Shown: positions 1 through 64,000 of the stretch, one piece after another
Position numbering within the stretch: position 1 is the stretch's first letter
How the letters are laid out: each line of letters starts with the position of its first letter
Assembly: GCA_040901965.1 (NCBI GenBank)
Contig: JBBDYB010000004.1
Coordinates: 4,495 to 68,494, forward strand
Length of the DNA stretch: 64,000 bases
Source of the DNA: Gemmatimonadales bacterium
GTDB lineage: Bacteria; Gemmatimonadota; Gemmatimonadetes; Gemmatimonadales; GWC2-71-9
Direction: 5' to 3'
Notes under the pieces: generated by a model
Databases searched by the model: none
What the model was told of the DNA's origin: nothing
What the model saw: only the letters and a program-made list of their open reading frames with translations
Translations under genes and position numbers: made by a program

Positions 1-414
1 CCCGGGCACCGCCGTATTGCTGACGAACGGCGGCGGGATGGGCGGAACGACGCGCAGGTAGCACGAGGTCGCGGTGCTCGGCGGGAAGCCGGGAGGCGTC
101 AGCCGCGTCTGCGTGAACACGTTGGTGAACGGCGGCCGGCACCCCGGCCGCTTCATCAGCGGCACGAAGAACGGGGAATGCATGGCGCGCGCGAGCAGCA
201 CGGTATAGGACTGTAGCTGTGTGCTGTCGAGGATCCCGTCCGACTGGAATCCCGCGGTGATCGAGTTCCCTATCGAGACGTAGCGCTCGAACAGGGGATC
301 CACCGGTATGTTCGAGAACGGCCGGTTCACCGTGTCGTTCTCGCAGGCCCCCCCCAACGCGGCCAGCAGGAGGCCGAGGGCGGCGGCCGGGAAACGTGTG
401 GTCGTCCAAATCAT
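1..414 (-). CDS. SGNH/GDSL-family hydrolase lipoprotein, N-terminal part (gene runs off left edge)
   Basis: Own translation of the minus strand from ATG at 414 gives MIWTTTRFPAAALGLLLAALGGACEND..., with lipobox LGGAC, then ...YVSIGNSITAGFQSDG, which resembles SGNH block I. GC3 is high. It is absent from the ORF track because there is no stop in the window. It lies 13 nt downstream of the FadL-like gene on the same strand. Confidence 0.55.
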   Translation of the reverse strand, partial: MIWTTTRFPAAALGLLLAALGGACENDTVNRPFSNIPVDPLFERYVSIGNSITAGFQSDGILDSTQLQSYTVLLARAMHSPFFVPLMKRPGCRPPFTNVFTQTRLTPPGFPPSTATSCYLRVVPPIPPPFVSNTAVPG

Positions 415-427
415 GGGTCGCTGTCCC

Positions 428-1774
428 TCAGAAGGTGTACGCCGCCCCGATCCCGAACAGATGGGCCGAGAACTGGTAGAGACCGGTGTTGCCGCCGCTA
501 GTGTTCACCAGGCCGCGCCGGTCGTTCTGTCGGATGTACTGGTAGCCGAGGTCCGCGTGCAGCTGGGGCGTCAGCTCGATGCCGGCGCCGATCGTGAACT
601 CGTTGCGCGCGCCCTCGGGGAGCAACGGCGTCACGAACTCGGCCGGCGACGCCGCGCTGTGGTACAGGTAGCCGCCGCGCAGCTGGATCTTGGGCGAGTA
701 GCGGTACTCCGTGCCGAAGCGGAATCCGTGGGTGTCGCTGTTGTTCGGGTGCAGCGTCAAATCGGGGGTGGCGGGATTCGCGAAGTCAATCTGGACCTCG
801 CTGAACCAGCCCCACACGACGTAATGGTAGTCGGCCATCACGGTCCACGCGTCGGTGGCGCGATAGGCGAACCCGAGCGTGCCCTGCGGCGGCATGATGA
901 GCGACGTCTTGACGCCGCCGTCCGCCAGCGAGCCCCCGGGTCCGAAGTTCGCCGCGACCAAGGCGTCTACGAGTGTCCCGGCGGGCAGGCCCAGCGGATT
1001 GTCGGCGGGGAGCGTGAGGCCCGTGGAGATCTGCGTGAAGTCCACCGTGCCGTCGTAGTCAATCTGCTTGCGCGTCAGCCAGTGGCCGCCGATCGAGACC
1101 CGGTCGGACAGCTGGACCATCCCCCCGAAATTCACCGCGAAGCCGCTCCCCGTCGCGTGCAGCGATGCATCGGCGAAGTCCGTCCCGGTCGGGATGCCGA
1201 GCGCCGCGAACGTGAACGTCTGACCGGGTACGAGCTGGGTGGAGAAGTCGGCGCGCTGGTGCAGCGCCAGGCGGCTGGTGATATAGGCGACGCCGACGCC
1301 GAGCTTGAGCTTGGGACTCACTTGGTAGCCGACGGTCGGTTGGATGTAGATCGAGCGCACGTCGGTGTTGTAGCCGACGAACCGGCCCTCGAAGTCCTCC
1401 GTGGGCCATTTCGTCTCGAGGCCGTACGGCGCATACACGCCGATGCCCGCCGTGAGCGCGGGCGTGAGGGCGTGCGTGAAGTAAGCGGCGGGGACGGGAA
1501 TGAGGGGGTTTTCGAGATCGGTGCGGCGCCCGAGGAAGTCGTCGGTGAAACTGCCCTGCGCGCCGATCAGCGTGACGCCGGCGGTGAAGCGATTTCCCCC
1601 CAGCCCGCCCAGTCCCGCGGGATTGAAGAAGATGGCCGAGCCATCCGCGCACGGACTCGCCGCCGCCACGCCCGCGCGACCCATCGCGCAGGTGTTCTGC
1701 TCGTAGACGCCAAACCCTTGGGCGGCGACGAGCGAAGGAGCTCCGGCGAGAAGCAGCACCGCAAACCGCCGCAT
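428..1774 (-). CDS. Outer membrane transport protein, OMPP1/FadL/TodX family
   Basis: 448 aa ORF with signal peptide MRRFAVLLLAGAPSLVAAQG. FadL-like N-terminal segment ...ADGSAIFFNPAGL..., an alternating Gly/aromatic beta-strand pattern and a C-terminal ...GAAYTF with terminal Phe. Confidence 0.75.
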   Translation of the reverse strand: MRRFAVLLLAGAPSLVAAQGFGVYEQNTCAMGRAGVAAASPCADGSAIFFNPAGLGGLGGNRFTAGVTLIGAQGSFTDDFLGRRTDLENPLIPVPAAYFTHALTPALTAGIGVYAPYGLETKWPTEDFEGRFVGYNTDVRSIYIQPTVGYQVSPKLKLGVGVAYITSRLALHQRADFSTQLVPGQTFTFAALGIPTGTDFADASLHATGSGFAVNFGGMVQLSDRVSIGGHWLTRKQIDYDGTVDFTQISTGLTLPADNPLGLPAGTLVDALVAANFGPGGSLADGGVKTSLIMPPQGTLGFAYRATDAWTVMADYHYVVWGWFSEVQIDFANPATPDLTLHPNNSDTHGFRFGTEYRYSPKIQLRGGYLYHSAASPAEFVTPLLPEGARNEFTIGAGIELTPQLHADLGYQYIRQNDRRGLVNTSGGNTGLYQFSAHLFGIGAAYTF

Positions 1775-1855
1775 ACGCGTTCTCCGAGGGACGAATGGGG
1801 TAATGGTCTATCTGGCCGCGATACGCTACCATTGCGCCGAATCCTTGTCAAACCG

Positions 1856-2995
1856 ATGCCACGACCCGCGATAGCTCTTTTTCACGCAGCCTTTGGGACC
1901 GCGCCGCGGGCCGCTGCGTCGGCGCCGGGTCGCGTCAACTTGATCGGCGACCACAGTGACTATAACGGCGGGCCGGTGCTGCCGATTGCCATCGCGCCGC
2001 GCGCGACGGTGGCCGTCGGGCCCGGCGAGCCCGGTGTCCTCGAAGCGGTGTCGACGCGGTACGGCAAAATCGTCCGCATTCGCTGGCAGGAAGAGTTGCC
2101 GAAAGGTTGGGCCGCGTACGTCGCGGGCGTGATGCGGGAGCTGTGGGCGCTGGAATCCGCGCCACCGGGAGGCGGCGTGCGTGTGGCCGTGGCGTCGGAG
2201 GTGCCGGTGGGGGCGGGCCTGGCGTCGTCAGCGGCGCTGGCCGTCGCCGCCGCCAAGGCGCTGGGCGCACTGGCCGGCGCAAAGCTCACCGGCCGCCAGC
2301 TCGCGGGCGTCGCGTTCCGCGCCGAGCACGATCACGTCGGCGTGCCCTGCGGTGTGATGGATCAGACGATCGCGGCGCTGGCCAAAAAGGATCATGCGCT
2401 GTTGCTCGAGTGCGCTTCACTCGAGACGCGACAGATCCCCTTCGACGCACGACTGCTGCTCGTGGATACGGGCACGCGCCATCCTCTTCTCGGGAGTGCG
2501 CTCAACGAGCGGCGCGCCGAGTGTGAGGCGGCGGTGAAGCGGCTCAAGGTCGAGCTGCCCGAGATCGTGTGGCTCGCGAGCTGGCCCGCGGAGTGGCTGC
2601 CGCGGCTCAAGCGGGCGTTGCGGGAGCCGGTGCGTTCGCGCGCGGTGCACGTCGTGAGCGAGACGGCGCGCGCCCGCTTTGGCGCTCAACTCCTGGAGCG
2701 GGGCCGGCTCAAACAGTTCGGGCGGCTGCTGTACGAGTCGCACGAATCCTGCCGCCGGCTGTACGCGTGCAGCTCGCCGGAGCTGGACACGATCGTCGCC
2801 GCCGCGCAGCGGGCCGGCGCCATGGGCGCGCGGCTCACGGGGGCAGGGTGGGGCGGTTCCGCGATCGTACTATTAAAGAAGAGGGACACGCACACCGTGA
2901 CCGCGATTCAGCGCGCGTACGAGAACGCGCACGGCAAGCAGCCGACCATTACCGAAGCCCATGCTTCGGCCGGCGTCAAACTCGAGCACGCCTGA
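1856..2995 (+). CDS. galK: Galactokinase
   Basis: In-frame ATG at 1856 inside track ORF 308..2995. Galactokinase signature GRVNLIGDHSDYNGG and GHMP kinase loop PVGAGLASSAAL. The upstream part of the track ORF is an antisense shadow of the FadL-like gene. Confidence 0.85.
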   Translation: MPRPAIALFHAAFGTAPRAAASAPGRVNLIGDHSDYNGGPVLPIAIAPRATVAVGPGEPGVLEAVSTRYGKIVRIRWQEELPKGWAAYVAGVMRELWALESAPPGGGVRVAVASEVPVGAGLASSAALAVAAAKALGALAGAKLTGRQLAGVAFRAEHDHVGVPCGVMDQTIAALAKKDHALLLECASLETRQIPFDARLLLVDTGTRHPLLGSALNERRAECEAAVKRLKVELPEIVWLASWPAEWLPRLKRALREPVRSRAVHVVSETARARFGAQLLERGRLKQFGRLLYESHESCRRLYACSSPELDTIVAAAQRAGAMGARLTGAGWGGSAIVLLKKRDTHTVTAIQRAYENAHGKQPTITEAHASAGVKLEHA

Positions 2996-3024
2996 CCCGT
3001 CAGCGCAGCGCGCGGTGCGTCCAG

Positions 3025-3306
3025 CTACCGCGGCGACCGCCACTCGCAGCTCACGAGGTCGCCCACCTGCGTGGTGGTCCAAGCGCGGGCATCCACGACG
3101 CACAGACGCTCGTAGCTGAAGAACACGTACGACAAGCCTAGCCCATCGTGCGGTCGCCGATACGGCGCGGGGAGCGCTCCGGAGCCGTAGGCCGCCAGTG
3201 CGGTGACGCGCTGAGGTACCTGCATGGCGGCAAAGGCAGGGTCGAGGCGGTGGCCGGCGGCGCACCCAAACAGTGCGAAGGCGGCGAGGATCGAGACTAC
3301 GCGCAT
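3025..3306 (-). CDS. Small hypothetical lipoprotein (93 aa)
   Basis: Internal ATG (residue 62 of track ORF 3025..3489) gives MRVVSILAAFALFGCAAG with a lipobox. The longer ORF would run through the tRNA gene, so it was shortened. Confidence 0.45.
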   Translation of the reverse strand: MRVVSILAAFALFGCAAGHRLDPAFAAMQVPQRVTALAAYGSGALPAPYRRPHDGLGLSYVFFSYERLCVVDARAWTTTQVGDLVSCEWRSPR

Positions 3307-3394
3307 ACAAGACTCAAAGCCTGAAGGGTACGGCTCGGCAATTCGCAGGAAGCGTGCCACCTGCATTACCTTCCAGAGCCTCGAGGTTGTCCCA

Positions 3395-3480
3395 GCCCGG
3401 GTGGCGAAACTGGTAGACGCAAGGGACTTAAAATCCCTTGGGAGGCGACTCCCATGCAGGTTCGAGTCCTGCTCCGGGCA
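3395..3480 (+). tRNA. tRNA-Leu, anticodon UAA, class II with long variable arm, no encoded CCA
   Basis: Hand-folded cloverleaf. Acceptor GCCCGGG/TCCGGGC, anticodon stem AGGGA/TCCCT with loop CTTAAAA, long variable arm GGGAGGCGACTCCC, T arm GCAGG-TTCGAGT-CCTGC. Confidence 0.9.
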
Positions 3481-3583
3481 TCGGGCCACACGCTAGGAAT
3501 TAAGTCTCATGGGATTAAGCCTCTTGCCGAAGGCCGGTTCTTGCAGCAACATGGGGCAGCCACCCCTTCCTGGAGGCACGCAT

Positions 3584-6500
3584 ATGAACCGCACAACCAT
3601 CGTGTGGTCTACTCTCTCAGTCGCACTCGCGCTGAGTCTCGCCGCTCCACCCGCCGCTGCGCAGGGAACCGCCAGCGTGACGGGCCGGGTGGTGGACTCG
3701 ATCACGGCGCAACCCGTTGCCGGCGCGCGCGTCACCATGCTCGGTTCCACGGCCGGCGCACTCACCGATCGCGAGGGGCGGTACCTGCTGCAGGGCCTGG
3801 CGCCCGGAACCGTCACGCTGCGCGCGCAGCGCATCGGGTTCGCAGCGCGAGACCGGCAAGTGACGCTGACGGAAGGCGAGACTGCGACGGCGGACTTCGT
3901 CCTTCGGGCCGCCGCCACGGTGTTGTCGGACGTCGTGGTCACCGGGTACGGCAGCGACACGCGGGCTAATCTCAGCACGTCGGTGTCGTCGGTCAGCGCC
4001 GCGGAGATTCAGAGCACGCCGCTGGCCGGCGTGGACGGCGCGATCCAAGGCAGGGCCGCCGGCGTGCAGGTCGTCCAGAACGCCGGCAACCCCGGCGTGG
4101 GCATGACCGTGCGTATCCGCGGATCCGCGTCCATCTCGGCCTCGAACCAGCCGCTGTACGTGATCGACGGCATCCCGATGCTGCGCGATGACTTCTCACA
4201 GCTCGGCGTGGGCGGTCAGGACCTGACGGCCGTGACCGGCATCAACCCCGACGAGATTGAGACGGTCGACATCCTCAAGGACGCGGCGGCGGCGGCCATC
4301 TACGGCTCCCGCGGCTCGAACGGCGTCGTCATGATCACGACCAAGCGGGGCCGGGTGGGGACCACCCGCTTCACATTCAACGCCTACACAGGCTCGCAGG
4401 GTGTCCCGACGGGCAATCGCTGGGACCTGATGAACGCCAACGAGTACATCACGTACATGAATGAAGCGGCGTCCAACGACGCATACGGGCCGTTCTATTT
4501 CGGCGATCCCGACACCATCGGCGTCGGCACGGATTGGCAGTCGGCCGTCTTCCGCAGCACGCCGGTCACAAACGTCACCGTCGGCATCACGGGCGGCAGC
4601 GACCGCGTGCAGTACTACGTCTCGGGGTCGCGGTTCCTCCAGAACGGCGTAGTGATCGGCTCCGGATACCATCGCGAGGCGGGACGGGTCAATGTCGATC
4701 TCACGGCCTCCGAGAAGCTCCGGTTCCGCAGCTCGCTCTCGATCGCGCGCGAGCAGCACGACCGCATCGAGAACGACAACAGCATCGCGGGAGTCGTGAC
4801 CAACGCGATCGCCAACCAGCCGTGGATGAGCCTGCGGCGTTCCGATGGCAGCTTCACCACGACGGACGATGGGCTCGAGTACGAGAATCCGCTCGCCATC
4901 GCGAGCTACGACATCACCCAGTCGCGCGGCCTGCGCGCGCTCGGCAGCCTCGAGGCGAACTACACGCTGAGGCCGGATGTGACGCTCAACGGCCGCTTCG
5001 GCATGGACATCTTGAACCTCCGCGATCTGCGCTGGTACTCGCCGAACGTCGGCGGCTCGTACGGCGAGAGCGTGGGAGGCGAATCCATCATCGGCAACAA
5101 CACCCCCACGCGGTATGTGGTGGAGGGGTTCGCCGACTTCCATCCCCGCATTGGGCCGACCGCGTCGCTCTCGGTGACCGGCGGCGCCAGCGCGGAGTGG
5201 AATTCCTCGGAGCTCGACTACCTGGATGGCATCGGCTTCGCCGGCGATCAGTTCCAGTATCCGGGGAACGCGGCGACCGTCGTGGCCTACGACGGCGACT
5301 GGACGGGGCACAACCTGGTGTCGTTCTTCACGCGCGCCAACGCCACGTTCCGCGATCGCTATCTCGTCACGGCCAGCCTGCGCGCCGACGGTTCGTCCCG
5401 GTTCGGTAGCAACAACCGCTGGGGCACCTTCCCGGCGATGTCGGTCGGTTGGAAAGTCACCGAGGAGCCGTTCGCGCGGAGCTTGGCGCGCCGGGGCGAC
5501 CTGAAGCTGCGCGGCAGCTACGGCGTCACCGGCAACCAGGACCTGAACGACAACTTCGCCCCGCTGTCGCGGTTCGCGCGGGCCAACTACGCCGACGTGG
5601 CCGGGTTTGCGCAGAACAGCTTCGGCAACCCGGACCTCCAGTGGGAGCGGACCCGCGAGTACAACGTCGGCTTCGACCTCACGATCTTCGGCGGCCGCGC
5701 CACCATCATCGGCGACTGGTACAAGAAGATCACCGACAACCTGCTCTTGAACCGCCCGATCACCTCCACGAGCGGCCTGACCAGCGCAACGGAGAACATC
5801 GGCAGCTCGCAGAACCGCGGCTTAGAGCTCACGCTCAATGCGATTCCGCTGCAACCCTCGAGTCCCGAGGGCCTGCGGTGGTCAACGGACTTCAACATCT
5901 CGTGGAACCGCAACGAGGTGACCAAGCTGTTCCAGAACGAGCCCTTCAGCGTCGGCCTGTACAGCACCAGCCGCGTGGAGGTGGGGCAGCCGCTGTCGGC
6001 CTTCTACACGCTGCGCTTCCTGGGCGTCGATCCGGCGACCGGCGATGCCATCTTCGACGACATCAACGCCGACGGCTCGATCGACGCGGCCGACCGCGTC
6101 TTCATCGGCAGCCCGCATCCCAAGTTTTGGGGCGGCCTGACGAACACGCTCTCGTGGAAGAATTTCGACCTGCGGTCGTTCGTGCAGTTCACGCAGGGTC
6201 ACATGATCTTCAACGCGATCGGCGTGTTCGCGAATGACGGCGGGTACTACCACGACAACAAGTTTCGGCGGCTGCTCGACCGCTGGCAGAACCCCGGCGA
6301 CGTGACGAACGAGCCGCGGGCCAGCTACGACGGCACGTCCGGCGCCGACCTGATCTCCAGCCGCCACTTCGAGGACGGCTCCTACGTCCGGCTGCAGGAC
6401 GTCACGCTCAGCTATCGGCTGCCGCCGCAGTGGGCGGCGGCGCTGCGCATGGCCGACTCGCGGCTGTACGTGTCCGGGCGCAACCTGCACACCTGGACGC

Positions 6501-6625
6501 AGTACTCCGGCTACTCGCCGGACGTAAACAGCAACGGGTCGAACTCGAACACGGCGCTATCGACGGAGTTCTATGCCTATCCGCTCGCCCGCACGATCAT
6601 GGTCGGCATCAGCGGCGCATTCTGA
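3584..6625 (+). CDS. SusC/RagA-family TonB-linked outer membrane receptor
   Basis: ATG at 3584 is preceded by GGAGG. Signal peptide, then a carboxypeptidase-regulatory-like domain (VTGRVVDSITAQPVAGARVTM) and a plug motif NQPLYVIDGIPM. About 1000 aa beta-barrel ending ...GISGAF. Followed directly by a SusD-like gene. Confidence 0.9.
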   Translation: MNRTTIVWSTLSVALALSLAAPPAAAQGTASVTGRVVDSITAQPVAGARVTMLGSTAGALTDREGRYLLQGLAPGTVTLRAQRIGFAARDRQVTLTEGETATADFVLRAAATVLSDVVVTGYGSDTRANLSTSVSSVSAAEIQSTPLAGVDGAIQGRAAGVQVVQNAGNPGVGMTVRIRGSASISASNQPLYVIDGIPMLRDDFSQLGVGGQDLTAVTGINPDEIETVDILKDAAAAAIYGSRGSNGVVMITTKRGRVGTTRFTFNAYTGSQGVPTGNRWDLMNANEYITYMNEAASNDAYGPFYFGDPDTIGVGTDWQSAVFRSTPVTNVTVGITGGSDRVQYYVSGSRFLQNGVVIGSGYHREAGRVNVDLTASEKLRFRSSLSIAREQHDRIENDNSIAGVVTNAIANQPWMSLRRSDGSFTTTDDGLEYENPLAIASYDITQSRGLRALGSLEANYTLRPDVTLNGRFGMDILNLRDLRWYSPNVGGSYGESVGGESIIGNNTPTRYVVEGFADFHPRIGPTASLSVTGGASAEWNSSELDYLDGIGFAGDQFQYPGNAATVVAYDGDWTGHNLVSFFTRANATFRDRYLVTASLRADGSSRFGSNNRWGTFPAMSVGWKVTEEPFARSLARRGDLKLRGSYGVTGNQDLNDNFAPLSRFARANYADVAGFAQNSFGNPDLQWERTREYNVGFDLTIFGGRATIIGDWYKKITDNLLLNRPITSTSGLTSATENIGSSQNRGLELTLNAIPLQPSSPEGLRWSTDFNISWNRNEVTKLFQNEPFSVGLYSTSRVEVGQPLSAFYTLRFLGVDPATGDAIFDDINADGSIDAADRVFIGSPHPKFWGGLTNTLSWKNFDLRSFVQFTQGHMIFNAIGVFANDGGYYHDNKFRRLLDRWQNPGDVTNEPRASYDGTSGADLISSRHFEDGSYVRLQDVTLSYRLPPQWAAALRMADSRLYVSGRNLHTWTQYSGYSPDVNSNGSNSNTALSTEFYAYPLARTIMVGISGAF

Positions 6626-6644
6626 CCTCAGCATGGGAGCTCTT

Positions 6645-8066
6645 ATGAAATTCAAGACTCTTCTCCCGGCGCTGCTGGTCGTCCTGGCCGCCGGTTGTGA
6701 TTCGATCCTGGATGTGAGGCCAATTAACGAAGTGGACGAGGGGACGGCGATTACCACCGCGGCGGGCGCGCGCGCGGCGCTCGCGGGGCTGTACGATGGG
6801 CTGCAGAGCACGGGGTACTACGGCGGTACGTTCACCTTCTTCGGTGATCTGTCCGCCGAGGACGTGGAGCATACCGGCACGTTTACGACGTACCGGCAGG
6901 CCGACCTCAACGCTCTGACGGCCGACAACACCACGATCGAAGGGTTCTGGGACGCGTTGTACCGCGCGGTGGGGCGGGCCAACATCATCCTCGCCCGCGT
7001 GCCCACCGTTCCCGGCCTGGCGGCCGCGGAACGCGACCAGATGCTGGCCGAGGCGCGCTTCGCCAGGGCACTCACGTTCCACAATCTCGTGAAGCTGTGG
7101 GGTGAGCAGGCGCCGGTCGGCATGGGCGTCCCGATTCCGTTGGTGCCACCCACGGACATCCCGACGGCGTCGCAGATCACCCGGTCCACGACCGGGCAGG
7201 TGTACACGCAGATCCTCGCCGATTTGGCCGCGGCGGAATCGTTGATGACGCTGTCCGGTGGCGGGTCCACGACGCACCGGGCCACCATCGGTGCGGTTCG
7301 GGCGGTCCGGGCGCGCGTGTTCCTCTACCAGGCGAACTACGCGGCCGCCGAAGCCGAAGCCGAAGCGGTCGCCGCCATGGGCTACACCCTGGCTCAAAAT
7401 TACGCCCATCTGTTCACGCAGGACGGCCAGGCCACGCCCGAGGACATCTTCGTCCTCGAGTTCATTCCGGTGGACTTCCAGCTGCTCGGCTTCTTCTACC
7501 GTGCCAAGGGCGTCCCCGGCGGGCGTCGGGAAATCGGCCCCACCGCTACTCTGCTCAGGCAGTACGACCCGGCCTACGCGGGCACACCGGCATCGTACAA
7601 CCCGGTGGACCTGCGTGGCCAGCACAACATCGCGTTTACTGACACTATCGCTCCGTTCTTTGTCTATGGTTCCAAGTGGCCCACCGGCATCGGCGCCGAG
7701 GACGTGCATGTGATTCGCTTCGCCGAGGTGCTGCTCATCAAGTCCGAAGCCGAGGCGCGCCAGGGCAAGTTGGCCGAAGCGGATACGGGCGTGAACCTGG
7801 TTCGTGCCCGCGCCGGGTTGCCACCTGTTAATTCCATAGCGCTCGGTCAGGCGGCGGCCATCGATTCGATCTTGCAACAGCGCCGGCTCGAGCTCGTGTT
7901 CGAGGGCGATCGCTGGCCGGATCTGGTACGGACCGGGAAAGCCGCCGCGTACCTCGCGGCCTTCGTTCCGCCCCTTCCGCCCCGCGCCGCGTTCCAAGTG
8001 CTGTATCCCATCCCGCTGAACGAGCTGGACGTCGCGCCGGGGCTGGTGCAAAACACGGGTTACTGA
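6645..8066 (+). CDS. SusD/RagB-family nutrient-binding outer membrane lipoprotein
   Basis: Lipoprotein signal MKFKTLLPALLVVLAAGC. About 470 aa helical protein placed immediately after the SusC-like gene. Alternative start at 6633. Confidence 0.8.
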   Translation: MKFKTLLPALLVVLAAGCDSILDVRPINEVDEGTAITTAAGARAALAGLYDGLQSTGYYGGTFTFFGDLSAEDVEHTGTFTTYRQADLNALTADNTTIEGFWDALYRAVGRANIILARVPTVPGLAAAERDQMLAEARFARALTFHNLVKLWGEQAPVGMGVPIPLVPPTDIPTASQITRSTTGQVYTQILADLAAAESLMTLSGGGSTTHRATIGAVRAVRARVFLYQANYAAAEAEAEAVAAMGYTLAQNYAHLFTQDGQATPEDIFVLEFIPVDFQLLGFFYRAKGVPGGRREIGPTATLLRQYDPAYAGTPASYNPVDLRGQHNIAFTDTIAPFFVYGSKWPTGIGAEDVHVIRFAEVLLIKSEAEARQGKLAEADTGVNLVRARAGLPPVNSIALGQAAAIDSILQQRRLELVFEGDRWPDLVRTGKAAAYLAAFVPPLPPRAAFQVLYPIPLNELDVAPGLVQNTGY

Positions 8067-8088
8067 CGTTGCGGTAGGGGTGCCAAAC

Positions 8089-8124
8089 GAGAAGGGGAAG
8101 CCTCGCGCGAGTCTTCCCCTTCTG
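8089..8124 (+). terminator. Hairpin after the SusD-like gene
   Basis: GAAGGGGAAG (8091-8100) pairs with CTTCCCCTTC (8113-8122). The loop contains the palindrome CTCGCGCGAG. The U-tract is weak. Confidence 0.5.
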
Positions 8125-8212
8125 TCATTCCCCTGACGTTTGCCGTGCAACCTTTCGCGCCATTGCTGCGTCTTACCCTCTGAAGCTTGCCACTACGTCC
8201 TCTGCTGGAGGG

Positions 8213-8431
8213 ATGCACATGCGCGGCCTGACGCTAGTCATCGCGACGATCCTGACCTTCGGATACGGCTTCGCCGCCCAAGCCGCCATCACCGCCGACA
8301 TCCGCCGCGTGGCGGGCGTCTCCGCGACCACCGTCCCAACCGCGGACGCGACCCGCGTCTGGTACGGTGGCATGCTGGCCCCCGTGACCGTCGAAGTCTC
8401 GGCGGAGCCGGGGGTGTGCGGCGAAACTTGA
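8213..8431 (+). CDS. Small secreted hypothetical protein (72 aa)
   Basis: GGAGGG lies upstream of the ATG. Signal-peptide-like MHMRGLTLVIATILTFGYGFAAQA. GC3 is strong along the ORF. No family recognised. Confidence 0.4.
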   Translation: MHMRGLTLVIATILTFGYGFAAQAAITADIRRVAGVSATTVPTADATRVWYGGMLAPVTVEVSAEPGVCGET

Positions 8432-8458
8432 CAGGCAGGGGGTCCGTAGCGTCTCCTA

Positions 8459-9508
8459 ATGGATATGCCACTCGCGCAACCCACCCCCATTAGACGATTC
8501 TGGCGCACCTGGCGCCGCGAGCTCATTCGCGGCGGCGTGTTGTTCTGCTTGGTGCTCGGCGCCGGCCTCTTCATTCGCAACGTCAAGAACCACGTGCCCA
8601 CGCCCTGGGGCGTCCTCGGCTCGTTCGGCGATTTCGACTGGGGCGACGGCGAGGGCGGCAACCTCTTCGGCCACAACCGCGAAGTCGGCGATGCGTGGGA
8701 ATTCCGCTCGACCGTAAAGCCCTCGCAGCACGTGTGGATCCGCAACACCAATGGACCGATCGAAGTCGTCGCCGGGAGCGGCGACACGCTCGAGGTGCAC
8801 GCGGAGAAAAGCTGGCGGCGGTCGAGCCCCGGCAGCGTCGAGCTCGTGGCGGTCCCCACCGAGCGGGGCGTCACGATCTGCGCCATGTGGGAAGCGCGCG
8901 ATCGCCGCTGCGGCGATGGCGGCGACTATCGCCTGAACGGCGTCCGCAAGAACGACGTCGCCGTGCGCATCACGGTGCGGCTGCCGCGCGGCGTGCCGAT
9001 CGAGCTCTCGACCGTGAATGGGCCGCTCGAGATCGACGGCGTCAGCGCGCCGGTCGAAGCGACGACGGTGAACGGCCGCGTCCTCGTCACCACCGCCGTC
9101 GGGCCCGTCAAAGCGACGACGGTCAACGGCAGCATCGAAGCGGTGATGGACGAGGTCACCGGGGGCGACGTCGAGCTCACCACCGTGAACGGTTCCGTCA
9201 CCGCCGCGTTGCCGCCCAAGCTCAACGCCACGATCGATGCCGCAACGGTGAATGGGCGGGTCGAGACCGACTTCCCCGTGAAGATCACCGGCAAGATCAG
9301 CACGCGGCACCTGCGCGGCACGATCGGCACCGGCATCGGCGGCCCGACGCTCAAGCTCAACACCGTGAACGGGTCGATCACCCTCCGTGAATCCCACGGG
9401 CAGACGATGCGCCTCATGAGGGCCCCCCCACCCGTCACCCCCCGGCCGCCGCGCCCCGCGCCCGCCCAGCGAGCTACACAGGTCGCCCCGACACCCCCGC
9501 CCGATTAG
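8459..9508 (+). CDS. DUF4097-like beta-strand repeat protein with N-terminal TM anchor
   Basis: TM segment GGVLFCLVLGAGLF, followed by repeated TVNG(P/R/S)(L/V/I) strands (TVNGPLEI, TVNGRVLV, TVNGSIEA, TVNGSVTA, TVNGRVET, TVNGSITL). Confidence 0.7.
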   Translation: MDMPLAQPTPIRRFWRTWRRELIRGGVLFCLVLGAGLFIRNVKNHVPTPWGVLGSFGDFDWGDGEGGNLFGHNREVGDAWEFRSTVKPSQHVWIRNTNGPIEVVAGSGDTLEVHAEKSWRRSSPGSVELVAVPTERGVTICAMWEARDRRCGDGGDYRLNGVRKNDVAVRITVRLPRGVPIELSTVNGPLEIDGVSAPVEATTVNGRVLVTTAVGPVKATTVNGSIEAVMDEVTGGDVELTTVNGSVTAALPPKLNATIDAATVNGRVETDFPVKITGKISTRHLRGTIGTGIGGPTLKLNTVNGSITLRESHGQTMRLMRAPPPVTPRPPRPAPAQRATQVAPTPPPD

Positions 9509-9917
9509 CGCCCACACTGTACGGCCAGCGCATCGGGTACAGCGTCGCCAGCGCGTAGATCATCAAGGACGCACCCGCCAGCGCGATGTTCTTCCAGAAG
9601 TGCGCCGCCTGATTCGCCGCCATCATGGGATCGGGCAGGCCCCAGAAGCGATGCATCATGAAGGACACAGGAATAAGGAAGGCGACCAGGAGCAGCGCGC
9701 CCCAGCGCGGCTTCACGCCCAGCAGGATGCTCAGCCCGCCGGCGAGGATCATGAGCCCCGACACCAGGACGGCGAGCGTCGGCGCGGGCACGCCCGACGC
9801 CCCGGCGTACTGCGCGTAGGTGCTGAGCTTGGTGAGGTGGTTGAAGCCGGAATAGATAAAGAAGAAGGAGAAGACTATCCGCCCGACGAGCAGCCACTGA
9901 CTGGCCATGTGAGTCAC
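9474..9917 (-). CDS. DoxX-family membrane protein
   Basis: 147 aa with four hydrophobic segments. Pattern ...FFFIYSGFNHL... and ...FMMHRFW... resembles DoxX. The 3' end overlaps the convergent DUF4097 gene by 35 nt. Confidence 0.75.
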   Translation of the reverse strand: MTHMASQWLLVGRIVFSFFFIYSGFNHLTKLSTYAQYAGASGVPAPTLAVLVSGLMILAGGLSILLGVKPRWGALLLVAFLIPVSFMMHRFWGLPDPMMAANQAAHFWKNIALAGASLMIYALATLYPMRWPYSVGANRAGVSGRPV

Positions 9918-9932
9918 CCCAGGTGAAAGAGT

Positions 9933-10301
9933 TTACGCGCCGAGATAGCGCTCGACCTCCGTGGGAAACGTGCGCACGTCGATCGGCTTCGTGATGTACC
10001 CATCGAATCCCGCGGCTTCCGCGCGAGCCCGGTCCTCCGGCATGGCGTGCGCGGTCAGCGCCACCACCTTGCAGGAGCGTTCGGGCAGTGCTTTGAGTTC
10101 CTCGAGCACGGCGAAGCCGTCGCGCCCGGGGAGCTGGATGTCGAGCAGCACGAGCGCGGGCGCCGGCCGGTGGGTGCGCAGCACCTCCGCCACGCGGTCC
10201 CCGTTCGGGAGACCGATGATTTGATGGCCCTTCAGGGTCAGCAGCACGGTGAGCAGCTTCAGATTGTCGGGCTGGTCCTCGACGATCAGGATCGTGGCCA
10301 C
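9933..10301 (-). CDS. Single-domain CheY-like response regulator
   Basis: GTG at 10301 (residue 166 of track ORF 9933..10796) gives VATILIVEDQPDN...LLDIQLPGRDG...ALTAHAM...GFDGYITKP. It begins 1 nt after the kinase stop codon. Confidence 0.85.
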   Translation of the reverse strand: MATILIVEDQPDNLKLLTVLLTLKGHQIIGLPNGDRVAEVLRTHRPAPALVLLDIQLPGRDGFAVLEELKALPERSCKVVALTAHAMPEDRARAEAAGFDGYITKPIDVRTFPTEVERYLGA

Positions 10302-10302
10302 G

Positions 10303-12006
10303 TCATCCCGCCTGCGGGAGCGTGAACCAGAACGTACTCCCTTTCCCCATCTCACTCTCCACGCCGATGGCGCCGCCGTGCAGCTCGACCAGCCGCCGCG
10401 ACAGCGCCAGGCCAAGACCCGTGCCTTCGTATTTGCGGCTCGCCGAGGCGTCGAGCTGCGAGAACTCCTGGAACAGCTTGGGCTGATCCTCGGGCGCGAT
10501 GCCGATCCCGGTATCGGTGACCGCGATGCGGGTCGCGGCTCCACCGTTGACCGGGGCCGCCGCGACGGTGATGCGGCCGCCGTCGGGCGTGAACTTGATG
10601 GCATTCGACAGCAGGTTGAGCAGCACCTGCCGCACCCGGCCTCGGTCGGCGTGCACCCGCAGGTCGGCCGGCGGCGGCGTAACGACGAGCGCATGGCCAT
10701 GCTTCTGCGCCTGGGCGTGCACGCTGCCCGCCGCTTCGGTGAGGAGGCCGGCCACCTCGACCGCCTCGGGCTTGATCTCCATCCGCCCCGCCGCAATGCG
10801 CTGCAAGTCGAGCAGCTCGTTGATCAGCTCGAGCAGCTGGCGGCCGTTGCGCGCGACGGTCTCGAGGAAGTCCCGCTGCTGATCGGAGAGGGCCGGGCCC
10901 AGCTCCTGCGTCAAGAGCAGATCCGTGAAGCCGATGATGCTGTTGAGCGGCGTCCGGAGCTCGTGCGAGATGTTCGAGAGGAACTGATCCTTCGTTTTCA
11001 TCGCGGTGTCGAGGTCGGCGTTCAGCTGCTCCAGCCGCTTGGCGGTATGGCGGATTTCCGTCGCGAGCCGCCGCGTATGCTGGTGGGCCGATTCACGCTC
11101 GCAGGCGATCGCGAGATTCGGCGCCGCCTGGTCCAGCGCCGCGCGCTCGTCGGTACCGAACTGCGCGCCCGGCACCACGCCCAGCACCCCGACCAGCTTG
11201 GATCCCGACCGGAGCGGGACGAGCACGAGGCCATGCGGCACGGCCGCCGTGAGACGCAGCTGGTGACGCACGGGCTGCACCGCCTCGCCGTGATAATGCA
11301 CCGCCTGGGCGGCCTCGCCGATCAGGTCGCGCATGGTGGCCCGTGAGACGGGCTGCGGCTCGACGCCGCGCGCGGCCGTCGGGGCCCATTCATTGGCGTT
11401 GTACGCGGGCTGGTAGAGGACGGTGCCCGTCGCCCGCGTCGCCCCGGCGATGACGCCGAGCGCCTGCGTGAGCCCGGTGGCGGCCTCGTCGGCCGGCGTG
11501 TTGAGCGCCGCCAGGAGCTGCGACAGGTAGGCCTGCAGCTCCTCGCGCCATGCGAGCGCGGCCGCCATGCGATTGACCCCCCGCGCGATGGTGCCGAACT
11601 CACTCGGCTGATCCTCGGGCAGCGGATCGACGAATTGGCCCTCGGCCACGCGCTGCAGCGCCTGAACGATCCGGGCAAACGGGCCGGCCAAACTCCGGCG
11701 GTTGTACCAGAACCCGAGCCCGAGCATGATGAGCGTGGCGGCAAAGAGGACGGCGGATGCGAGCGCCGCTTGCAAGGCGTCGTCGCCCGCGTCGGCGGCC
11801 AGCTCGGCGGCGGCCGTTGCCTCCGCGGCGACCCGGGGTGCGGGGTTGAGGCGTTGAATCCGGTCGAGCCGTTGCGCCAGCTCGATCATCGCGGCCTGGG
11901 TGGCGCGAGCGCTGCGCCAGGTGGCGACCTGAGTGACGAGGCCGACCAGGGCGACGGCGATGAACATCGCCGCGAAGAGGCGGGTGATGCTGGGCGCCGC
12001 CCGCAT
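10303..12006 (-). CDS. Membrane sensor histidine kinase (HAMP-GAF-HisKA-HATPase)
   Basis: N-terminal TM segment, a HAMP-like segment and a GAF-like region. H-box SHELRTPLNSI, N box LLNLLSNAIKFT, G boxes DTGIGI and GTGLGLALS. Confidence 0.85.
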   Translation of the reverse strand: MRAAPSITRLFAAMFIAVALVGLVTQVATWRSARATQAAMIELAQRLDRIQRLNPAPRVAAEATAAAELAADAGDDALQAALASAVLFAATLIMLGLGFWYNRRSLAGPFARIVQALQRVAEGQFVDPLPEDQPSEFGTIARGVNRMAAALAWREELQAYLSQLLAALNTPADEAATGLTQALGVIAGATRATGTVLYQPAYNANEWAPTAARGVEPQPVSRATMRDLIGEAAQAVHYHGEAVQPVRHQLRLTAAVPHGLVLVPLRSGSKLVGVLGVVPGAQFGTDERAALDQAAPNLAIACERESAHQHTRRLATEIRHTAKRLEQLNADLDTAMKTKDQFLSNISHELRTPLNSIIGFTDLLLTQELGPALSDQQRDFLETVARNGRQLLELINELLDLQRIAAGRMEIKPEAVEVAGLLTEAAGSVHAQAQKHGHALVVTPPPADLRVHADRGRVRQVLLNLLSNAIKFTPDGGRITVAAAPVNGGAATRIAVTDTGIGIAPEDQPKLFQEFSQLDASASRKYEGTGLGLALSRRLVELHGGAIGVESEMGKGSTFWFTLPQAG

Positions 12007-12046
12007 GGGGCTCCATAATACGGCGGCGGCGTGTACCTTCCAAGCC

Positions 12047-12892
12047 GTGCGGCCCCATACCCTTGGCCTGATCGGGCTCGGCGCGATCGGCGGCTCGGTT
12101 GCCCGTCAGGCGAAGCTGGCGGGTGTGGCGGTGGTCGTGGGATGGTCACCGGAGCCAGCCGAGCGCGCCGCGGCCGCGCAGTACGGCGCCTTGGACGCTG
12201 CGCCCCCCCGCGCCACCGACGTGGCCCGGATCGCCGACCTGCTCATCCTCGCCGCACCGCCGGCCGCCAACCTCGCCCAGCTCGACGCCGTCGCCCCCCA
12301 CCTGCGCCCCGGCGCCCTCGTGACGGACGTCGGTTCGGTGAAGCGCGCGATCGTGGCGCGCGCCGAGCGGCTCGGCCTGGGGGCGCGGTTTGCCGGGAGC
12401 CATCCGCTTGCCGGGACGCACCGGCGCGGATTCGCGGCGGCGCGCAGCGACCTGTTCCGAGGCGCGATCGTGTACGTGACGCCGTGCGCGGGCGGCGATG
12501 CGGCCCGCGAGATCGCCCACTTCTGGGAGACCGTGCTCGAAGCACAGCCGGTCGTCCTCGACGCCGCACGTCACGATGCCCAGCTCGCCGCGACGAGCCA
12601 CGTGCCGCAGGTCGTCGCCTCGCTGCTCGCCGATTTCCTCGCCCGCAACACGCCTCCCGGCGCCACGTTCGGCCCGGGCGCGACCGACACCACGCGCCTG
12701 GCGGCGAGCGAGCCGGCGCTGTGGACCGAAATCCTGCTCATGAACCGCGACGAGGTGCTGCCCGCCTTGCGCGCGCTCGAGGAGTCGCTCGGCACCGTGG
12801 AGCGCGCGCTGGAGATCGGCGACGCGCCCGCGCTGACCGCGTGGCTCACCCGCGCGGCGACGTGGCGGCGGCGCCTCGGAGAGGAGGCGTGA
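12047..12892 (+). CDS. tyrA: Prephenate/arogenate dehydrogenase
   Basis: Rossmann motif LGLIGLGAIGGS and GSHPLAG motif. GTG at 12047 was chosen. An ATG at 12005 would overlap the divergent kinase start, so the start is uncertain. Confidence 0.75.
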   Translation: MRPHTLGLIGLGAIGGSVARQAKLAGVAVVVGWSPEPAERAAAAQYGALDAAPPRATDVARIADLLILAAPPAANLAQLDAVAPHLRPGALVTDVGSVKRAIVARAERLGLGARFAGSHPLAGTHRRGFAAARSDLFRGAIVYVTPCAGGDAAREIAHFWETVLEAQPVVLDAARHDAQLAATSHVPQVVASLLADFLARNTPPGATFGPGATDTTRLAASEPALWTEILLMNRDEVLPALRALEESLGTVERALEIGDAPALTAWLTRAATWRRRLGEEA

Positions 12893-14148
12893 AGGTGCAG
12901 GGCGTCGCCCGGCCCCCGGGCGACAAGAGTATTTCCCACCGCGTGCTCATGCTGGCTGCCCTCGCTCGAGGGGGGGGCACGAGCGAGCTGGCGGGCCTGC
13001 TCACGGGAGCCGACGTAAAGAGCACCGCCCGCGTCCTGCGCCAGCTCGGCGCCAAGATCTCGATCATTCGAGAAGGGTCCACGGTTTCAGTACACGCCTC
13101 TCGTTTGACGTCGTCCGTTTCACGCCTTCATTGTGGTAACTCTGGGACCACAGCGCGCCTCCTGTTAGGAGTACTCGCAGGTCAGCGATTCGCATCGACG
13201 TTGACAGGCGATGCGTCGCTGCGACGCCGGCCGATGCGCCGCGTGACGGAGCCCCTGCGAACGATGGGGGCGGAGATCGCCGAACGCGGCGACGGTCTGC
13301 CCCTCACCATTCGGGGCGGCAAGCTGCGCGGCCTGACGTACGCAAGCCCGGTCGCGAGCGCGCAGGTGAAGAGCGCGCTGCTGTTCGCGGGCCTCACGGG
13401 GAGCGTGGCGGTCACGATCCGCGAGCCGTACCGCTCGCGAGATCACACGGAACGGCTCTTTGCACACCTCGGTCTGGGCATTCACGAGAAGAGCGGCGCC
13501 ATCGTGTACGAGCCGTCACATTCCAACATTCCATCGTTCCAACTTGCCGTCCCGGGAGATGCCTCGAGCGCCGCGTTTCTCGTCGCCGCCGCCGTGCTGG
13601 CGGAGGGAGGAGAGCTCCTCATCGAGAATGTCGGCGTCAATCCTACACGCACAGGATTTCTGGTCGTGCTGGCGCGGATGGGCGCGCCCGTGGACCGCGT
13701 GAACCTGCGTGATGAAGGGGGCGAGCCGGTTGCCGATCTCGTGGTGCGTCCGGCAACGCTCACCGGGACGGAAGTGACCGCCACGGAGATTCCAACGCTC
13801 GTGGACGAGGTCCCCGTCCTGGCCGTGCTCGCCAGCCGGGCACAGGGAACGACGGTGTTTCGTGACGTGGGCGAGCTGCGCGTGAAGGAAAGCAACCGGC
13901 TGGAGCTGGTCGCCGCGAACCTGCGGGCGGTGGGCGTGCGCGCGGAAGCGCGCGGCAACGATCTGCACGTGGAGGGAAGGGACGCACCGCCCCGCGGAGT
14001 TGTCGATACCGCCGCCGACCACCGCCTCGCGATGGCATTCGCGGTGCTCGGGACCGTGCCGGGGTCCGACGTGCGCTTGTCGGAGCGGCGTTCGGTGGCC
14101 ATCAGCTATCCGAACTTCTTCAAAGACTTGAAACGGATCGGCGCATGA
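12889..14148 (+). CDS. aroA: 3-phosphoshikimate 1-carboxyvinyltransferase (EPSP synthase)
   Basis: GTGA overlap with the tyrA stop. N-terminus VKVQGVARPPGDKSISHRVLMLAAL carries the classic PGDKSISHR motif. The rest of track ORF 12031..14148 is an out-of-frame overlap with tyrA. Confidence 0.9.
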   Translation: MKVQGVARPPGDKSISHRVLMLAALARGGGTSELAGLLTGADVKSTARVLRQLGAKISIIREGSTVSVHASRLTSSVSRLHCGNSGTTARLLLGVLAGQRFASTLTGDASLRRRPMRRVTEPLRTMGAEIAERGDGLPLTIRGGKLRGLTYASPVASAQVKSALLFAGLTGSVAVTIREPYRSRDHTERLFAHLGLGIHEKSGAIVYEPSHSNIPSFQLAVPGDASSAAFLVAAAVLAEGGELLIENVGVNPTRTGFLVVLARMGAPVDRVNLRDEGGEPVADLVVRPATLTGTEVTATEIPTLVDEVPVLAVLASRAQGTTVFRDVGELRVKESNRLELVAANLRAVGVRAEARGNDLHVEGRDAPPRGVVDTAADHRLAMAFAVLGTVPGSDVRLSERRSVAISYPNFFKDLKRIGA

Positions 14149-14864
14149 TGCTGCGCGTGATCGCGATTGACGGTCCCGCGGCGTCCGGAAAGAGCTCCAC
14201 GGCCGGGCTCGTCGCGCAGCAGCTCAGCTGGGCGCACCTCGACTCCGGAGCGCTGTACCGGGCGCTCACCCTCGCCGCGCTCGACAACTTGGGAGAGCAG
14301 GGAGCAGGGAGCAGGGAGCGGGACGGCGGGGAGGCGTGGCCGGCGCAGCGGCTCGTGGCGCTCGCGGAGTCGCTGCCCGTGCGTCTGGTGTTGGTGGGCG
14401 ATGTGTTCCGGCCGGAGGTCGCGGGGGCGGATGTGCGGGCGGCCGTCCGCAATGAGCGGGTTACGCGCCATGTCTCCGCGCTCGCGGCCATTCCCGAGGT
14501 GCGGACCTGGGTAAACACCCAGCAACGGCTGGCCGTGCAGGGGTGTGGAGGACGTGGCGTGGTTGTCGATGGCCGTGATATCGGGACGGTGGTCTTTCCC
14601 GAGGCCCCGCTGAAGATCTTTCTCACCGCGACACCGGACGAACGGGCGCGGCGGCGGCTGTTTCAGCGCGGGCAGGCCGTGGACGTCGAGCAAGTGCGGC
14701 GCGAAAGCCGGGCCTTGGCGGCCCGGGACGCGGCCGATTCCAACCGGCTCATCGCCCCCTTGAAGGCAGCGCCGGACGCGGTGCTGCTCGATACCACGGC
14801 GCTGACGCTGGAGCAGCAGGTGACGCGCGTCGTCGAACTGGCGCGGGGGCTGTTCCCTGGGTAG
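14145..14864 (+). CDS. cmk: Cytidylate kinase
   Basis: P-loop IAIDGPAASGKSS, DSGALYR and DGRDIGTVVFP motifs. ATGA overlap with aroA. Contains the G-rich heptamer array at 14291..14334. Confidence 0.85.
   Translation: MMLRVIAIDGPAASGKSSTAGLVAQQLSWAHLDSGALYRALTLAALDNLGEQGAGSRERDGGEAWPAQRLVALAESLPVRLVLVGDVFRPEVAGADVRAAVRNERVTRHVSALAAIPEVRTWVNTQQRLAVQGCGGRGVVVDGRDIGTVVFPEAPLKIFLTATPDERARRRLFQRGQAVDVEQVRRESRALAARDAADSNRLIAPLKAAPDAVLLDTTALTLEQQVTRVVELARGLFPG
14291..14334 (+). repeat. (GGGAGCR)n G-rich heptamer array inside cmk
   Basis: GGGAGAGCA GGGAGCA GGGAGCA GGGAGCG GGACGGC GGGGAGG. Six or more G3+ tracts. Encodes LGEQGAGSRERDGGE. Confidence 0.85.
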
Positions 14865-14894
14865 GTTTCGCGCCACCCGAGCCATGGACTCGGT

Positions 14895-16679
<1,785 letters not shown>

Positions 16680-16702
16680 ACGCGTCGTGGTGAACGGCCG
16701 TG

Positions 16703-16735
16703 AGGGGACAGGGTTATCCTGTCCCCTTTTCGTTT
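16703..16735 (+). terminator. Intrinsic terminator after rpsA
   Basis: AGGGGACAGG (16703-16712) pairs with CCTGTCCCCT (16718-16727), loop GTTAT, followed by TTTCGTTT. Confidence 0.85.
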
Positions 16736-16754
16736 GGCGGTCTAGATTCGGGCC

Positions 16755-18278
16755 ATGAGCATGCGCGAGAAGCTCGAGCTCCTGCAGCAGAAGCGCGCCG
16801 AGTCCGAGCAGGGCGGCGGCACCGATCGCATCGCCACCCAGCATCAAAAAGGAAAGATGACGGCGCGCGAGCGGCTCGACGTGCTGCTCGACCCCGGCTC
16901 CTTCGTCGAGCTCGACCGCTTCGTCACTCACCGCGCCACCGATTTTGGGCTCGCCGACCAGAAGGTCCTGGGCGACGGGGTGGTCACGGGGTGGGGCCGG
17001 GTCGAGGGGCGGCTGGTGTACGTCTTCTCGCAGGACTTCACCGTGTTCGGCGGGTCGCTCTCGGAGGCGCACGCGGAGAAGATCTGCAAGGTGATGGACC
17101 TCGCGATGCAAAACGGCGCCCCGGTCATCGGGCTCAACGATTCGGGCGGCGCGCGCATCCAGGAAGGGGTCGCGTCGCTCGGCGGGTACGCCGACATCTT
17201 CCTCCGCAACACGCTGGCGTCGGGCGTCGTGCCGCAGATCAGCGCCATCCTCGGTCCGTGCGCCGGCGGAGCCGTGTACAGTCCCGCCATCACCGACTTC
17301 ATCTTCATGGTGCGCGGCATCTCGTACATGTTCGTCACCGGCCCCAACGTCGTGAAGACGGTGACGCACGAAGAAGTGGACTTCGAAAAGCTGGGAGGCG
17401 CGGACGTCCACGGCGGCACGTCCGGCATCGCGCATTTCGTCCACGACTCGGAGCTCGAATCGCTCACGGCGATCCGGACGCTGCTCGCCTTCCTGCCGGG
17501 CAACAACCTCGATAGCCCACCCACGCGGGCCTCCGATGATCCCCCGGATCGCCGCGAGGAGGCTTTGCTCGACATCGTTCCGGACGAGCCGAGCAAACCG
17601 TACGACATGCGCGACGTGCTGCGGCACATCGTGGATGGCGGCGCGTTCCTCGAGGTGCAGCCCGAGTACGGCGGCAATCTCATCGTCGGCTTCGCCCGGC
17701 TGGCCGGCCGTCCGGTCGGCATCGTCGCCAATCAGCCCGCGACGCTGGCCGGGGTGCTCGACATCGCCGCCTCGCTCAAGGGTGCGCGCTTTATCCGCTT
17801 CTGCGACGCGTTCAACATCCCGCTCGTCACCTTCGAGGATGTGCCCGGCTTTCTGCCCGGCGTGGCGCAGGAGCACGGGGGGATCATCAAGCACGGCGCG
17901 AAGCTGCTATACGCGTTCTGCGAGGCCACAGTCCCGAAGCTCACCGTCATCACGCGCAAAGCCTACGGGGGCGCGTACGACGTCATGAGCTCCCGGCACA
18001 TCCGCGGCGACTACAATGTCGCCTGGCCGACGGCGGAGATCGCCGTGATGGGTCCCAAAGGCGCGGTCGAGATCCTCTATAAGGGAGAGGCAAGCGAGGA
18101 GCAGACCACCGAGTATCGCGAGAAGTTCGCGCACCCGTATCAGGCCGCGGCGCGCGGCTACGTGGACGACATCATTGACCCGCGCGACACCCGGCCGCGC
18201 CTGATCGCCGCGCTGATCACGCTGGAGACGAAGCGGAGCAAGAATCCCCCGAAAAAGCATGGCAATATCCCTCTCTAG
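16755..18278 (+). CDS. Acyl-CoA carboxylase carboxyltransferase (beta) subunit, PccB/methylmalonyl-CoA carboxyltransferase-like
   Basis: 507 aa. N-terminus ...[20 protein letters not shown] and motif [13 protein letters not shown] are typical of the family. Confidence 0.9.
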
Positions 18279-19185
18279 CGTCGTTCTGGCCGTCACGCTC
18301 GTTCAAGCACCGGCGCCGCCCCCCGCCGACTCGCTGCGCGCGGCGCTGTGGGCGCGGGTCGCGGCGGACTCGACCGACGGACCGGCGTGGCTGGAGCTGG
18401 GGCGCTTGTACCTGCAGCGGGGCGCGGAGTACCACGCGCACAAGACGCCGGCGCCCCGCGATACCACGTGGGCACAGGCAATCCTCGATACGGCGCAACA
18501 GGCGTTCGGCCGCGCCGCGCGCTGGAGCGCGGGGACCCGCACCGCCGATTCCGCCCGGGTGTTCCACGTGTACGCCGTGGGCGAGCGGGCGTATCTCGAT
18601 TGGGAATCCGGGGGCCCGGAGGCGGCGATCCTGGCCTGGCATACCCTGCCGGAAGGGCTGCGCCTGCCGCCGGTACTCGAGGAGCTGGGGGAAAACCTGC
18701 TGCGCGCCTGTCCCCACAACGGCATCCTGCTCACGGCGAACGAGCACGACACGCAAGCGGCGTGGTACCTGCGCTTCGCCCGCGGCCTCCGTGCGGACCT
18801 CGTGATCATGCCCTTCGACCGCTGGCGTGGCGATACCGTCATGCGCGGCCGGGTGATGCGCGACTTCAAGGCGCGCGATCGGGCGCTCCGGGCTTTGGGC
18901 CGGACGCGCGCCGTGTGCGCCAGCATGGGCTTCGAGCGCCCACCGGAGGAGCGCTCGCTGCGGTGGGCGAAACGCCCGCTCGTGTGGGTGACGGGGAAAG
19001 AGACCAGAGCTGATCGCGTGCCCGCCCACGACTTTGTGTTTGCGGCGCTGCGGCTGGCGGTGGATCAGCATGAGACATGGAGCCCACCCGCCGTGGCGCT
19101 CTACCGCCGCGCCGTGAGCATGGTGCCGGCGCTCTGCAAGCCGTTCGACACGTTTGGGCTGAAATCGGAGGTTGGGTGCCGGTGA
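18259..19185 (+). CDS. Hypothetical protein with signal-peptide-like N-terminus
   Basis: 308 aa ORF with good GC3 and N-terminus [20 protein letters not shown]. No family recognised. Overlaps the previous gene by 20 nt. Confidence 0.5.
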
Positions 19186-19211
19186 TGGCAGATGGCTGAC
19201 GGCTGATGGCT
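19184..19211 (+). repeat. (GATGGCT)4 heptamer array spanning the biotin carboxylase start codon
   Basis: GATGGCA GATGGCT GACGGCT GATGGCT. Contains three ATGs, at 19185, 19192 and 19206. Confidence 0.85.
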
Positions 19212-20732
19212 GCGATTCATCGCGTCCTGGTCGCCAACCGCGGCGAGATCGCCGTCCGGGTGATCCGCGCCTGCCACGAGGAAGGTCTCGCGGCCGTCGC
19301 CGTCTATTCCGAACCCGATCGGCTGGCCCCGCACGTACGCGATGCCGACGCGGCGGTGTCGCTCGGCCCGGCGCCCGCGACCGAGTCCTACCTCGACATC
19401 CAGAAACTCATCGCAGCCGCGCGCGCGAGCGGCTGCCAGGCCGTGCACCCCGGCTATGGATTCCTGTCCGAGCGGGCGGCGTTTGCCCAGGCGTGCGCCG
19501 ACGCGAACTTGGTGTTCGTCGGCCCTCCGGCCGCGGCGATCCGCGCCATGGGCGACAAGACCGAAGCACGCCGCCGCATGCAGGCGGCGGGCGTCCCCGT
19601 CGTGCCCGGCACCGCGGCGCCGCTGCGTGATGCGGCCGAGGCGCGGCGCGAGGCGAAGCGCCTCGGCTATCCCGTGTTGCTCAAGGCCGTCGCCGGGGGG
19701 GGCGGGAAGGGCATGCGGCTCGTGGCGGCGGAAGCGGACATCGAGAGCGCCTTTCAAGCCGCGCGGCGCGAAGCGCAGAAGGCGTTCGGCGACGGCAGCG
19801 TGTACGCGGAGAAGTACCTCGAGCGGCCGCGCCACATCGAGATCCAGGTGCTCGCCGACCGGCACGGCCGCGCCGTGGCGCTGGGCGAGCGCGAGTGCAG
19901 CATTCAGCGCCGCCACCAGAAGCTGATCGAGGAGGCGCCATCGCCCGCCGTGTCGCCGCCGCTGCGCCGCCGGCTTTCGGAGGCGGCGGCGGCGGCCGCG
20001 GGTGCGGTCGGGTACGTCAGCGCCGGAACGATCGAGTTCCTGCTGACGCCCGCCGGGGAGTTCTACTTCCTCGAGATGAATACGCGCATTCAGGTCGAGC
20101 ATCCCGTGACGGAGCTCGTCTACGGCGTGGACCTGGTGCGCGAGCAGCTGCGCATTGCCGCCGGCCAGCCGATGCGCATCCACTCCGGGTTGCTGCACCC
20201 GCGCGGGCACGCCATCGAGTGCCGGATCACCGCCGAGGATCCGTTCAACGACTTCCTGCCGGCGACCGGCGTGCTGGAATACCTGCGCGTGCCCAGCGGG
20301 CCCGGCATTCGCTGGGACGCCGGCGTCGAGGCGGGGAACGAGGTGACGCTGTTCTACGATCCGTTGCTCGCCAAGCTCATCGCCTGGGGCGAAACGCGGG
20401 AGGTCGCCATTCAGCGCATGCGCCGCGCGCTGGGCGAGCTCGTGATCGTGGGGCTTCCCACGAGCCAGCCGTTTCATTTGCGCGTGATGGACGATGCCGA
20501 GTTCCAAAATGGTGAGCTCGACATCACCTACCTGGAGCGCGCCGGCCAGCGGTTGCTCGCCGCCGTCCCGCGCCCGGGCGTCGAACGTGCGCTCGCCGTC
20601 GCCGCGGCCATTGTCGCCGACGAGCACCGGAGCGTCCCTGCCAGCGCGGTTCCGTCCGACCGTCCGACAGTCCAACAGTCCGCCTGGGTGGTGGAGGGGC
20701 GGCGGTTGGGAATGCGGGACGGCCTCGAGTGA
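19206..20732 (+). CDS. accC: Biotin carboxylase subunit of acetyl/propionyl-CoA carboxylase
   Basis: RVLVANRGEIAVRVIRAC, glycine loop AGGGGKGMR, and EMNTRIQVEHPVTE. Confidence 0.9.
   Translation: MAAIHRVLVANRGEIAVRVIRACHEEGLAAVAVYSEPDRLAPHVRDADAAVSLGPAPATESYLDIQKLIAAARASGCQAVHPGYGFLSERAAFAQACADANLVFVGPPAAAIRAMGDKTEARRRMQAAGVPVVPGTAAPLRDAAEARREAKRLGYPVLLKAVAGGGGKGMRLVAAEADIESAFQAARREAQKAFGDGSVYAEKYLERPRHIEIQVLADRHGRAVALGERECSIQRRHQKLIEEAPSPAVSPPLRRRLSEAAAAAAGAVGYVSAGTIEFLLTPAGEFYFLEMNTRIQVEHPVTELVYGVDLVREQLRIAAGQPMRIHSGLLHPRGHAIECRITAEDPFNDFLPATGVLEYLRVPSGPGIRWDAGVEAGNEVTLFYDPLLAKLIAWGETREVAIQRMRRALGELVIVGLPTSQPFHLRVMDDAEFQNGELDITYLERAGQRLLAAVPRPGVERALAVAAAIVADEHRSVPASAVPSDRPTVQQSAWVVEGRRLGMRDGLE
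20653..20684 (+). repeat. Octamer tandem array in the 3' tail of the biotin carboxylase gene
   Basis: CGTCCGAC CGTCCGAC AGTCCAAC AGTCCGCC. Encodes ...PSDRPTVQQSA... Confidence 0.7.
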
Positions 20733-21958
20733 CCGAGATCGTGACCATCACCGGTATCGCGGTCGGCGGAGACGGGGTGGGGCGGCTGGCGGACGGGCGC
20801 GCCGTCTTCGTGCCGCGCACCGCGCCCGGCGACCGGGTGCGGCTGCGGGAAGGCTCCCTCAAGCTGCACCGCAACTTCGCCCGCGCGGAGATCGGCGAGA
20901 TCGTGGAGGTGCCGCCGGGGGGGAGCCGCGTGACGCCCCCGTGCCCGCATTACGTCCACGATCACTGCGGCGGGTGTCAGCTGCAGCACCTGGCCTACGA
21001 CGTCCAGCTCGCCGCCAAGCGGGGCATCGTCGGTGACGCACTGCGCCGCATCGGGAAGCTGGATCTGCCCGATCCCGAGATCGTCGAGGCCCTGGAGGAA
21101 TGGCGGTATCGGACGAAGATCTCGATGGCAGTAAAGACGACGGTCGGACTGCATCCGTACGATAGGCCGAACTTCGTGTTTCCGCTGGCCGATTGTCATA
21201 TCACCGACTTCCGACTGATGGCCCTCTGGCGGGAGCTGCGCGGCAAGCTGGACCTGCTCCCGGAACGTCTGAGTCGGCTGACGCTGCGGCTCGACCGCGA
21301 CGGACGGCGGCACGTCATCGCCGCATCGGCCGGCGCGCCATGGCTCGACGCCGACCGGCTGCGCGGGGCGCTCCAGAATGGCGGCGGTGGAGAGATCGTG
21401 TGTTGGTGGCAGCCGGCGGAAGGAGCCGCGCGGGTCGTGGCGGGTCCGGCGACCGGCTTTCCGGCGACCGCGTTCGAGCAGGTGAATCCCGACATGGGGA
21501 TTCTGGCACGGCGCTGGGCCGTCGAGCAGCTCGGCGACATCCGCGGCCAGACGGTATGGGATCTGTACGGCGGAATCGGCGATACCGCCGCACTCCTCGT
21601 GGAGCGTGGCGCCAGCGTCGTGAGCGTGGATGCGGACGAGAAGGCGGTCACGTGGGCGCGGGACCATGTTCAAGGCGCCCGCTTCATCGCGGCGCGCGCC
21701 GAAGACGTGCTGCCGAGTCTGCCGCCGCCGCACGCCGTGGTCGTCAATCCGCCGCGCGCGGGGTTGCACTGGGATGTCACGTTGCGGCTCACCGCCGAGC
21801 CGGTGCCCAAAGTCGTGTACGTCTCGTGCGACCCGGCGACGCTCGCGCGCGATCTGCACCGGCTCAACGTGAACTATCAGGTCTCCGGCGTCAGGGCCTT
21901 CGATCTGTTCCCGCAGACGGCGCACGTGGAGACCGTGGCCGTGTTGGAGGCCGCGTGA
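20729..21958 (+). CDS. TRAM-domain, Fe-S-cluster RNA (uracil-5)-methyltransferase, RlmD/RumA-like
   Basis: GTGA overlap with accC. TRAM-like N-terminus, Cys cluster CPHYVHDHCGGCQLQH and SAM-methyltransferase motif VVVNPPRAGL. Confidence 0.75.
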   Translation: MTEIVTITGIAVGGDGVGRLADGRAVFVPRTAPGDRVRLREGSLKLHRNFARAEIGEIVEVPPGGSRVTPPCPHYVHDHCGGCQLQHLAYDVQLAAKRGIVGDALRRIGKLDLPDPEIVEALEEWRYRTKISMAVKTTVGLHPYDRPNFVFPLADCHITDFRLMALWRELRGKLDLLPERLSRLTLRLDRDGRRHVIAASAGAPWLDADRLRGALQNGGGGEIVCWWQPAEGAARVVAGPATGFPATAFEQVNPDMGILARRWAVEQLGDIRGQTVWDLYGGIGDTAALLVERGASVVSVDADEKAVTWARDHVQGARFIAARAEDVLPSLPPPHAVVVNPPRAGLHWDVTLRLTAEPVPKVVYVSCDPATLARDLHRLNVNYQVSGVRAFDLFPQTAHVETVAVLEAA

Positions 21959-21998
21959 CCCGTGCTCTGAAGAGCCGGCTTCAGCCGACGGACAACCA

Positions 21999-22511
21999 AT
22001 GAAGTATCACGTCACTCTCCGATCCCGTACGTACATTATCGACGTCGAAGGGGGCGCCGTGACGGTGGACGGCGAGCGGCTCGAGACCCACTGGGCCGCG
22101 GTGCCGGGCACGCCTCTCATTCATCTCCTGGTCGGCGGCGAGTCCTGGACCGTGGCGTGCCAGCGGCTGAGCGACAGCCGCTGGGCCCTCGGCGCCGCGG
22201 GGGAGCGGCTCGAGGTCCAAGTCCAGGACGACCGGACCAAGCAGATCGAGGCCCTCACCGGGCGGGGCGGCAAGCCGGCCCAAGGCGGCGTCGTCAAAGC
22301 GCCGATGCCCGGGTTGGTCGTGCGCGTCGAAGTGACCGTGGGACAGACGGTCGAGGCGGGCGCCGGATTGGTCGTCGTGGAAGCCATGAAGATGGAAAAC
22401 GAGCTGCGGGCACTGTACCGCGGGGTCGTCGAGCAGATCCACGTCGGTGCCGGCCAGCGCGTGGAGAAAGGCGCGCCGCTCGTCACACTAACCGCGCAAG
22501 CCTCGGGTTGA
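21999..22511 (+). CDS. Biotin carboxyl carrier / biotinyl-domain protein
   Basis: C-terminal biotinyl domain with EAMKMENEL. Confidence 0.8.
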   Translation: MKYHVTLRSRTYIIDVEGGAVTVDGERLETHWAAVPGTPLIHLLVGGESWTVACQRLSDSRWALGAAGERLEVQVQDDRTKQIEALTGRGGKPAQGGVVKAPMPGLVVRVEVTVGQTVEAGAGLVVVEAMKMENELRALYRGVVEQIHVGAGQRVEKGAPLVTLTAQASG

Positions 22512-22569
22512 CTAGCCCTTACGGCCCGGGTATTGTTCGCGTCTGTCAAAATCCAGGGCACCGAGGGGC

Positions 22570-23013
22570 ATGAAGACGTACACGTTGAAGTCGCAGGATA
22601 TCGAGCGTCGCTGGTGGGTCGTGGACGCGGCGGGACAGCCGCTGGGCCGGCTCGCGAGCCGCATCGCGCAGATCCTGCGTGGCAAACACAAGCCGACCTT
22701 TACGCCGTACGTGAACGGCGGCGACTTCGTCATCGTCGTCAACGCCGAACGGGTCCAGCTGACGGGCCGCAAGGTGGAGCAGAAGCGCTACTTCCGCCAC
22801 ACCGGCTACATGGGTCACGAGCGGTTCACGCCGGTGCAGAAGATGCTCGGCAAGCACCCCGAGCGGGTGATCGAGAAGGCGGTGTGGGGGATGCTGCCCA
22901 AGACGACGTTGTCGCGCCAACACGTGAAGCAGATGCTGAAGGTGTACGCGGGGCCGGAGCATCCGCACGCCGCGCAGCAGCCCACGCCGCTGGTGGCGGA
23001 GGCAGCCAAGTGA
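22570..23013 (+). CDS. rplM: 50S ribosomal protein L13
   Basis: MKTYTLKSQDIERRWWVVDAAGQPLGRLASRIAQILRGKHKPTFTP. Confidence 0.95.
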   Translation: MKTYTLKSQDIERRWWVVDAAGQPLGRLASRIAQILRGKHKPTFTPYVNGGDFVIVVNAERVQLTGRKVEQKRYFRHTGYMGHERFTPVQKMLGKHPERVIEKAVWGMLPKTTLSRQHVKQMLKVYAGPEHPHAAQQPTPLVAEAAK

Positions 23014-23414
23014 CGGTCATCCAACCGGAGCTCCGCTGGCACGCGATCGGGCGTCGCAAGCTGGGCATCGCGCGCGTCTACCTGACCCCGGGCTCGGGAA
23101 AGTGGAACATCAATGGGCGCACGCTGGGCGACTATTTCCCCCGGCCGTCGCTCGTGAGTCACATTCAACAGCCGTTTACCGCCACGGACACGCTGGGCGC
23201 ATTCGACGTGAAGGCGCGCGTCGTGGGCGGCGGGCTGACCGGTCAGGCAGGCGCCCTGCGCCTCGGCATCGCCCGGGCGCTGATGCTGGCCGACGACCGG
23301 CATCGCAAGAAGCTCCGAGAGCAGGGCCTGTTGACGCGCGATCCGCGGGCGGTGGAGCGCAAGAAGCCCGGCCGCGCCGGCGCGCGCAAGCGGTTCCAAT
23401 TTAGCAAGCGGTAA
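23010..23414 (+). CDS. rpsI: 30S ribosomal protein S9
   Basis: GTGA overlap with rplM. GGGLTGQAGALRLGIARAL, ending KRFQFSKR. Confidence 0.9.
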   Translation: MTVIQPELRWHAIGRRKLGIARVYLTPGSGKWNINGRTLGDYFPRPSLVSHIQQPFTATDTLGAFDVKARVVGGGLTGQAGALRLGIARALMLADDRHRKKLREQGLLTRDPRAVERKKPGRAGARKRFQFSKR

Positions 23415-23477
23415 TCGGTCGTCGGTCGTCGGTCGCGGGTTGCCGATAACCGAGAACCGACAACCGACAACCGACGA
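23415..23477 (+). repeat. Nine in-phase heptamers forming a long imperfect hairpin immediately after the rpsI stop
   Basis: TCGGTCG x3, CGGGTTG, CCGATAA, CCGAGAA, CCGACAA x2, CCGACGA. The left arm is complementary (with G-U pairs and mismatches) to the right arm. An A-run follows. Confidence 0.8.
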
Positions 23478-23498
23478 CAAAAACCACACGCTGCTTGA

Positions 23499-23537
23499 TT
23501 CGGTGTTGGGTCCCCGTCAGCACGGGGTGGCACCGAA
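23499..23537 (+). promoter_or_regulatory. Nested stem-loop in the rpsB leader
   Basis: TTCGGTG...CACCGAA encloses CCCCGT-CAGC-ACGGGG, 40 nt upstream of the rpsB ATG. Function unknown. Confidence 0.3.
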
Positions 23538-23576
23538 GGTGAGAGCAGCGGCGGAAACAACCCGGAAAGGGAGTGC

Positions 23577-24467
23577 ATGAGTCAGCCTCAGTTGCAGGAG
23601 TTGTTGGAAGCAGGTGTCCATTTCGGCCATCAGACCCGCCGCTGGAATCCCAAGATGCGGCGGTTCATCTTCGCCGAGCGTTCCGGCATCTACATCATCG
23701 ATCTCCAGAAGACCCTTCGTCAGCTCGAGGCGGCGCAGGAGCTGCTGCGCAGCGTCGTGCTCAGAGGCGAAGGCGTGCTCTTCGTGTGTACCAAGAAGCA
23801 GCTGAAGGGTATTCTCGAGGCGGAGGCCAAGCGCTGCAACGCGTTCTACGTCACGGAGCGCTGGCTGGGCGGCACCCTGACGAACTTCCAGACGATCAAG
23901 AAGCAGATCAAGCGGCTCAAGGAGCTGGAGCAGGGCGCGGCGGACGGCGACTTCACGAATTACACCAAGAAAGAGCAGCTGCTGTTCGACCGCGAGCGGG
24001 CGAAGCTCGACAAGAACCTCGCGGGTATCAAGAACCTGGGCCGGCTGCCCGGCGCGCTGTTCATCGTGGACGCCAAGAAGGAGCGCATCGCGGTGGCGGA
24101 GGCGAACAAGCTCGGGATTCCGGTGGTGGCGATCGTGGATACGAACGCCGACCCCGATCTGATCACGGTTCCGATTCCCGGCAACGACGACGCGATCCGG
24201 GCGGTCTCGCTCATCACGAACTCGATTGCCGATGTGATCGGCGAAGCGCGGCGCCAGATCCCGCTGCGCGACGCGGGGGAAGAGGGTGAGGGGACCACGT
24301 ACTCGACCGAAACCGGCGTCGAAGCCGAAGTGGATGGCGACAAGAAGAAGCGGCCGGCGCGGCGCAAGCGGCGGCCCAAGCCGGAAGCGATCGCCGCCCG
24401 GCTGAAGTCGGACGAGGCCCCGGCCCCGGCAGAGCCCGTCACCGGGGGGGGCGGGGGCGAGGCGTAG
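23577..24467 (+). CDS. rpsB: 30S ribosomal protein S2
   Basis: MSQPQLQELLEAGVHFGHQTRRWNPKM... with a charged C-terminal tail. Confidence 0.95.
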   Translation: MSQPQLQELLEAGVHFGHQTRRWNPKMRRFIFAERSGIYIIDLQKTLRQLEAAQELLRSVVLRGEGVLFVCTKKQLKGILEAEAKRCNAFYVTERWLGGTLTNFQTIKKQIKRLKELEQGAADGDFTNYTKKEQLLFDRERAKLDKNLAGIKNLGRLPGALFIVDAKKERIAVAEANKLGIPVVAIVDTNADPDLITVPIPGNDDAIRAVSLITNSIADVIGEARRQIPLRDAGEEGEGTTYSTETGVEAEVDGDKKKRPARRKRRPKPEAIAARLKSDEAPAPAEPVTGGGGGEA

Positions 24468-24490
24468 CCACCCGCGGATGAACCACCGAC

Positions 24491-24530
24491 CGCCGCCCCC
24501 GGGCTCCACGGCGCGAGGGCGGCGTTTTTA
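24491..24530 (+). terminator. Intrinsic terminator after rpsB
   Basis: CGCCGCCC (24491-24498) pairs with GGGCGGCG (24517-24524), followed by TTTTTA. Confidence 0.8.
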
Positions 24531-24546
24531 TGAGGAGTGATAGGAA

Positions 24547-25158
24547 ATGAGTACGAAGACGTCAGCGATTACGGCGCAGCAGGTCGCCGAGCTCCGCGCC
24601 AAGACCGGCGCGGGGATGATGGACTGCAAGAAGGCGCTCGAGGAATCGGGCGGCGATATGGCCAAGGCGGAAGACCTCCTGCGCGTCAAGTATGCCGCCC
24701 GGGCGGACAAGCGGGCCGACCGCGCCGCCGCGGAAGGCGTCATCGAGATCTACCTGCACTTCAACGGCCGCGTCGCGACGATGGTCGAGCTGAATTCCGA
24801 GACCGACTTCGTCGCCAACACGGCGGAATTCAAGCAGCTGGCCAAGGACCTGGCGCTGCACGTCGCGTCGGCGCGGCCGATCGCGGTGCGCATCGAGGAC
24901 GTGCCGGCGGACGTCGTCGAGCGGGAGCGGCGCGTGTACGCCGCGCAGGTCGCCGAGGAAAAGAAGCCCGAGGCGGTGAAGGAGAAGATCGTCGAGGGCA
25001 AGCTCCGGAAGTTCTACCAGGAGAACGTGCTGCTCGAGCAGCCGTTCGTGAAGGACGACAAGGTCACGGTCGGCGACCTGGTGAAGGCTCTTTCGGGAAA
25101 AACGGGGGAGAAGGTACAGGTACGGCGGTTTGCAAGGTTTGAATTGGGAGGGAATTAA
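24547..25158 (+). CDS. tsf: Elongation factor Ts (short form)
   Basis: N-terminal ITAQQVAELRAKTGAGMMDCKKALEESGGDMAKAEDLLR. Confidence 0.9.
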   Translation: MSTKTSAITAQQVAELRAKTGAGMMDCKKALEESGGDMAKAEDLLRVKYAARADKRADRAAAEGVIEIYLHFNGRVATMVELNSETDFVANTAEFKQLAKDLALHVASARPIAVRIEDVPADVVERERRVYAAQVAEEKKPEAVKEKIVEGKLRKFYQENVLLEQPFVKDDKVTVGDLVKALSGKTGEKVQVRRFARFELGGN

Positions 25159-25872
25159 GTGCCGAGGCTCGCGTACGCGCGCGTGCTCCTCAAGATTTCC
25201 GGGGAGGCGTTCGCGGGCGGGCGCGCGTCCGGCATCGACTTCGGCGTCATTGACCGCCTCACCGACGAGCTGAAGAGCGTCGCGGCCACCGGGGTGCAGC
25301 TCGGCCTGGTGGTCGGCGGCGGCAACATCCTGCGGGGGACGACCGCCAGCCAGCAGGGGATGGACCGCGTGTCGGCCGACTACATGGGGATGCTGGCCAC
25401 GGTCATCAATGCGCTCGCGCTCCAGGACATCCTGGAGAAGAAGGGCGTGGACACGCGGGTGATGACCGCGATCCGCATGGAGGAGCTCGCCGAGCCCTAC
25501 ATCCGGCGGCGCGCGTTGCGCCATCTCGAGAAGGGCCGCATGGTGATCTTCGCGGGCGGCACCGGCAACCCGTACTTTTCGACCGACACGGCGGCGGTGC
25601 TGCGGGCGCTCGAGACCGAGGCGCAGGCCATCTTGAAGGCGACGAACGTGGACGGCGTCTATACGGCGGACCCGAAGCGGGATCCCGGCGCGAAATTCAT
25701 CCCCGAGCTGACGTTCCAGGAGGCAATCGTGAAGGGCTACGCGGTGATGGATGCCAACGCGTTCGGGCTGTGCAAGGAGAACAAGCTGCCTATCGTGGTG
25801 TTCAACATCAACCAGCCCGGCGCGACGGCCAGAGTGCTGGCCGGAGAGCGCGTCGGCACGATCGTCCAATGA
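25159..25872 (+). CDS. pyrH: UMP kinase
   Basis: [10 protein letters not shown] and GGGNILRG motifs. GTG start directly after the tsf stop. Confidence 0.9.
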
Positions 25873-26435
25873 CCCCTGCCACTCCCACGCTGGCCGATCA
25901 CGTCAAACACGCGAAGCAGCTCATGGGCAAGGCAGTCGAAGCGGTGAAGCGGGAATTCTCGACCGTGCGCACCGGCAAGGCCACCACCGCGCTGCTCGAT
26001 CTGGTGCGCGTCGAGGCGTACGGGAACGAGATGCCGCTGACGCAGGTCGCCAGCGTCGCCGCCCCGGAGCCCAAGCTCCTCACCATCCAGCCGTGGGACA
26101 AGAGCCTGCTGAAAGCCGTCGAGAAGGGAATTCTCGCGTCCGACCTCGGGCTGACCCCCTCGAACGACGGCAACATGATCCGCATCCCGATCCCCCCGCT
26201 GACGGAGGAACGTCGCAAGGAACTGGTGAAGGTCATTCACAAGTTCGCGGAAGAAGGCCGCGTCGCGATCCGCCACGCGCGCACAGAGACCATGAACCGT
26301 ATAAAAAAGACGGAGCATGTTTCTTCTGATGATCAGAAACATGCTGAAAAAGACGTACAAAAAATTCACGACGAGCACCTGAAGGCCGTGGACGCGGCGG
26401 TCAAGTCCAAGGAAGCGGAGATCATGGAAGTCTGA
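25869..26435 (+). CDS. frr: Ribosome recycling factor
   Basis: ATGA overlap with pyrH. ...[21 protein letters not shown]... is typical of RRF. Confidence 0.9.
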
Positions 26436-27175
26436 TGGACGACCTGCTGGGGCGCATCAAGATGCTGGGCGCGGTCCCGCGCCACGTCGCCATCATCATG
26501 GATGGGAACGGGCGGTGGGCCCGCGAACGCCGGTTACCGCGCCCGTTCGGGCATCGCGAGGGGATGAAGGCGGTGCGGGAGACCGTGGAGGGAGCGATCG
26601 AAGCGGGCGTGGGCGTGCTCACCTTGTTCGCCTTCTCCGAAGAGAACTGGAAGCGCCCGCCCACCGAGATCTCGGCGCTCATGGACCTGCTCGAGGAGTA
26701 CATCGCACGCGAGGCGGCGGAGCTGCGCCAGCAAGGCGTCGCGGTGCATGTGCTCGGCGACCGCAGCCGCCTGATTCCCACGGGGCGCGAGGCGGTCGAG
26801 CGCGTGGAGCGCGAAACGGCAGCGGGGAGCACGCTGTCGCTCAACCTGTGCATCTCCTATTCCTCGCGCGGCGAAATCGCCCGCGCCGCGCGCCTGCTCG
26901 CCGAGGAGGTCCTCAAAGGCACGACGAAGCTCGAGGAGATCGACGAGGACGCGATTCGGGGCAAGCTCTACACGGCGCCCTGGGGCGACCCGGACCTGTT
27001 GATCCGGACCTCCGGCGAGCAGCGGCTCTCGAATTTCCTGCTCTGGCAGCTCGCGTACACGGAGCTGTACATCACCCCGGTGCTGTGGCCCGATTTCAAT
27101 CGCCGCACGTTGTTCGAAGCCATCCTCGATTATCAGGGGCGCGAGCGCCGGTTCGGCAAAGTCACCGCGCTGTAA
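26435..27175 (+). CDS. uppS: Undecaprenyl diphosphate synthase
   Basis: HVAIIMDGNGRWA and RTSGEQRLSNFLLWQ motifs. Confidence 0.9.
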   Translation: MDDLLGRIKMLGAVPRHVAIIMDGNGRWARERRLPRPFGHREGMKAVRETVEGAIEAGVGVLTLFAFSEENWKRPPTEISALMDLLEEYIAREAAELRQQGVAVHVLGDRSRLIPTGREAVERVERETAAGSTLSLNLCISYSSRGEIARAARLLAEEVLKGTTKLEEIDEDAIRGKLYTAPWGDPDLLIRTSGEQRLSNFLLWQLAYTELYITPVLWPDFNRRTLFEAILDYQGRERRFGKVTAL

Positions 27176-28026
27176 TGGCCTCCTCCCCCCCCAACAACCT
27201 GGCGCAGCGCATCGTCGTTGCGGCCATCGCCATTCCCCTCGTCATCGGCTTGATCTGGCTGGGGGGCTGGCCGCTCGCCGCTACGCTCGCGGTGCTGGGC
27301 GTGTTGGGCACGCGCGAGATCTACGATCTGGCGCGCCGTCAGGGAATCGAGCCGCTCGACGAAACGGGCTGGCTGGCCGCGGCCGCGATTCCGCTGCTCG
27401 CGTACTGGGCCAAGGGGCCGGCGTTGTACATGGGGGCGCTGTGGCTCATGGCGGTGCTCGTCGTGGCGATGATCCGGCGCGGGCCCGCGGGCCGGCCGCT
27501 CACGAGCGTGTCCGTGACGGTGTTCGGGTCCCTGTATGCGTCCGGCCTGCTCGCGTTTCTCATCGCCATTCGCCACGGCGGCAACGCCGAAAATCGGCCC
27601 GCGGCCTACGCGTCGCTGACCCTGTTTCCGCTCGTCATCACGTGGATCTGTGACACCGCCGCGATGGCGGCGGGGTCCGCGATCGGCGGGCCCAAGCTCG
27701 CGCCGGTGCTGTCGCCCAAGAAGACTCATGCCGGCGCCATCGGCGGGACACTCGGCGGGGTGGTCGCGGCGGTCGTCCTGGGCAAGCTGGTCCTCAACCG
27801 TCAGGGGTGGAACTTCAGCGTCGCCCAGCTGCTGCTGTTTGGGCTGGCCGTGTCGGTGGTGGGGCAGGTGGGAGACGTCGCCGAGTCGCTCTTCAAGCGG
27901 GAAGCGGGCGTGAAGGACTCGTCGTCGCTCATCCCCGGGCATGGCGGGGTGCTGGATCGGCTCGATTCGCTGTACTTCGTGATTCCGGCGGCGGCGGGAT
28001 TGTACCGTATGTTCGGTGTGATATGA
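27175..28026 (+). CDS. cdsA: Phosphatidate cytidylyltransferase
   Basis: TAATG overlap with uppS. Multi-TM protein with signature SLFKREAGVKDSSSLIPGHGGVLDRLDS. Confidence 0.85.
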   Translation: MASSPPNNLAQRIVVAAIAIPLVIGLIWLGGWPLAATLAVLGVLGTREIYDLARRQGIEPLDETGWLAAAAIPLLAYWAKGPALYMGALWLMAVLVVAMIRRGPAGRPLTSVSVTVFGSLYASGLLAFLIAIRHGGNAENRPAAYASLTLFPLVITWICDTAAMAAGSAIGGPKLAPVLSPKKTHAGAIGGTLGGVVAAVVLGKLVLNRQGWNFSVAQLLLFGLAVSVVGQVGDVAESLFKREAGVKDSSSLIPGHGGVLDRLDSLYFVIPAAAGLYRMFGVI

Positions 28027-29171
28027 ACGCCTCCGCGGTCCCCGTCGGCGTCGCCATCCTCGGATCCACCGGGTCCATCGGCCGGTCCACGCTGCAAGTG
28101 CTCGCGCGCCAGCGGGAGCGGTTCCGCGTCGTGGCGCTCACCGCGCACTCCAATGGCGAGCTGCTCGCCAGCCAGGCAAAGGAGTGGAAGCCGGACTACG
28201 TCGGGCTGGTGAATGGAGGAAGCGGGGAGCCGGGAGCAGGGAGCGGAAAAGGCGCTGCGTGTCTTGTCGAGGCCGCGACGCATCCCGACGTGCGGATCGT
28301 CGTGAACGGGATCGTCGGGGCCGCGGGACTCGAGGCGACGCTGGCGGCGCTGCGGGCGGGCAAGCGCGTCGCGCTCGCGAACAAGGAAACGCTGGTCATG
28401 GCGGGCGAGCTGGTCACGCGAGCCGCGCGCGAGGGGGGCGGGGAGATCGTCCCCGTGGACTCCGAGCACAGCGCCGTGCTCCAGTGCGTGACCGGCCGGC
28501 GTCCCGCGGAGCTGGCGCGCCTGATCCTGACGGCCTCCGGCGGTCCGTTCCGTACCTGGGAGCCGGATCGGATCGCGCGGGCCACGGTCGCCGAGGCGCT
28601 GCGGCACCCGACATGGTCCATGGGGAAGAAGATCACTGTGGACTCGGCGACACTTGTGAACAAGGCCCTCGAGGTCATTGAGGCCCATTTCCTGTTCGGC
28701 GTGGGGTACGATCAGGTGGACGTCGTCGTCCACCCGCAGTCCGTGATTCACGCCTTCGCCGAGTTCGTGGACGGTTCGGTGCTGGCGCAGGTGGGATTCC
28801 CGACCATGGAGCTGCCGATTCTCTACGCGCTAACCCATCCGGACCGAGTTCCCGATTCGGGCGTTCGCCGGTTCGACCCCATCGCGGCTGGAGCTCTCAC
28901 GTTTGAGGCGGTGCAGCCGGGGCGGTTCCCGGCGTATGCCGTCGGTCGCGCAGCGGCGCGCGCGGGGGGCACCGCGCCCGCCATGTTCAACGCCGCCAAC
29001 GAGGTCGCCGTGCAGCTGTTCCTCGAGGAGCGGATCCCCTTCGGCCGCATCGCGGAGGTGCTCCAAGAAGTCGTAGACAAGGGACGTTCCGGAGACGCGA
29101 GCTCGCTCGCCGGGGTGCTCGCCGCCGACGCGGAAGCGCGCCGGCTGGCGCGGGAGGCCGCATGCTCCTGA
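28023..29171 (+). CDS. dxr: 1-deoxy-D-xylulose 5-phosphate reductoisomerase
   Basis: ATGA overlap with cdsA. ILGSTGSIGRSTL and AGKRVALANKETLV motifs. Contains the heptamer array at 28215..28246. Confidence 0.9.
   Translation: MNASAVPVGVAILGSTGSIGRSTLQVLARQRERFRVVALTAHSNGELLASQAKEWKPDYVGLVNGGSGEPGAGSGKGAACLVEAATHPDVRIVVNGIVGAAGLEATLAALRAGKRVALANKETLVMAGELVTRAAREGGGEIVPVDSEHSAVLQCVTGRRPAELARLILTASGGPFRTWEPDRIARATVAEALRHPTWSMGKKITVDSATLVNKALEVIEAHFLFGVGYDQVDVVVHPQSVIHAFAEFVDGSVLAQVGFPTMELPILYALTHPDRVPDSGVRRFDPIAAGALTFEAVQPGRFPAYAVGRAAARAGGTAPAMFNAANEVAVQLFLEERIPFGRIAEVLQEVVDKGRSGDASSLAGVLAADAEARRLAREAACS
28215..28246 (+). repeat. (NGGGAGC)3 G-rich heptamer array inside dxr
   Basis: GGAGGAAGC GGGGAGC CGGGAGC AGGGAGC GG. 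Encodes GGSGEPGAGSG. Confidence 0.8.
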
Positions 29172-30532
29172 CGATTGCGTCCCTTATCGTCGTCCTCGGC
29201 GTCCTGATCTTCGTCCACGAGCTGGGGCATTTCCTCGTCGCCAAGGCCGTCGGCATTCAGGTGCTGCGCTTCTCCCTCGGTTTCGGCCGGCCGGTGATCG
29301 AATGGCGCCGCGGCGAGACCGAGTACTGGATCTCCTGGATCCCCCTCGGCGGCTACGTCAAAATGGCGGGACTCGAAGAGGAAGGCATGGTCGGTGAGCT
29401 GGAAGGCGGCAAGGCGGGCGTGGCGATCGACCCCGAGCGCACGTTCGACCGCAAACCGCTGTGGGCGCGGATGGCGGTGATCCTCGCCGGCGTGACGATG
29501 AACGTCCTGTTCGCGTTCGTGGTGTACGTCGGCGTAGGAACGTTCATGGGCGTTGCCGAGCGCGCCACCACGCAGGTCGATACCGTGCACGCGACGCGGT
29601 TGCCTCCCGGAGCTGAGGCGCTTGCCGCGTTGCAGCATGGGGATCGCATCATTCGGATCGACGGCGATACGGTGGCGACGTGGGAGGACGTCCTACGGCG
29701 GATAGTCGAGGCGGACACGGCAATCCACATCGAGGTCGCCGGCCGGCCACAACCGATCACCCTGACGCTCCCCGCTAGCGATACGGGCCGCATGCGTGTG
29801 GTGCGCGCCCTGGAGCCACTGTTCCCGGCGCGTATCGGCCTTGTCTATCCGGGGGAGCCCGCGGCCCGGGCGGGGCTGCGCTCGGGTGATGTCGTCATCA
29901 AGGCGGACGGCGACACGGTGCGGTCGTGGCACGATATGCTGGTCAAGATCCGGAGTAATGCGGCCCGGCCGGTGGATCTGACGCTACGTCGTAGGCGACC
30001 GGGCAGGGGCGACTCGCTCGTGCAGATCACGGTCACGCCCAAGACGCTGCCGGACCCCGACAGCGCGTGGTCGGGCCTCAAGACGATTGGGCTGATCGGG
30101 GTCGAAGCAGACCCTCCGCAGATCAAGAAGGCGCTGCCGTTCACGACGGCGGTGACCGTCGGCGCGCGGCAGACGGTGCTCCAGACCAAGGTCATCCTGG
30201 TCTCGCTGAAACGCCTTGTTTTCGGTCAAGCCTCGATGCGGGACTTGGGCGGGCCCATCCTGATCGCTCAGGTCTCCGGGCAAGCCGCACGGCTCGGCCT
30301 CGACCGGTTCCTGATGTTCATGGCGTTCTTTTCGGTGAGCCTCGCGGTCCTGAACCTGCTGCCCATTCCGGTGCTCGACGGCGGCCACGCGATGTTCCTC
30401 ATCGTCGAGGCGATCCGCGGCAAGCCGCTTTCGGCACAGTTGCGGATGCGGCTCACGCAGATCGGCATGCTGATCATCCTCGGCATCATGGTGCTCGCGA
30501 TCTCGAACGATGTCCTCCGCAACATCCGTTAA
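29162..30532 (+). CDS. rseP: RIP site-2 metalloprotease RseP
   Basis: HELGHFLVAK (HExxH), PDZ-like middle region and NLLPIPVLDGGH motif. Confidence 0.85.
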   Translation: MLLTIASLIVVLGVLIFVHELGHFLVAKAVGIQVLRFSLGFGRPVIEWRRGETEYWISWIPLGGYVKMAGLEEEGMVGELEGGKAGVAIDPERTFDRKPLWARMAVILAGVTMNVLFAFVVYVGVGTFMGVAERATTQVDTVHATRLPPGAEALAALQHGDRIIRIDGDTVATWEDVLRRIVEADTAIHIEVAGRPQPITLTLPASDTGRMRVVRALEPLFPARIGLVYPGEPAARAGLRSGDVVIKADGDTVRSWHDMLVKIRSNAARPVDLTLRRRRPGRGDSLVQITVTPKTLPDPDSAWSGLKTIGLIGVEADPPQIKKALPFTTAVTVGARQTVLQTKVILVSLKRLVFGQASMRDLGGPILIAQVSGQAARLGLDRFLMFMAFFSVSLAVLNLLPIPVLDGGHAMFLIVEAIRGKPLSAQLRMRLTQIGMLIILGIMVLAISNDVLRNIR

Positions 30533-30908
30533 TGACGCCCTGGCGGGCTACGCCGCGGGTCGTGTGACCGCGGAGCAGCTCGTGGGTGTCGTAGCGGCGG
30601 CGTACTACGGGGAGCAGGGAGCGGGGAGCAGGGAGCAGTTAGGGCCGCTTATCGAGATTATCGAACGAGCACATCCTGGAATAATCGAGCTGTTGGCGAA
30701 CGACGCGAAGCCGGGGTTTGCGGTTCGACTGGCTGAGCGACCGTTTCCGAAGCGGTACGAGAGTGAGTTGCGCCAGGCAGTCGCCGCTTTGGCTACTGCT
30801 CCCCGCTCCCCGCTCCCTGCTCCCGATTCTGCTCCCCGCTCCCCGCTCCCTGCTCCCAGTCTGTTCTCCCGAATCATCCGGGCGATCCGCAAAGTTTTCA
30901 GCGCATAA
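30510..30908 (+). CDS. Hypothetical protein carrying forward and inverted G-rich heptamer arrays
   Basis: 132 aa ORF overlapping rseP by 23 nt and the convergent kinase by 11 nt. The sequence is protein-like outside the repeats (ALAGYAAGRVTAEQLVGVVAAAYY, LGPLIEIIERAHPGIIELL). GC3 is lower than in neighbouring genes. Confidence 0.45.
   Translation: MSSATSVNDALAGYAAGRVTAEQLVGVVAAAYYGEQGAGSREQLGPLIEIIERAHPGIIELLANDAKPGFAVRLAERPFPKRYESELRQAVAALATAPRSPLPAPDSAPRSPLPAPSLFSRIIRAIRKVFSA
30609..30638 (+). repeat. (GGGGAGC/AGGGAGC)x4 heptamer array, forward orientation
   Basis: GGGGAGCAGGGAGCGGGGAGCAGGGAGCAG. Encodes GEQGAGSREQ. Confidence 0.85.
30796..30857 (-). repeat. Two identical 29-nt reverse-complement copies of the G-rich array, period 33 nt
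   Basis: CTGCTCCCCGCTCCCCGCTCCCTGCTCCC occurs at 30796-30824 and 30829-30857. Encodes APRSPLPAPDS and APRSPLPAPSL. Confidence 0.85.
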
Positions 30909-31887
30909 GCTTTACGACCAAACCGATCAACAACAGCAGTCCGATTCCCGTCCCGACCACCAGGAGCCATGCCCGGTGGTGGGCGGGCGGGTCGGACAGC
31001 GCCAGTCGCTGCGTCGTGCCCATCGGCGCGGCGCCCAGCGCGGGGGTGGGGCGCCGTTTCTGCTCCACTGCGTCGAGATCCGCAAGCAGCTCCGCCGCAG
31101 TGCTGTAGCGGTCGTCAGGATGCTTGGCGAGACACTTCATCACCACGCGCTCGAACCGCTTCGATAGATCGGGCCGCTTGCGCCGGAGTGACGGCGGCGG
31201 GTCCTCGACGTGCATGCGGGCCAGCTCGAACCAATCGCTGGAGCTGAAGGGCACTTCACCGGTCGCGGCCTTGTAGAAGGTGACGCCGAGGGCGTAGAAG
31301 TCCACCCGCTGGTCCAGCGGACGTCCCTGCGCCTGTTCGGGCGACAGGTAGTGCGGGGTGCCGATCGTCATGTTGACCCCGGTGGACGCCACGTAGCCGG
31401 AGACGGCGCGCGCGATGCCGAAGTCGGTCAGCACCGCCGCGCCGTCGGAGCGGATGAGGACGTTGTCGGGCTTCAGGTCACGGTGGATCACACCCTGCCG
31501 ATGCGCGAAGTCCAAGGCGGCGGCGATGTCGCGGGCGAGACGCAGGATGTCTTCCTCGGGGAGTGGGCCTTCGCGCGCGATCCGGGCGCCGAGGCTGTCG
31601 GCGCAGAGGTCCATGGCGAAATAGACGTGCTCGCCCGTCTTGGCCACGGAGCGGATGCGGATGATGTTGGGGTGTTCGAGCTTGGCGGCGGTCTCGCTTT
31701 CGTTGCGAAACCGGGATTCGAACTGGTGGTCGCCGGCGTAGCGGGGCTTCAGCACTTTGACGGCGACCGGGGTGCCGTCGGCCTCGCGGCCCACGAACGC
31801 CCACGCGAAGCCGCCCTGGCCGAGCAGGCGTTCCAGGGCGTAGGGGCCGAGGGTCCGGCCCACGAGGTCGGTTGCAGCGTTCGTCAC
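30898..31887 (-). CDS. Hanks-type serine/threonine protein kinase with C-terminal TM anchor
   Basis: GQGGFAWAF, VAVK, HRDLKPDN, DFG and GTPHYLSPE motifs. C-terminal hydrophobic segment WLLVVGTGIGLLLLIGLVV. Confidence 0.85.
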   Translation of the reverse strand: MTNAATDLVGRTLGPYALERLLGQGGFAWAFVGREADGTPVAVKVLKPRYAGDHQFESRFRNESETAAKLEHPNIIRIRSVAKTGEHVYFAMDLCADSLGARIAREGPLPEEDILRLARDIAAALDFAHRQGVIHRDLKPDNVLIRSDGAAVLTDFGIARAVSGYVASTGVNMTIGTPHYLSPEQAQGRPLDQRVDFYALGVTFYKAATGEVPFSSSDWFELARMHVEDPPPSLRRKRPDLSKRFERVVMKCLAKHPDDRYSTAAELLADLDAVEQKRRPTPALGAAPMGTTQRLALSDPPAHHRAWLLVVGTGIGLLLLIGLVVKLMR

Positions 31888-31956
31888 GGGCGCACTTTAC
31901 AAAGGGGTCGAAGCCGGTTAACCTACGCCGCTCACAACGATTAGGGAACAGGGACG

Positions 31957-32214
31957 ATGTACGACAAGACGACGCCGGTCAGGAAGCACGGGCTGCACGA
32001 CCGGGACACCGGTTCGAGCCGGGTTCAGGTGGCGCTGCTCACCGAGCGCATCAACAGCCTCACCGAGCACTTCCGGGTCCACGCCAAGGACTACCACGGG
32101 CAACGCGGCCTGCTGCGCATGGTCAGCCGCCGGCGCCGCCTGCTGGAGTATCTGAAGCGCACCGATCTCGCGAAGTACCGGCAGCTCATCGACGAGCTCG
32201 GTCTCCGCCACTAA
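31957..32214 (+). CDS. rpsO: 30S ribosomal protein S15
   Basis: ...[44 protein letters not shown]... Confidence 0.95.
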
Positions 32215-32236
32215 TCGCAAACGGCGTCGTTGCAGG

Positions 32237-32275
32237 GCGCCCCGGAAAGAGCACCGGGGCGCTCGGCGTATTTTC
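32237..32275 (+). terminator. Hairpin between rpsO and pnp (terminator or attenuator)
   Basis: GCGCCCCGG (32237-32245) pairs with CCGGGGCGC (32254-32262), followed by TCGGCGTATTTT. Confidence 0.65.
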
Positions 32276-32298
32276 CAGTGCTCTAGACAGGCAACTGA

Positions 32299-34374
32299 GT
32301 GAAGCACGTCGAAAAGCAATTTGCCGGCCGCACATTGAAGCTCGAAGCGGGCAGGCTGGCCAGACAAGCGGCAGGATCGTGTCTCTTGCAGTTCGGGGAA
32401 ACGGTGGTGCTGGCGGCGGTGACGGTGTCCGAGAACATCGCGAACCTCCCGTACTTTCCCCTCACCGTCGAATATCGCGAGAAGGCCTACGCCGCCGGCA
32501 AGATTCCCGGCGGCTTTTTGAAGCGTGAAGGCCGGCCTTCGGACGAGGAAATCACCTCGGCCCGCGTGATCGACCGCTCGGTCCGGCCGCTGTTCCCCGA
32601 GGGTTTCAAGAACGAAGTGCAGGTGTTCGTGTACGTGCTGTCGGCCGACCAGGAGAACGACGCCGACGTGCTCGGTGTGACCGCGGCGTCCGCGGCGCTC
32701 GCGATGTCCAAGGTGCCCTGGAACGGCCCGATCGCGGCGGTTCGCGTCGGTCGCGTCGAAGGCTCGTGGATCCTGAACCCCACCTTCCAGCAGCTCGAAT
32801 TCTCCGACCTGGACCTCACTGTCTCCGGATCCCGCGACTCGATCGTCATGGTCGAGGGCGGAGCGCTGGAGCTGACCGAGGTCGAGATCGTCAAGGCGCT
32901 CGAGGTGGCGCATAAGGGCATCAAGGAGCTGCTCGACATCACGGATGAGATCGTAACCGAGCTGGCCCAGCCCAAGATGGAATGGGTGAAGGCCGAGCCT
33001 CCCGCTGACCTCGTCGCGCGCGTCAAAGAATTGGCGGACGATAAAGTTGCTGAAGCGCTGACGTTGGGAGTCAAAGCGGAGCGAACGCAGGCCCTCAGCG
33101 CGATCAAGCAGACGATCGTGGAGCAGCTCGCCGAGGAGTTCCCCGACAAGCTGCGGGAAATCGTTTCGGTCGTCGAAGAGATCGAGTACAAGACGATGCG
33201 CGACCGGGTGCTGTCCGCAGGCGAGCGGGTGGACGGCCGCGACCTCGATACCGTGCGGCCGATTACCTGCGAGGTGGGCTGGCTGCCGCGGACGCACGGC
33301 TCCGCGCTCTTCACGCGTGGCCAGACGCAGGCACTGGTGTCGGTGACGCTGGGGACGACACGGGACGAGCAGCGCATCGATTCGATCGACGTCGCGCAGG
33401 AGACGACCAAGTCGTTCATGCTGCATTACAACTTCCCGCCGTTCTCCACGGGCGAGGTGAAGCCGATCCGGGGTGTCTCACGGCGCGAGGTGGGGCACGG
33501 CGCGCTCGCCGAGCGTGCGCTGCAGGCGATTCTGCCGCCCTACGAGCAGTTCCCCTACACCCTGCGCATCGTCTCGGACATTCTCGAATCGAACGGGTCA
33601 TCGTCGATGGCCACCGTCTGCGGGGGCTCGCTGGCGCTGTTCGACGCCGGCGTGCCGGTGAAGTCGGCCTGTGCCGGCATCGCGATGGGGCTGATCACCG
33701 ACGGCAAGCGGACTGCGATCCTGACCGATATCCTGGGGACCGAGGACCATCTCGGCGACATGGATTTCAAGGTCGCGGGGACGCGCGACGGCGTGACCTC
33801 GATCCAGATGGACATCAAGGTCGAGCGGCTCGACTGGAAGGTCATCAGCGAAGCGCTCGACAAGGCCAAGACGGCCCGGCTGCACATTCTCGACATCATG
33901 CAGCAGACGATGCCGCAGCCGCGCTCGCAGCTCTCCAAGTACGCGCCGCGCATCCTCACGATCCAGATCCGGCCGGACAAGATCGGTGACGTGATCGGCC
34001 CCAAGGGCAAGACGATCCGCGGCATCCAGGAGCAGACGGGCGCCGAGATCAACGTGGACGACACGGGTCTGGTCACCATTGCGGGCGTGGGCGAGGCGGC
34101 GGAGCGGGCGCGCGACATGGTCGCCGGCATCGTGCAGGAGCCGGAGGTGGGGAAGGTGTACGAGGGCGTGGTGAAGAGCACGACCGCGTTCGGGGCCTTC
34201 GTCGAGATCATCCCCGGCGTCGAGGGGCTGCTGCATATCTCCGAGCTGCAGCACGGCCGGACCGAGAAGACTGAAGACGTGGTGAAGAAGGGCGACCATT
34301 TGAAGGTGAAGCTCCTCGAGGTGGACGAGCGCGGCCGCATGCGGCTGTCCCGGAAGGCTCTGTTAGAACGCTAG
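32299..34374 (+). CDS. pnp: Polynucleotide phosphorylase
   Basis: Two RNase PH-like halves (FMLHYNFPPFSTGE, GSSSMATVCGGSLAL) followed by KH and S1 domains. GTG start. Confidence 0.95.
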   Translation: MKHVEKQFAGRTLKLEAGRLARQAAGSCLLQFGETVVLAAVTVSENIANLPYFPLTVEYREKAYAAGKIPGGFLKREGRPSDEEITSARVIDRSVRPLFPEGFKNEVQVFVYVLSADQENDADVLGVTAASAALAMSKVPWNGPIAAVRVGRVEGSWILNPTFQQLEFSDLDLTVSGSRDSIVMVEGGALELTEVEIVKALEVAHKGIKELLDITDEIVTELAQPKMEWVKAEPPADLVARVKELADDKVAEALTLGVKAERTQALSAIKQTIVEQLAEEFPDKLREIVSVVEEIEYKTMRDRVLSAGERVDGRDLDTVRPITCEVGWLPRTHGSALFTRGQTQALVSVTLGTTRDEQRIDSIDVAQETTKSFMLHYNFPPFSTGEVKPIRGVSRREVGHGALAERALQAILPPYEQFPYTLRIVSDILESNGSSSMATVCGGSLALFDAGVPVKSACAGIAMGLITDGKRTAILTDILGTEDHLGDMDFKVAGTRDGVTSIQMDIKVERLDWKVISEALDKAKTARLHILDIMQQTMPQPRSQLSKYAPRILTIQIRPDKIGDVIGPKGKTIRGIQEQTGAEINVDDTGLVTIAGVGEAAERARDMVAGIVQEPEVGKVYEGVVKSTTAFGAFVEIIPGVEGLLHISELQHGRTEKTEDVVKKGDHLKVKLLEVDERGRMRLSRKALLER

Positions 34375-34430
34375 ACACGGTCCGGCTGGACCGGGAAATT
34401 CACCGCACCGCGGCGCCCAACGGCGTCACG

Positions 34431-35672
34431 GTGTTGAGCGAGCGCGTGCCGAGCGTCCGCTCGGCGGCCGTGGGAGTGTGGGTGCGGACGGCCAGCGCCC
34501 ACGAGCCGCGGCCCAAGATGGGCGTGTCGCACCTGCTCGAGCACATGGTGTTCAAGGGGACCGAGCGCCGCTCCGCCCAGGAGATCGCGCTCGCGCTCGA
34601 GTCCCGCGGCGGCTCACTCGACGCCTACACGTCCCGCGATTCCACCGCCTACCATGCCCGCGTGCTCGACGCCGACCTGTCCCGGGCGCTCGACGTGCTG
34701 ACGGACATGGTCCGCCGGCCGACGCTGCGGGACAGCGATCTCTCGCTCGAGCGCCAGGTCGTGCTCGAAGAGATCAGCACGGTCGAGGACACGCCCGACG
34801 ACGAAGTCTTCGATCTCGCCTACCAGACGCTGTGGCCGAACCATCCTTACGGCTTCCAGATCCTCGGCACCAAGGAGACCGTGAGCGCGATTTCGGCCGA
34901 CGACCTGAAGCAGCTGCACGGCCGCGCCTACTTCCCCGGCAATTGCGTCATCGCCGCGGCGGGGAATTTGACGCACGACGACTTGCTCAACGAGATCGAG
35001 AAGCAGGGGTGGTTCGACGGCAGCGGTCCACCCACGTCGCCGCTCGCGCCGCCTCCGGTGCCGCCGGTCCCGCCCGCGGTGCGCGGCGCGCGGCGCGCGT
35101 TCGAGAAGGACACCGCGCAGACGCACATTGTGTTCGCGACCGACACGATTCCGTATGCCGACCGGCGCAAGTATTCGATGCTCGTGCTCTCGAACATCTT
35201 CGGCGGCGGGATGTCGAGCCGCCTGTTCCAGCGCATCCGCGAGGAGTTGGGGCTCGCCTACGCGATCTACAGCTTCACGTCTTTCTATCGCGCCATCGGC
35301 ATGGCGGGTGTCTACGTCGGGACGCAGCCGGCGCGGTCCGATGAGGCCGCGGCGGCGATCACCGCCGAGTATGCCCGGCTCGCGCGCGAGGGGCTCCGGG
35401 GGCCCGCGCTCGAGGACGCGAAGCAACAGACGCTGGGCCAGCTGATGCTCTCTCTGGAGAGTCCCACGGCGCGGATGTATCGTTTGGCCAGCACAGCCGT
35501 GTACGGCGAGACGTATCGCAGCCTGGACGAGGTGTTGCAGGCGGTCGCGGCGCTGACGGCGGACGAAGTGTCCGCGATGGCGGCCGAGTTCTTCGCGCCC
35601 GAGCGGCAGACGATCGTCTCGCTCGGGCCCAATGGGACGGATGGAGCGGGGACGAAGGGGGGCCACGGGTGA
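34431..35672 (+). CDS. M16-family (insulinase/pitrilysin-like) zinc peptidase
   Basis: [11 protein letters not shown] (HxxEH) motif. 34431 is the first canonical start (GTG), but conserved N-terminal sequence continues upstream, so the true start may be non-canonical (see finding). Confidence 0.8.
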
Positions 35673-36781
35673 TCGTCGGCGTGCCGAAGGAGATCAAGAC
35701 CGCGGAAAACCGGGTGGCGCTGGTGCCGGCGGGCGCCGAGTCCCTGACGAACGACGGGCATATCGTCTTGGTGGAACAGGGCGCGGGCCTCGGCTCGGGG
35801 TTTGCCGACGAGGCGTACCGGGCGGTGGGGGCCGAGATCGCGCCGTCGGCGGATCCGGTGTGGGCCAAGGCCGAGATGATCCTCAAGGTGAAAGAGCCGA
35901 TCGAGCCCGAGTGGCCGAAGATGCGCAAGGGCCAGGTCCTCTTCACCTATTTCCATTTTGCCGCCGCGGAGCCGCTCACCAAGGCGGTGATCAAGTCGGG
36001 CTGCGTCGCCATCGCTTACGAGACGGTGCAGCTCTCGACGGGCGAGCTGCCGCTGCTCACGCCGATGAGCGAAGTCGCGGGACGGATGGCGGTGCAGGAG
36101 GGGGCGAAGTACCTCGAGAAGGTGTTCGGGGGGAGCGGCATCCTGCTCGGCGGCATCCCGGGCGTGCTCCCAGCCGAAGTGCTGATTATCGGGGGCGGCG
36201 TGGTGGGCACGAACGCCGCCAAGATGGCCGCCGGCCTCGGCGCCCACGTCACGCTGCTGGACGTGTCGCTCGACCGGCTCCGATACCTGTCGGATGTCCT
36301 GCCGCCCAACGTCGAGCTGCTGTACTCCAATCGCCACAACATTCTCGAGCTGATCAAAAAGGCCGACCTCGTCATCGGCGCCGTGCTGTTGCCGGGCGCC
36401 AAAGCACCGCACCTCGTCAAGCGCGCCGATCTGAAGCTCATGAAGCCGGGCTCGGTGATCGTGGACGTGGCGGTGGATCAGGGCGGCTGCATCGAGACGA
36501 TCAAGCCTACGACGCACGACAAGCCGACGTATGTCGTGGACGGGATCATTCACTATGCCGTGGCCAACATGCCCGGCGGCGTGCCCCGCACCTCCACCTT
36601 GGGCCTGACGAACGCGACATTCCCGTACGCCAAGAAGCTGGCGCGGCTGGGATGGAAAGAGGCGTGCAAGCAGGATCCGAGCCTGTTCTTGGGGCTCAAC
36701 GTGGTCGAGGGAAAAGTGGTGTATCCGGGGGTGGCGGAGGCATTCGGGTTGTCGCTCACCGATCCGAAGGCGCTCATGTAG
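35669..36781 (+). CDS. ald: Alanine dehydrogenase
   Basis: [22 protein letters not shown] and Rossmann motif [16 protein letters not shown] overlap with the peptidase gene. Confidence 0.9.
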
Positions 36782-36865
36782 CGAGCAACGCGTTTTTGGG
36801 GTCCCGAGGGCGCCGAGGGTGTCGGGTACTGTCGGGCATGAAGGTTGGGCGCGGTGGTGGGGGCG

Positions 36866-36984
36866 CAGCGGCCGCCGTTCGCGACGCATCTGCTCGAGGC
36901 GGTGATGTACGGACCACGATGATGTACACGCACGTACTGAACCGGGGCGGGCTGGCGGTTCGGAGCCCAGCGGATGTCCCGTGA
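36866..36984 (+). pseudogene. C-terminal remnant of a tyrosine recombinase (integron-integrase/XerD-like), frame-disrupted
   Basis: One frame reads ...PFATHLLEA.... A shifted frame reads DVRTTMMYTHVLNRGGLAVRSPADVP-stop. About 13 codons expected between the two boxes are missing, and no N-terminal part is present. Confidence 0.5.
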
Positions 36985-37005
36985 CGGCCAGCGCGTTTTC
37001 GCAGC

Positions 37006-37296
37006 CTAACGCGCTCGTCTGCGTGATAGGCTGCGAACGTGGCCCCGGATCCGCTGCAGATCCGCTTCCGAGAACCGCCGATTGCGCCGCGACCGCGCGC
37101 GCCGGCCCCGGGCGTACCACTCGGCGAGCTGGGGGCGGTAGCACCCGTCGCCGGGTGTGCCGTTGCGCCGCACCTCCCGCCCGATCGTGCTGCGGTGGCA
37201 CCCGAGCACGCGGGCGATCGCGGCCGGGGCGAGCCCGCGCTGGCGGAGCAGGCCCAGGGTGTATCTTTCCGCAAAGGTGACCTGGTGATACGGCAT
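37006..37296 (-). mobile_element. IS30-family transposase, N-terminal HTH fragment only (truncated)
   Basis: MPYHQVTFAERYTLGLLRQRGLAPAAIARVLGCHRSTIGREVRRNG...YRPQLAEWYARGRRARSRR matches the IS30 N-terminal region from memory. The ORF stops after 96 aa and has no DDE domain. Confidence 0.6.
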
Positions 37297-37510
37297 CGTA
37301 GGCTTCCTTCTCTTGGCCGAGATTGAAGCCCTATGGTATCTCCAGGTCACCTTTGTCGTTGGGGGACGTGTAGCACTTACTATATGAATCCGCACGTCTT
37401 AACATCGAGCTGAAGGACGCCGATTCAGTGGCGTTTCGTCTCCTTGCTGCCGAGCTCCTAGCGTACGAGGAGCTGTTTCAGGCGCCGACGCCATCGTCGG
37501 CCCCCCCCTG

Positions 37511-37897
37511 GTGCAAGTCACGTTGGTCGGATGGTGGCCGAAGTCGGACTCCGGCGGATCATCGTGGCCGGTGTTCTTGAAGGTCCACTCTCCGCTTGCT
37601 CGCGCCATCGCGAGCGGTGAGCCTCCCGTGCGATCCCGAGTCGGCCTTGTCAGCATCGACTATGGGAAGGCCATCCAATGGTCAGGCCAGGGCCCGATAC
37701 CACGGGGCGTGCGGGAGCTCCTTGCGCGGGCGCGCGAGCAGGCGGCGTCGTATGGCGCGCCCATCCGGGTCCACCACGTGCCGGAGCGGCAACAAGTCTA
37801 CGCATGGCTGCTAGCAGAGGGAGTCACGCTGATTGGAGCGGAAGACTTGCGTCGCACGCGCGCGTTACTCGAGGGTAGCTTACCTTCGACTCGCTAG
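37511..37897 (+). CDS. Hypothetical protein, possibly the downstream part of a frameshifted gene starting at 37428
   Basis: Track ORF with GTG start just after a C8 tract (37501-37508). Good GC3. No family recognised (see finding). Confidence 0.4.
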   Translation: MQVTLVGWWPKSDSGGSSWPVFLKVHSPLARAIASGEPPVRSRVGLVSIDYGKAIQWSGQGPIPRGVRELLARAREQAASYGAPIRVHHVPERQQVYAWLLAEGVTLIGAEDLRRTRALLEGSLPSTR

Positions 37898-37907
37898 GGA
37901 GGCAGAT

Positions 37908-38339
37908 ATGCCGCCGATAGTCCGCAGTATCGTGGTGGTCCTGGCTGGGCTCGTCGCGTCCATAGTCGTCGTGGCGGGAACGGACGCCATCGTGAGCAGC
38001 CTGTATCCGCTGCCACCCGGCACCGACGCCACGAACCGGGAAGCGCTGCGCCAAGCCGCGGCCGCCCTGCCGGTGGCGGCCTTCTTGATCCTGCTTGCCG
38101 GGTGGTCCCTGGCGGCGCTGGCCGGATCCTTCGTCGGAGCCCGTTGGGCCGGCCGCGCGCCGGTCGCGCACGGGTCTGTCGTTGCCCTGATTCTCCTGGC
38201 TGCGACCATCGCCAATCTCGTGGCCATCCCCCATCCCGTGTGGATGTGGCCGGCGGCCTTGATCTTCATTCCGCTCGCGGCGTGGGCCGGCGTCCGCATC
38301 GCGCGCCGCAGTCAAGCGCCAGCCGCCATGAGCGTGTGA
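37908..38339 (+). CDS. Hypothetical integral membrane protein (about 4 TM)
   Basis: GGGAGG lies 6 nt before the ATG at 37908. Hydrophobic segments IVVVLAGLVASIVVVAG, VAAFLILLAGWSLAALAG, VVALILLAATIANLVAI and AALIFIPLAAWAGV. Confidence 0.55.
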   Translation: MPPIVRSIVVVLAGLVASIVVVAGTDAIVSSLYPLPPGTDATNREALRQAAAALPVAAFLILLAGWSLAALAGSFVGARWAGRAPVAHGSVVALILLAATIANLVAIPHPVWMWPAALIFIPLAAWAGVRIARRSQAPAAMSV

Positions 38340-38350
38340 GAAAACGCGTT

Positions 38351-38397
38351 CGTGCAGGGAATCCTACGTCACCTTCAGACGTAGAATCCCCTGCACG
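38351..38397. terminator. Bidirectional hairpin between convergent genes
   Basis: CGTGCAGGGAATCCTACGTC and GACGTAGAATCCCCTGCACG form a 20-bp stem with 2 mismatches and loop ACCTTCA. Confidence 0.7.
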
Positions 38398-38419
38398 TTA
38401 CGCGGCGCTGCCCTTCTAC

Positions 38420-38842
38420 TTAGTTGACCTCGAACGTCTTCGTTCCGACGGACGTGTCGTTCAGGAAGATTTCGACCTTATAGCGGCCCGAGGCCAATCC
38501 GGTCGGCTTCGATAGATGAAACTCGGTACGGGCCGGCCCTGTGGGCGAGAGTTCCTGGGTGTCTTCGGCCACAAATTGGTTGTCCTCGAAGACCCAGCGG
38601 GCCTTCAGCGTCGCGGGCCCTGTGCCCTTGGTGGCGACCGTAACGTAAACCACGTCGGTCGCGTGAAATGAGTCGGTCTTGTCGCCGATCGTCATATCCG
38701 GCTTGAGCGAGCGGCCGAGTTCAACGTCCGTTACCGAGACGGCGCTGGTGCCGCCGCTGGCCCGTTCGCCGCACGCAGCGGCGACGGTCAGTGACAGACA
38801 GACGGCAAAGGCCGGAATGCAGCGTAACATCCGGGTACGCAT
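38420..38842 (-). CDS. Hypothetical lipoprotein
   Basis: MRTRMLRCIPAFAVCLSLTVAAAC lipobox, followed by a beta-rich 115 aa domain. No family recognised. Confidence 0.6.
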   Translation of the reverse strand: MRTRMLRCIPAFAVCLSLTVAAACGERASGGTSAVSVTDVELGRSLKPDMTIGDKTDSFHATDVVYVTVATKGTGPATLKARWVFEDNQFVAEDTQELSPTGPARTEFHLSKPTGLASGRYKVEIFLNDTSVGTKTFEVN

Positions 38843-38989
38843 GGGTTATCTCCTGTGAAGTCGAACTACGGGGAGCTGAAGCTCCGGGCTGAGGAACAAT
38901 TTCGGCGGGCCGGGACGGCACGGGTATGCATCGGAGGAATCGGTTCGGAGCTAACCCGGCGCCGTCCAGGAGTGAGGGCGTGAGGAAGC

Positions 38990-40006
38990 ATGAAGCCACC
39001 TGAACGTGAATCGCTCCTCGTTGCCGGCCGGGAAGTCGCGATCTCGAATCCCGGCAAGGTGCTGTTCCCCAAGCCCAAATACACAAAGCTGGATCTGGTC
39101 CGCTACTACCTGGCCGTCGCCGAGGGCGCCCTGCGCGGCGCCGGCGGGCGGCCGAACGTGTTGGTCCGCTACCCCAACGGCATCGGGGGCGAGTTCTTCT
39201 ACCAGAAACGCGCACCGGAATCGCGGCCACCCTGGATCGAGGTGGTGACGCTGCGGTTTCCGTCCGGGCGGACCGCCGAGGAGGTGGTGCCGCGCGATGC
39301 CGCCGCCTTGGCGTGGCTCGCCAATCTCGCCTGCCTCGAGCTGCACCCCCACCCGGTGCGGGCCGACGATCTAGACCATCCCGACGAGCTGCGCGTGGAT
39401 CTCGACCCGGTGCCCGGCATCAAGTGGCCGCAGGTGCGGAAGGTCGCGCGCGTGGTCGAAGCCACGTTGCGGGACCTGAAGCTCGTGGGCTGGCCCAAAA
39501 CCTCGGGCTCGCGGGGCATGCACGTGGTGGTGCGCATCGAGCGGCGCTGGAGCTTCGACGCGGTGCGGCGCGCGGCGCTGGCGCTCGCGCGCGAGGTCGA
39601 ACGGCGCGCCCCCCCTCTGGCGACGAGCAAATGGTGGAAGGAGGAGCGGCATGGCGTCTTCGTCGATTACAACCAGAACGCCAAGGACCGCACCGTCGCC
39701 TCAGCCTACTCCGTGCGGCCCACGCCTGATGCGCGAGTGTCCGCGCCGCTGAGCTGGGACGAGGTAGACGACTGTGACCCCGCCGACTTCACGCTGGCGA
39801 CCATGCCGCGGCGCTTTGCGGCGATCGGGGGGGGAGACCGGCACGCGGGGATCGACGAGCACCCGGGATCGCTCGAGCGGCTGCTGGAGCTGGCGGCTCG
39901 GGACGAAGGCGAAGGGCTGGGTGACGCCCCCTGGCCGCCCCACTACAAGAAGCAGCAGGGTGAGCCGCCCGGGGTGCAGCCATCCAAGCGCCGCATGGCG
40001 GAGTGA
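38990..40006 (+). CDS. NHEJ DNA polymerase/primase domain protein (LigD PolDom)
   Basis: ...ISNPGKVLFP...TKLDLVRYY..., FFYQKRAP, ELHPH, WPKTSGSRGMHV and FVDYNQN motifs are typical of the LigD polymerase domain. Confidence 0.85.
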   Translation: MKPPERESLLVAGREVAISNPGKVLFPKPKYTKLDLVRYYLAVAEGALRGAGGRPNVLVRYPNGIGGEFFYQKRAPESRPPWIEVVTLRFPSGRTAEEVVPRDAAALAWLANLACLELHPHPVRADDLDHPDELRVDLDPVPGIKWPQVRKVARVVEATLRDLKLVGWPKTSGSRGMHVVVRIERRWSFDAVRRAALALAREVERRAPPLATSKWWKEERHGVFVDYNQNAKDRTVASAYSVRPTPDARVSAPLSWDEVDDCDPADFTLATMPRRFAAIGGGDRHAGIDEHPGSLERLLELAARDEGEGLGDAPWPPHYKKQQGEPPGVQPSKRRMAE

Positions 40007-40019
40007 AGCTGCGGCCCCG

Positions 40020-41120
40020 TCAGGAACCTTTGGATCCGGACGAGAAAACCTTGGCGAGCTCGTAGGGTTTGGTCACCTCGAGCTGATCGTAGCGGCAGGC
40101 CTCCGGCTGTTTGTCGGGGCGCCAGCGCAGAAACACGGCCGCATGCCGGAAGCGATCGCCCTGCATGTGGTCGTATTTCACTTCGCATACCCGCTCGATC
40201 CGCAGCGGCTCCCACGACATATCTTTGCCCGCGCTCCAGCGGCTTGGGCCGCCCGGCATGCGGCTCGATGCGCCGGCCGTCGCCCAATCGGCCCACGGGT
40301 GACCCTTGAGCGCGTTCGTGCGGAGCGGCGCCAGCTCTTTCACGAGCTGCTTGCGCATCGCCATCGTGAATGACGAGGTGACGCCGACATGCTGGAGGAC
40401 GCCGTCATCATCGTAGAGGCCCAGCAGCAGCGAGCCCAGGGTGTCGTTTCCCGTCTTGTGCCAGCGGAACCCGGCGACCACGCATTCCGCGGTGCGCGCG
40501 TGCTTGACTTTGATCATCGCCCGCTTGCCGGGCTGGTAGGGGCCGTTCACCGGCTTCGCGATCACGCCGTCGAGCCCGGCGCCCTCGAAGCGGTCGAGCC
40601 AATCACGCGCCGTGGCCCGGTCGCGTGTCATCGGGGTCAGGTGCAGGGGACGCTTGAGGCGCGCGAACAGCTTCTCCAACTGGACGCGCCGCTCATGCTG
40701 GGGGAGGTCCAGGAGGTTGCGCCCGTTCGCGGCGAGCACGTCGAAGCCGACGAACGAAGTCGGCGTCGCCTTCGCCAGCTTCGCCACACGGGACGCGGCG
40801 GGGTGGAGGCGCATCTGGAGCCCGTCGAAATCGAGTCCGTGCGACGTCGGCATCACGATCTCGCCGTCGAGCACGGTGCCGTCCGGCAGCTGCTCCAGGA
40901 ACACGTCGTGGAGCTCGGGGAAGTAGCGATCGAGCGGCTTCAGCTCGCGGCTCTGAATGAACACGTCGTCGGCGCTGCGGTACACGATGGCCCGGAACCC
41001 GTCCCACTTGGGCTCGAACAGGAAATCTCCCGTCGCCGGCAGCGCGTCGGCCAGCTTGGCGAGCATCGGCTCGATCGGCGGGACGATCGCGGCGGGGGAA
41101 GGCTTTGACTTGGCGGGCAT
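40020..41120 (-). CDS. ATP-dependent DNA ligase (LigD ligase-domain / LigC-like)
   Basis: Adenylation motif I EPKWDGFR with nucleotidyltransferase and OB-fold regions. 366 aa. Confidence 0.85.
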   Translation of the reverse strand: MPAKSKPSPAAIVPPIEPMLAKLADALPATGDFLFEPKWDGFRAIVYRSADDVFIQSRELKPLDRYFPELHDVFLEQLPDGTVLDGEIVMPTSHGLDFDGLQMRLHPAASRVAKLAKATPTSFVGFDVLAANGRNLLDLPQHERRVQLEKLFARLKRPLHLTPMTRDRATARDWLDRFEGAGLDGVIAKPVNGPYQPGKRAMIKVKHARTAECVVAGFRWHKTGNDTLGSLLLGLYDDDGVLQHVGVTSSFTMAMRKQLVKELAPLRTNALKGHPWADWATAGASSRMPGGPSRWSAGKDMSWEPLRIERVCEVKYDHMQGDRFRHAAVFLRWRPDKQPEACRYDQLEVTKPYELAKVFSSGSKGS

Positions 41121-41202
41121 GGCGGTAAGTAAGATTAACCGGGTCCCGGAGGTTTCGTTGCGTAACGGCTACGTGAAGCGAAAACGGGGGATAGATTACG
41201 AT

Positions 41203-41838
41203 ATGCATCACCGCGCCACCTCGGCGCTGGCGCTGATCGCCCTCACGGCATGCGCCACCGCCTCGCGTCCATCGTCATCGAGCAGTGGTACGCCCGCTGC
41301 CAGCGCGTCGGATACCGGCCGGGGGGGACGAGCCTACACCGCCGCGGATGTGCGCTTCATGAGCGGCATGATCCACCATCATGCCCAGGCGGTGCTGATC
41401 GCCGGCTGGGCGCCGACGCATGAGGCGAGTGCCTCACTGCGCGCTCTGTGCGAGCGCATCGTGGTGGGCCAGAACGACGAAATCGCGCTCGCCTCGCGCT
41501 GGCTGGAGCAGCACAATGAGCCGGTGCCCGCCCTGGACACCGCGCACGCCATGATGCCGGGTATGCACCACCCGATGATGCCTGGGATGCTGACCGCCGA
41601 CCAGCTACAACAACTGAATCGCGCGCGCGGCGCGGAGTTTGACCGTCTGTTCCTGACGCTGATGATCCAGCACCACCAAGGCGCGATCACGATGGTGAAC
41701 GAGCTGTTCGCCTCGGCTGGGGGCGAGGAAGAAGTCGTGTACCGCTTCGCTTCCGACGTGTTCGCCGATCAAACCACCGAAATCGACCGCATGCAGAAGA
41801 TGCTCGCCGCCCTGCTGTTCGGGACGCGCAGCCAGTGA
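41203..41838 (+). CDS. DUF305-family lipoprotein
   Basis: Signal and lipobox ALALIALTAC. Duplicated helical His-rich motifs (FMSGMIHHHAQAVL and FLTLMIQHHQGAITM) are typical of DUF305. Confidence 0.7.
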   Translation: MHHRATSALALIALTACATASRPSSSSSGTPAASASDTGRGGRAYTAADVRFMSGMIHHHAQAVLIAGWAPTHEASASLRALCERIVVGQNDEIALASRWLEQHNEPVPALDTAHAMMPGMHHPMMPGMLTADQLQQLNRARGAEFDRLFLTLMIQHHQGAITMVNELFASAGGEEEVVYRFASDVFADQTTEIDRMQKMLAALLFGTRSQ

Positions 41839-41866
41839 GTTCCATTCTTCCATAGGGAATCAAGCA

Positions 41867-43861
41867 ATGCCACTGCGAATCAATCTCCGCGCGCTGTCGC
41901 CCCTGATCGGAGTCCTCTCGCTGGCCGCGTGCGCCGCATCTCAGCCCAACACGTCCTCGTCGAACACGGCGCCCACAACCACGGCGACCGGCCGGGACCC
42001 ACGAGTTGGCCTGCGCTCCGGCCTCATGAATGCGGCGGAAGCCGCGTGGAACCTGCGCGTCGTCTCCCGGACACCGCCGTCGGAGAAGTTCGCCGGCGTC
42101 ACGAACTCCGATCTCTCGTTCTCCGGCAACTATGCGATTCAGGGGAACTACAACGGCTTTCAGGTTTGGGACATCTCCAACCCGGCGCGGCCGACCTTGA
42201 AGATCGGCTACCTTTGCCCGGCCTCGCAGAGCGACGTGTCGGTCTACAAGAACCTGCTGTTCGTGTCAGGCGAAGGGCAGTCGGGGCGCCTCGACTGCGG
42301 CACCCAGGGGGTGCGCGACTCGGTCAGCCACCACCGGCTGCGTGGCATCCGCATCTTCGACATCACCGATATCACCGCGCCGAAGTACCTGGCCAACGTG
42401 CAGACGTGCCGCGGCTCCCACACGCACACGGTCGTGGAAGATCTGAACGACAAGGAGAACGTCTACATCTACGTCTCCGGCTCGGCCGGGGTGCGCTCGC
42501 CCAGCGAGCTCCCGGGCTGCTCGCGGCTCGCGCCCGACGAGGATCCCAATTCGGCGCTGTTCCGGATCGAAGTGATCAAGGTGCCGCTCGCGCATCCCGA
42601 GCAGGCCCGCATCGTAACGTCGCCGCGGATTTTCAATGATTTGACCGAAGCGCCGGTGCATTCCGAGCCGGCGGAGGATATTGCGGCCGCCGCCAAAGCC
42701 GCGGCCGACTGGCGCGCCAAGGGCGGCTATACGGCCAGGGTGCGCGACATGGAATTCACGCTGGGACCGGGATTCATCAACCCGATGCTGGACAGCATCG
42801 TGAAGGCGCGCGGCGGAACCGGCGCGCCGACGGGCGCGGACAGCGTGGTACTGCGCCAGGGCGTTCAGGGCATCGTGAATCTGATGGTCAATGCCGATCC
42901 TCCGGGCACTCGCAACGGCGTGCGCCCCGGGCCTACCCAGTGCCACGACATCACCGTGTATCCGGCGATCGGCCTGGCGGGCGGCGCCTGCGGGGGCTAC
43001 GGCCTGCTGCTGGACATCCGCGACGTCGCCAATCCGCGGCGGGTCGCCGCCGTCGCCGACTCGAACTTCGCCTACTGGCACTCGGCGACGTTCAGCAATG
43101 ATGGCACCAAGATCCTCTTCACCGACGAGTGGGGTGGGGGGGGCGGCCCCAAGTGCCGCGCGACCGACAAGCCTGAATGGGGTGCGAACGCGATTTTCAC
43201 GCTCTCGGGCAACACGATGCGGTTCCAGAGCTACTACAAGATGCCCGCCGCGCAGACCGTGCACGAGAACTGCGTCGCGCACAACGGGTCGCTGATTCCG
43301 ATTCCCGGACGCGACATCATGGTTCAGGCCTGGTACCAGGGCGGCATTTCAGTGTTCGAATGGACCGATCCGGCCCGTCCCCAGGAGATCGCCTTCTTCG
43401 ACCGCGGACCGGTGGACTCCACGAAGATGGGGAGCGGCGGATCGTGGTCGGCGTACTGGTACAACGGCGTCATCGTCAGCTCCGAGATCTCGCGGGGGCT
43501 GGATATCCTCGAGCTGACGCCGAGCGCGTTCATCTCGCAGAACGAGATCGATGCCGCCAAGCTGGTGCGCCTGGACTACTTCAACACACAGGACCAGCCG
43601 AAACTGACCTGGCCCGCGAACGCCGCCGTGGCGCGCGCGTACCTGGATCAGCTGGCCCGCAGCAACGGCCTGGCGGCCGCAAAAGTATCCGCGGCCCGCG
43701 CGGCGCTCGCCCGCACGGCCAACCTGTCGGGGCAGCGGCGCCGCGATGCGCTGACGCAGTTGGCGGTGCAATTGAACAGCGACGCGCAGGACGCGGCGGA
43801 CCCCGCCAAGGTGCGTCTGGTCGCCGTGGCGGTGACGGATCTCGCGAATGGGGAGCGGTAA
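41867..43861 (+). CDS. LVIVD-repeat-like beta-propeller lipoprotein, paralog 1
   Basis: Lipobox LSLAAC. Repeated ...Y.NLLFVSGE..., ...VYIYVSGS... and ...GVIVSSE... strands. The family call is from memory and is tentative. Confidence 0.65.
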   Translation: MPLRINLRALSPLIGVLSLAACAASQPNTSSSNTAPTTTATGRDPRVGLRSGLMNAAEAAWNLRVVSRTPPSEKFAGVTNSDLSFSGNYAIQGNYNGFQVWDISNPARPTLKIGYLCPASQSDVSVYKNLLFVSGEGQSGRLDCGTQGVRDSVSHHRLRGIRIFDITDITAPKYLANVQTCRGSHTHTVVEDLNDKENVYIYVSGSAGVRSPSELPGCSRLAPDEDPNSALFRIEVIKVPLAHPEQARIVTSPRIFNDLTEAPVHSEPAEDIAAAAKAAADWRAKGGYTARVRDMEFTLGPGFINPMLDSIVKARGGTGAPTGADSVVLRQGVQGIVNLMVNADPPGTRNGVRPGPTQCHDITVYPAIGLAGGACGGYGLLLDIRDVANPRRVAAVADSNFAYWHSATFSNDGTKILFTDEWGGGGGPKCRATDKPEWGANAIFTLSGNTMRFQSYYKMPAAQTVHENCVAHNGSLIPIPGRDIMVQAWYQGGISVFEWTDPARPQEIAFFDRGPVDSTKMGSGGSWSAYWYNGVIVSSEISRGLDILELTPSAFISQNEIDAAKLVRLDYFNTQDQPKLTWPANAAVARAYLDQLARSNGLAAAKVSAARAALARTANLSGQRRRDALTQLAVQLNSDAQDAADPAKVRLVAVAVTDLANGER

Positions 43862-43862
43862 G

Positions 43863-45860
43863 ATGAAACGGACCTACACCACCCTCGTGCTGGCGGTTGC
43901 GGCGTGCGCACCGCCCCAGCCCCAATCGAACTATGGCGCTGCCCCGGCCGCGTCGTCCGCGACGGCGCCCAGCCCGGATCCACGCGTCGGGCTGCGCGCG
44001 GGATGGATGGATGCGGCGGAAGCCGTCTGGAACCTGCGCGTCGTCTCGCGCACCGCGCCGTCGCCGGATTTCATCAATCGGAGCAGCCCGGGCGATTTCG
44101 GGCTGATGAACTCGGACATCTCGTTCCGCGGGCCGTACGTCATTCAGGGCAACTTCTCCGGGGTGCAGATCTGGGACATCACGAACCCGCGCAGCCCCAA
44201 GATTCACAAGGCGTTCGTCTGTCCCGGCTCGCAGAGCGACGTCTCCGTGTATCGCAACCTGTTGTTCGTGTCGGGCGAGGCGTTGAACGGCCGCACCGAT
44301 TGCGGCACCGAGGGCGTGCAGGATACCGTCAGCCACCACCGGCTGCGCGGCATCCGCATCTTCGACGGGACCGATCTCGCCAATCCGAGCCTCCTGACCA
44401 ACGTGCAGACGTGCCGCGGCTCGCATACGCATACCGTGGTCACGTCGCCCTCCGACACGGCCAACGTCTACATCTACGTCTCCGGGTCGGCGCCGGTCCG
44501 CTCGCCCAGCGAGCTCCCCGGCTGCTCGGCCGCGTCGCCGGACTCGAACCCCAACACGGCGCTGTTCCGGATCGAGGTCATTCAGGTACCGCTGGCGCAT
44601 CCGGAGCAAGCGCGCATCGTGAGCTCGCCGCGCATCTTCCAGGACCTCGTGCGGCCCAAGAGCCACCCCGAGGCGGACGAAGACATCGCCCGGGCTGCGC
44701 GCACCGCTGATTCGGCGCGCGCCGCCGGTGGATTCACGGCGAAGGCCAACGGGATGGACATCGTCCTGGGGCCGAATTTCGTCAGAACGCGGCTCGATAG
44801 CATCGTGAAGGCACGGGGCGGCACCGGCACGCCGACCCCGGCGGACACCGCCACGCTGCGGACGAATCTCCAGTCCATCGTGGATCTGATCGTGAATCCG
44901 CCCAACCGCGCCCCCGGTCCACGACCCGGGCCGACGCAGTGCCACGATATCACCGTCTATCCGGCCATCGGCCTCGCCGGCGGTGCCTGCGGAGGCTATG
45001 GGCTGCTGCTCGACATCCGCGACGTCGCCAATCCGAGGCGCATCGGCGCAGTCGCGGATTCGAACTTCTCGTTCTGGCACTCGGCGACGTTCAACAACGA
45101 CGCGACCAAGATCCTCTTCACGGACGAGTGGGGTGGCGGCCTGCAGCCGCGCTGCCGGCCCAGCGACAAGCCCGAGTGGGGCGCGAACGCCATCTTCACG
45201 CTGTCCGGCAACACGATGACGTTCAAGAGCTACTACAAGCTCCCGGCGCCGCAGACGGCGAACGAGAACTGCGTGGCGCACAACGGCACGCTGATCCCGA
45301 TTCCGGGGCGCGACGTCATGGCGCAGGCCTGGTATCAGGGCGGCATCTCGGTCTTCGACTGGACCGATCCGGCCCGTCCGAAGGAGATCGCGTACTTCGA
45401 TCGCGGCCCGATGGATTCGACCAAGCTCGTCGGCGCGGGATCGTGGTCGGCGTACTGGTACAACGGCTACATCATCAGCTCGGAGATCTCGCGCGGGCTC
45501 GACATCCTCGAGCTGCAACCCAGCGCGTTGCTCTCGCAGAACGAGCTCGACGCCGCGAAGCTGGTGCGCTTCGATTACCTGAATGCCCAGGAGCAGCACA
45601 AGCTGGTATGGCCCGCGAGCTTCGTGGTGGCGCGCGCCTACGTAGACCAGCTGGCGCGGTCCAACGGCCTGGCGGCCGCGAGGGTGGCCGCGACGCGGGA
45701 CGCGCTCGCGCGCGCCGAGAGACTGTCGGGGCAGCAACGCCGGGATGCCCTCACTCAGCTGGCGGCCCAGCTGAACGCGGATGCGCCACGCGCGGCCGAT
45801 GCGGCGAAGGTGCGTCTCCTCGCCGTGGCGGTGACGGACCTGGCCAACGCGGCGCGGTGA
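43863..45860 (+). CDS. LVIVD-repeat-like beta-propeller lipoprotein, paralog 2
   Basis: ATG lies 1 nt after the paralog 1 stop. Roughly 70% identical to paralog 1 by eye over the whole length. Lipobox LAVAAC. Confidence 0.65.
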   Translation: MKRTYTTLVLAVAACAPPQPQSNYGAAPAASSATAPSPDPRVGLRAGWMDAAEAVWNLRVVSRTAPSPDFINRSSPGDFGLMNSDISFRGPYVIQGNFSGVQIWDITNPRSPKIHKAFVCPGSQSDVSVYRNLLFVSGEALNGRTDCGTEGVQDTVSHHRLRGIRIFDGTDLANPSLLTNVQTCRGSHTHTVVTSPSDTANVYIYVSGSAPVRSPSELPGCSAASPDSNPNTALFRIEVIQVPLAHPEQARIVSSPRIFQDLVRPKSHPEADEDIARAARTADSARAAGGFTAKANGMDIVLGPNFVRTRLDSIVKARGGTGTPTPADTATLRTNLQSIVDLIVNPPNRAPGPRPGPTQCHDITVYPAIGLAGGACGGYGLLLDIRDVANPRRIGAVADSNFSFWHSATFNNDATKILFTDEWGGGLQPRCRPSDKPEWGANAIFTLSGNTMTFKSYYKLPAPQTANENCVAHNGTLIPIPGRDVMAQAWYQGGISVFDWTDPARPKEIAYFDRGPMDSTKLVGAGSWSAYWYNGYIISSEISRGLDILELQPSALLSQNELDAAKLVRFDYLNAQEQHKLVWPASFVVARAYVDQLARSNGLAAARVAATRDALARAERLSGQQRRDALTQLAAQLNADAPRAADAAKVRLLAVAVTDLANAAR

Positions 45861-45931
45861 CGGTCACCGCCGGGCGCCAGCATTGACCGCGTGAGCGGCT
45901 ACACCTGGAGTCTGGGGCTAAGGCAGGGCTG

Positions 45932-47857
45932 GTGGCGGAAGTACCTGTAAAGCGCCAGCCGCACTCTTCGCGCGACCGTTATCGGGAATTCGTTCAGGAT
46001 TACAAGCAGGGGCGGCTGGACGAATTGACCGAAGGGGAAGCGGAGAGCGCGCGCGAGCCCGCCGGCCCGCCGCGTCCCGGCAAGCGGCGCGAATATGTAC
46101 GCGAATACCTGCGCTGGCTGCGACCGTATCGCGGCCCGCTTGCGGCGGTGCTGCTCATCGCCTTGGTGGTCGCCGGCCTCCAGATGATCGAGCCGCTGTT
46201 CATCCGGTTCATCATTGACCAGATCATCCTGAACAGGCAATTGGACGGGCCGGCGCGGTTGACTCGTCTGCATGTGACGGGGGCCGTGTTTCTCGCCGTG
46301 ATCATCCTCTCCCATCTGATGAACGCGTTCAAGGATTACCGCCAGCGCCTGCTCAACGTGCACGTCATGCTGTCGTTGCGCCGCTCGTTGTACGAGCGGC
46401 TGCTGCATCTGCCGCTGCCCAAGCTGTGGGAGATGAAGACCGGCGGCATCCTGTCGCGCCTCACCGGCGACGTGGAAACGACCAGCGGGCTGCTGCAGAT
46501 GGCGATCATCTCGCCCGCCATCTCGGCCATCCGCCTCATCATCGCCATCGTCATCCTGCTGCTCTTGAACTGGCGCCTCGCATTGACCGCGCTGGCGATC
46601 ATTCCGGGCGTGATGCTGCTGAGCCTCGTGTTTGCACGGCGGATCCGGCCCATCTATCGCTCGGTGCGCAAGGACGTGGAGCATGTGGACGGCCGCGTCG
46701 GTGAGACGTTTTCCGGGATCCGCGTCGTCAGGGCGTTTCGGCAGGAGATCCAGGAGCTCCTCACATACATGCTGGGGCGGCACACCGTGCTGCGCAAAGA
46801 GCTGTTCGCCCATCGCCGCGAGCTCGTGCTGTGGACGTCCTGGGGCCTGCTGGAAGCGGGCATCAGCGTGGTGATCGTTTGGTTCGGCGGCTACCTCAAC
46901 ATCGTGGGCGGCGCCTCCGTCGGCGACATCATGGCGTTTCAGTGGTACATGTTTCTGCTGCTCAATCCGGTGTGGAACATCGTCAACTCGTTCTCCGAAA
47001 TGCAGCGGTCGCTCGCCGCGATGGAACGGGTATTCGAAGTGCTCGGCATGGAACATGACAAGCCCGACCGCCCCGGGGCGCGCGACGCACCGACGGTCGT
47101 GCGGGACATTCAGTTCGACGACGTCACCTTCGAGTACCGCGAGGGTCAACCGGTGGTGCGGGATTTCAGCGTCCCGGTGCCCGGCGGCTCAGTCGTCGCG
47201 CTGGTGGGTCGCAGCGGGGCGGGGAAGACGACGGTGACAGACCTGGTAGCGCGCTTCCACGACCCCAGCCGGGGGCGCATTCTGCTCAATGGCGCCGACA
47301 TCCGGGACTTCCGGCTGCGCAGCTATCGCGATCTGCTGGCCATCGTTCAGCAGGACGTGTTTCTGTTCGACGGCTCGGTACGGGACAATATCGCCTACGG
47401 GCGCCACGATGCGACGGACGCCGAGATTGAAGATGCGGCCCGGCGCGCCAATGCCCACGAATTCATCGTCAAGCTGCCGCACGGCTACGAGACGTTCATC
47501 GGCGAGCGCGGCGTGAAGCTGTCGGGGGGGCAGCAGCAGCGGTTGGCCATCGCCCGCGCAATCCTCGCCTCGCCGCAAATCCTCATCCTCGACGAGGCGA
47601 CTAGCAATCTCGATACCGAGAGCGAGCAGTTGATTCAGGCCTCGATGGCGACCCTACTCGCCGGCCGGACCACGTTTGTCATCGCGCATCGTCTCTCCAC
47701 AATTCGCCGCGCCGACCTGATCCTCCTAATGGAGGAGGGGCGCGTCATCGAGCGGGGGACCCACGAGGACCTGATGCGGGCGCGCGGCACCTACTACGAA
47801 ATGGTCCGCCGCCAGATGGAATCGCACGGGCACAACGGCGACGAGGTGCTGCGATGA
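45932..47857 (+). CDS. ABC transporter, fused permease/ATPase (MsbA-like exporter)
   Basis: Six-TM N-terminal half. Walker A GRSGAGKTT, signature LSGGQQQR, Walker B ILILDEATS. Confidence 0.9.
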   Translation: MAEVPVKRQPHSSRDRYREFVQDYKQGRLDELTEGEAESAREPAGPPRPGKRREYVREYLRWLRPYRGPLAAVLLIALVVAGLQMIEPLFIRFIIDQIILNRQLDGPARLTRLHVTGAVFLAVIILSHLMNAFKDYRQRLLNVHVMLSLRRSLYERLLHLPLPKLWEMKTGGILSRLTGDVETTSGLLQMAIISPAISAIRLIIAIVILLLLNWRLALTALAIIPGVMLLSLVFARRIRPIYRSVRKDVEHVDGRVGETFSGIRVVRAFRQEIQELLTYMLGRHTVLRKELFAHRRELVLWTSWGLLEAGISVVIVWFGGYLNIVGGASVGDIMAFQWYMFLLLNPVWNIVNSFSEMQRSLAAMERVFEVLGMEHDKPDRPGARDAPTVVRDIQFDDVTFEYREGQPVVRDFSVPVPGGSVVALVGRSGAGKTTVTDLVARFHDPSRGRILLNGADIRDFRLRSYRDLLAIVQQDVFLFDGSVRDNIAYGRHDATDAEIEDAARRANAHEFIVKLPHGYETFIGERGVKLSGGQQQRLAIARAILASPQILILDEATSNLDTESEQLIQASMATLLAGRTTFVIAHRLSTIRRADLILLMEEGRVIERGTHEDLMRARGTYYEMVRRQMESHGHNGDEVLR

Positions 47858-47993
47858 CCGCGGGGGCGGCGACCTCTTCACCGGTGTGCGTGGGACGAAA
47901 GCCCTGAGGATGGTCCGCCGGGAGTTAACCCCTTCGGTGGATAGGCCGCGCGAGGCAGATTCCTACCTTCCCCGATAATACAAGGAGAGCCCT

Positions 47994-48479
47994 ATGGTTC
48001 TGCGCGCTGGCACCAAAGCCCCCGATTTCACGCTGAACAACAGTCCCGAACAAACACTCAGCCTGTCCGATTTGCGCGGCCGTCCCGTGATACTCGCCTT
48101 CTATCCGGCCGACTGGAGCCCGGTGTGCGGTGACGAGCTCGCCCTCTTCAACGAAGTGCTGCCGGAGTTTCAGCGCTACGACGCGCGGCTCGTGGGGATT
48201 TCGGTGGACGGCGTGTGGTGCCACAAGGCGTACAAGGAAGCCCGCAAGCTCGAGTTCCCGTTGCTGTCCGACTTCGAGCCGAAAGGCGAGGTGTCGCGCA
48301 CGTACGACGCGTACCGCGCGAAGGATGGCTTCTCCGAGCGGGCGCTGTTCGTCCTCGACGGCGACGGCGTGATCCGCTGGAGCTATCTCTCCCCGATCAC
48401 GGTGAACCCGGGTGCGGACGGCATCCTCGCCGCGCTCGAAGAGCTCGCCCAGCCGGCACGCGCCAGAGCGGCGCTGTGA
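47994..48479 (+). CDS. Peroxiredoxin (AhpC/TSA, Bcp-like)
   Basis: FYPADWSPVCGDE active-site motif. Confidence 0.85.
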   Translation: MVLRAGTKAPDFTLNNSPEQTLSLSDLRGRPVILAFYPADWSPVCGDELALFNEVLPEFQRYDARLVGISVDGVWCHKAYKEARKLEFPLLSDFEPKGEVSRTYDAYRAKDGFSERALFVLDGDGVIRWSYLSPITVNPGADGILAALEELAQPARARAAL

Positions 48480-48615
48480 GCCGCCTGATACCGCCCCTGG
48501 GCCCGCGCGATATCATTGCTCGAGGCTCTGGCCGTCGCGGCACAGTAACCCTTGACGCGGGGGTCACCGGACTGAACGATTGAGTCACCGTCGTTCCCCC
48601 TACCGGAGGCCCGAG

Positions 48616-49176
48616 ATGACCGCGTTATCCGCGCTGTGGCTGCCGATCCTCGTGTCGGCGGTCCTCGTTTTCGTGGTGAGCTCCATCATCCACATGACGC
48701 CGCTCTGGCACAAGACCGACTATCCCAAGTTGTCGAATGAAGACCGCGTCATGGACGCGCTGCGCCCCATCGGCCTTCCGCCGGGCGACTACTTCATGCC
48801 GCGTCCCGCGGGGCCGGCGGAAATGCGTTCGCCGGCGTTCGTCGAGAAGGTGAAGCGCGGGCCGAACATCCTGATGACCGTGATACCGCCCATGATGGGC
48901 CAGATGAAAAAGAGCCTGACGCTCTGGTTCGTCTATATCGTCGTCGTCGGGATCTTCTGTGCCTACATCGCCGGCCGCGCATTGCCCCCGGGCGCCGCGT
49001 ACCTCGACGTGTTCCGGTTCGTCGGCGCGACCGCGTTCATCGGATATGCACTGGCGCTGTGGCAAATGTCGATCTGGTATCACCGCGCCTGGAACATGAC
49101 GATCAAAGCGACGGTGGACGGGCTGATCTACGCGTGTCTCACCGCGGGCGTATTCGGGTGGCTGTGGCCGCGGTGA
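48616..49176 (+). CDS. Hypothetical membrane protein
   Basis: GGAGG lies before the ATG at 48616. Four hydrophobic segments. No family recognised. Confidence 0.55.
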
Positions 49177-49997
49177 CCACGCCTGTCCTCTGCTACCACC
49201 GCATCGGCGGCCCGCTCGAGCTTGGCGTCACTCGCGTGGGCCGCTCGGTGTTTGCCCGCCAAATGACGGCGCTGGCGCGCGCGGGCTGGAAAACGTTGGC
49301 ATTAGACGAATTCACGAGACCTGATGACGTTGTAGGGGCACGGCATGCCGTGCCCCTACATGACGGGGTCCCGCCCCGCCAATTCCTTTTGACATTCGAC
49401 GACGGCTACGCCTCGCTGGCCGAGCATGCCTACCCGGTGCTGGCGGATCTGGGATTCACGGCCACGACGTTTCTGATCACCGACTTTGTCGGGAAGACCA
49501 ACGGTTGGGATATGCGCTACACCTGGGACCGGTTGCCCCACCTGTCCTGGCCGGCAATCGAGCGCTGGCGGGCGCGCGGCTTCGATTTCGGCTCGCACGG
49601 CGCCACCCACCGCCGGCTCACCTGGCTGTCAGACGCCGATATCGGGACTGAGTTGTCCCGCTCCCGCGCAGCGCTCACGACCCGGCTGGGCCCGGAGGCC
49701 GGCCGTGCCCTCGCCTACCCGTTCGGGGCGGTGGACGCGCGAGTCGCCGGGCTGGCGCGCGGGGCCGGCTACGAGCTGGGCTTCGGAGGAGTGCGGGGCA
49801 ACGGGGATCGGCTGAACTTCCCGCGGGTGCCGGTTTACTCCTGGGACGTGGGCAACGTCCCGCTGGGTCTCCGAGATGATGCGCTCGGTGCGGTCGGGAA
49901 GGTGGTCGCGCACATGGCCAATCGGTGCGCCGTGGGGACCTCGATAATGCTCAGACAAAGAAGCGCGCGGCCACGGGAATCAGCTGCGGATGCTTGA
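49173..49997 (+). CDS. Polysaccharide deacetylase (NodB-homology) family protein
   Basis: GTGA overlap with the previous gene. LLTFDDGY motif and downstream H..H-type region [10 protein letters not shown]. Confidence 0.7.
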
Positions 49998-51126
49998 TGA
50001 GCGCATGCGCGAAGATCCGCCCGAGCGACCGCTTCTGCTGTGGAATCCTGTTGACCGTCCGCGCCAGCCCATTGAAGAACGAGTCATCGAGAGCCTCGAG
50101 CGCCTGCTTGATGCGATAGTACTTGAGGTGATCGTCGCCGAGGAGATCCATCCAGGCCTTGTGGTAGCCTGACAGCCGCCGTTCGCTCGTATCGCCGGCG
50201 CGGATCGCCGCCGCCGCGGTGCACCCCGCCAGCCGGCCCGCCTTCATGGCGTTGACGATCCCGCCGCCCGACAGCGGATTCATCATGTGGGCCGCGTCGC
50301 CCGCGATCATCACCCCGTCCGTGTAGGTCTTCTTGACCGTCGTATGGACGATCACGCCGCCCACGGTGTATCCGGTTCGCGCGGCGGTCGGATAGCGGCG
50401 GCCGACCCAGGCGTCGAGATACTGGCGCGCGTTGCGGCCGTCCGTCTTGAGCGCGACGAGGCCGAGGCCGACATTCGCCACGCCCACGCTCTTGGGAAAG
50501 ATCCAGGCGTAGCCGCCGGGTGCGATGGTGTCGCCGAACTGGAGGTAGATCGCGTCCGGGTCGCAGTCGATGCCCTGGAGCACGTATTGCGCGCACGATT
50601 CCATGTCGCGCGACGGCACACGGGTATCGAGCCCGGCCCAGCGGCCCACCATCGCCTCGACGCCGTCGGCGCCGATCACGACGCGCGCCCGATACGTCTC
50701 CTCGGTACCACGTTGCTTCACGCGCACCTGCCAGCGATCGTCACCGTTGCGCGCCATCGCGGTGGCTTCGGTGCCCACCAACACCTCCGCGCCGGCGGCC
50801 GCCGCCTGCGCGGCGAGATGCGCGTCGAACCGGGTGCGGTCGAGCACCCAGCCCACGTCGCGCTCGGCGACTTTGACCTCGGTATCGTCGGGGGCGAGGA
50901 AAATGACGCGCGTGATCTTGCGGGCGGCCCAGTCCGCGCCATCGGGGTTGGCAAACTCGCGCAGCCCCGCATCCCCGACCCCTTCCGCGCAGCGGACGGG
51001 TGACCCAACTGCCCGGTCACGTTCCAACAGGGCGACATCGAGCTCGGGGGCGGCCTGTTTGGCCTGCCACGCCGCTAGCGCGCCGGCCGGTCCCGCGCCG
51101 ATGACCAGGATGTCGATGTCACGCAT
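49951..51126 (-). CDS. FAD-dependent oxidoreductase, geranylgeranyl-reductase / FixC-like family
   Basis: ATG at 51126 gives MRDIDILVIGAGPAGALAA (FAD Rossmann). GDAAHMMNPLSGGGI motif. Confidence 0.75.
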   Translation of the reverse strand: MRDIDILVIGAGPAGALAAWQAKQAAPELDVALLERDRAVGSPVRCAEGVGDAGLREFANPDGADWAARKITRVIFLAPDDTEVKVAERDVGWVLDRTRFDAHLAAQAAAAGAEVLVGTEATAMARNGDDRWQVRVKQRGTEETYRARVVIGADGVEAMVGRWAGLDTRVPSRDMESCAQYVLQGIDCDPDAIYLQFGDTIAPGGYAWIFPKSVGVANVGLGLVALKTDGRNARQYLDAWVGRRYPTAARTGYTVGGVIVHTTVKKTYTDGVMIAGDAAHMMNPLSGGGIVNAMKAGRLAGCTAAAAIRAGDTSERRLSGYHKAWMDLLGDDHLKYYRIKQALEALDDSFFNGLARTVNRIPQQKRSLGRIFAHALIKHPQLIPVAARFFV

Positions 51127-51322
51127 AGGCCACCATCGCGAGGGCGCCGACGGGGCAGGGGGCAACGCACTTCTCGCAGCCAGTGCACGTCCCCCGGTCC
51201 ACCGTGAGGACGTTCAACTCCAGGTGGATGGCTTCGGGGGGGCACAGCGGGAGGCACAGACCGCACCGGTCGCATACGGCGAGGTCTACCACGGCAATTG
51301 TGTCGGGCGTCACGCGACGCAT
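51119..51322 (-). CDS. 2x[4Fe-4S] ferredoxin (67 aa)
   Basis: CDRCGLCLPLCP and CTGCEKCVAPCP motifs. Start taken at MRRVTPDTIAVVDLA (51322). Overlaps the oxidoreductase start by 8 nt. Confidence 0.7.
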   Translation of the reverse strand: MRRVTPDTIAVVDLAVCDRCGLCLPLCPPEAIHLELNVLTVDRGTCTGCEKCVAPCPVGALAMVAYA

Positions 51323-51390
51323 GGGCGGAAGGGTAGCCGAACCTGGGAGGACCGTCAACTTGAAAATGGGTGCCGGAAGCCTGGCGAACG
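51277..51390 (+). repeat. Direct repeat copy A: ferredoxin 5' end, shortened intergenic region and a 12-codon mreB stub
   Basis: CGGCGAGGTCTACCACGGCAATTGTGTCGGGCGTCACGCGACGCATGGGCGGAAGGGTAGCCG...AAAATGGGTGCCGGAAGCCTGGCGAACG aligns with 56006..56224. Confidence 0.8.
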
Positions 51391-51725
51391 TAAGTCGGCG
51401 TTGATCTGGGTCCGCTCCCACAATCGTCTTCGTCCACGGCGGGCGGATCATGGTGACGGACTATGCGTGTCGAGCCTCGCGCGTTCCCCTGGTGATCGGT
51501 GTTGCAGGACCACGCCGCTGCACGGAATCCGAATATGTGTCGAGCGCAGCTATGACGACGAAAGTAGCCAGAGGGTTAATCCTCTTTGGGGGGGATCGGC
51601 TAGTCCTTCTGGTCAGTACAAGCTAATCCACTCGCCTCGTCAGTATGCGTCCACCCGGTTACGTCCACAGCTGGACGTTCCGAAGCGGATAGCAAGCCAT
51701 AGTCCTTTGTTCGGCGAGGTGACAC

Positions 51726-52889
51726 ATGATCTACCAAAGGAAAGCTGGTCGGCGGGTGGCGGTCGTGGGGTGCATCGTCCTGCTAGCTGCGTGCGCGGAA
51801 CGTGGTGGCAAGGTCGTGGGTCCCGATGCACCTCGGTCCACGCGCGTTCAAACAGATCTCAGCTGGTTATCGCGGTCTATCGCGGTCGGCATGGGAGAAC
51901 CGGAGGTGAGGGCTGCAGTACGCGACGCGATGCGAGCATCACGCCTGACAGAGCATAAGCTGTCCTTGCAGCAGTTCATGACCACCGCGGAGGGATCGTT
52001 ATTGCTCCGTGCCGCTGCCGCTGTCCAGGAGACCAGTGCGCAGGAGCTGTCAGAGGCCATTGCCAGGCTGCCCGAGCTAGATTTCTATGTTCCGCGTCGC
52101 GAACATCGGCTCACTTGGCGTGCCAGCCGTGACTACATGGTTGTGGCAACGATGAACGCCGACCCGCGGAAGACCGGCTTCGATGCTGATGGTCGGTCGG
52201 TGGTGCTCGACATCTCTTTGCCTGAAACGCCCGGGCCAGCCGTGCTTCTGCTCCATCCGGCTGAGACGAAGAGTCGACGCGTCGCTCCCCAGCCCGATCG
52301 CGCCGGTCTGACCATCCAGGACCCTGACGATGGCGAACTCAGTGGAACCTTCGTATTTACGGATGCCGAGGGGAGGATCACGGTGGTCGAACTCGCTGAC
52401 CTTCTCTTGCACGCACAACCCTTCCGGCCTATGCTGGACCATTGCGATCCTACGGCCATCAACTGCGAGCATACGACAGATACAGGGGGCGGTCCCCCTC
52501 CCGATGCGACGTATCTCACCTACATCGAAACGCATGGGATCTGTGATTGGGCCGACTGCGGCCAGGGGAACGAATTCGAGTTCTTTGCCCAATCCTGGGA
52601 CGGATCGACCGGGCACCTGCGGATAGAGAATATCCCCAGCACCACAGCGCAACTGCGGTTCGACCTTCTCATAACTTCGGAACCACTCGATGACCAGTCA
52701 GTGATTCAGATATCAGTAAAGGAGACAGATGGGGCCTTCGGCGATGACCAATTCTATCTCGCTGAAGTCGGTTATTGTGGACCTATTCCTCTCGGAGCCA
52801 GCTTTAACGGCGCAGGCTGGTTGCTGACGGAGCAGTCTTGCGACGCGGCTGCAAACAAGACGCTTGGCGTCAAGTTCGAGTGGCAATAG
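51726..52889 (+). CDS. Hypothetical lipoprotein, Cys-rich C-terminal domain (387 aa)
   Basis: GAGGTG lies before the ATG. Lipobox IVLLAAC. No family recognised. Confidence 0.6.
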   Translation: MIYQRKAGRRVAVVGCIVLLAACAERGGKVVGPDAPRSTRVQTDLSWLSRSIAVGMGEPEVRAAVRDAMRASRLTEHKLSLQQFMTTAEGSLLLRAAAAVQETSAQELSEAIARLPELDFYVPRREHRLTWRASRDYMVVATMNADPRKTGFDADGRSVVLDISLPETPGPAVLLLHPAETKSRRVAPQPDRAGLTIQDPDDGELSGTFVFTDAEGRITVVELADLLLHAQPFRPMLDHCDPTAINCEHTTDTGGGPPPDATYLTYIETHGICDWADCGQGNEFEFFAQSWDGSTGHLRIENIPSTTAQLRFDLLITSEPLDDQSVIQISVKETDGAFGDDQFYLAEVGYCGPIPLGASFNGAGWLLTEQSCDAAANKTLGVKFEWQ

Positions 52890-52904
52890 GTTGATTGAAA
52901 CGCA

Positions 52905-52930
52905 CCGGCCGCTTGCTCTTTGGCGGCCGG
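52905..52930 (+). terminator. Hairpin after the 387-aa lipoprotein gene
   Basis: CCGGCCGC pairs with GCGGCCGG, 10-nt loop, followed by ACGTTCATTT. Confidence 0.55.
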
Positions 52931-52965
52931 ACGTTCATTTCCTCTGCCGAGGCTTTCCGGTAAAG

Positions 52966-53694
52966 GTGATATCAGCGCGGCGTCTGGCTTGGGACGGGTT
53001 GATACTCCTGCTTGCGACGTCTGCTTGCCAGGCGGACCTTAGCAACCCTGAGAACGTCCCCATTCCGGTCATACAGGTGCTTCTCGTCACTGGATCACCG
53101 GTGCAAACGGCATGGATCGAGTGGCGCGTGCCTGCCGATTCAGCCTTTGGACCCGAGGTCCGGCCGGTGGATCCGGCCAGTGTTCAGCTTTCTCTGATCT
53201 TGCCTGACAGCAGCGCAATCCCCTTTGCAGCGGTCAGCGGCATTCCGGGCCGCTTCGATGCCCAGACCAATGTGTTCCCAGCGCTTCGCTATCGCTTGGC
53301 CGGTGCCATAACAGGCGTCACAGTCACTGGCGAAACCACAGTCCCTGGCATGATCGACCTGCGTGAGCCGGCCCAGGACACCCTGGTATTCACGGACGTC
53401 TGCACGCTGCTGTGTACACTGCCATATCGGTGGTACGCCCCCGACGCGGCGGCGTACTGGTACTTCCATTCCGAGAATGGGGCTTTGCCGTTCAGCGAAG
53501 GGGGCTCAACCCGCGACACGTCGGGAGTTATTCACCTCCAGCGACGACAGGGCATTTCGCATGTTACCGTACTCGCTCTCGACCCCCACGCAGCAGCCTT
53601 CCTGACGGCGACCGATCCCAACAGCAGTGTGAGCGGGGTCTTCGGTCTTTTTGGCGCTGCGTCGCGGGCCGAGCGCTGGATCAGTTGGCAGTAA
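52966..53694 (+). CDS. Hypothetical lipoprotein (possibly DUF4249-like partner of the receptor)
   Basis: GTG at 52966 gives VISARRLAWDGLILLLATSAC (lipobox). Beta-rich. TAATG overlap with the receptor gene. The DUF4249 assignment is tentative. Confidence 0.5.
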   Translation: MISARRLAWDGLILLLATSACQADLSNPENVPIPVIQVLLVTGSPVQTAWIEWRVPADSAFGPEVRPVDPASVQLSLILPDSSAIPFAAVSGIPGRFDAQTNVFPALRYRLAGAITGVTVTGETTVPGMIDLREPAQDTLVFTDVCTLLCTLPYRWYAPDAAAYWYFHSENGALPFSEGGSTRDTSGVIHLQRRQGISHVTVLALDPHAAAFLTATDPNSSVSGVFGLFGAASRAERWISWQ

Positions 53695-55943
53695 TGTCGA
53701 GGTCCGGACCGTTTGCGGTGATAGTCGCCCTCGTCGCGGTCGGTCGGGCTCCCGCTCAGTCTGCGATTCGGGGCGACATCGTGGATTCGGCTACCGGGGT
53801 CCCTCTCCAGGGAGTGCTAGTCACGGCTCGTAGAGCCAAGATTGCAGCAATTAGTGATCGTCTGGGGCACTTCGTGATATGGATACCGACCTTCCCCGAA
53901 ACACTCGCTGTCGCGCTTATCGGCCGGACCCCGACGAATGTCTTCCTAAACGATCTTCCCGCTCAGGCGTTGACTATCCGTCTAGCGTCGCACGCTATCA
54001 CTCTTTCCGATGTAATAGTTACCGCACCCTCGTATGGAGCTCGACCGCCGGACGATGTGGGAAGTTGGCGCGTGCCGGTTGCTGCCGCTCGGAATGTTCC
54101 AGCAGCCGTGGAACCGGATGTATTTCGCTCCCTCACGTTGATTCCGGCTGTCAGTTTCTCCACGCCCCTTTCGGCACGTCCGATCATCCGAGGCTATGAT
54201 GCGGCAGAAGGGAGTGTGCGGATCGACGGTTTCGAAGTTGTGAATCTCTATCACATCGGGCGCGTGTTCGCGGCGTTTCCGGCTGGAGCAGCAAGCGAGG
54301 TGGCTGTCGCCGCGGCACCACAGGGCGTGGCGAACGGCGGGACGCTATCGGGGATTCTCGATATCACCGGCCGCGTCGGTGAACCAGGGCGCGCAGGCGG
54401 CGGGGCTGACCTGAGCCTCGCATCGGCGACGGTGTGGGCAGGCGGTGGCGGCCGTGATCTTCAGTGGTTCGGAACCATTCGCGCAGTCCATCTGTCACTC
54501 CTCAATAGCTTGAGCCAAGCGCGAGTCCCCTACAATTTCCAGGACTTCTACGCGAGCGCCCTGATCTCATCGAAGGGTCGGCCAGCCGTAAAAATCACTG
54601 CGTTTGCTTCGCAGGATGAGCTGTTCGATCAAGATATCGGCGCGGGAATGGACTGGAGTAATATCCTCGTCGGCACGCGTTGGCAGGCTCTGCAGCGGGG
54701 ACGCGTCGCGCTCAGTATCTGGGGCAATGTCAATCGATTCCAAGAAGACGTGGTGGATTTGCCCGCCCGGTTTTCTCGTATCAATGTCCGAAACCGTTTC
54801 GAGCGCGCGGGGATGGGAGTGGACATTCTCGCGCGTGGCCCGGCCTTCCAGATCGCAGGTGGTCTCTCGGGGTTCCGGCGGGTCATCGGCAATCGGATCG
54901 TGCCGGTGGGGGGCGACGACTTCCCAGCTACGGATGCGCGCTACAACCGCGCTGAATTGGGTGCTTTTGGAGAGCTCACAGTGGGTGTGGGCCGTGCATC
55001 CCTCCAGACTGGGATACGGCTCGATGCGGCGGGTCAAGTTCATGTTTTGCAGCCGCGTGCCCGGTTAGCGATGTCGCTCGGACCTCATACATCCGTTGGC
55101 ATAGCCGTCGGTCGGACCGCGCGTTTGTTTCATCTGGTCTCAGATCCTCAGTCCGAGCCCGATCTCGCGTTTTACGACTTTTGGCTGAATGCGGGAACGG
55201 CGGGTGTCCCAATCCCGCGAGTGGATCATGCGACGTTTGATTTCGACGTTGGCCGAGGCTCGATAGCGGCTCGGCTGTCGCTTTTCGCGTCCTTTGGACG
55301 TGGACTGGTGGAATTGCGTCCGTCCACGGATCAAAGAGGTGAGGTCGAGACCCCGTTTCGCTACGGCAATGGCAGAAGCAGAGGCTTGGAGGTTCAGCTC
55401 GCTCTCCGTGGGAGCACTCATCGCCAGCGCGCGCTCTCGCTAGCATATGTCTACAGTGTGGCAGATCGCAACTGGGGTACGGCGTGGACCCCGTGGACGT
55501 TAGACCGCCGGCATATGCTGCGGGTGATCGGACGGACGGAAATCCGGGAGCATTGGTCGCTCGCCGCCGTGCTGGAGGCGACCAGCGGCGCTCCTTTGAC
55601 TCTGGTCGATGGCGTGGTTTTGGTTGGCGAGCCTGGTGACACGGGTACTCTCATGCGGTGGCCATTCGGCCGGCCAGCGTACATCTATGGAACCGAGAAT
55701 GGAGCAAGGAGTGCGGGCACGGCGCGCGTGGACCTGAGCGGCACCTTTGCGTTCACTGGCCCTTGGAACACGCGCATGAATCTCGGCCTATCCATTGTGA
55801 ACGCCGGATTCGGTCCGGTAGCCCCCCTTCGGCCATCCAGGCCCGGGTTCGATCCGGGTCCTAGCCCGCAGGGCCGCGTGAGATACGAGCGGCTTTTCGA
55901 TCTTCCAGCCGTGCCGAGTGTGACATTTCGGGTCGAGTTCTAA
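53694..55943 (+). CDS. TonB-dependent receptor with N-terminal carboxypeptidase-regulatory-like domain
   Basis: Signal peptide, IRGDIVDSATGVPLQGVLVT, plug-like PIIRGYDAAEGSVRIDGFEVVN, and a long barrel ending ...VTFRVEF. Confidence 0.8.
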   Translation: MSRSGPFAVIVALVAVGRAPAQSAIRGDIVDSATGVPLQGVLVTARRAKIAAISDRLGHFVIWIPTFPETLAVALIGRTPTNVFLNDLPAQALTIRLASHAITLSDVIVTAPSYGARPPDDVGSWRVPVAAARNVPAAVEPDVFRSLTLIPAVSFSTPLSARPIIRGYDAAEGSVRIDGFEVVNLYHIGRVFAAFPAGAASEVAVAAAPQGVANGGTLSGILDITGRVGEPGRAGGGADLSLASATVWAGGGGRDLQWFGTIRAVHLSLLNSLSQARVPYNFQDFYASALISSKGRPAVKITAFASQDELFDQDIGAGMDWSNILVGTRWQALQRGRVALSIWGNVNRFQEDVVDLPARFSRINVRNRFERAGMGVDILARGPAFQIAGGLSGFRRVIGNRIVPVGGDDFPATDARYNRAELGAFGELTVGVGRASLQTGIRLDAAGQVHVLQPRARLAMSLGPHTSVGIAVGRTARLFHLVSDPQSEPDLAFYDFWLNAGTAGVPIPRVDHATFDFDVGRGSIAARLSLFASFGRGLVELRPSTDQRGEVETPFRYGNGRSRGLEVQLALRGSTHRQRALSLAYVYSVADRNWGTAWTPWTLDRRHMLRVIGRTEIREHWSLAAVLEATSGAPLTLVDGVVLVGEPGDTGTLMRWPFGRPAYIYGTENGARSAGTARVDLSGTFAFTGPWNTRMNLGLSIVNAGFGPVAPLRPSRPGFDPGPSPQGRVRYERLFDLPAVPSVTFRVEF

Positions 55944-56005
55944 AGACACACTCCCATATGATCCGGTGATGTCCGGTACCGCGGCGTCGGCGGCCCGGGC
56001 TGCGG

Positions 56006-56224
56006 CGGCGAGGTCTACGACGGCAATTGTGTCGGGCGTCACGCGACGCATGCGCGGAACGGTAGCCGCAGCGCCGAGAAGCGTCAAGCTTCATCCTTGC
56101 TTGAGGTTACGCATTTCATTACCTTCAGCCGTCCGAGCAGCGCCCGCCTCACTCTTTTTACCAGACGACCACGTGCCGCCACGCTGGCTGAATTTCAAAA
56201 TGGGTGCCTGGAGCCCGGCGAACG
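56006..56224 (+). repeat. Direct repeat copy B: 15-codon ferredoxin stub, full intergenic region and the true mreB 5' end
   Basis: CGGCGAGGTCTACGACGGCAATTGTGTCGGGCGTCACGCGACGCATGCGCGGAACGGTAGCCG...(about 105 extra nt)...AAAATGGGTGCCTGGAGCCCGGCGAACG. Confidence 0.8.
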
Positions 56225-57216
56225 AAATCGCCGTGGACCTCGGTACGGCCAACACACTCGTCTATGTTCGCGGCGAAGGGATCGTGTTGAACGAGCCCTC
56301 GGTCGTGGCGATCGAAAAAGCCACCGGCAAGGTGAAGGGCATCGGTCTCGAGGCGAAGCGGATGCTGGGCCGCACGCCGGACGGCGTCCTCGCGGTCCGG
56401 CCGCTGAAAGACGGCGTCATCGCCGACTTCGACGTCACCGAGAAGATGCTGCGCTTCTTCCTCAAGACCATCATCGATCGCCATCTCTTCCGCGTGCGTC
56501 CCAAAGTCATCGTCTGCGTCCCCAGCGGCATCACCGAAGTGGAGAAGCGCGCGGTGCGTGACTCCGCGCAGTCGGCGGGCGCGAAGGAAGTGTACATGGT
56601 GGCCGAGCCGATGGCGGCCGCGATCGGCGTCGGGCTGCCGGTTGAGACGCCGACGGGCAACATGGTGATCGACATCGGCGGCGGGACCACCGAGATCGCC
56701 GTCATCGCCTTGTCGGGCATCGTGTCCGACACGTCCATCCGCACCGGCGGTGACGAGCTCGATCAAGCGATCGTCCAGTTCATGCGCAAAAACTACAATC
56801 TGCTGATCGGCGAGCCGACGGCGGAGCAGATCAAGATCCAGATCGGATCCGCGGCCCCCATGGGCGAAGAGCGGGAGATGGAAGTGAAAGGCCGCGACCT
56901 GGTGTCCGGCATCCCCAAGATCGTGCGCGTGCACTCGAGCGAGATTCGCGAGGCGGTGCAGGAGCCGATCCAGCAGATCGTGGACGCCGTGCGCCGGGCG
57001 CTGGAGATTACGCCGCCCGAGCTCGCGTCGGACATCGTGGATCGCGGCATCGTGATGACGGGCGGCGGCGCGCTGATCCGCGGGCTCGACCTGCTCCTGC
57101 AGCAGGAAACCGGCCTGCCGATTCATCTGGACGAAGACCCCATGACGTGCGTGGTCCGTGGGGCGGGGCGGATCCTGGACTCCCCCGAGAAATACCGCAA
57201 CGTCCTGACCACCTAG
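56200..57216 (+). CDS. mreB: Rod shape-determining protein MreB
   Basis: IAVDLGTANTLVYV, actin-like ATPase motifs DIGGGTTE and GIVMTGGGALI. Confidence 0.95.
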   Translation: MGAWSPANEIAVDLGTANTLVYVRGEGIVLNEPSVVAIEKATGKVKGIGLEAKRMLGRTPDGVLAVRPLKDGVIADFDVTEKMLRFFLKTIIDRHLFRVRPKVIVCVPSGITEVEKRAVRDSAQSAGAKEVYMVAEPMAAAIGVGLPVETPTGNMVIDIGGGTTEIAVIALSGIVSDTSIRTGGDELDQAIVQFMRKNYNLLIGEPTAEQIKIQIGSAAPMGEEREMEVKGRDLVSGIPKIVRVHSSEIREAVQEPIQQIVDAVRRALEITPPELASDIVDRGIVMTGGGALIRGLDLLLQQETGLPIHLDEDPMTCVVRGAGRILDSPEKYRNVLTT

Positions 57217-57220
57217 CGGT

Positions 57221-58102
57221 ATGGCGATCGGAACTGATCGCTACGCGTCGCGCGCCGACACCCTGCTCTTCATCGCCTGTGTGGGGTTGTCCGTGGCGGC
57301 GCTGAGCCTCCCCGACCAGTGGCGGGATCCACTCGCCCAGGGGCTGCGGCAGACCGTGCTGGCGCCTTTCCTCTTCCTCCAGCGCCAAACCGAATTGCTC
57401 GCCGCCGCCCGCGCCCGCTACGACGCCGTCGTCGCGCAGCGCGATTCTGTCGCGCTCGCCGCGACCTTCCTCCCCGAGCTGCGCAGCGAAAACACCCGGT
57501 TGCGCGGCCTCCTCGGTCTCAGTGCGCGGTTGGCGGGAGGCTACGTATCGGCCGAGATCCTGCACCAACCCGAGCCCACGAATCCGCTCTCGTTCGTGGT
57601 CTCGGCGGGACGCCGGCAAGGAGTGCGGCCGCTCTCCGCCGTGGTCAGCCCGGAAGGACTCGTGGGCCTGGTGGCGGCCGTGGATGAGCGCACGAGCGTG
57701 GTGTTCAGCTGGGCGCACCCGGAGTTCCGCGCCAGCGCCATCGCCAGGGACGGCAGCGTGGTCGGCATCGCCGCTCCGCACGGCGCGGAGGGGCCGGGCG
57801 TCTGGCTGTTGGAGCTGCAGGGCGTGCTCTACCGCCAGCAGGTGCCCGCGGGCACCGTGATTGCGACCTCGGGGCTGGGGGGGGTGTTCCCGCGCGGCAT
57901 TCCGATCGGAATCGTGGTCGGCCCGGCCGGCGAAGCGAAGGGATGGGGGCGCACCTATCTGGTGCGGCCGACCGTGCACCCCGCCGCGTTGTCGCACGTG
58001 ATGATTCTCACCTCTCCGCGGCCTGCCCGGAGTGATCTCCGGGGGGCGTTTACCGTTCCCGACAGTGCCCTCCCCCCTCCCAGCGAATCGCCTCGTCCAT
58101 GA
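57221..58102 (+). CDS. mreC: Rod shape-determining protein MreC
   Basis: Position after mreB. N-terminal TM, coiled-coil segment, and beta-rich C-terminal domain with ...GLVG.V... and ...TSGLGGVFPRGIPIG. Confidence 0.85.
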   Translation: MAIGTDRYASRADTLLFIACVGLSVAALSLPDQWRDPLAQGLRQTVLAPFLFLQRQTELLAAARARYDAVVAQRDSVALAATFLPELRSENTRLRGLLGLSARLAGGYVSAEILHQPEPTNPLSFVVSAGRRQGVRPLSAVVSPEGLVGLVAAVDERTSVVFSWAHPEFRASAIARDGSVVGIAAPHGAEGPGVWLLELQGVLYRQQVPAGTVIATSGLGGVFPRGIPIGIVVGPAGEAKGWGRTYLVRPTVHPAALSHVMILTSPRPARSDLRGAFTVPDSALPPPSESPRP

Positions 58103-58596
58103 GACGCACGGACCGGTATCGCTACCCCATCATCATGACGCTGCTGGTCCTGCTGCAGTTCACCGTGCGCAGCCGGCTGGGTGGGGACCGGGTGGCGCCC
58201 GACTTCCTGCTCCTGGCCCTCCTCATCTACACGATTCGCGCCGAGCCGGGGCGGAGCGCCGCCGGGGGCTTCGTGGTCGGGCTGCTGCGCGACGCACTCA
58301 CCCCCGCGAGCTTCGGTGCCGGCGCGCTGGCGCACACGCTCGTCGGATTCTTCTCGTCGTGGGCGAAAGCGGTCTTCTTTGCCGAGCACGTCTTTGTGAA
58401 GGGGTGCCTCTTCTTCGCGGGTACGTGGCTGCGAAATCTCATCGTGCTGCTCGCCTCGGGACGGCTCCAGGGCTCGCAGCTCGCCTGGGAGCTGCTCGTG
58501 TGGTCGCCCCTGCAGGGGCTGACGACGGCGTTGGTCGGTGTCGCCGTGCTGTGGTTCTTCCGCGGCTGGCTGTCGCCGCGCCGGAGCGTGGCGTGA
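58099..58596 (+). CDS. mreD: Rod shape-determining protein MreD
   Basis: ATGA overlap with mreC. 165 aa polytopic membrane protein in the canonical position. Confidence 0.75.
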   Translation: MRRTDRYRYPIIMTLLVLLQFTVRSRLGGDRVAPDFLLLALLIYTIRAEPGRSAAGGFVVGLLRDALTPASFGAGALAHTLVGFFSSWAKAVFFAEHVFVKGCLFFAGTWLRNLIVLLASGRLQGSQLAWELLVWSPLQGLTTALVGVAVLWFFRGWLSPRRSVA

Positions 58597-60485
58597 GCGC
58601 CTTCCATCCTCACCTGCTCGACCGGCGGCTCGGCGCGGCCCAGAAGGCCGTCTGGCTCGTCCTCGGGATCATCATCCTGTCGTTCTTCCGCACGCAGATC
58701 CTCGGCCACGGGAAGTATCAGCTGCAATCGGAGACGAACCGGCTGCGCCCGATCCCTCTGCCCGCGCCGCGCGGCGTGATCTTCGACCGCAACGGCCGCG
58801 TGCTCGCGGAAAACGTGCCGGGGTACGCGGTCTCGATCCTACCCGGACTGGAGGCGAATCTCCGCACGACGCTGGCGCGCATCGCGGCCATCGCGAAACT
58901 CGACAGCGCCGACATCGAGCGCGTCATCCAGCGGGCGCGGCGCGCTCCTTACCAGCCCGCGCTGGTGCTCGGCGACGCGCCGTTCCCGGTCGTCTCGGCG
59001 CTGGAGGAGCGGCGCATCGACATCCCGGGACTGCTCATCCAGTCCGAGCCCAAACGGTTCTATCCCGACACGGCGATCGCCGCCTTCGTCGGCTACGTCG
59101 GTGAGGTGACGGAAGGGGAGCGCGGCACGAAGCGGTTCGCGTCGGTACGGCTCGGCGGCCTGGTGGGGAGGGACGGCCTCGAGCGCGAATACGACGACAC
59201 GCTGCGCGGATCCGAGGGAGTGCGCTTCGTCGAGGTGAGCGCGCGCGGCCAGATGGTGCGCGAGGCCGAGGCCGCGGCCAACCTGGCCCCGGTGCCGGGC
59301 GCGGACCTGCACACGACGATCGACCTCGACCTGCAGCAGTACATCGCCCAGATATTTCCCGCCGGTCGGCGCGGCGCGGTGCTGGCGCTGAATCCCAACA
59401 CCGGCGAAGTGCTGGCGCTCTACAGCGCCCCGGGGTTCGATCCCAACGCGTTCGTCGGCGGCATCTCCGCCTCGTACTGGCGCTCGCTCAACGAGAGCGC
59501 CGCGCGGCCACTCCTCGACCGCGCCATCCAGACGCGTTACCCCCCGGGGTCCACGTGGAAGCTGGGCGTGGCCGCGATGGCGCTGAAGCGGGGGACCGTG
59601 GGCTTCAGGAGTCGGATGCCGATCCCGTGTCGCGGCGGCCTCCAGTATGGGAATCGCTTCTTCCGGTGCTGGAACGCGGAGGGACACGGCAACCTGACCC
59701 TGAGCGAAGCTATCGCGCACAGCTGCGACGTCTATTTCTACCAGCTGGGCATCAAGCTCGGCGTCACGACGATGCTCGAGGACGGCAACGCCTGGGGGTT
59801 TCGCGCGCGTAGCGGCATCGACTTGCCCGGGGAGATTCCCTCGGAGTTCCCGACCGGCCCCGAATACTACGACCGCCTCTACGGCGCGCGGCGCTGGACC
59901 TCGGCCGTCGCGTTGAACCTCGCGATCGGGCAGGGAGAGAACGCGCAGACGCTGGTGCAGATGGTCCGCCTCTACCAGCAGCTCGCCAGCGACGGGCGGG
60001 TGCGTACACCCTTCCTCGTCCGGCTGTCTCCCAACCGGCCGACCGAGAACTGGTCGCTCGATCTCACGCCCGAGCAGATCGCCGGGCTGCGCCGCGCGAT
60101 GATCGCCGTGGTGGAGCAGGGCACCGCGCGGGGTTCTCGGCTCGCGAGTCTCCAGATCGCCGGCAAGACGGCGACGTCACAGAACCCGCACGGGCCCGAT
60201 CACGGCTGGTTCATCGGGTTCGGGCCTGCCGAAAAGCCGGAGATCGTCGTGGGCGCGATCATCGAGTTCTCGCAGCACGGGTCCGCGGTCGCGCCGCTCG
60301 TGGCCCGGACCATCGCGCACTACTTGGGCGTCGACGAGACCCGCGCGGCCAGCATCCGCATCGCGGTGCCGGCGGACTCGGCCCCTGAGCCGTTCCAGAT
60401 CCCGGGCCCGCCGCGAATCGATTCGCTACGGCCGATCCCCATGCCCACCGACACGCTTGTTCTCCCGCCTCCGCCAACTCGATAA
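58593..60485 (+). CDS. mrdA: Penicillin-binding protein 2 (elongasome transpeptidase)
   Basis: GTGA overlap with mreD. N-terminal ...PAPRGVIFDRNGRVLAEN, SxxK (GSTWK) and a KT(A/G)T box (GKTATSQ). Confidence 0.9.
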   Translation: MSAFHPHLLDRRLGAAQKAVWLVLGIIILSFFRTQILGHGKYQLQSETNRLRPIPLPAPRGVIFDRNGRVLAENVPGYAVSILPGLEANLRTTLARIAAIAKLDSADIERVIQRARRAPYQPALVLGDAPFPVVSALEERRIDIPGLLIQSEPKRFYPDTAIAAFVGYVGEVTEGERGTKRFASVRLGGLVGRDGLEREYDDTLRGSEGVRFVEVSARGQMVREAEAAANLAPVPGADLHTTIDLDLQQYIAQIFPAGRRGAVLALNPNTGEVLALYSAPGFDPNAFVGGISASYWRSLNESAARPLLDRAIQTRYPPGSTWKLGVAAMALKRGTVGFRSRMPIPCRGGLQYGNRFFRCWNAEGHGNLTLSEAIAHSCDVYFYQLGIKLGVTTMLEDGNAWGFRARSGIDLPGEIPSEFPTGPEYYDRLYGARRWTSAVALNLAIGQGENAQTLVQMVRLYQQLASDGRVRTPFLVRLSPNRPTENWSLDLTPEQIAGLRRAMIAVVEQGTARGSRLASLQIAGKTATSQNPHGPDHGWFIGFGPAEKPEIVVGAIIEFSQHGSAVAPLVARTIAHYLGVDETRAASIRIAVPADSAPEPFQIPGPPRIDSLRPIPMPTDTLVLPPPPTR

Positions 60486-61710
60486 GCCGCTCTTCGCCGC
60501 GGTCGCGGCGCTGGCGCTCTATGGTCTGGCGACGCTCTACTCCGCCGGTCAGACCGAGGTGCCGACGTTCGTCGCGGGGATCTGGCAGCGCCAGCTCGTC
60601 TGGCTGGGCATGGGCCTGATCGTGGCGTGGCTGACCTTCCGCACATCGCCGCGCATGCTCGAATGGGCCACGCCGTTCGTGTACGCCATCGCGGTGTTCC
60701 TGCTGCTCCTCACCCTCGTCATCGGCACCGGGGCAGGCACCGCGGCAGGAACCAAGTCGTGGCTGTCGATCGCGGGTCATCGGTTTGGGCAGCCGGCGGA
60801 GCTCGCAAAGGTGGCGGTGATCCTGATGCTGGCCCGCTGGCTGGCCGGGCTGCGGGAGCCCCCCGCCACGCTGCGCGATCTGATTCCCCCGGGCGCCATC
60901 GCCGGCATCCCCTGCTTCCTCGTCCTCAAGCAGCCGGACCTGGGCAGCGCCATCGTCTTCATCGCCATCCTCTTTTGCATGCTGTACTGGGCGGGCACAA
61001 AGCCGTCGCTGCTGTTGCTGGCAGCCTCACCCGTGATTGGGCTGGTGCTCGCCTTCTCGACCGTCGCCTGGGGCCTGTGGATCGCGATCCTGGCGGGCCT
61101 GCTCCTGTGGTGGCGCCCCTACGTGTGGGAGGGGCTGGCTGTCATGGCGTTGAACGTGTTGGGCGGCGTGCTGGCGTTGCCGTTCTGGAACCGACTGGCG
61201 CCGTATCAGCAGAACCGCCTGCTGGCGTTCCTCAACCCCGATGTCGACCCCCGCGCGGCGGGCTGGCACGTGATCCAATCCAAGGTGGCCGTCGGCTCTG
61301 GAGGCCTGCTGGGGAAGGGATTCACGGAGGGGACACAGAAACGGCTCGCGTTTTTACCCGCTCAGCACACGGACTTCATTTTCTCGGTCGTGGGCGAGGA
61401 GCTGGGGTTCATCGGCGTCCTCGTCGCGCTGTCGCTCTTCGGACTGTTGCTGTTCGTCCTGCTCCGCGTCGCCCGCAAAGCCACCGATCCCTTCTCGAGC
61501 CTGTGCGTGTTCGGGGTCGCGGGCCTGTTCTTCACGCATATCGTCGAGAACGTGGGCATGACGATCAACCTGATGCCGATCACCGGCATTCCACTGCCGT
61601 TCTTTTCGTACGGAGGATCGTTCCTGCTCGCGTGCTCGATCGGAGTAGGGATGGCCCTCCGGGTCGCGTGGGAGTCGCGTCAGTCTGGGTATGCCGAACT
61701 GGGACAATGA
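60457..61710 (+). CDS. rodA: Peptidoglycan glycosyltransferase RodA (SEDS family)
   Basis: TTG start per the track. Polytopic membrane protein with ...QPAELAKV... and ...HTDFIFSVVGEELGFIG... motifs. Confidence 0.9.
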   Translation: MFSRLRQLDKPLFAAVAALALYGLATLYSAGQTEVPTFVAGIWQRQLVWLGMGLIVAWLTFRTSPRMLEWATPFVYAIAVFLLLLTLVIGTGAGTAAGTKSWLSIAGHRFGQPAELAKVAVILMLARWLAGLREPPATLRDLIPPGAIAGIPCFLVLKQPDLGSAIVFIAILFCMLYWAGTKPSLLLLAASPVIGLVLAFSTVAWGLWIAILAGLLLWWRPYVWEGLAVMALNVLGGVLALPFWNRLAPYQQNRLLAFLNPDVDPRAAGWHVIQSKVAVGSGGLLGKGFTEGTQKRLAFLPAQHTDFIFSVVGEELGFIGVLVALSLFGLLLFVLLRVARKATDPFSSLCVFGVAGLFFTHIVENVGMTINLMPITGIPLPFFSYGGSFLLACSIGVGMALRVAWESRQSGYAELGQ

Positions 61711-61784
61711 GTTAGTCTCGCAGGGCTGGCGCCACCGGAGGGACGCGCCCAAATTGTGCGCTTCGTCACCTCTAAACGGCTCGC

Positions 61785-62642
61785 ATGGCCTGGTTCAAAA
61801 AGGAACGTAAGCCTCGCACATCCGAACGGGTCCGGCTCGAGATCCCCGCCGACGCCTGGGAGAAGTGTGACGAGTGTGGTCATGTGGACATCCGCGAGCG
61901 CTTCGTGCGGGCGCTCAACGTCTGCCCCAACTGCGGCCATCATCGCCGCATCAGCGCGCAGGAATACATCGACATCCTCGTGGATGAGGGCTCCTGGCAC
62001 GAGCTCTTTGCGGCGTTGAAGTCCGCCGATCCCCTCAAGTTCGAGAACTACGCCGAGCGGGTGCAGGCGGCCATGAAGAAGGCGGGCCCGCTCGACGCGA
62101 TTCGCACCGGATACGCCAGGCTCGCCGGCATGGCGATCAGCCTCGGCGTCATGGATTTCAGCTTCATGGGGGGATCCATGGGGTCGGTGGTGGGGGAGAA
62201 AATCGCCCGCCTGACCCGCCACGCGATCGACAAGCGCACGCCGTTGATCCTGCTGTCGGCCTCGGGTGGCGCCCGGATGCAGGAGGGTGTGCTCTCGCTG
62301 ATGCAGATGGCCAAGACGTCCGTGGTCATCGCGGAGCTGCAAGGAGCGGGGATTCCATTCGTCTCGATTCTGACCAACCCCACGACGGGCGGCGTCTCGG
62401 CGTCGTACGCCATGCAGGGAGACATGATCTTGGCGGAGCCCGGCGCCGTGATCGGGTTCGCCGGGCCGCGCGTCATCAAGCAGACGATCGGGCAGGACCT
62501 CCCCGCAGGGTTCCAGACGGCGGAGTTCCTGCTGGAGCACGGCATGATCGACGCCGTCGTCCCCCGGAGCGAGCTGCGGGACACGACCGCCCAGCTGCTG
62601 CGGCACATGACCGGCGCCTGGCCCGCAGAGGCTGCCGACTGA
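61785..62642 (+). CDS. accD: Acetyl-CoA carboxylase carboxyltransferase beta subunit
   Basis: Zn ribbon CDECGHV...CPNCGHH and the carboxyltransferase core. Confidence 0.9.
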   Translation: MAWFKKERKPRTSERVRLEIPADAWEKCDECGHVDIRERFVRALNVCPNCGHHRRISAQEYIDILVDEGSWHELFAALKSADPLKFENYAERVQAAMKKAGPLDAIRTGYARLAGMAISLGVMDFSFMGGSMGSVVGEKIARLTRHAIDKRTPLILLSASGGARMQEGVLSLMQMAKTSVVIAELQGAGIPFVSILTNPTTGGVSASYAMQGDMILAEPGAVIGFAGPRVIKQTIGQDLPAGFQTAEFLLEHGMIDAVVPRSELRDTTAQLLRHMTGAWPAEAAD

Positions 62643-63844
62643 CGTTCGAAGAAGCCTGCCAGTTCCTGTTCGCAAGACAAGCCGGCCGCATCAAATGGAG
62701 CCTCGGCCCGACTGAGGGGCTGCTCGACGTCCTGGGCCGGCCGGAGCGTCACTTTCCCGCGATCCATATCGGTGGCACGAACGGCAAAGGCTCGACGTGC
62801 GCCTTCGTCGCCGCCGAGCTGCGCACGAAGGGATGGCGCGTGGGATTGTACACGTCGCCCCACCTCGTCTCACCCTGCGAGCGGATCACGGTGGACGGCG
62901 TGCCGATCGGCGAGGACGCCTTCGCCGAGTGGACCACGCAGCTCCAGCCGCACATCGAGCGACTCGATGCGAGCTTCTTCGAGGCCACGACGGCGATCGC
63001 CTTCGCCGACCTGGCGGCCCGCGGCGTGGACATCGCCGTGATCGAAGTGGGCCTCGGCGGGCGGCTGGATGCGACCAACGTGCTGATGCCCCTCACCAGC
63101 GTCGTTACGAAAATCGCGCTCGAGCACCAGGACTATCTGGGCAAGGACCTGAAGAGCATCGCGCGAGAGAAAGCGGGGATCGCGAAGCCCAAGGTCCCCT
63201 TCGTCACGGGTGAGCCCGATCCAGAGGTGCGGGCGGAGCTGGTGCGGGAAGCAAAGCGCCGCGGCGCGGACCCCGTCGTCACCGTTGACACGACGCTCCA
63301 CCCGCGCCGCGATACGCGCCTGGGCCTCAAAGGGCGCCATCAGGTCGCCAATGCCTTGGTCGCTCATGCCGCCTTGAACGCGTTGCCCGAGCCATTCGGC
63401 CCGGTGGGCAAGAACCTCCCGGCGAGCTTCGCGCATGCGTACATCCCCGCCCGCTTCGAGGTACGCGGCAAGTGGGTCTTCGACGTCGCGCACAACCCCG
63501 ACGGCATGCGCGTGCTGGCGGACACGATCCGCGAGCATACGCCGCCGCTGCGCCGCCCGCTGCATGCGCTCGTGGGGATTCGCAGTGACAAGGATTGGCG
63601 GGCGATGTTGGAAATACTCCGGCCGGTCGTGGACCGGCTGGTACTGACGATGCCGCCTTCCGTTCCGGTGCTGCAGCAATGGTCGATAGACGAGTCGGCG
63701 GGCGCGAGCCTGCATTTCGAGCCGGACTTCGAGCGCGCGTTGCGCGACATTCAGGAGGGTGCGGCGACGATTGTCGTCACCGGATCGTTCCACACGGTCG
63801 GCGACGCGCTCGCCCGCTTGCCCGGGTTCGCGCCGGTGGGTTAA
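62639..63844 (+). CDS. folC: Bifunctional folylpolyglutamate synthase/dihydrofolate synthase
   Basis: HIGGTNGKGST P-loop at 62765-62797 lies upstream of the first canonical start (GTG 62840). The frame is open back past 62639. Start set provisionally at a CTG overlapping the accD stop (CTGA). Confidence 0.75.
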   Translation: MTFEEACQFLFARQAGRIKWSLGPTEGLLDVLGRPERHFPAIHIGGTNGKGSTCAFVAAELRTKGWRVGLYTSPHLVSPCERITVDGVPIGEDAFAEWTTQLQPHIERLDASFFEATTAIAFADLAARGVDIAVIEVGLGGRLDATNVLMPLTSVVTKIALEHQDYLGKDLKSIAREKAGIAKPKVPFVTGEPDPEVRAELVREAKRRGADPVVTVDTTLHPRRDTRLGLKGRHQVANALVAHAALNALPEPFGPVGKNLPASFAHAYIPARFEVRGKWVFDVAHNPDGMRVLADTIREHTPPLRRPLHALVGIRSDKDWRAMLEILRPVVDRLVLTMPPSVPVLQQWSIDESAGASLHFEPDFERALRDIQEGAATIVVTGSFHTVGDALARLPGFAPVG

Positions 63845-63853
63845 GTTGTTGTG

Positions 63854-64000
63854 ATGCAAGGGAAAGCGCTCCCCGGCTTCCGCGATTTCTACCCCGAACA
63901 GCTGGCCCTCCGCACCCACATTTTCGCCACGTGGCGCAGCGTGGCGGCCCGCTACGGCTTCGAGGAATACGACGGACCGCCTCTGGAATCGCTGGAGCTC
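63854..64000 (+). CDS. hisS: Histidine--tRNA ligase, N-terminal part (runs off right edge)
   Basis: Own translation gives MQGKALPGFRDFYPEQLALRTHIFATWRSVAARYGFEEYDGPPLESLEL. Confidence 0.8.
   Translation, partial: MQGKALPGFRDFYPEQLALRTHIFATWRSVAARYGFEEYDGPPLESLEL

What the first reader, a model, noticed from the sequence alone, without database searches (positions are those of the whole stretch)
14291..14334. Dispersed G-rich heptamer family (GGGAGCR)n embedded in-frame in housekeeping genes; G-quadruplex consensus and a shared peptide
Near-identical arrays of the heptamer GGGAGC(A/G) occur at 14291-14334 (cmk), 28215-28246 (dxr) and 30609-30638, and as reverse complements at 30796-30824 and 30829-30857. 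That is five copies in 64 kb, all within annotated coding sequence. Because 7 is not a multiple of 3, the arrays are kept as units that preserve the reading frame. Cmk and the unrelated ORF at 30510 both acquire the identical nonapeptide GEQGAGSRE. Compared with E. coli Cmk as I recall it, the segment after ...LALAAL is about 12 residues longer here, which is consistent with an insertion. Each array has four or more G3+ tracts with 3-4 nt loops. This fits the canonical G3+N1-7 x4 quadruplex motif on the coding strand (template strand for the inverted copies). The arrays also contain repeated SD-like GGGAG. This looks like a mobile or slippage-generated micro-repeat family tolerated in protein loops, and resembles the heptameric STRR repeats of heterocystous cyanobacteria.
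Basis: partly seen in the sequence, partly recalled or inferred. Interest (0 to 1): 0.6.

Follow-up and report, generated by a model that had tools for sequence, protein, structure and literature searches.

The report
In-frame G-rich heptamer repeat arrays
A soil bacterium (order Gemmatimonadales) carries about 85 copies of a 29-base element made of four GGGAGCR repeats, most of them translated in frame inside flexible loops of ordinary housekeeping enzymes and many arranged as hairpin-forming pairs; similar heptamer repeats of unknown function are already known from Xanthomonas, Geobacter and cyanobacteria.

Summary
All five arrays are at the stated coordinates (15 motif hits against 0.47 expected), and all lie in genuine genes: cmk, dxr and a conserved small ORF.

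Genome-wide there are 85 arrays. Of these, 56 have exactly four units, giving a 29-nt element GGGAGCA-GGGAGCN-GGGAGCR-GGGAGCA-G. About 75% sit inside genes. There are 25 close pairs, and 20 of them are convergent (G-arm then C-arm).

All six frames are stop-free. The array-coded part of Cmk is the only low-confidence loop in its AlphaFold model.

Orthologue comparison changes the "insertion" reading. Arrays mostly overwrite segments of equal length. The "empty" alleles in relatives are often heptamer arrays built from other words.

In one ALDH linker, all 22 congeneric genomes carry an inverted repeat, in most of them two arms of heptamer units. At least 12 different words occur. Arm complementarity is 0.87 within species and 0.58 between species.

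The family is confined to one Gemmatimonadales family and is patchy within it. It is not linked to RAYT transposases.

The closest published relatives are Xanthomonas GGGAATC and Nostoc repeats (four units, convergent pairs), the Geobacter (GGGACCG)4 elements, and STRR.

I read it as a structure-prone repeat family kept alike by concerted evolution and tolerated in frame. The mechanism is inferred, not shown.

The parts
14293..14321 (+). Single (GGGAGCR)4+G array, G-rich strand = coding strand, inside cmk. It encodes GEQGAGSRE in a surface loop.
   Evidence: There is no complementary partner within 400 nt. The array corresponds to the low-pLDDT residues 51-70 of the Cmk model.
14145..14864 (+). 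cmk (cytidylate kinase), host gene
   Evidence: PF02224 at 198 bits. Alignment with 28 orthologues.
28218..28245 (+). Single array in dxr: GCGGGGAGCC GGGAGCA GGGAGCG, three perfect units and only three G3 tracts. It encodes GSGEPGAGSG.
   Evidence: The array is shared with G013 and G009. G002 has a degenerate (GGGAAGG)-type array at the same place.
28023..29171 (+). dxr (DXP reductoisomerase), host gene. The likely start is the ATG at 28023; the ORF is open from 27807.
   Evidence: PF02670, PF08436 and PF13288. The Pfam match begins at residue 82 of the long ORF.
30510..30908 (+). Conserved small ORF (132 aa, no Pfam family) directly after rseP. It hosts one G-arm and two C-arms.
   Evidence: Orthologues are L093:2256-2648 (G013, 130 aa) and L094:2519-2884 (G009, 121 aa). 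The core EIIERAHPGIIEL...RLAERPFPKRYE is conserved with synonymous changes.
30610..30638 (+). G-arm: (GGGAGCR)4+G, the 5' arm of a long-range inverted repeat.
   Evidence: The predicted fold pairs it with 30830-30857. G013 has (GGAGACG)n here, with the same length.
30797..30824 (-). C-arm copy 1 (reverse complement of the array); encodes APRSPLPAP.
30830..30857 (-). C-arm copy 2, a 33-nt tandem duplicate of copy 1. G009 has only one C-arm.

Best explanation
The five arrays belong to a genome-wide family of about 85 copies of a defined 29-nt element, (GGGAGCR)4+G, in an uncultured Gemmatimonadales bacterium. It is one 'word' of a broader class of heptamer-array elements in this lineage.

Shown:
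- The element occurs singly, mostly with the G-rich strand as coding strand, or as convergent pairs (G-arm, 5-214 nt of host sequence, C-arm).
- It sits mainly inside genes, in loops and inter-domain linkers.
- It is stop-free in all six frames.
- The sites ('slots') persist across species, while the 7-nt word is replaced. Both arms of a pair change together and the length is kept.

Inferred mechanism:
- The arrays are structure-prone DNA: a G-quadruplex for single arrays, a hairpin or cruciform for pairs.
- Concerted evolution keeps them alike. This would act as short-patch conversion or template switching between the arms of a pair and between dispersed arrays, possibly started by breaks or stalls at the structures.
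- As a result the most abundant word in a genome takes over slots.
- Selection only demands that the reading frame and a flexible peptide survive.
- The peptides (GAGSREQ or APRSPLP cycles) are passengers, not the selected feature.
For: - Census: 85 arrays, 56 with exactly 4 units. First and last units end in A (57/76 each), the trailing G is present in 74/76, and the flanks show no consensus.
- Period-7 excess: 71 arrays of at least 4 units, against 17 at period 5, 24 at period 8 and 3 at period 10.
- Pairs: 25 neighbour pairs within 400 nt against about 1 expected; 20 are '+-' and 1 is '-+'.
- Location: 64/85 arrays lie inside called genes, which cover 80% of the genome. Single arrays in genes are G-sense 21 against C-sense 7.
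- Hosts: PheS, E2, Kgd, RsmB, LeuRS, AlaRS, RecN, PurL, DnaX, HslU, CysRS, LigD, FtsK, RarA and others.
- The Cmk array is the only low-confidence loop of the model.
- Overwriting at constant length, and other-word arrays at the same sites: Cmk, small ORF, PurL, RecN, KgdA and ALDH.
- ALDH linker: all 22 congeners keep an inverted repeat, with at least 12 different words. Arm complementarity is 0.87 within species and 0.58 between species.
- Many slots in one genome share one word, while the same slot differs between genomes. This requires exchange between loci.
- Distribution is patchy and lineage-restricted.
- Published parallels have four units and convergent pairs.
Against: - No conversion or template-switch event was seen directly.
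- The two arms of GGGAGCR pairs are not more alike at the variable 7th positions than random arrays (7/36). This argues against recent copying from one arm to the other.
- Conversion between dispersed arrays of only 28 nt, with unrelated flanks, is at the lower limit for homologous recombination.
- The strict '+-' handedness, also seen for pairs that bracket 80-214 nt of conserved host coding sequence, is not explained by this model.
- G4 and hairpin formation are predictions only. G4Hunter-positive stretches are common in this 68% GC genome: 33 clusters in the window.
- My gene calls are crude.
Confidence: 0.55

Rival explanations
1. Selected structural elements. The hairpins and G-tract arrays are kept by natural selection because they act in the mRNA or the DNA. 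Possible roles include ribosome pausing at domain boundaries, mRNA stabilisation or processing, transcription or replication punctuation, or binding sites for a protein that reads 7-nt periodic DNA. This is not exclusive of the main explanation.
For: - All 22 congeners keep an inverted repeat at the ALDH linker although the sequence has turned over completely.
- At the Cmk slot, G-tract periodicity on the coding strand is kept under at least 7 words.
- Pairs lie at domain boundaries (E2 PSBD, Kgd, DnaX, LigD, ALDH).
- The copy number of four matches the G4 minimum (PMC4692102).
Against: - Many congeners have a non-periodic allele at the Cmk slot, and two lack the 21 nt altogether, so the element is dispensable there.
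- Presence or absence is incongruent between close relatives.
- There is no excess of G.U over A.C oppositions on the sense strand (8 against 16), so there is no signature of a sense-RNA structure.
- The conserved AGCAG tail lies outside any G4.
- Arms mismatch at most of the 7th positions.
- Ongoing conversion would also preserve complementarity without any function.
Confidence: 0.25
2. Mobile element. The 29-nt array, or the arm-loop-arm unit, is a MITE/REPIN-like element moved in trans by a transposase, such as a RAYT/IS200-type Y1 enzyme that recognises hairpins. It would insert in frame as Rickettsia palindromic elements do.
For: - The element has defined length and ends, with many identical copies at unrelated sites.
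- Distribution among species is patchy.
- Short-spacer pairs of 60-90 nt look like MITEs.
- Two Y1_Tnp genes are present in the genome.
Against: - There are no target-site duplications and no flank consensus.
- Spacers are unrelated in sequence and, where long, are conserved host coding sequence (E2 PSBD, AlaRS core, small-ORF core).
- Filled sites compared with empty sites differ by 0 to +15 nt, never by +28/29 or by the whole pair.
- Both RAYT genes are flanked by ordinary REP palindromes, with no heptamer array within 3-5 kb.
- Array-rich G013, G004 and G038 show no Y1_Tnp.
Confidence: 0.1
3. Ordinary microsatellites. The arrays arise and change in place by replication slippage alone, seeded from G-rich Gly/Glu/Arg codons, with no exchange between loci.
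For: - There is word homogeneity within an array and word drift by single steps between species, for example GGAATGC in G013 against GGATTGC in G002.
- A 33-nt tandem duplication of the C-arm occurs in the small ORF.
- The Cmk loop has a 21-nt (3-unit) indel allele.
Against: - 85 unrelated sites share one word.
- The copy-number distribution peaks sharply at 4 instead of decaying.
- Terminal units are purer than internal ones.
- Inside genes a single-unit slip shifts the frame, so slippage is largely forbidden there.
- No length variants were found in 8 independent contigs.
- The convergent pairing is unexplained.
Confidence: 0.07
4. Protein-level selection or compositional chance. The repeats would merely reflect selection for Gly/Ser/Ala-rich linker peptides, or high GC content.
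For: The arrays lie in linkers that are often low-complexity (E2, Kgd).
Against: - The period is 7 nt, not 3.
- Both strands are used, giving unrelated peptides.
- The same DNA occurs between genes.
- Peptides at one slot are unrelated across species, while the DNA architecture is kept.
- Shuffles and the reversed-pattern control give about 0 hits.
Confidence: 0.02

Closest known systems
G-rich heptamer repeats of Xanthomonas (GGGAATC)n and Nostoc (GGGGAYT)n (Rehm et al. 2015, PLoS One, PMC4692102)
   Same: - The unit is 7 nt with a G3+ tract.
- There are hundreds of dispersed copies.
[quoted passage not shown]
- About 40% occur as two arrays in convergent orientation on opposite strands.
- Associated genes fall in all functional classes.
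- Function is unknown.
   Different: - The word is different and the phylum is different.
- The Xanthomonas copies are 89-93% intergenic and under-represented on the coding strand. Here about 75% lie inside genes, in frame, and single copies prefer the coding strand.
- Copy number ranges up to 26 there, and only 2-6 here.
- Conservation of slots with word replacement and co-varying arms was not described there.
Geobacter metallireducens elements of four tandem heptanucleotides (GGGACCG; Gmet_H4##; Aklujkar et al. 2009, PMC2700814)
   Same: [quoted passage not shown]
   Different: - It was only listed as a putative regulatory element.
- No analysis was made of reading frame, pairing, orthologous sites or word turnover.
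- The word and the phylum are different.
STRR (short tandemly repeated repetitive) heptamers of heterocystous cyanobacteria (Mazel et al. 1990; from my own knowledge)
   Same: Tandem heptamers, several different words in one genome, dispersed, function unknown. G000 also carries several words.
   Different: - STRR words (CCCCAGT, TTGGTCA, CAACAGT) are unrelated to these.
- STRR arrays are mostly intergenic.
- No in-frame coding habit has been described for them.
Rickettsia palindromic elements (RPE; Ogata et al. 2000; from my own knowledge)
   Same: A palindromic repeat family that lives in frame inside housekeeping protein genes, is translated, and is placed in surface loops.
   Different: - RPEs are 100-150-bp elements with a conserved sequence throughout, and they are inserted as one piece.
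- Here only the 28-29-nt arms are repeated, and the spacer is host sequence.
- Here many copies are single.
- Here filled and empty alleles have similar length.
REP/REPIN elements with RAYT transposases
   Same: Dispersed short repeats that often occur as inverted doublets forming hairpins, with sequences specific to a genome.
   Different: - The arrays are not individually palindromic.
- They do not flank the two RAYT genes of this genome, which have their own REP palindromes.
- They occur in genomes without a detectable RAYT.
- They are mostly intragenic.

Membership tests
G-rich heptamer SSR elements (Xanthomonas/Nostoc/Geobacter type) | Tandem 7-nt unit containing a G3+ tract | tested here: met
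   Unit GGGAGCR; positions 1-6 are nearly invariant in 76 arrays.
G-rich heptamer SSR elements (Xanthomonas/Nostoc/Geobacter type) | Modal copy number of four units | tested here: met
   56 of 85 arrays have exactly 4 units.
G-rich heptamer SSR elements (Xanthomonas/Nostoc/Geobacter type) | Tens to hundreds of copies dispersed over the genome, far above chance | tested here: met
   85 arrays on 17 of 22 contigs. The reversed-pattern control gives 0. Shuffles give 0.47 against 15 observed.
G-rich heptamer SSR elements (Xanthomonas/Nostoc/Geobacter type) | Frequent convergent pairs (one array on each strand, G-arm first) | tested here: met
   20 of 25 neighbour pairs are '+-'.
G-rich heptamer SSR elements (Xanthomonas/Nostoc/Geobacter type) | Strong bias to intergenic regions (Xanthomonas 89-93%) | tested here: not met
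   64/85 arrays lie inside called genes, which cover 80% of the genome. Geobacter elements are also intragenic, so this feature does not hold for the whole class.
G-rich heptamer SSR elements (Xanthomonas/Nostoc/Geobacter type) | Forms a G-quadruplex in vitro (CD, K+ dependence) | not testable with these tools
   Prediction only. G4Hunter scores are 1.4-2.0. With the G4 model the ViennaRNA energy is -8.4 kcal/mol, against -2.4 without it. For pairs the hairpin wins.
STRR of cyanobacteria | Heptamer tandem arrays of several words within one genome | tested here: met
   GGGAGCR plus GTGCGCS, GGGATGC, AATGATC, GGGGCTW and others.
STRR of cyanobacteria | STRR1-3 consensus words; cyanobacterial host | tested here: not met
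   The words are different. The host is Gemmatimonadales.
Rickettsia palindromic elements / in-frame MITEs | Translated in frame inside conserved protein genes | tested here: met
   Cmk, Dxr, E2, Kgd, LeuRS, AlaRS, HslU and others keep open frames through the arrays.
Rickettsia palindromic elements / in-frame MITEs | A whole element (arms plus conserved interior) inserted as one piece, so filled sites exceed empty sites by the element length | tested here: not met
   Spacers are unrelated or are host sequence. Length differences are 0 to +15 nt.
REP/REPIN-RAYT systems | The repeat family flanks its cognate RAYT (Y1 transposase) gene and co-occurs with it | tested here: not met
   Two Y1_Tnp genes are flanked by other palindromes, with no array within 3-5 kb. 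G013, G004 and G038 have arrays but no Y1_Tnp hit. Those MAGs are 88-98% complete.
Phase-variable contingency SSRs | Unit number varies between strains and switches the frame of surface or antigen genes | tested here: not met
   The hosts are housekeeping genes. The Cmk product is identical on 7 contigs, with one 1-residue variant of the same length. This is a limited test; read-level data were not available.

The most novel reading that the evidence does not exclude
The arrays are written by a dedicated, still unidentified, template-directed system. It repeatedly overwrites conserved 'slots', including slots inside essential genes, with the current heptamer word of the genome. That would be a natural short-patch genome-rewriting mechanism, for example oligonucleotide- or RNA-templated repair at G4 or hairpin lesions. 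It would explain four things: the fixed 29-nt length with well-defined ends, the replacements that keep length constant, the genome-specific dominant word, and the strict G-arm-then-C-arm handedness shared with Xanthomonas.
Probability: 0.1. Interest if true: 0.9.

Novelty: new variant of a known kind. Interest (0 to 1): 0.6.

Why it matters
Bacterial heptamer repeats have been known for over 30 years without a known function or mechanism of spread. Examples are STRR from 1990, the Geobacter elements from 2009 and the Xanthomonas repeats from 2015.

In this lineage the repeats sit inside conserved housekeeping genes. Orthologous sites can therefore be aligned exactly across dozens of species. 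That exposes three things intergenic copies cannot show:
- the sites persist;
- the 7-nt word is replaced at constant length;
- the two arms of a pair change together.

This gives a direct comparative handle on how such repeats are maintained.

It also shows that essential enzymes can carry long perfect hairpins or G4 motifs in their coding sequence. This matters for gene prediction (the small ORF here was missed by gene callers), for protein-linker evolution, and for ideas about mRNA or DNA structure within genes.

Tried and rejected
1. Hidden partner arms for single arrays. The best complement downstream was 12.3/21, the same as the upstream control. cmk and dxr are therefore true singles.
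2. A genome-wide (GGGAGAC)n family in G013. Only the one site was found. That search did reveal (GGGANAC)n in G007/G016/G018 and (GGGCAGA)n in G036.
3. RAYT association. Rejected.
4. Sense-strand RNA signature from G.U against A.C oppositions. None found.
5. Known RNA families. There were no Rfam matches on any array. The only hit was a sub-threshold Actino-pnp hit on another heptamer hairpin.
6. Literal search of the literature for GGGAGCAGGGAGC. It returned only unrelated human or plant primers.
The protein-cluster look-up showed no length variants.
8. DNA uptake sequence or Chi-like signal. I considered these because of the same-length overwriting and the inverted pairs. I did not pursue them, because about 85 copies per genome, the tandem 7-nt structure and several co-existing words do not fit a single uptake motif.
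9. My own gene caller is crude (80% coverage) and missed the small ORF. The coding fractions are therefore approximate and probably underestimates.
Full report

Yes. The window reads GAGAGCA GGGAGCA GGGAGCA GGGAGCG G at 14293-14321. It reads GCGGGGAGCC GGGAGCA GGGAGCG at 28218-28245. It reads (GGGAGCR)4 G at 30610-30638, with two reverse-complement copies at 30797-30824 and 30830-30857.

A two-unit pattern with one mismatch allowed hits 15 times, against 0.47 +/- 0.72 in dinucleotide-preserving shuffles. Tandem Repeats Finder reports all five arrays with period 7.

The hosts are real genes. Cmk matches PF02224 at 198 bits. Dxr matches PF02670, PF08436 and PF13288. The upstream neighbour of the third ORF is an RseP-type M50 protease.

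ORF 30510-30908 has no Pfam family and my own gene caller missed it. It nevertheless has syntenic orthologues right after rseP in two congeners. Its core (EIIERAHPGIIEL...RLAERPFPKRYE) is conserved while third codon positions differ. It is therefore coding.

- The dxr array has only three G3 tracts.
- The Cmk segment is 5 residues longer than in congeners.
- The 30610 array and the 30797/30830 arrays are the two arms of one long inverted repeat. Its predicted fold is dominated by a stem of about 28 bp.

**2. The genome-wide family**

The window is C4:4495-68494 of a 2.69-Mb, 68% GC assembly in 22 contigs. Record titles of close relatives name it as an uncultured soil Gemmatimonadales bacterium.

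A mismatch-tolerant census finds 85 arrays:

| Units | Arrays |
|---|---|
| 2 | 9 |
| 3 | 14 |
| 4 | 56 |
| 5 | 4 |
| 6 | 2 |

The element has a defined form: GGGAGCA GGGAGCN GGGAGCR GGGAGCA G.
- The first and last units end in A in 57 of 76 arrays each.
- A G follows the last unit in 74 of 76.
- The 7th positions of the two inner units are variable.
- The flanks show no consensus and no target duplication.

Ends that are better conserved than the interior, and a copy number peaking sharply at four, are not what plain slippage gives.

Period 7 is over-represented in general. There are 71 arrays of at least four units, against 17 at period 5, 24 at period 8 and 3 at period 10. The genome holds further words as well: GTGCGCS, GGGATGC, AATGATC, GGGGCTW and others. 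Several of these also form inverted pairs.

**3. Pairs and handedness**

There are 25 neighbouring array pairs within 400 nt, where about one is expected at random. By orientation, 20 are G-arm then C-arm ('+-'), 3 are '--', 1 is '++' and 1 is '-+'. Spacers range from 5 to 214 nt and are unrelated to each other.

Where the spacer is long, it is conserved host coding sequence:
- the peripheral-subunit-binding domain of E2;
- the EIWNLVFMQY core of AlaRS;
- the core of the small ORF in the window.

The two arms are not more alike at their variable 7th positions than random arrays (7 of 36). About 30 arrays of at least three units, including those in cmk and dxr, have no hidden partner. Their best complement downstream is 12.3/21, the same as the upstream control.

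I could not explain the '+-' handedness. Xanthomonas shows the same "convergent" arrangement.

**4. Relation to genes**

Of the 85 arrays, 64 lie inside genes called by a crude codon-usage caller that covers 80% of the genome. So there is no depletion in coding DNA.

Hosts are ordinary housekeeping genes: PheS, LipB, E2, Kgd, RsmB, LeuRS, AlaRS, CysRS, RecN, PurL, DnaX, HslU, LigD, FtsK, RarA, CCA-adding enzyme, MazG, Dtd, Cmk and Dxr.

The unit is stop-free in all six frames. Because 3 x 7 nt = 7 codons, any frame of the G strand gives the cycle GAGSREQ, and any frame of the C strand gives APRSPLP or APCSLLP. This is why Cmk and the small ORF share GEQGAGSRE.

Single arrays in genes prefer the coding strand, 21 against 7.

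An AlphaFold model of Cmk was built on 29 orthologues (mean pLDDT 91.3). Its only low-confidence stretch is residues 51-70, which is the array-coded loop.

**5. Comparison of orthologous sites**

This is the part that changes the interpretation.

*Cmk loop, about 45 genomes.*
- Many genomes have a non-periodic allele, GEGGRRKGEEW.
- Others have, in the same 75-nt interval, four-unit arrays of at least seven different words: GGGAGCA, GGGAGCC, GGGGACG/GGGGAAG, GGGGAGS, GGGGCMT and others.
- Two genomes have an allele that is 21 nt shorter.
- G000 has 15 nt extra.
- G016, which is not the closest relative, carries (GGGAGCA)4 with no change of length.

*The small ORF.* G013 has (GGAGACG)n exactly where G000 has (GGGAGCR)4, with the same length. 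G009 has the G-arm and one C-arm. G000 has duplicated the C-arm by 33 nt.

*Dxr.* G013 and G009 share the array. G002 has a degenerate GGGAAGG-type array there.

*Twelve further sites in G013, G009 and G002.*
- Presence is incongruent between relatives. PurL has it in G000 and G009. RecN has it in G000 and G013. CysRS has it in G000 and G002.
- Length differences are 0 to a few codons.
- "Empty" alleles are often arrays of other words: PurL (ACGCACG)3 in G002 and (CCGCACG)2 in G013; RecN (CCACGCA)3 in G009.
- KgdA in G002 holds a convergent pair, (CGTGCGC)n...(GCGCACG)n.

*The inter-domain linker of a fused aldehyde dehydrogenase.*
- All 22 same-genus genomes that could be read have an inverted repeat there, with arms of 11-36 nt. 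In most of them both arms are runs of heptamer units.
- At least 12 different words are used: GGGAGCR, CGGAGCA, GGGAGTT, GGGATGC, GGGAGAW, GGGAAGS, GGGAMAC, GGGACTC, GGGCCTG, GGGACGG, CGRAATG, CGGAACG, TTGCGGA and others.
- The best complement of a left arm is 0.87 within its own species and 0.58 in other species.
- The encoded peptides are unrelated.

So the site and the architecture are conserved, the word is not, and the arms change together. Non-Watson-Crick oppositions show no excess of G.T over A.C on the sense strand (8 against 16). That gives no sign of a structure specific to the sense RNA.

**6. Distribution**

(GGGAGCR)3 is very patchy. It gives 0 to 54 hits among 25 genomes of the genus, and 56 hits in one genome of another family.

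In a sample of 401 genomes of the phylum it occurs in 42. Nearly all are in the window's own family, none is outside the order, and the reversed-pattern control is about zero.

Other lineages have other words. G036 has (GGGCAGA)n, and G007, G016 and G018 have (GGGANAC)n.

**7. What it is not**

- *Not a REPIN/RAYT system.* The two Y1_Tnp genes of G000 are flanked by ordinary REP palindromes, with no heptamer array within 3-5 kb. Array-rich G013, G004 and G038 show no Y1_Tnp.
- *Not an RPE-like insertion of a whole palindromic element.* The spacers are host DNA, and filled and empty alleles have similar length.
- *Not phase variation.* The hosts are essential genes. The Cmk product is identical on seven contigs, plus one single-substitution variant of the same length.
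- *Not a known RNA family*.
- *Not selection for the peptide, and not composition*.

**8. How it most likely works**

Shown:
- a defined 29-nt element;
- a dispersed, genome-specific dominant word;
- conserved slots;
- same-length replacement;
- co-variation of arms;
- tolerance in loops.

Inferred:
- The arrays are structure-prone, forming a G4 when single and a hairpin or cruciform when paired (one search is a prediction only).
- They are kept alike by concerted evolution. By this I mean short-patch conversion or template switching between arms and between dispersed arrays, perhaps triggered by stalls or breaks at the structures.
- The abundant word therefore spreads to further slots.
- Selection filters only for an intact frame and a harmless flexible peptide.

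I put about 0.55 on this reading. Selection for a structural function (about 0.25) is compatible with it and cannot be excluded.

The weak points are these:
- There is no direct evidence for conversion.
- 28 nt is short for homologous exchange.
- The arms differ at their variable positions.
- The handedness is unexplained.

**9. Comparison with what is known**

The closest published cases are these.
- *Xanthomonas GGGAATC and Nostoc GGGGAYT repeats* (PMC4692102). They share four units, G4 formation shown by CD, and about 40% convergent pairs. They differ in being 89-93% intergenic.
- *STRR heptamers*, which share the multi-word habit.
- *RPEs*, which share the in-frame life style but not the anatomy.

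I therefore file it as a new variant of a known kind.

Earlier notes of this scan describe the same habit in other Gemmatimonadales genomes. I reached the main points before reading them, and I tested the co-variation claim myself.

**10. Limits**

- Gene calls are my own and approximate.
- The relatives are MAGs of 59-100% completeness, so absences of genes are soft.

Noticed in passing
window 23415-23475: A second heptamer hairpin with a different word: (TCGGTCG)3, a 7-nt spacer, then (CCGACAA)4.7. It lies between two + strand genes. It gives a sub-threshold Rfam hit to Actino-pnp (RF01688, 29.9 bits against a gathering score of 47.7) on the - strand, probably only because it is a hairpin.
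   Followed up: partly
window 19183-19212: (TGATGGC)4.3 heptamer array at the junction of ORFs 18259-19185 and 19206-20732. This is another word of the same class.
   Followed up: no
window 30510-30908: The 132-aa ORF after rseP is conserved in the genus but has no Pfam family. Its exact product is not in the 15-billion-protein collection, so gene callers apparently missed it or started it elsewhere. Its start overlaps the rseP stop.
   Followed up: partly
genome C5:79283-80524 and C2:31853-33091 (outside the window): Two RAYT-like Y1 transposase genes. Each is flanked by its own classical REP palindromes: GTGTCCTAAAGGAC/CGCCCTTAAGGGCG-type repeats and ACCCCGGGC...GCCCGGGGT hairpins. So the genome has at least two REP/RAYT systems besides the heptamer arrays. 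Y1_Tnp is found in 17 of 25 genomes of this genus but in only 3 of 16 genomes of other genera.
   Followed up: partly
genome C9:104801-111758 (outside the window): Seven arrays within 7 kb, in three neighbouring genes: RarA/MgsA, a CCA-adding/poly(A) polymerase family enzyme, and AlaRS. In AlaRS a pair brackets the highly conserved EIWNLVFMQY motif.
   Followed up: partly
genome C2:42801-42850 (outside the window): (CACGGAG)6, followed 8 nt later by three more units in direct orientation. This is a rare '++' arrangement of another word.
   Followed up: no
G036 (relative), genome-wide: The reversed control pattern (GGGCAGAGGGCAGAGGG) hit 20 times in G036 only. That genus therefore has its own dominant word, GGGCAGA.
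   Followed up: no
L123 (G025, another family of the order), ALDH linker: A genome of family f2 has a 38-nt heptamer-armed inverted repeat, (GAGTYGT)n...(ACRACTC)n, in the same ALDH linker. Four other out-of-genus genomes have none.
   Followed up: no

Follow-up and report, generated by a model that had tools for sequence, protein, structure and literature searches.

The locus studied here raises the question of how a block of three genes came to lie between two conserved genes, ferredoxin and mreB, with a piece of the surrounding DNA present on both sides of it. It is located in a 64,000-nucleotide stretch of DNA from a soil Gemmatimonadales bacterium, and that whole stretch is called the window. 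A sequence-only reading had described the block and had proposed either Campbell-type integration of a circular element or a long target duplication. The observation itself was confirmed by the analysis reported here, and the interpretation overall was partly supported. The features of the locus, in order along the window, are the following.

49951-51126, minus strand: geranylgeranyl-reductase-family flavoprotein gene (GGR), the core left flank, co-transcribed with the ferredoxin gene.
51119-51322, minus strand: intact 2x[4Fe-4S] ferredoxin gene, 67 aa (Pfam Fer4, Fer4_21), with its true ATG at 51322-51320.
51277-51339: repeat copy A, 63 nt of native DNA that covers the first 15 ferredoxin codons and 1 nt more, together with the 17 nt upstream.
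51330-51358, minus strand: inferred ferredoxin promoter, -10 TACCCT at 51330-51335 and -35 TTGACG at 51353-51358.
51340-51365: homeologous intergenic remnant (IG'), identical in a second islet allele (allele V, contigs L083-L085).
51366-51456, plus strand: decayed and frameshifted mreB 5' pseudogene stub, in which a stop follows codon 12 of about 30.
51457-51725, plus strand: non-coding islet 5' leader, 93% identical to allele V.
51726-52889, plus strand: ORF1, a lipoprotein of 387 aa (lipobox LLAAC; GC3 0.65).
52905-52930, plus strand: GC-rich hairpin in the ORF1-ORF2 gap, with 8 GC pairs in its 9-bp stem and a T-rich tail, terminator- or attenuator-like.
52966-53694, plus strand: ORF2 (242 aa), a lipoprotein containing two Ig/FN3-like beta-sandwich domains; the same gene is called in Logan unitig L081.
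53694-55943, plus strand: ORF3 (749 aa), a TonB-dependent-receptor-like outer-membrane protein whose N-terminal domain is carboxypeptidase-regulatory-like.
55944-56005: 62-nt spacer 3' of ORF3, meeting native DNA at 56005/56006.
56006-56068: repeat copy B, which is the ferredoxin stub (ATG at 56051-56049, 15 native codons and 17 nt upstream).
56052-56199: complete native intergenic region, 148 nt.
56059-56064 (-10) and 56082-56087 (-35), minus strand: predicted second ferredoxin-type promoter, in the copy B intergenic region.
56097-56102 (-35 TTGCTT) and 56120-56125 (-10 TACCTT), plus strand: mreB promoter-like core, kept in 65/67 unique intergenic regions.
56200-57216, plus strand: intact mreB (Pfam MreB_Mbl, 5.7e-144), the core right flank.

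A conspecific contig (L082, 97-98% identical) carries an empty site that is collinear with both flanks. Positions 1-1072 of this contig match window 50268-51339 at 98.0% and positions 1010-2929 match window 56006-57925, including the complete intergenic region, at 97.2%; the two window flanks overlap there by exactly 63 nt. Both repeat copies align to the single stretch L082:1010-1072, and the duplicated native DNA amounts to these 63 nt only. Cargo-free sites, with ferredoxin and mreB about 148 nt apart, were also present in the genomes of at least 12 related species and in about 70 metagenome contigs from soil (about 80 in total). The two genes are directly adjacent there without the three genes, and the block is an insertion between them. 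The flanking genes are well conserved: GGR, whose start overlaps the ferredoxin stop codon (Pfam GGR_cat and FAD_binding_3; NCBIfam TIGR02032 above cutoff), is 98% identical in L082, the same 67-aa ferredoxin gene is called in L082-L084, and MreB, whose gene heads the mreB-mreC-mreD-PBP2 cluster, is 100% identical in L082.

The 4.7-kb block at 51340-56005 is a horizontally acquired accessory islet without mobility genes. It is the lowest-GC stretch of the window (60.8% vs 67.4% for the rest; z = -5.3), its tetranucleotide distance is also high (z = 9.8), and GC3 is 0.63-0.68 in the islet genes vs 0.84-0.90 in the neighbouring genes. The GC contrast reported earlier was therefore real, but the values given for it (about 52-58% against about 72%) were too extreme. 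Neither Pfam nor NCBIfam searches found an integrase or transposase, in agreement with the sequence-only reading; Pfam was applied to the three islet genes together with the larger alternative-frame ORFs (six in the block, one in the 5' leader) and NCBIfam to the three islet genes, and neither detected a recombinase. No tRNA gene lies near the block. The 5' leader has no relative in 80 genome loci and no Rfam match, and no promoter was recognised in it, the pattern TTGnnn-N16-18-TAnnnT being absent. ORF1 matches no Pfam family; an alpha/beta domain is followed by a C2-like beta-sandwich (AlphaFold2 mean pLDDT 84, with weak C2 fold matches). Its 36 homologues were seen only in Gemmatimonadota-type contigs, with no relative across plasmid, phage and IMG/VR collections. 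ORF3 matched Pfam CarbopepD_reg_2, Plug and TonB_dep_Rec_b-barrel, all three below gathering scores, and the same three families are present as precomputed matches in its homologues. The cargo may function in uptake across the outer membrane. The same three-gene cassette was found in other Gemmatimonadales genomes at unrelated loci and without flanking repeats. The cargo is a conserved, ordinary chromosomal cassette, and nothing points to a discrete mobile element.

The direct repeat at 51277 and 56006 was recovered by local alignment, with 82 nt at 88% (51277-51358 vs 56006-56087), a 105-nt gap in copy A relative to copy B, which corresponds to the roughly 105 nt said to be missing there, and a further 37 nt at 84% over the mreB start block (51357-51393 vs 56191-56227). 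The longest exact direct repeat within 50500-57000 was a perfect core of 33 nt (51291-51323), compared to a mean of 12.6 and a maximum of 16 nt in 200 dinucleotide-preserving shuffles. An overall difference of about 10% between the copies had been estimated; the differences are in fact very unevenly distributed. Identity was 60/63 over 51277-51339 vs 56006-56068 and 12/19 over the 19 nt that follow, with a sharp fall relative to native sequence at 51339/51340; in the mreB stub it was about 78%.

As had been claimed, what the left copy carries of the intergenic region and the start of mreB is homeologous and not identical. Its intergenic region lacks the conserved mreB promoter core of 105 nt and so measures 43 nt, against 148 nt in the native form. 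The mreB stub reads MGAGSLANVSRR followed by a stop; however, the 12 codons noted earlier are not its full extent, since homology continues past 51393 to about 51456, frameshifted. Compared to 56200-56291, the stub is identical at 69/89 positions, plus 5 gapped positions, and the differences fall about 8, 5 and 7 times at codon positions 1, 2 and 3 (hand count on the alignment), which is a neutral pattern. This left remnant aligns base by base to the native intergenic region and mreB start, i.e. in homologous register. Of its unconstrained positions, in the intergenic part and the mreB stub together, 27/108 (about 25%) have diverged, with indels and the deletion, whereas the 63 nt on the ferredoxin side are native-like (Fisher p = 0.0025). 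Copy A from 51340 on is an old remnant. The ferredoxin stub in copy B was confirmed and reads MRRVTPDTIAVVDLA...; it lies antisense to the 3' end of ORF3, which its open 88-aa read-through frame overlaps by 156 nt. The 63 nt hold four variable positions, too few to reveal the reciprocal donor/recipient chimerism predicted by a single crossover, and at 4/4 of them the stub matches a state seen in some functional ferredoxin allele, with no private changes. The 62-nt spacer next to it resembles neither ferredoxin nor the 25-nt spacer of allele V, nor any of the 80 genome loci. The two scars look strongly different in age.

Allele V shares the left remnant, but its right junction differs and has no ferredoxin stub. 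Since the left scar is common to an allele without this stub, the structure results from an old insertion followed by later recombination and not from one recent event. Between the window allele (W) and allele V, dS is 0.004 in the 5' part of ORF1, 0.32 in ORF2 and 0.91 in ORF3 (dN/dS 0.125), the nearest relatives of ORF3 being allele V at 79% identity and the next at 64%. For comparison, dS is 0.04 between the flanks and the empty-site contig and 0.6-1.0 between species, and the left flank includes a patch of only 68-79% identity. The content of the ferredoxin-mreB interval varies by genome: it is empty or holds one of two alleles of the cassette, the gene of an M28 peptidase or that of a small lipoprotein. 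In two contigs (L006 and L011) the M28-peptidase gene is inserted at the same site, with duplicate copies of the mreB promoter core, about 45 nt long, on either side.

The islet sits exactly between back-to-back promoter-like elements of the ferredoxin-GGR and mreBCD operons, and each element is retained beside its own operon. The inferred ferredoxin promoter has a 17-nt spacer and lies 7 nt from the ATG, a leaderless layout, and the arrangement TTGACG-N17-TA(G/C)(G/C)CT-N7-ATG is found with exact spacing in 54/67 and with relaxed spacing in 67/67 unique intergenic regions. Both the ferredoxin and the mreB elements are putative promoters. The promoter region had been described as duplicated; this applies to the ferredoxin promoter-like element, together with 15 codons, but the mreB promoter-like core is single. 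It had also been suggested that the insertion separated the mreB operon from part of its ancestral upstream context. This is not so, as the full 148-nt ancestral intergenic region is kept in copy B.

Taken together, the islet probably originated by RecA-type insertion-duplication (Campbell-like) at a hotspot free of mobile elements and was then exchanged by homologous recombination in its flanks, a reading that we hold with moderate confidence. The donor fragment would have been the cassette adjoining a copy of the ferredoxin/mreB 5' region, circularised so that about 285 nt of target lay between the two cargo ends. A single RecA-type crossover would have integrated this circle and duplicated the target without an integrase, leaving each essential flank with one working promoter (ferredoxin in copy A, mreB with the whole 148-nt region in copy B) and a non-functional stub of the opposite gene at each islet end. 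A single crossover between a circular molecule and the chromosome should leave the insert between two copies of its target, and the topology of the earlier proposal fits this. In E. coli, 56/60 integrants obtained with one-sided homology were duplications of 109-950 bp that formed by recircularisation and a single crossover (PMC3240628). The islet likewise lies between direct copies of one chromosomal segment that is single-copy in the empty site, has no site-specific recombinase and leaves both flanking genes intact, and its duplication (63 nt native-like, about 285 nt with the decayed parts) falls in or near the experimental range. However, that study used a plasmid construct, whereas the islet is a natural event in an uncultured bacterium; its homologous segment takes in the divergent starts of two genes together with the promoters, one of the copies is old or homeologous and has a 105-nt deletion, and the circle is a proposed intermediate. 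No circular form, donor genome or donor context was located for the W-type receptor gene.

After insertion, the left scar (promoter-less intergenic remnant and mreB stub) would have decayed and travelled with the islet. The unequal ages of the scars would have to be explained by a further event or by homogenising gene flow. The present allele may have been re-integrated recently into an empty site, or the right stub, because it is contiguous with the core flank, may be continually overwritten by homologous exchange with empty-site chromosomes.

Other origins have to be weighed against this insertion-duplication. A linear fragment could have entered by homology-facilitated illegitimate recombination, with no circular intermediate. 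Its left end (ferredoxin side, IG', mreB stub and cargo) would have recombined homologously, and its right end past 56005 would have been attached by an illegitimate join to codon 16 of the recipient's ferredoxin gene, for instance on a sister chromosome, giving the 63-nt duplication. This process (de Vries & Wackernagel 2002 and Prudhomme et al. 2002, as cited in PMC5361080) has been applied to T6SS effector displacement in Vibrio cholerae, where a similar model was proposed for stub-leaving displacement at T6SS loci (PMC5361080). The islet resembles it in having one junction in homologous register and an abrupt switch from unrelated to native DNA at the other, in its remaining gene stubs, in the lack of a mobile element and in new cargo layered beside conserved anchor genes. 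A possible 3-nt CGG microhomology at 56003-56008 also fits, though it is trivial at 67% GC. However, such events usually delete recipient DNA, which here was duplicated with none lost, a two-point replacement on one duplex cannot yield a duplication, and the true one-ended illegitimate events (4/60) in the head-to-head experiment of PMC3240628 gave deletions, so this route appears unlikely. In an origin in situ, a local segment of about 285 nt, running from ferredoxin codon 16 to mreB codon ~31, would have been duplicated in tandem, or there would have been a staggered double-strand break. Foreign DNA would have been captured at the joint by end-joining or replication template switching, with decay, deletion and gene flow later. 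It would explain the sharp boundaries at the ends of both stubs and the fact that the duplicated parts together form one contiguous native segment, and the promoter duplication around the M28 insertion is comparable. It predicts the same product as the Campbell model and is hardly separable from it by sequence. However, the copies would have been identical initially, and extra assumptions are needed to explain a left copy that is about 25% diverged beside a ferredoxin stub without private changes; no end-joining signature (filler or templated insertion) was recognised. We consider this origin quite improbable.

A perfect 33-nt direct repeat at both ends, within a gene 5' end, and a cargo with GC below its surroundings could also be the remains of a site-specific integrative element (island- or prophage-like) that targeted the ferredoxin 5' end, brought a replacement gene end with it and later lost its integrase. 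Phage 21 and e14 bring such an end, a homeologous copy, to icd, where they integrate by means of an integrase and an att core; icd stays intact because a second copy of its end is supplied, and the displaced stub is found at the far junction. The islet is similar in its integration inside a gene end, the intact gene and the displaced stub, but it has neither an integrase nor phage genes, and its duplication involves the ends of two genes that lie on opposite strands. Moreover, no integrase, excisionase or transposase was found, the larger alternative frames had no Pfam match, and the three genes fill the block with no room of pseudogene size. The repeat boundary coincides with the end of native homology and not with a conserved att core, and the right-hand repeat is wholly absent from allele V. 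The cassette occurs elsewhere without repeats and not in the phage, plasmid or IMG/VR collections, and in about 150 loci that were examined no related islet with an integrase occupied this 33-nt site. Such an element is very improbable here, and a transposase-like mechanism for the proposed long target duplication found no support. The source is a metagenome-assembled genome (an NCBI MAG protein is identical to ORF3), and reads from an empty-site strain and an islet strain, or a free circle, might have been joined through the shared 33-63 nt. Unitig L081, which is 100% identical to 51294-56049, ends inside the repeat on both sides and leaves left and right variants unphased; at k = 31 it fits the integrated form and an empty site plus circle equally, and the parts are linked by the window assembly alone. 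However, this independently assembled unitig contains both inner junctions (51339/51340 and 56005/56006), and in other samples ferredoxin is linked to ORF1 (L083, L084) and ORF3 to mreB (L085). A 63-nt repeat is shorter than the read length and is spanned by standard assemblers, and an insert collinear with both flanks is not expected from a chimera. An assembly artefact or mixed population is thus highly unlikely.

At least three states now segregate in the species (empty, allele V and allele W), and homologous recombination, acting in the conserved flanks as well as within ORF1, probably shuffles them. This is similar to the model of PMC5635113 (2017), in which one interval between the same core genes differs in content by genome, mobility genes are absent, the flanks are mosaic and the cargo encodes cell-envelope proteins. 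That model uses a double crossover in the flanks and leaves no duplication, whereas the islet retains scars of the first gene placement. The 63-nt repeat with its 33-nt core should also permit clean RecA-dependent loss of the islet, which would restore an intact empty site. The islet is a clear example of an already known process and not a new one, and the locus shows gene gain, and probably also gene loss, by ordinary recombination without a mobile element.

Three genes, ORF1 to ORF3, lie between the ferredoxin gene and mreB in a block (the islet, 51340-56005) that is the window's lowest-GC stretch, at 60.8% versus 67.4% elsewhere (z = -5.3), and an outlier in tetranucleotide distance as well (z = 9.8). 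The sequence-only reading had singled out this block by its low GC, which was correct, although the size of the contrast had been overstated. GC3 is 0.63-0.68 in the block versus 0.84-0.90 in the geranylgeranyl-reductase-family (GGR), ferredoxin, mreB, mreC and mreD genes. The features of the locus are:

49951-51126, minus strand: GGR gene, left flank, overlapping the ferredoxin gene
51119-51322, minus strand: ferredoxin gene, 67 aa, 2x[4Fe-4S], left flank
51726-52889: ORF1, lipoprotein without family assignment, co-oriented with ORF2 and ORF3
52966-53694: ORF2, lipoprotein
53694-55943: ORF3, N-terminal carboxypeptidase-regulatory-like domain with weak Plug and TonB-barrel matches
56200-57216: mreB, right flank, followed by mreC, mreD and a PBP2-like gene

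A TonB-dependent transporter combines a plug domain with a 22-strand beta-barrel. The Pfam scores of ORF3 are all below their cutoffs (in bits, cutoff in brackets: Plug 17.2 (23.9), barrel 22.0 (27), CarbopepD_reg_2 29.2 (32.2)); many ORF3 homologues carry CarbopepD_reg_2, Plug and barrel as precomputed domain matches. AlphaFold2 models with a mean pLDDT of 84 for ORF1 and 81 for ORF2 predict for ORF1 an alpha/beta domain and, after it, a C2-like sandwich, and for ORF2 two Ig/FN3-like sandwiches. Because fold searches with both proteins gave only generic beta-sandwich matches in the PDB (C2-like and Ig/FN3-like), no specific function can be assigned to either. The composition and domain content of the cassette point most probably to a module for uptake across the outer membrane, to which the two lipoproteins are accessory. 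No recombinase was found in the three genes by Pfam or NCBIfam or in larger alternative-frame ORFs by Pfam, which agrees with the absence of an integrase or transposase first noticed by eye. The neighbours of the block, GGR, ferredoxin and mreBCD, likewise include no site-specific recombinase gene, and the only tRNA gene of the window, a tRNA-Leu (3395-3480), is 48 kb away. That tRNA gene is followed by a 1038-aa ORF (region 3395-6625) with 37.6% identity over 85 residues (E = 3e-10) to the gene upstream of the cassette on L087, a contig that carries the cassette at another locus; the shared part is a weak carboxypeptidase-regulatory-like N-terminal match and is unrelated to the islet.

In close relatives of this Gemmatimonadales bacterium that keep synteny, the ferredoxin gene and mreB are divergent neighbours. 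No ORF1-3 homologue was found within 10 kb of mreB in 80 genome loci. Scanning metagenomes for the 30-mer at the ferredoxin 5' end returned 73 soil contigs, about 70 of them informative, and every informative contig had the empty arrangement and none had the cargo. Three contigs (L090, L097, L105) were left out of these counts; they are near-palindromes in which ferredoxin-mreB-mreC is followed by its reverse with low-identity frameshifted matches, and are probably long-read or assembly fold-back artefacts. Adjacency without the three genes, which the sequence-only reading expected of relatives, was thus seen in at least 12 species genomes, in these metagenome contigs and in L082 (run DRR857857), a conspecific contig at 97-98% identity whose MreB protein is identical to the window's. 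Window positions 50268-51339 match L082 1-1072 (98.0%) and 56006-57925 match L082 1010-2929 (97.2%), with mismatches evenly distributed over both flanks. The two matches share exactly 63 nt in L082. Native DNA is therefore duplicated only at 51277-51339 and 56006-56068, and everything from 51340 to 56005 is extra; compared with L082, the recipient has gained a second copy of 63 nt and has lost nothing.

Local alignment joins 82 nt at 51277-51358 and 56006-56087 (88% identity) and, over the start of mreB, 37 nt at 51357-51393 and 56191-56227 (84% identity), with a 105-nt gap in copy A (the left repeat, on the ferredoxin side) relative to copy B (the right repeat, on the mreB side). The longest exact direct repeat within 50500-57000 is 33 nt, whereas 200 dinucleotide-preserving shuffles of this region gave a mean of 12.6 nt and a maximum of 16 nt, so the duplication that had been proposed from inspection is real and far above chance. 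The repeated mreB start block was also recovered, but its homology continues past the end first assigned to it, to about 51456 in a gapped local alignment (69/89 aligned positions identical, 5 more gapped). This right end of copy A is what remains, in frameshifted form, of about the first 30 mreB codons. A single segment, in L082 as in its relatives, aligns with both copy A (51277 to ~51456) and copy B (56006 to ~56291). The alignment of copy A is poor from 51340 onward, yet it remains collinear with the native intergenic region and the start of mreB.

Identity between the copies falls from 60/63 (51277-51339) to 12/19 over the next 19 nt and is about 78% in the mreB stub. RecA-type exchange needs uninterrupted identity of a few tens of nucleotides, and the 33-nt perfect match inside the 60/63 block supplies such a run. 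By manual count on the alignment, the mreB stub differs at about 8, 5 and 7 sites of codon positions 1, 2 and 3, which is about even and, together with the frameshifts, indicates long neutral decay and not divergence while functional. Unconstrained positions on the left, when pooled, are about 25% diverged (27/108). The ferredoxin stub of copy B, which is also non-functional, differs from copy A at 3/63 positions, and at every variable position its state is also present in a functional allele; the contrast in divergence between the mreB stub and the 63-nt block is significant (Fisher p = 0.0025). Only 4 positions vary among the two window copies, the left copy of allele V (the second version of the islet) and L082, and their pattern is compatible with several crossover positions. 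Homology-facilitated illegitimate joining uses 3-10 bp of microhomology at its non-homologous junction; possible microhomology at 56005/56006 amounts to at most a 3-nt CGG. No terminal inverted repeats were found at the block ends.

Allele V was found on three contigs from another study (L083, L084 and L085) in a conspecific background, with flanks 97-99% identical to the window. Its left remnant is exactly that of allele W, the window's version (GAACCTGGGAGGACCGTCAACTTGAAAATGGGT), with about 84 nt of the mreB stub deleted. On the right, 25 unrelated nt are all that separates the ORF3 stop from the CGTCAAGC promoter core, and there is no ferredoxin stub. This 25-nt spacer (L085:4591-4615) holds CTACCGTTCC, in which the ferredoxin -10 region (GGAACGGTAG) recurs in inverted form; this could be the scar of a rearrangement or a coincidence. 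Within L085 (349-1505), ORF1 is frameshifted near codon 232 and called as 299 aa plus 32 aa, while it is intact in L084; the split gene reflects a pseudogene variant or else a fault in the assembly.

Divergence between alleles W and V is mosaic. The leader is 93% identical, most of ORF1 99-100%, ORF2 85-93% and ORF3 71-85%, and dS is 0.004 in the 5' part of ORF1, 0.32 in ORF2 and 0.91 in ORF3 (dN/dS 0.125), compared with 0.04 for the flanks against L082 and 0.6-1.0 in comparisons with other species. To the left, the 3' half of a polysaccharide-deacetylase gene (window 49206-49990) is 68-79% identical to L083, while the contigs are otherwise 98-100% identical; the pattern suggests another, independent patch of homeologous recombination 1.3 kb from the islet. 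Within 5 kb, conspecific identity passes from 100% to 68-79% and then to 92-100%, a qualitative sign of frequent homologous recombination in the flanking core genes. To the right, mismatches with L082 cluster in mreC (57307-57652; dS 0.19 versus 0.04 in mreB), another sign of mosaic recombination. The W/V mosaic and the flank divergence indicate that the islet locus is an old polymorphism or introgression that has been reshuffled by homologous recombination.

Promoter-like elements were derived from conservation among 67 unique intergenic regions, the most conserved part of which lies in the 105 nt absent from copy A. The ferredoxin element (minus strand) is TTGACG-N17-TA(G/C)(G/C)CT-N7-ATG, a leaderless layout found with exact spacing in 54/67 regions and with relaxed spacing in 67/67; the mreB element (plus strand) is TTGCTT-N17-TAnnTT and occurs in 65/67. 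Their conservation suggests that both act as promoters; a scan with the sigma-70 consensus gave nothing relevant. Copy A has the ferredoxin element only, its 105-nt deletion beginning directly after the -35 hexamer, whereas copy B has both elements and the whole 148-nt intergenic region. Each operon therefore probably retains its own promoter, and the idea that the insertion had disturbed the upstream context of mreB is not upheld. Since copy A does not have the mreB promoter, ORF1-3 would be unable to use it, and no motif of the conserved kind was found upstream of ORF1 in its 270-nt leader. The orphan ferredoxin promoter-like element and 15-codon stub of copy B are antisense toward the last 156 nt of ORF3. 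Between 50500 and 57000, Rfam detected no RNA element with E <= 1.

A single homologous crossover with a circle carrying the target is the classical source of a recipient duplication with intact flanking genes and no recombinase. When linear DNA with one-sided homology was introduced into E. coli, 56 of 60 integrants were duplications of 109-950 bp, which arose via recircularisation and a single crossover (PMC3240628). Because of this outcome we favour entry of the islet by Campbell-like, RecA-dependent integration. The sequence-only reading, which had suggested a Campbell-type event, was right about the topology and the homeologous copy but wrong in implying a discrete mobile element and a single event. 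One-ended homology-facilitated illegitimate recombination would account for a left junction that lies in register within homologous sequence. However, it predicts loss of recipient DNA and not the duplication without loss observed here, and the 4 such events in the same E. coli work were all deletions (PMC3240628), so it is less well supported. The same is true of an in-situ duplication that captured foreign DNA; a single recent event of this type was rejected as the whole story because the scars are unequally diverged (p = 0.0025) and the left scar is common to allele V.

A degenerate integrative element, such as an integrase island or a prophage remnant, is less well supported because Pfam and NCBIfam found no recombinase gene in or beside the block, because the cassette occurs elsewhere without repeats, and because ORF1 is absent from plasmid, phage and IMG/VR collections; an integrase-bearing island was rejected since even the larger alternative frames hold no recombinase and no tRNA gene is near the block. 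Transposons and insertion sequences are recognised by a transposase, terminal inverted repeats and a target duplication of 2-15 bp. Here there is no transposase, there are no terminal inverted repeats and a duplication of 63 to ~285 nt is too long, so the alternative of a long target duplication of the transposon kind was discarded. An assembly artefact also has less support than integration. L081, a Logan unitig from SRR27977660, is 100% identical to 51294-56049 and independently covers both inner junctions, although a k = 31 unitig cannot phase them; it stops inside the 33-nt core at either end, which is where a k = 31 graph would be expected to break.

Under Campbell-like integration, two histories both fit the unequal scars. 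An old insertion-duplication of ~285 nt, from ferredoxin codon 16 to mreB codon ~31, could have been followed by a recent event in which the W allele re-integrated into a chromosome with an empty site. Alternatively, there may have been one old event, in which copy B would have been kept native-like by homologous exchange that homogenised the flanks, because from 56006 on it runs without a break into the core flank, while the remnant in copy A, isolated by the 105-nt deletion, would have decayed. Recombination at any point of the 63-nt repeat would remove the islet and give back a perfect empty site, a clean-loss route that would have no counterpart in allele V.

ORF1-ORF2-ORF3 is a conserved unit at unrelated loci in other Gemmatimonadales, in one case adjoining xanthine-dehydrogenase-like genes and in others between LuxR-type response regulator and nucleotidyltransferase genes near serS. 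These other loci have no flanking duplications. Cassette GC3 is 0.64-0.82 versus 0.83-0.90 in neighbouring genes (L087:837-4901; L088:5-3739; L089:5025-10082), and in L089 the LuxR-type response regulator preceding the cassette also has low GC3; by this measure the cassette gives the impression of foreign DNA, or of unusual codon usage, in all its hosts. A search for the donor returned no close match to the stub, spacer or leader in the 80 genome loci, and apart from alleles of the islet no relative of ORF3 came closer than 64% identity. ORF1 has no relative in plasmid, phage or IMG/VR collections. The LuxR-type regulator and NTP_transf_4 genes beside the cassette at its other loci have left no trace in the window.

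The content of the ferredoxin/mreB gap varies across genomes: it is empty, or holds cassette W or V, an M28 peptidase (L006, L011) or a minus-strand lipoprotein (L050). Variable content in an interval bounded by the same core genes and signs of frequent homologous recombination in those genes mark a hotspot, and with both of them the gap behaves as a hotspot of insertion without mobile elements, like those described by Oliveira et al. 2017 (PMC5635113); additionally the scars of initial insertion are visible here. In L006 and L011, two other Gemmatimonadales genomes, the M28-peptidase-like gene (1.9 kb) is flanked by two copies of the mreB promoter core (L006:8140-8190 and 9890-9940; L011:2281-2325 and 4045-4089), about 45 nt each, 73% identical and both starting with CGTCAA; each copy is anchored in native context, and the left one now precedes the peptidase gene. 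In the more distant relative L050, the gap of 850 nt (4740-5593) is occupied by a minus-strand gene for a lipoprotein of 190 aa, and no repeats were detected there.

Three different cargos thus occupy this gap across Gemmatimonadales, and two still have duplicated promoter pieces. One speculative and rather unlikely reading is that the narrow promoter gap is a recurrent, selection-filtered landing pad in which each insertion-duplication copies a promoter. If so, the 63-nt repeat could permit reversible RecA excision of the W cassette and, with it, population-level on/off variation of a surface receptor, and the orphan leaderless ferredoxin promoter would drive antisense transcription into the gene for that receptor.

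The locus reveals no new mechanism or protein machine and is a well-documented natural member of a known event type. Most bacterial accessory genes sit in a few hotspots, many of them without a mobile element, and double crossover in the flanks accounts for hotspot turnover but not for the arrival of the first gene. Here scars of the initial step survive: each flanking gene has left a stub, the one old and the other native-like, and the same species also has an empty allele and a second occupied allele. The locus is therefore a natural, datable example of recombinase-free insertion-duplication beside an essential operon. It suggests that insertion between divergent promoters is tolerable if each operon keeps its own promoter copy, and it predicts a simple route of clean loss.
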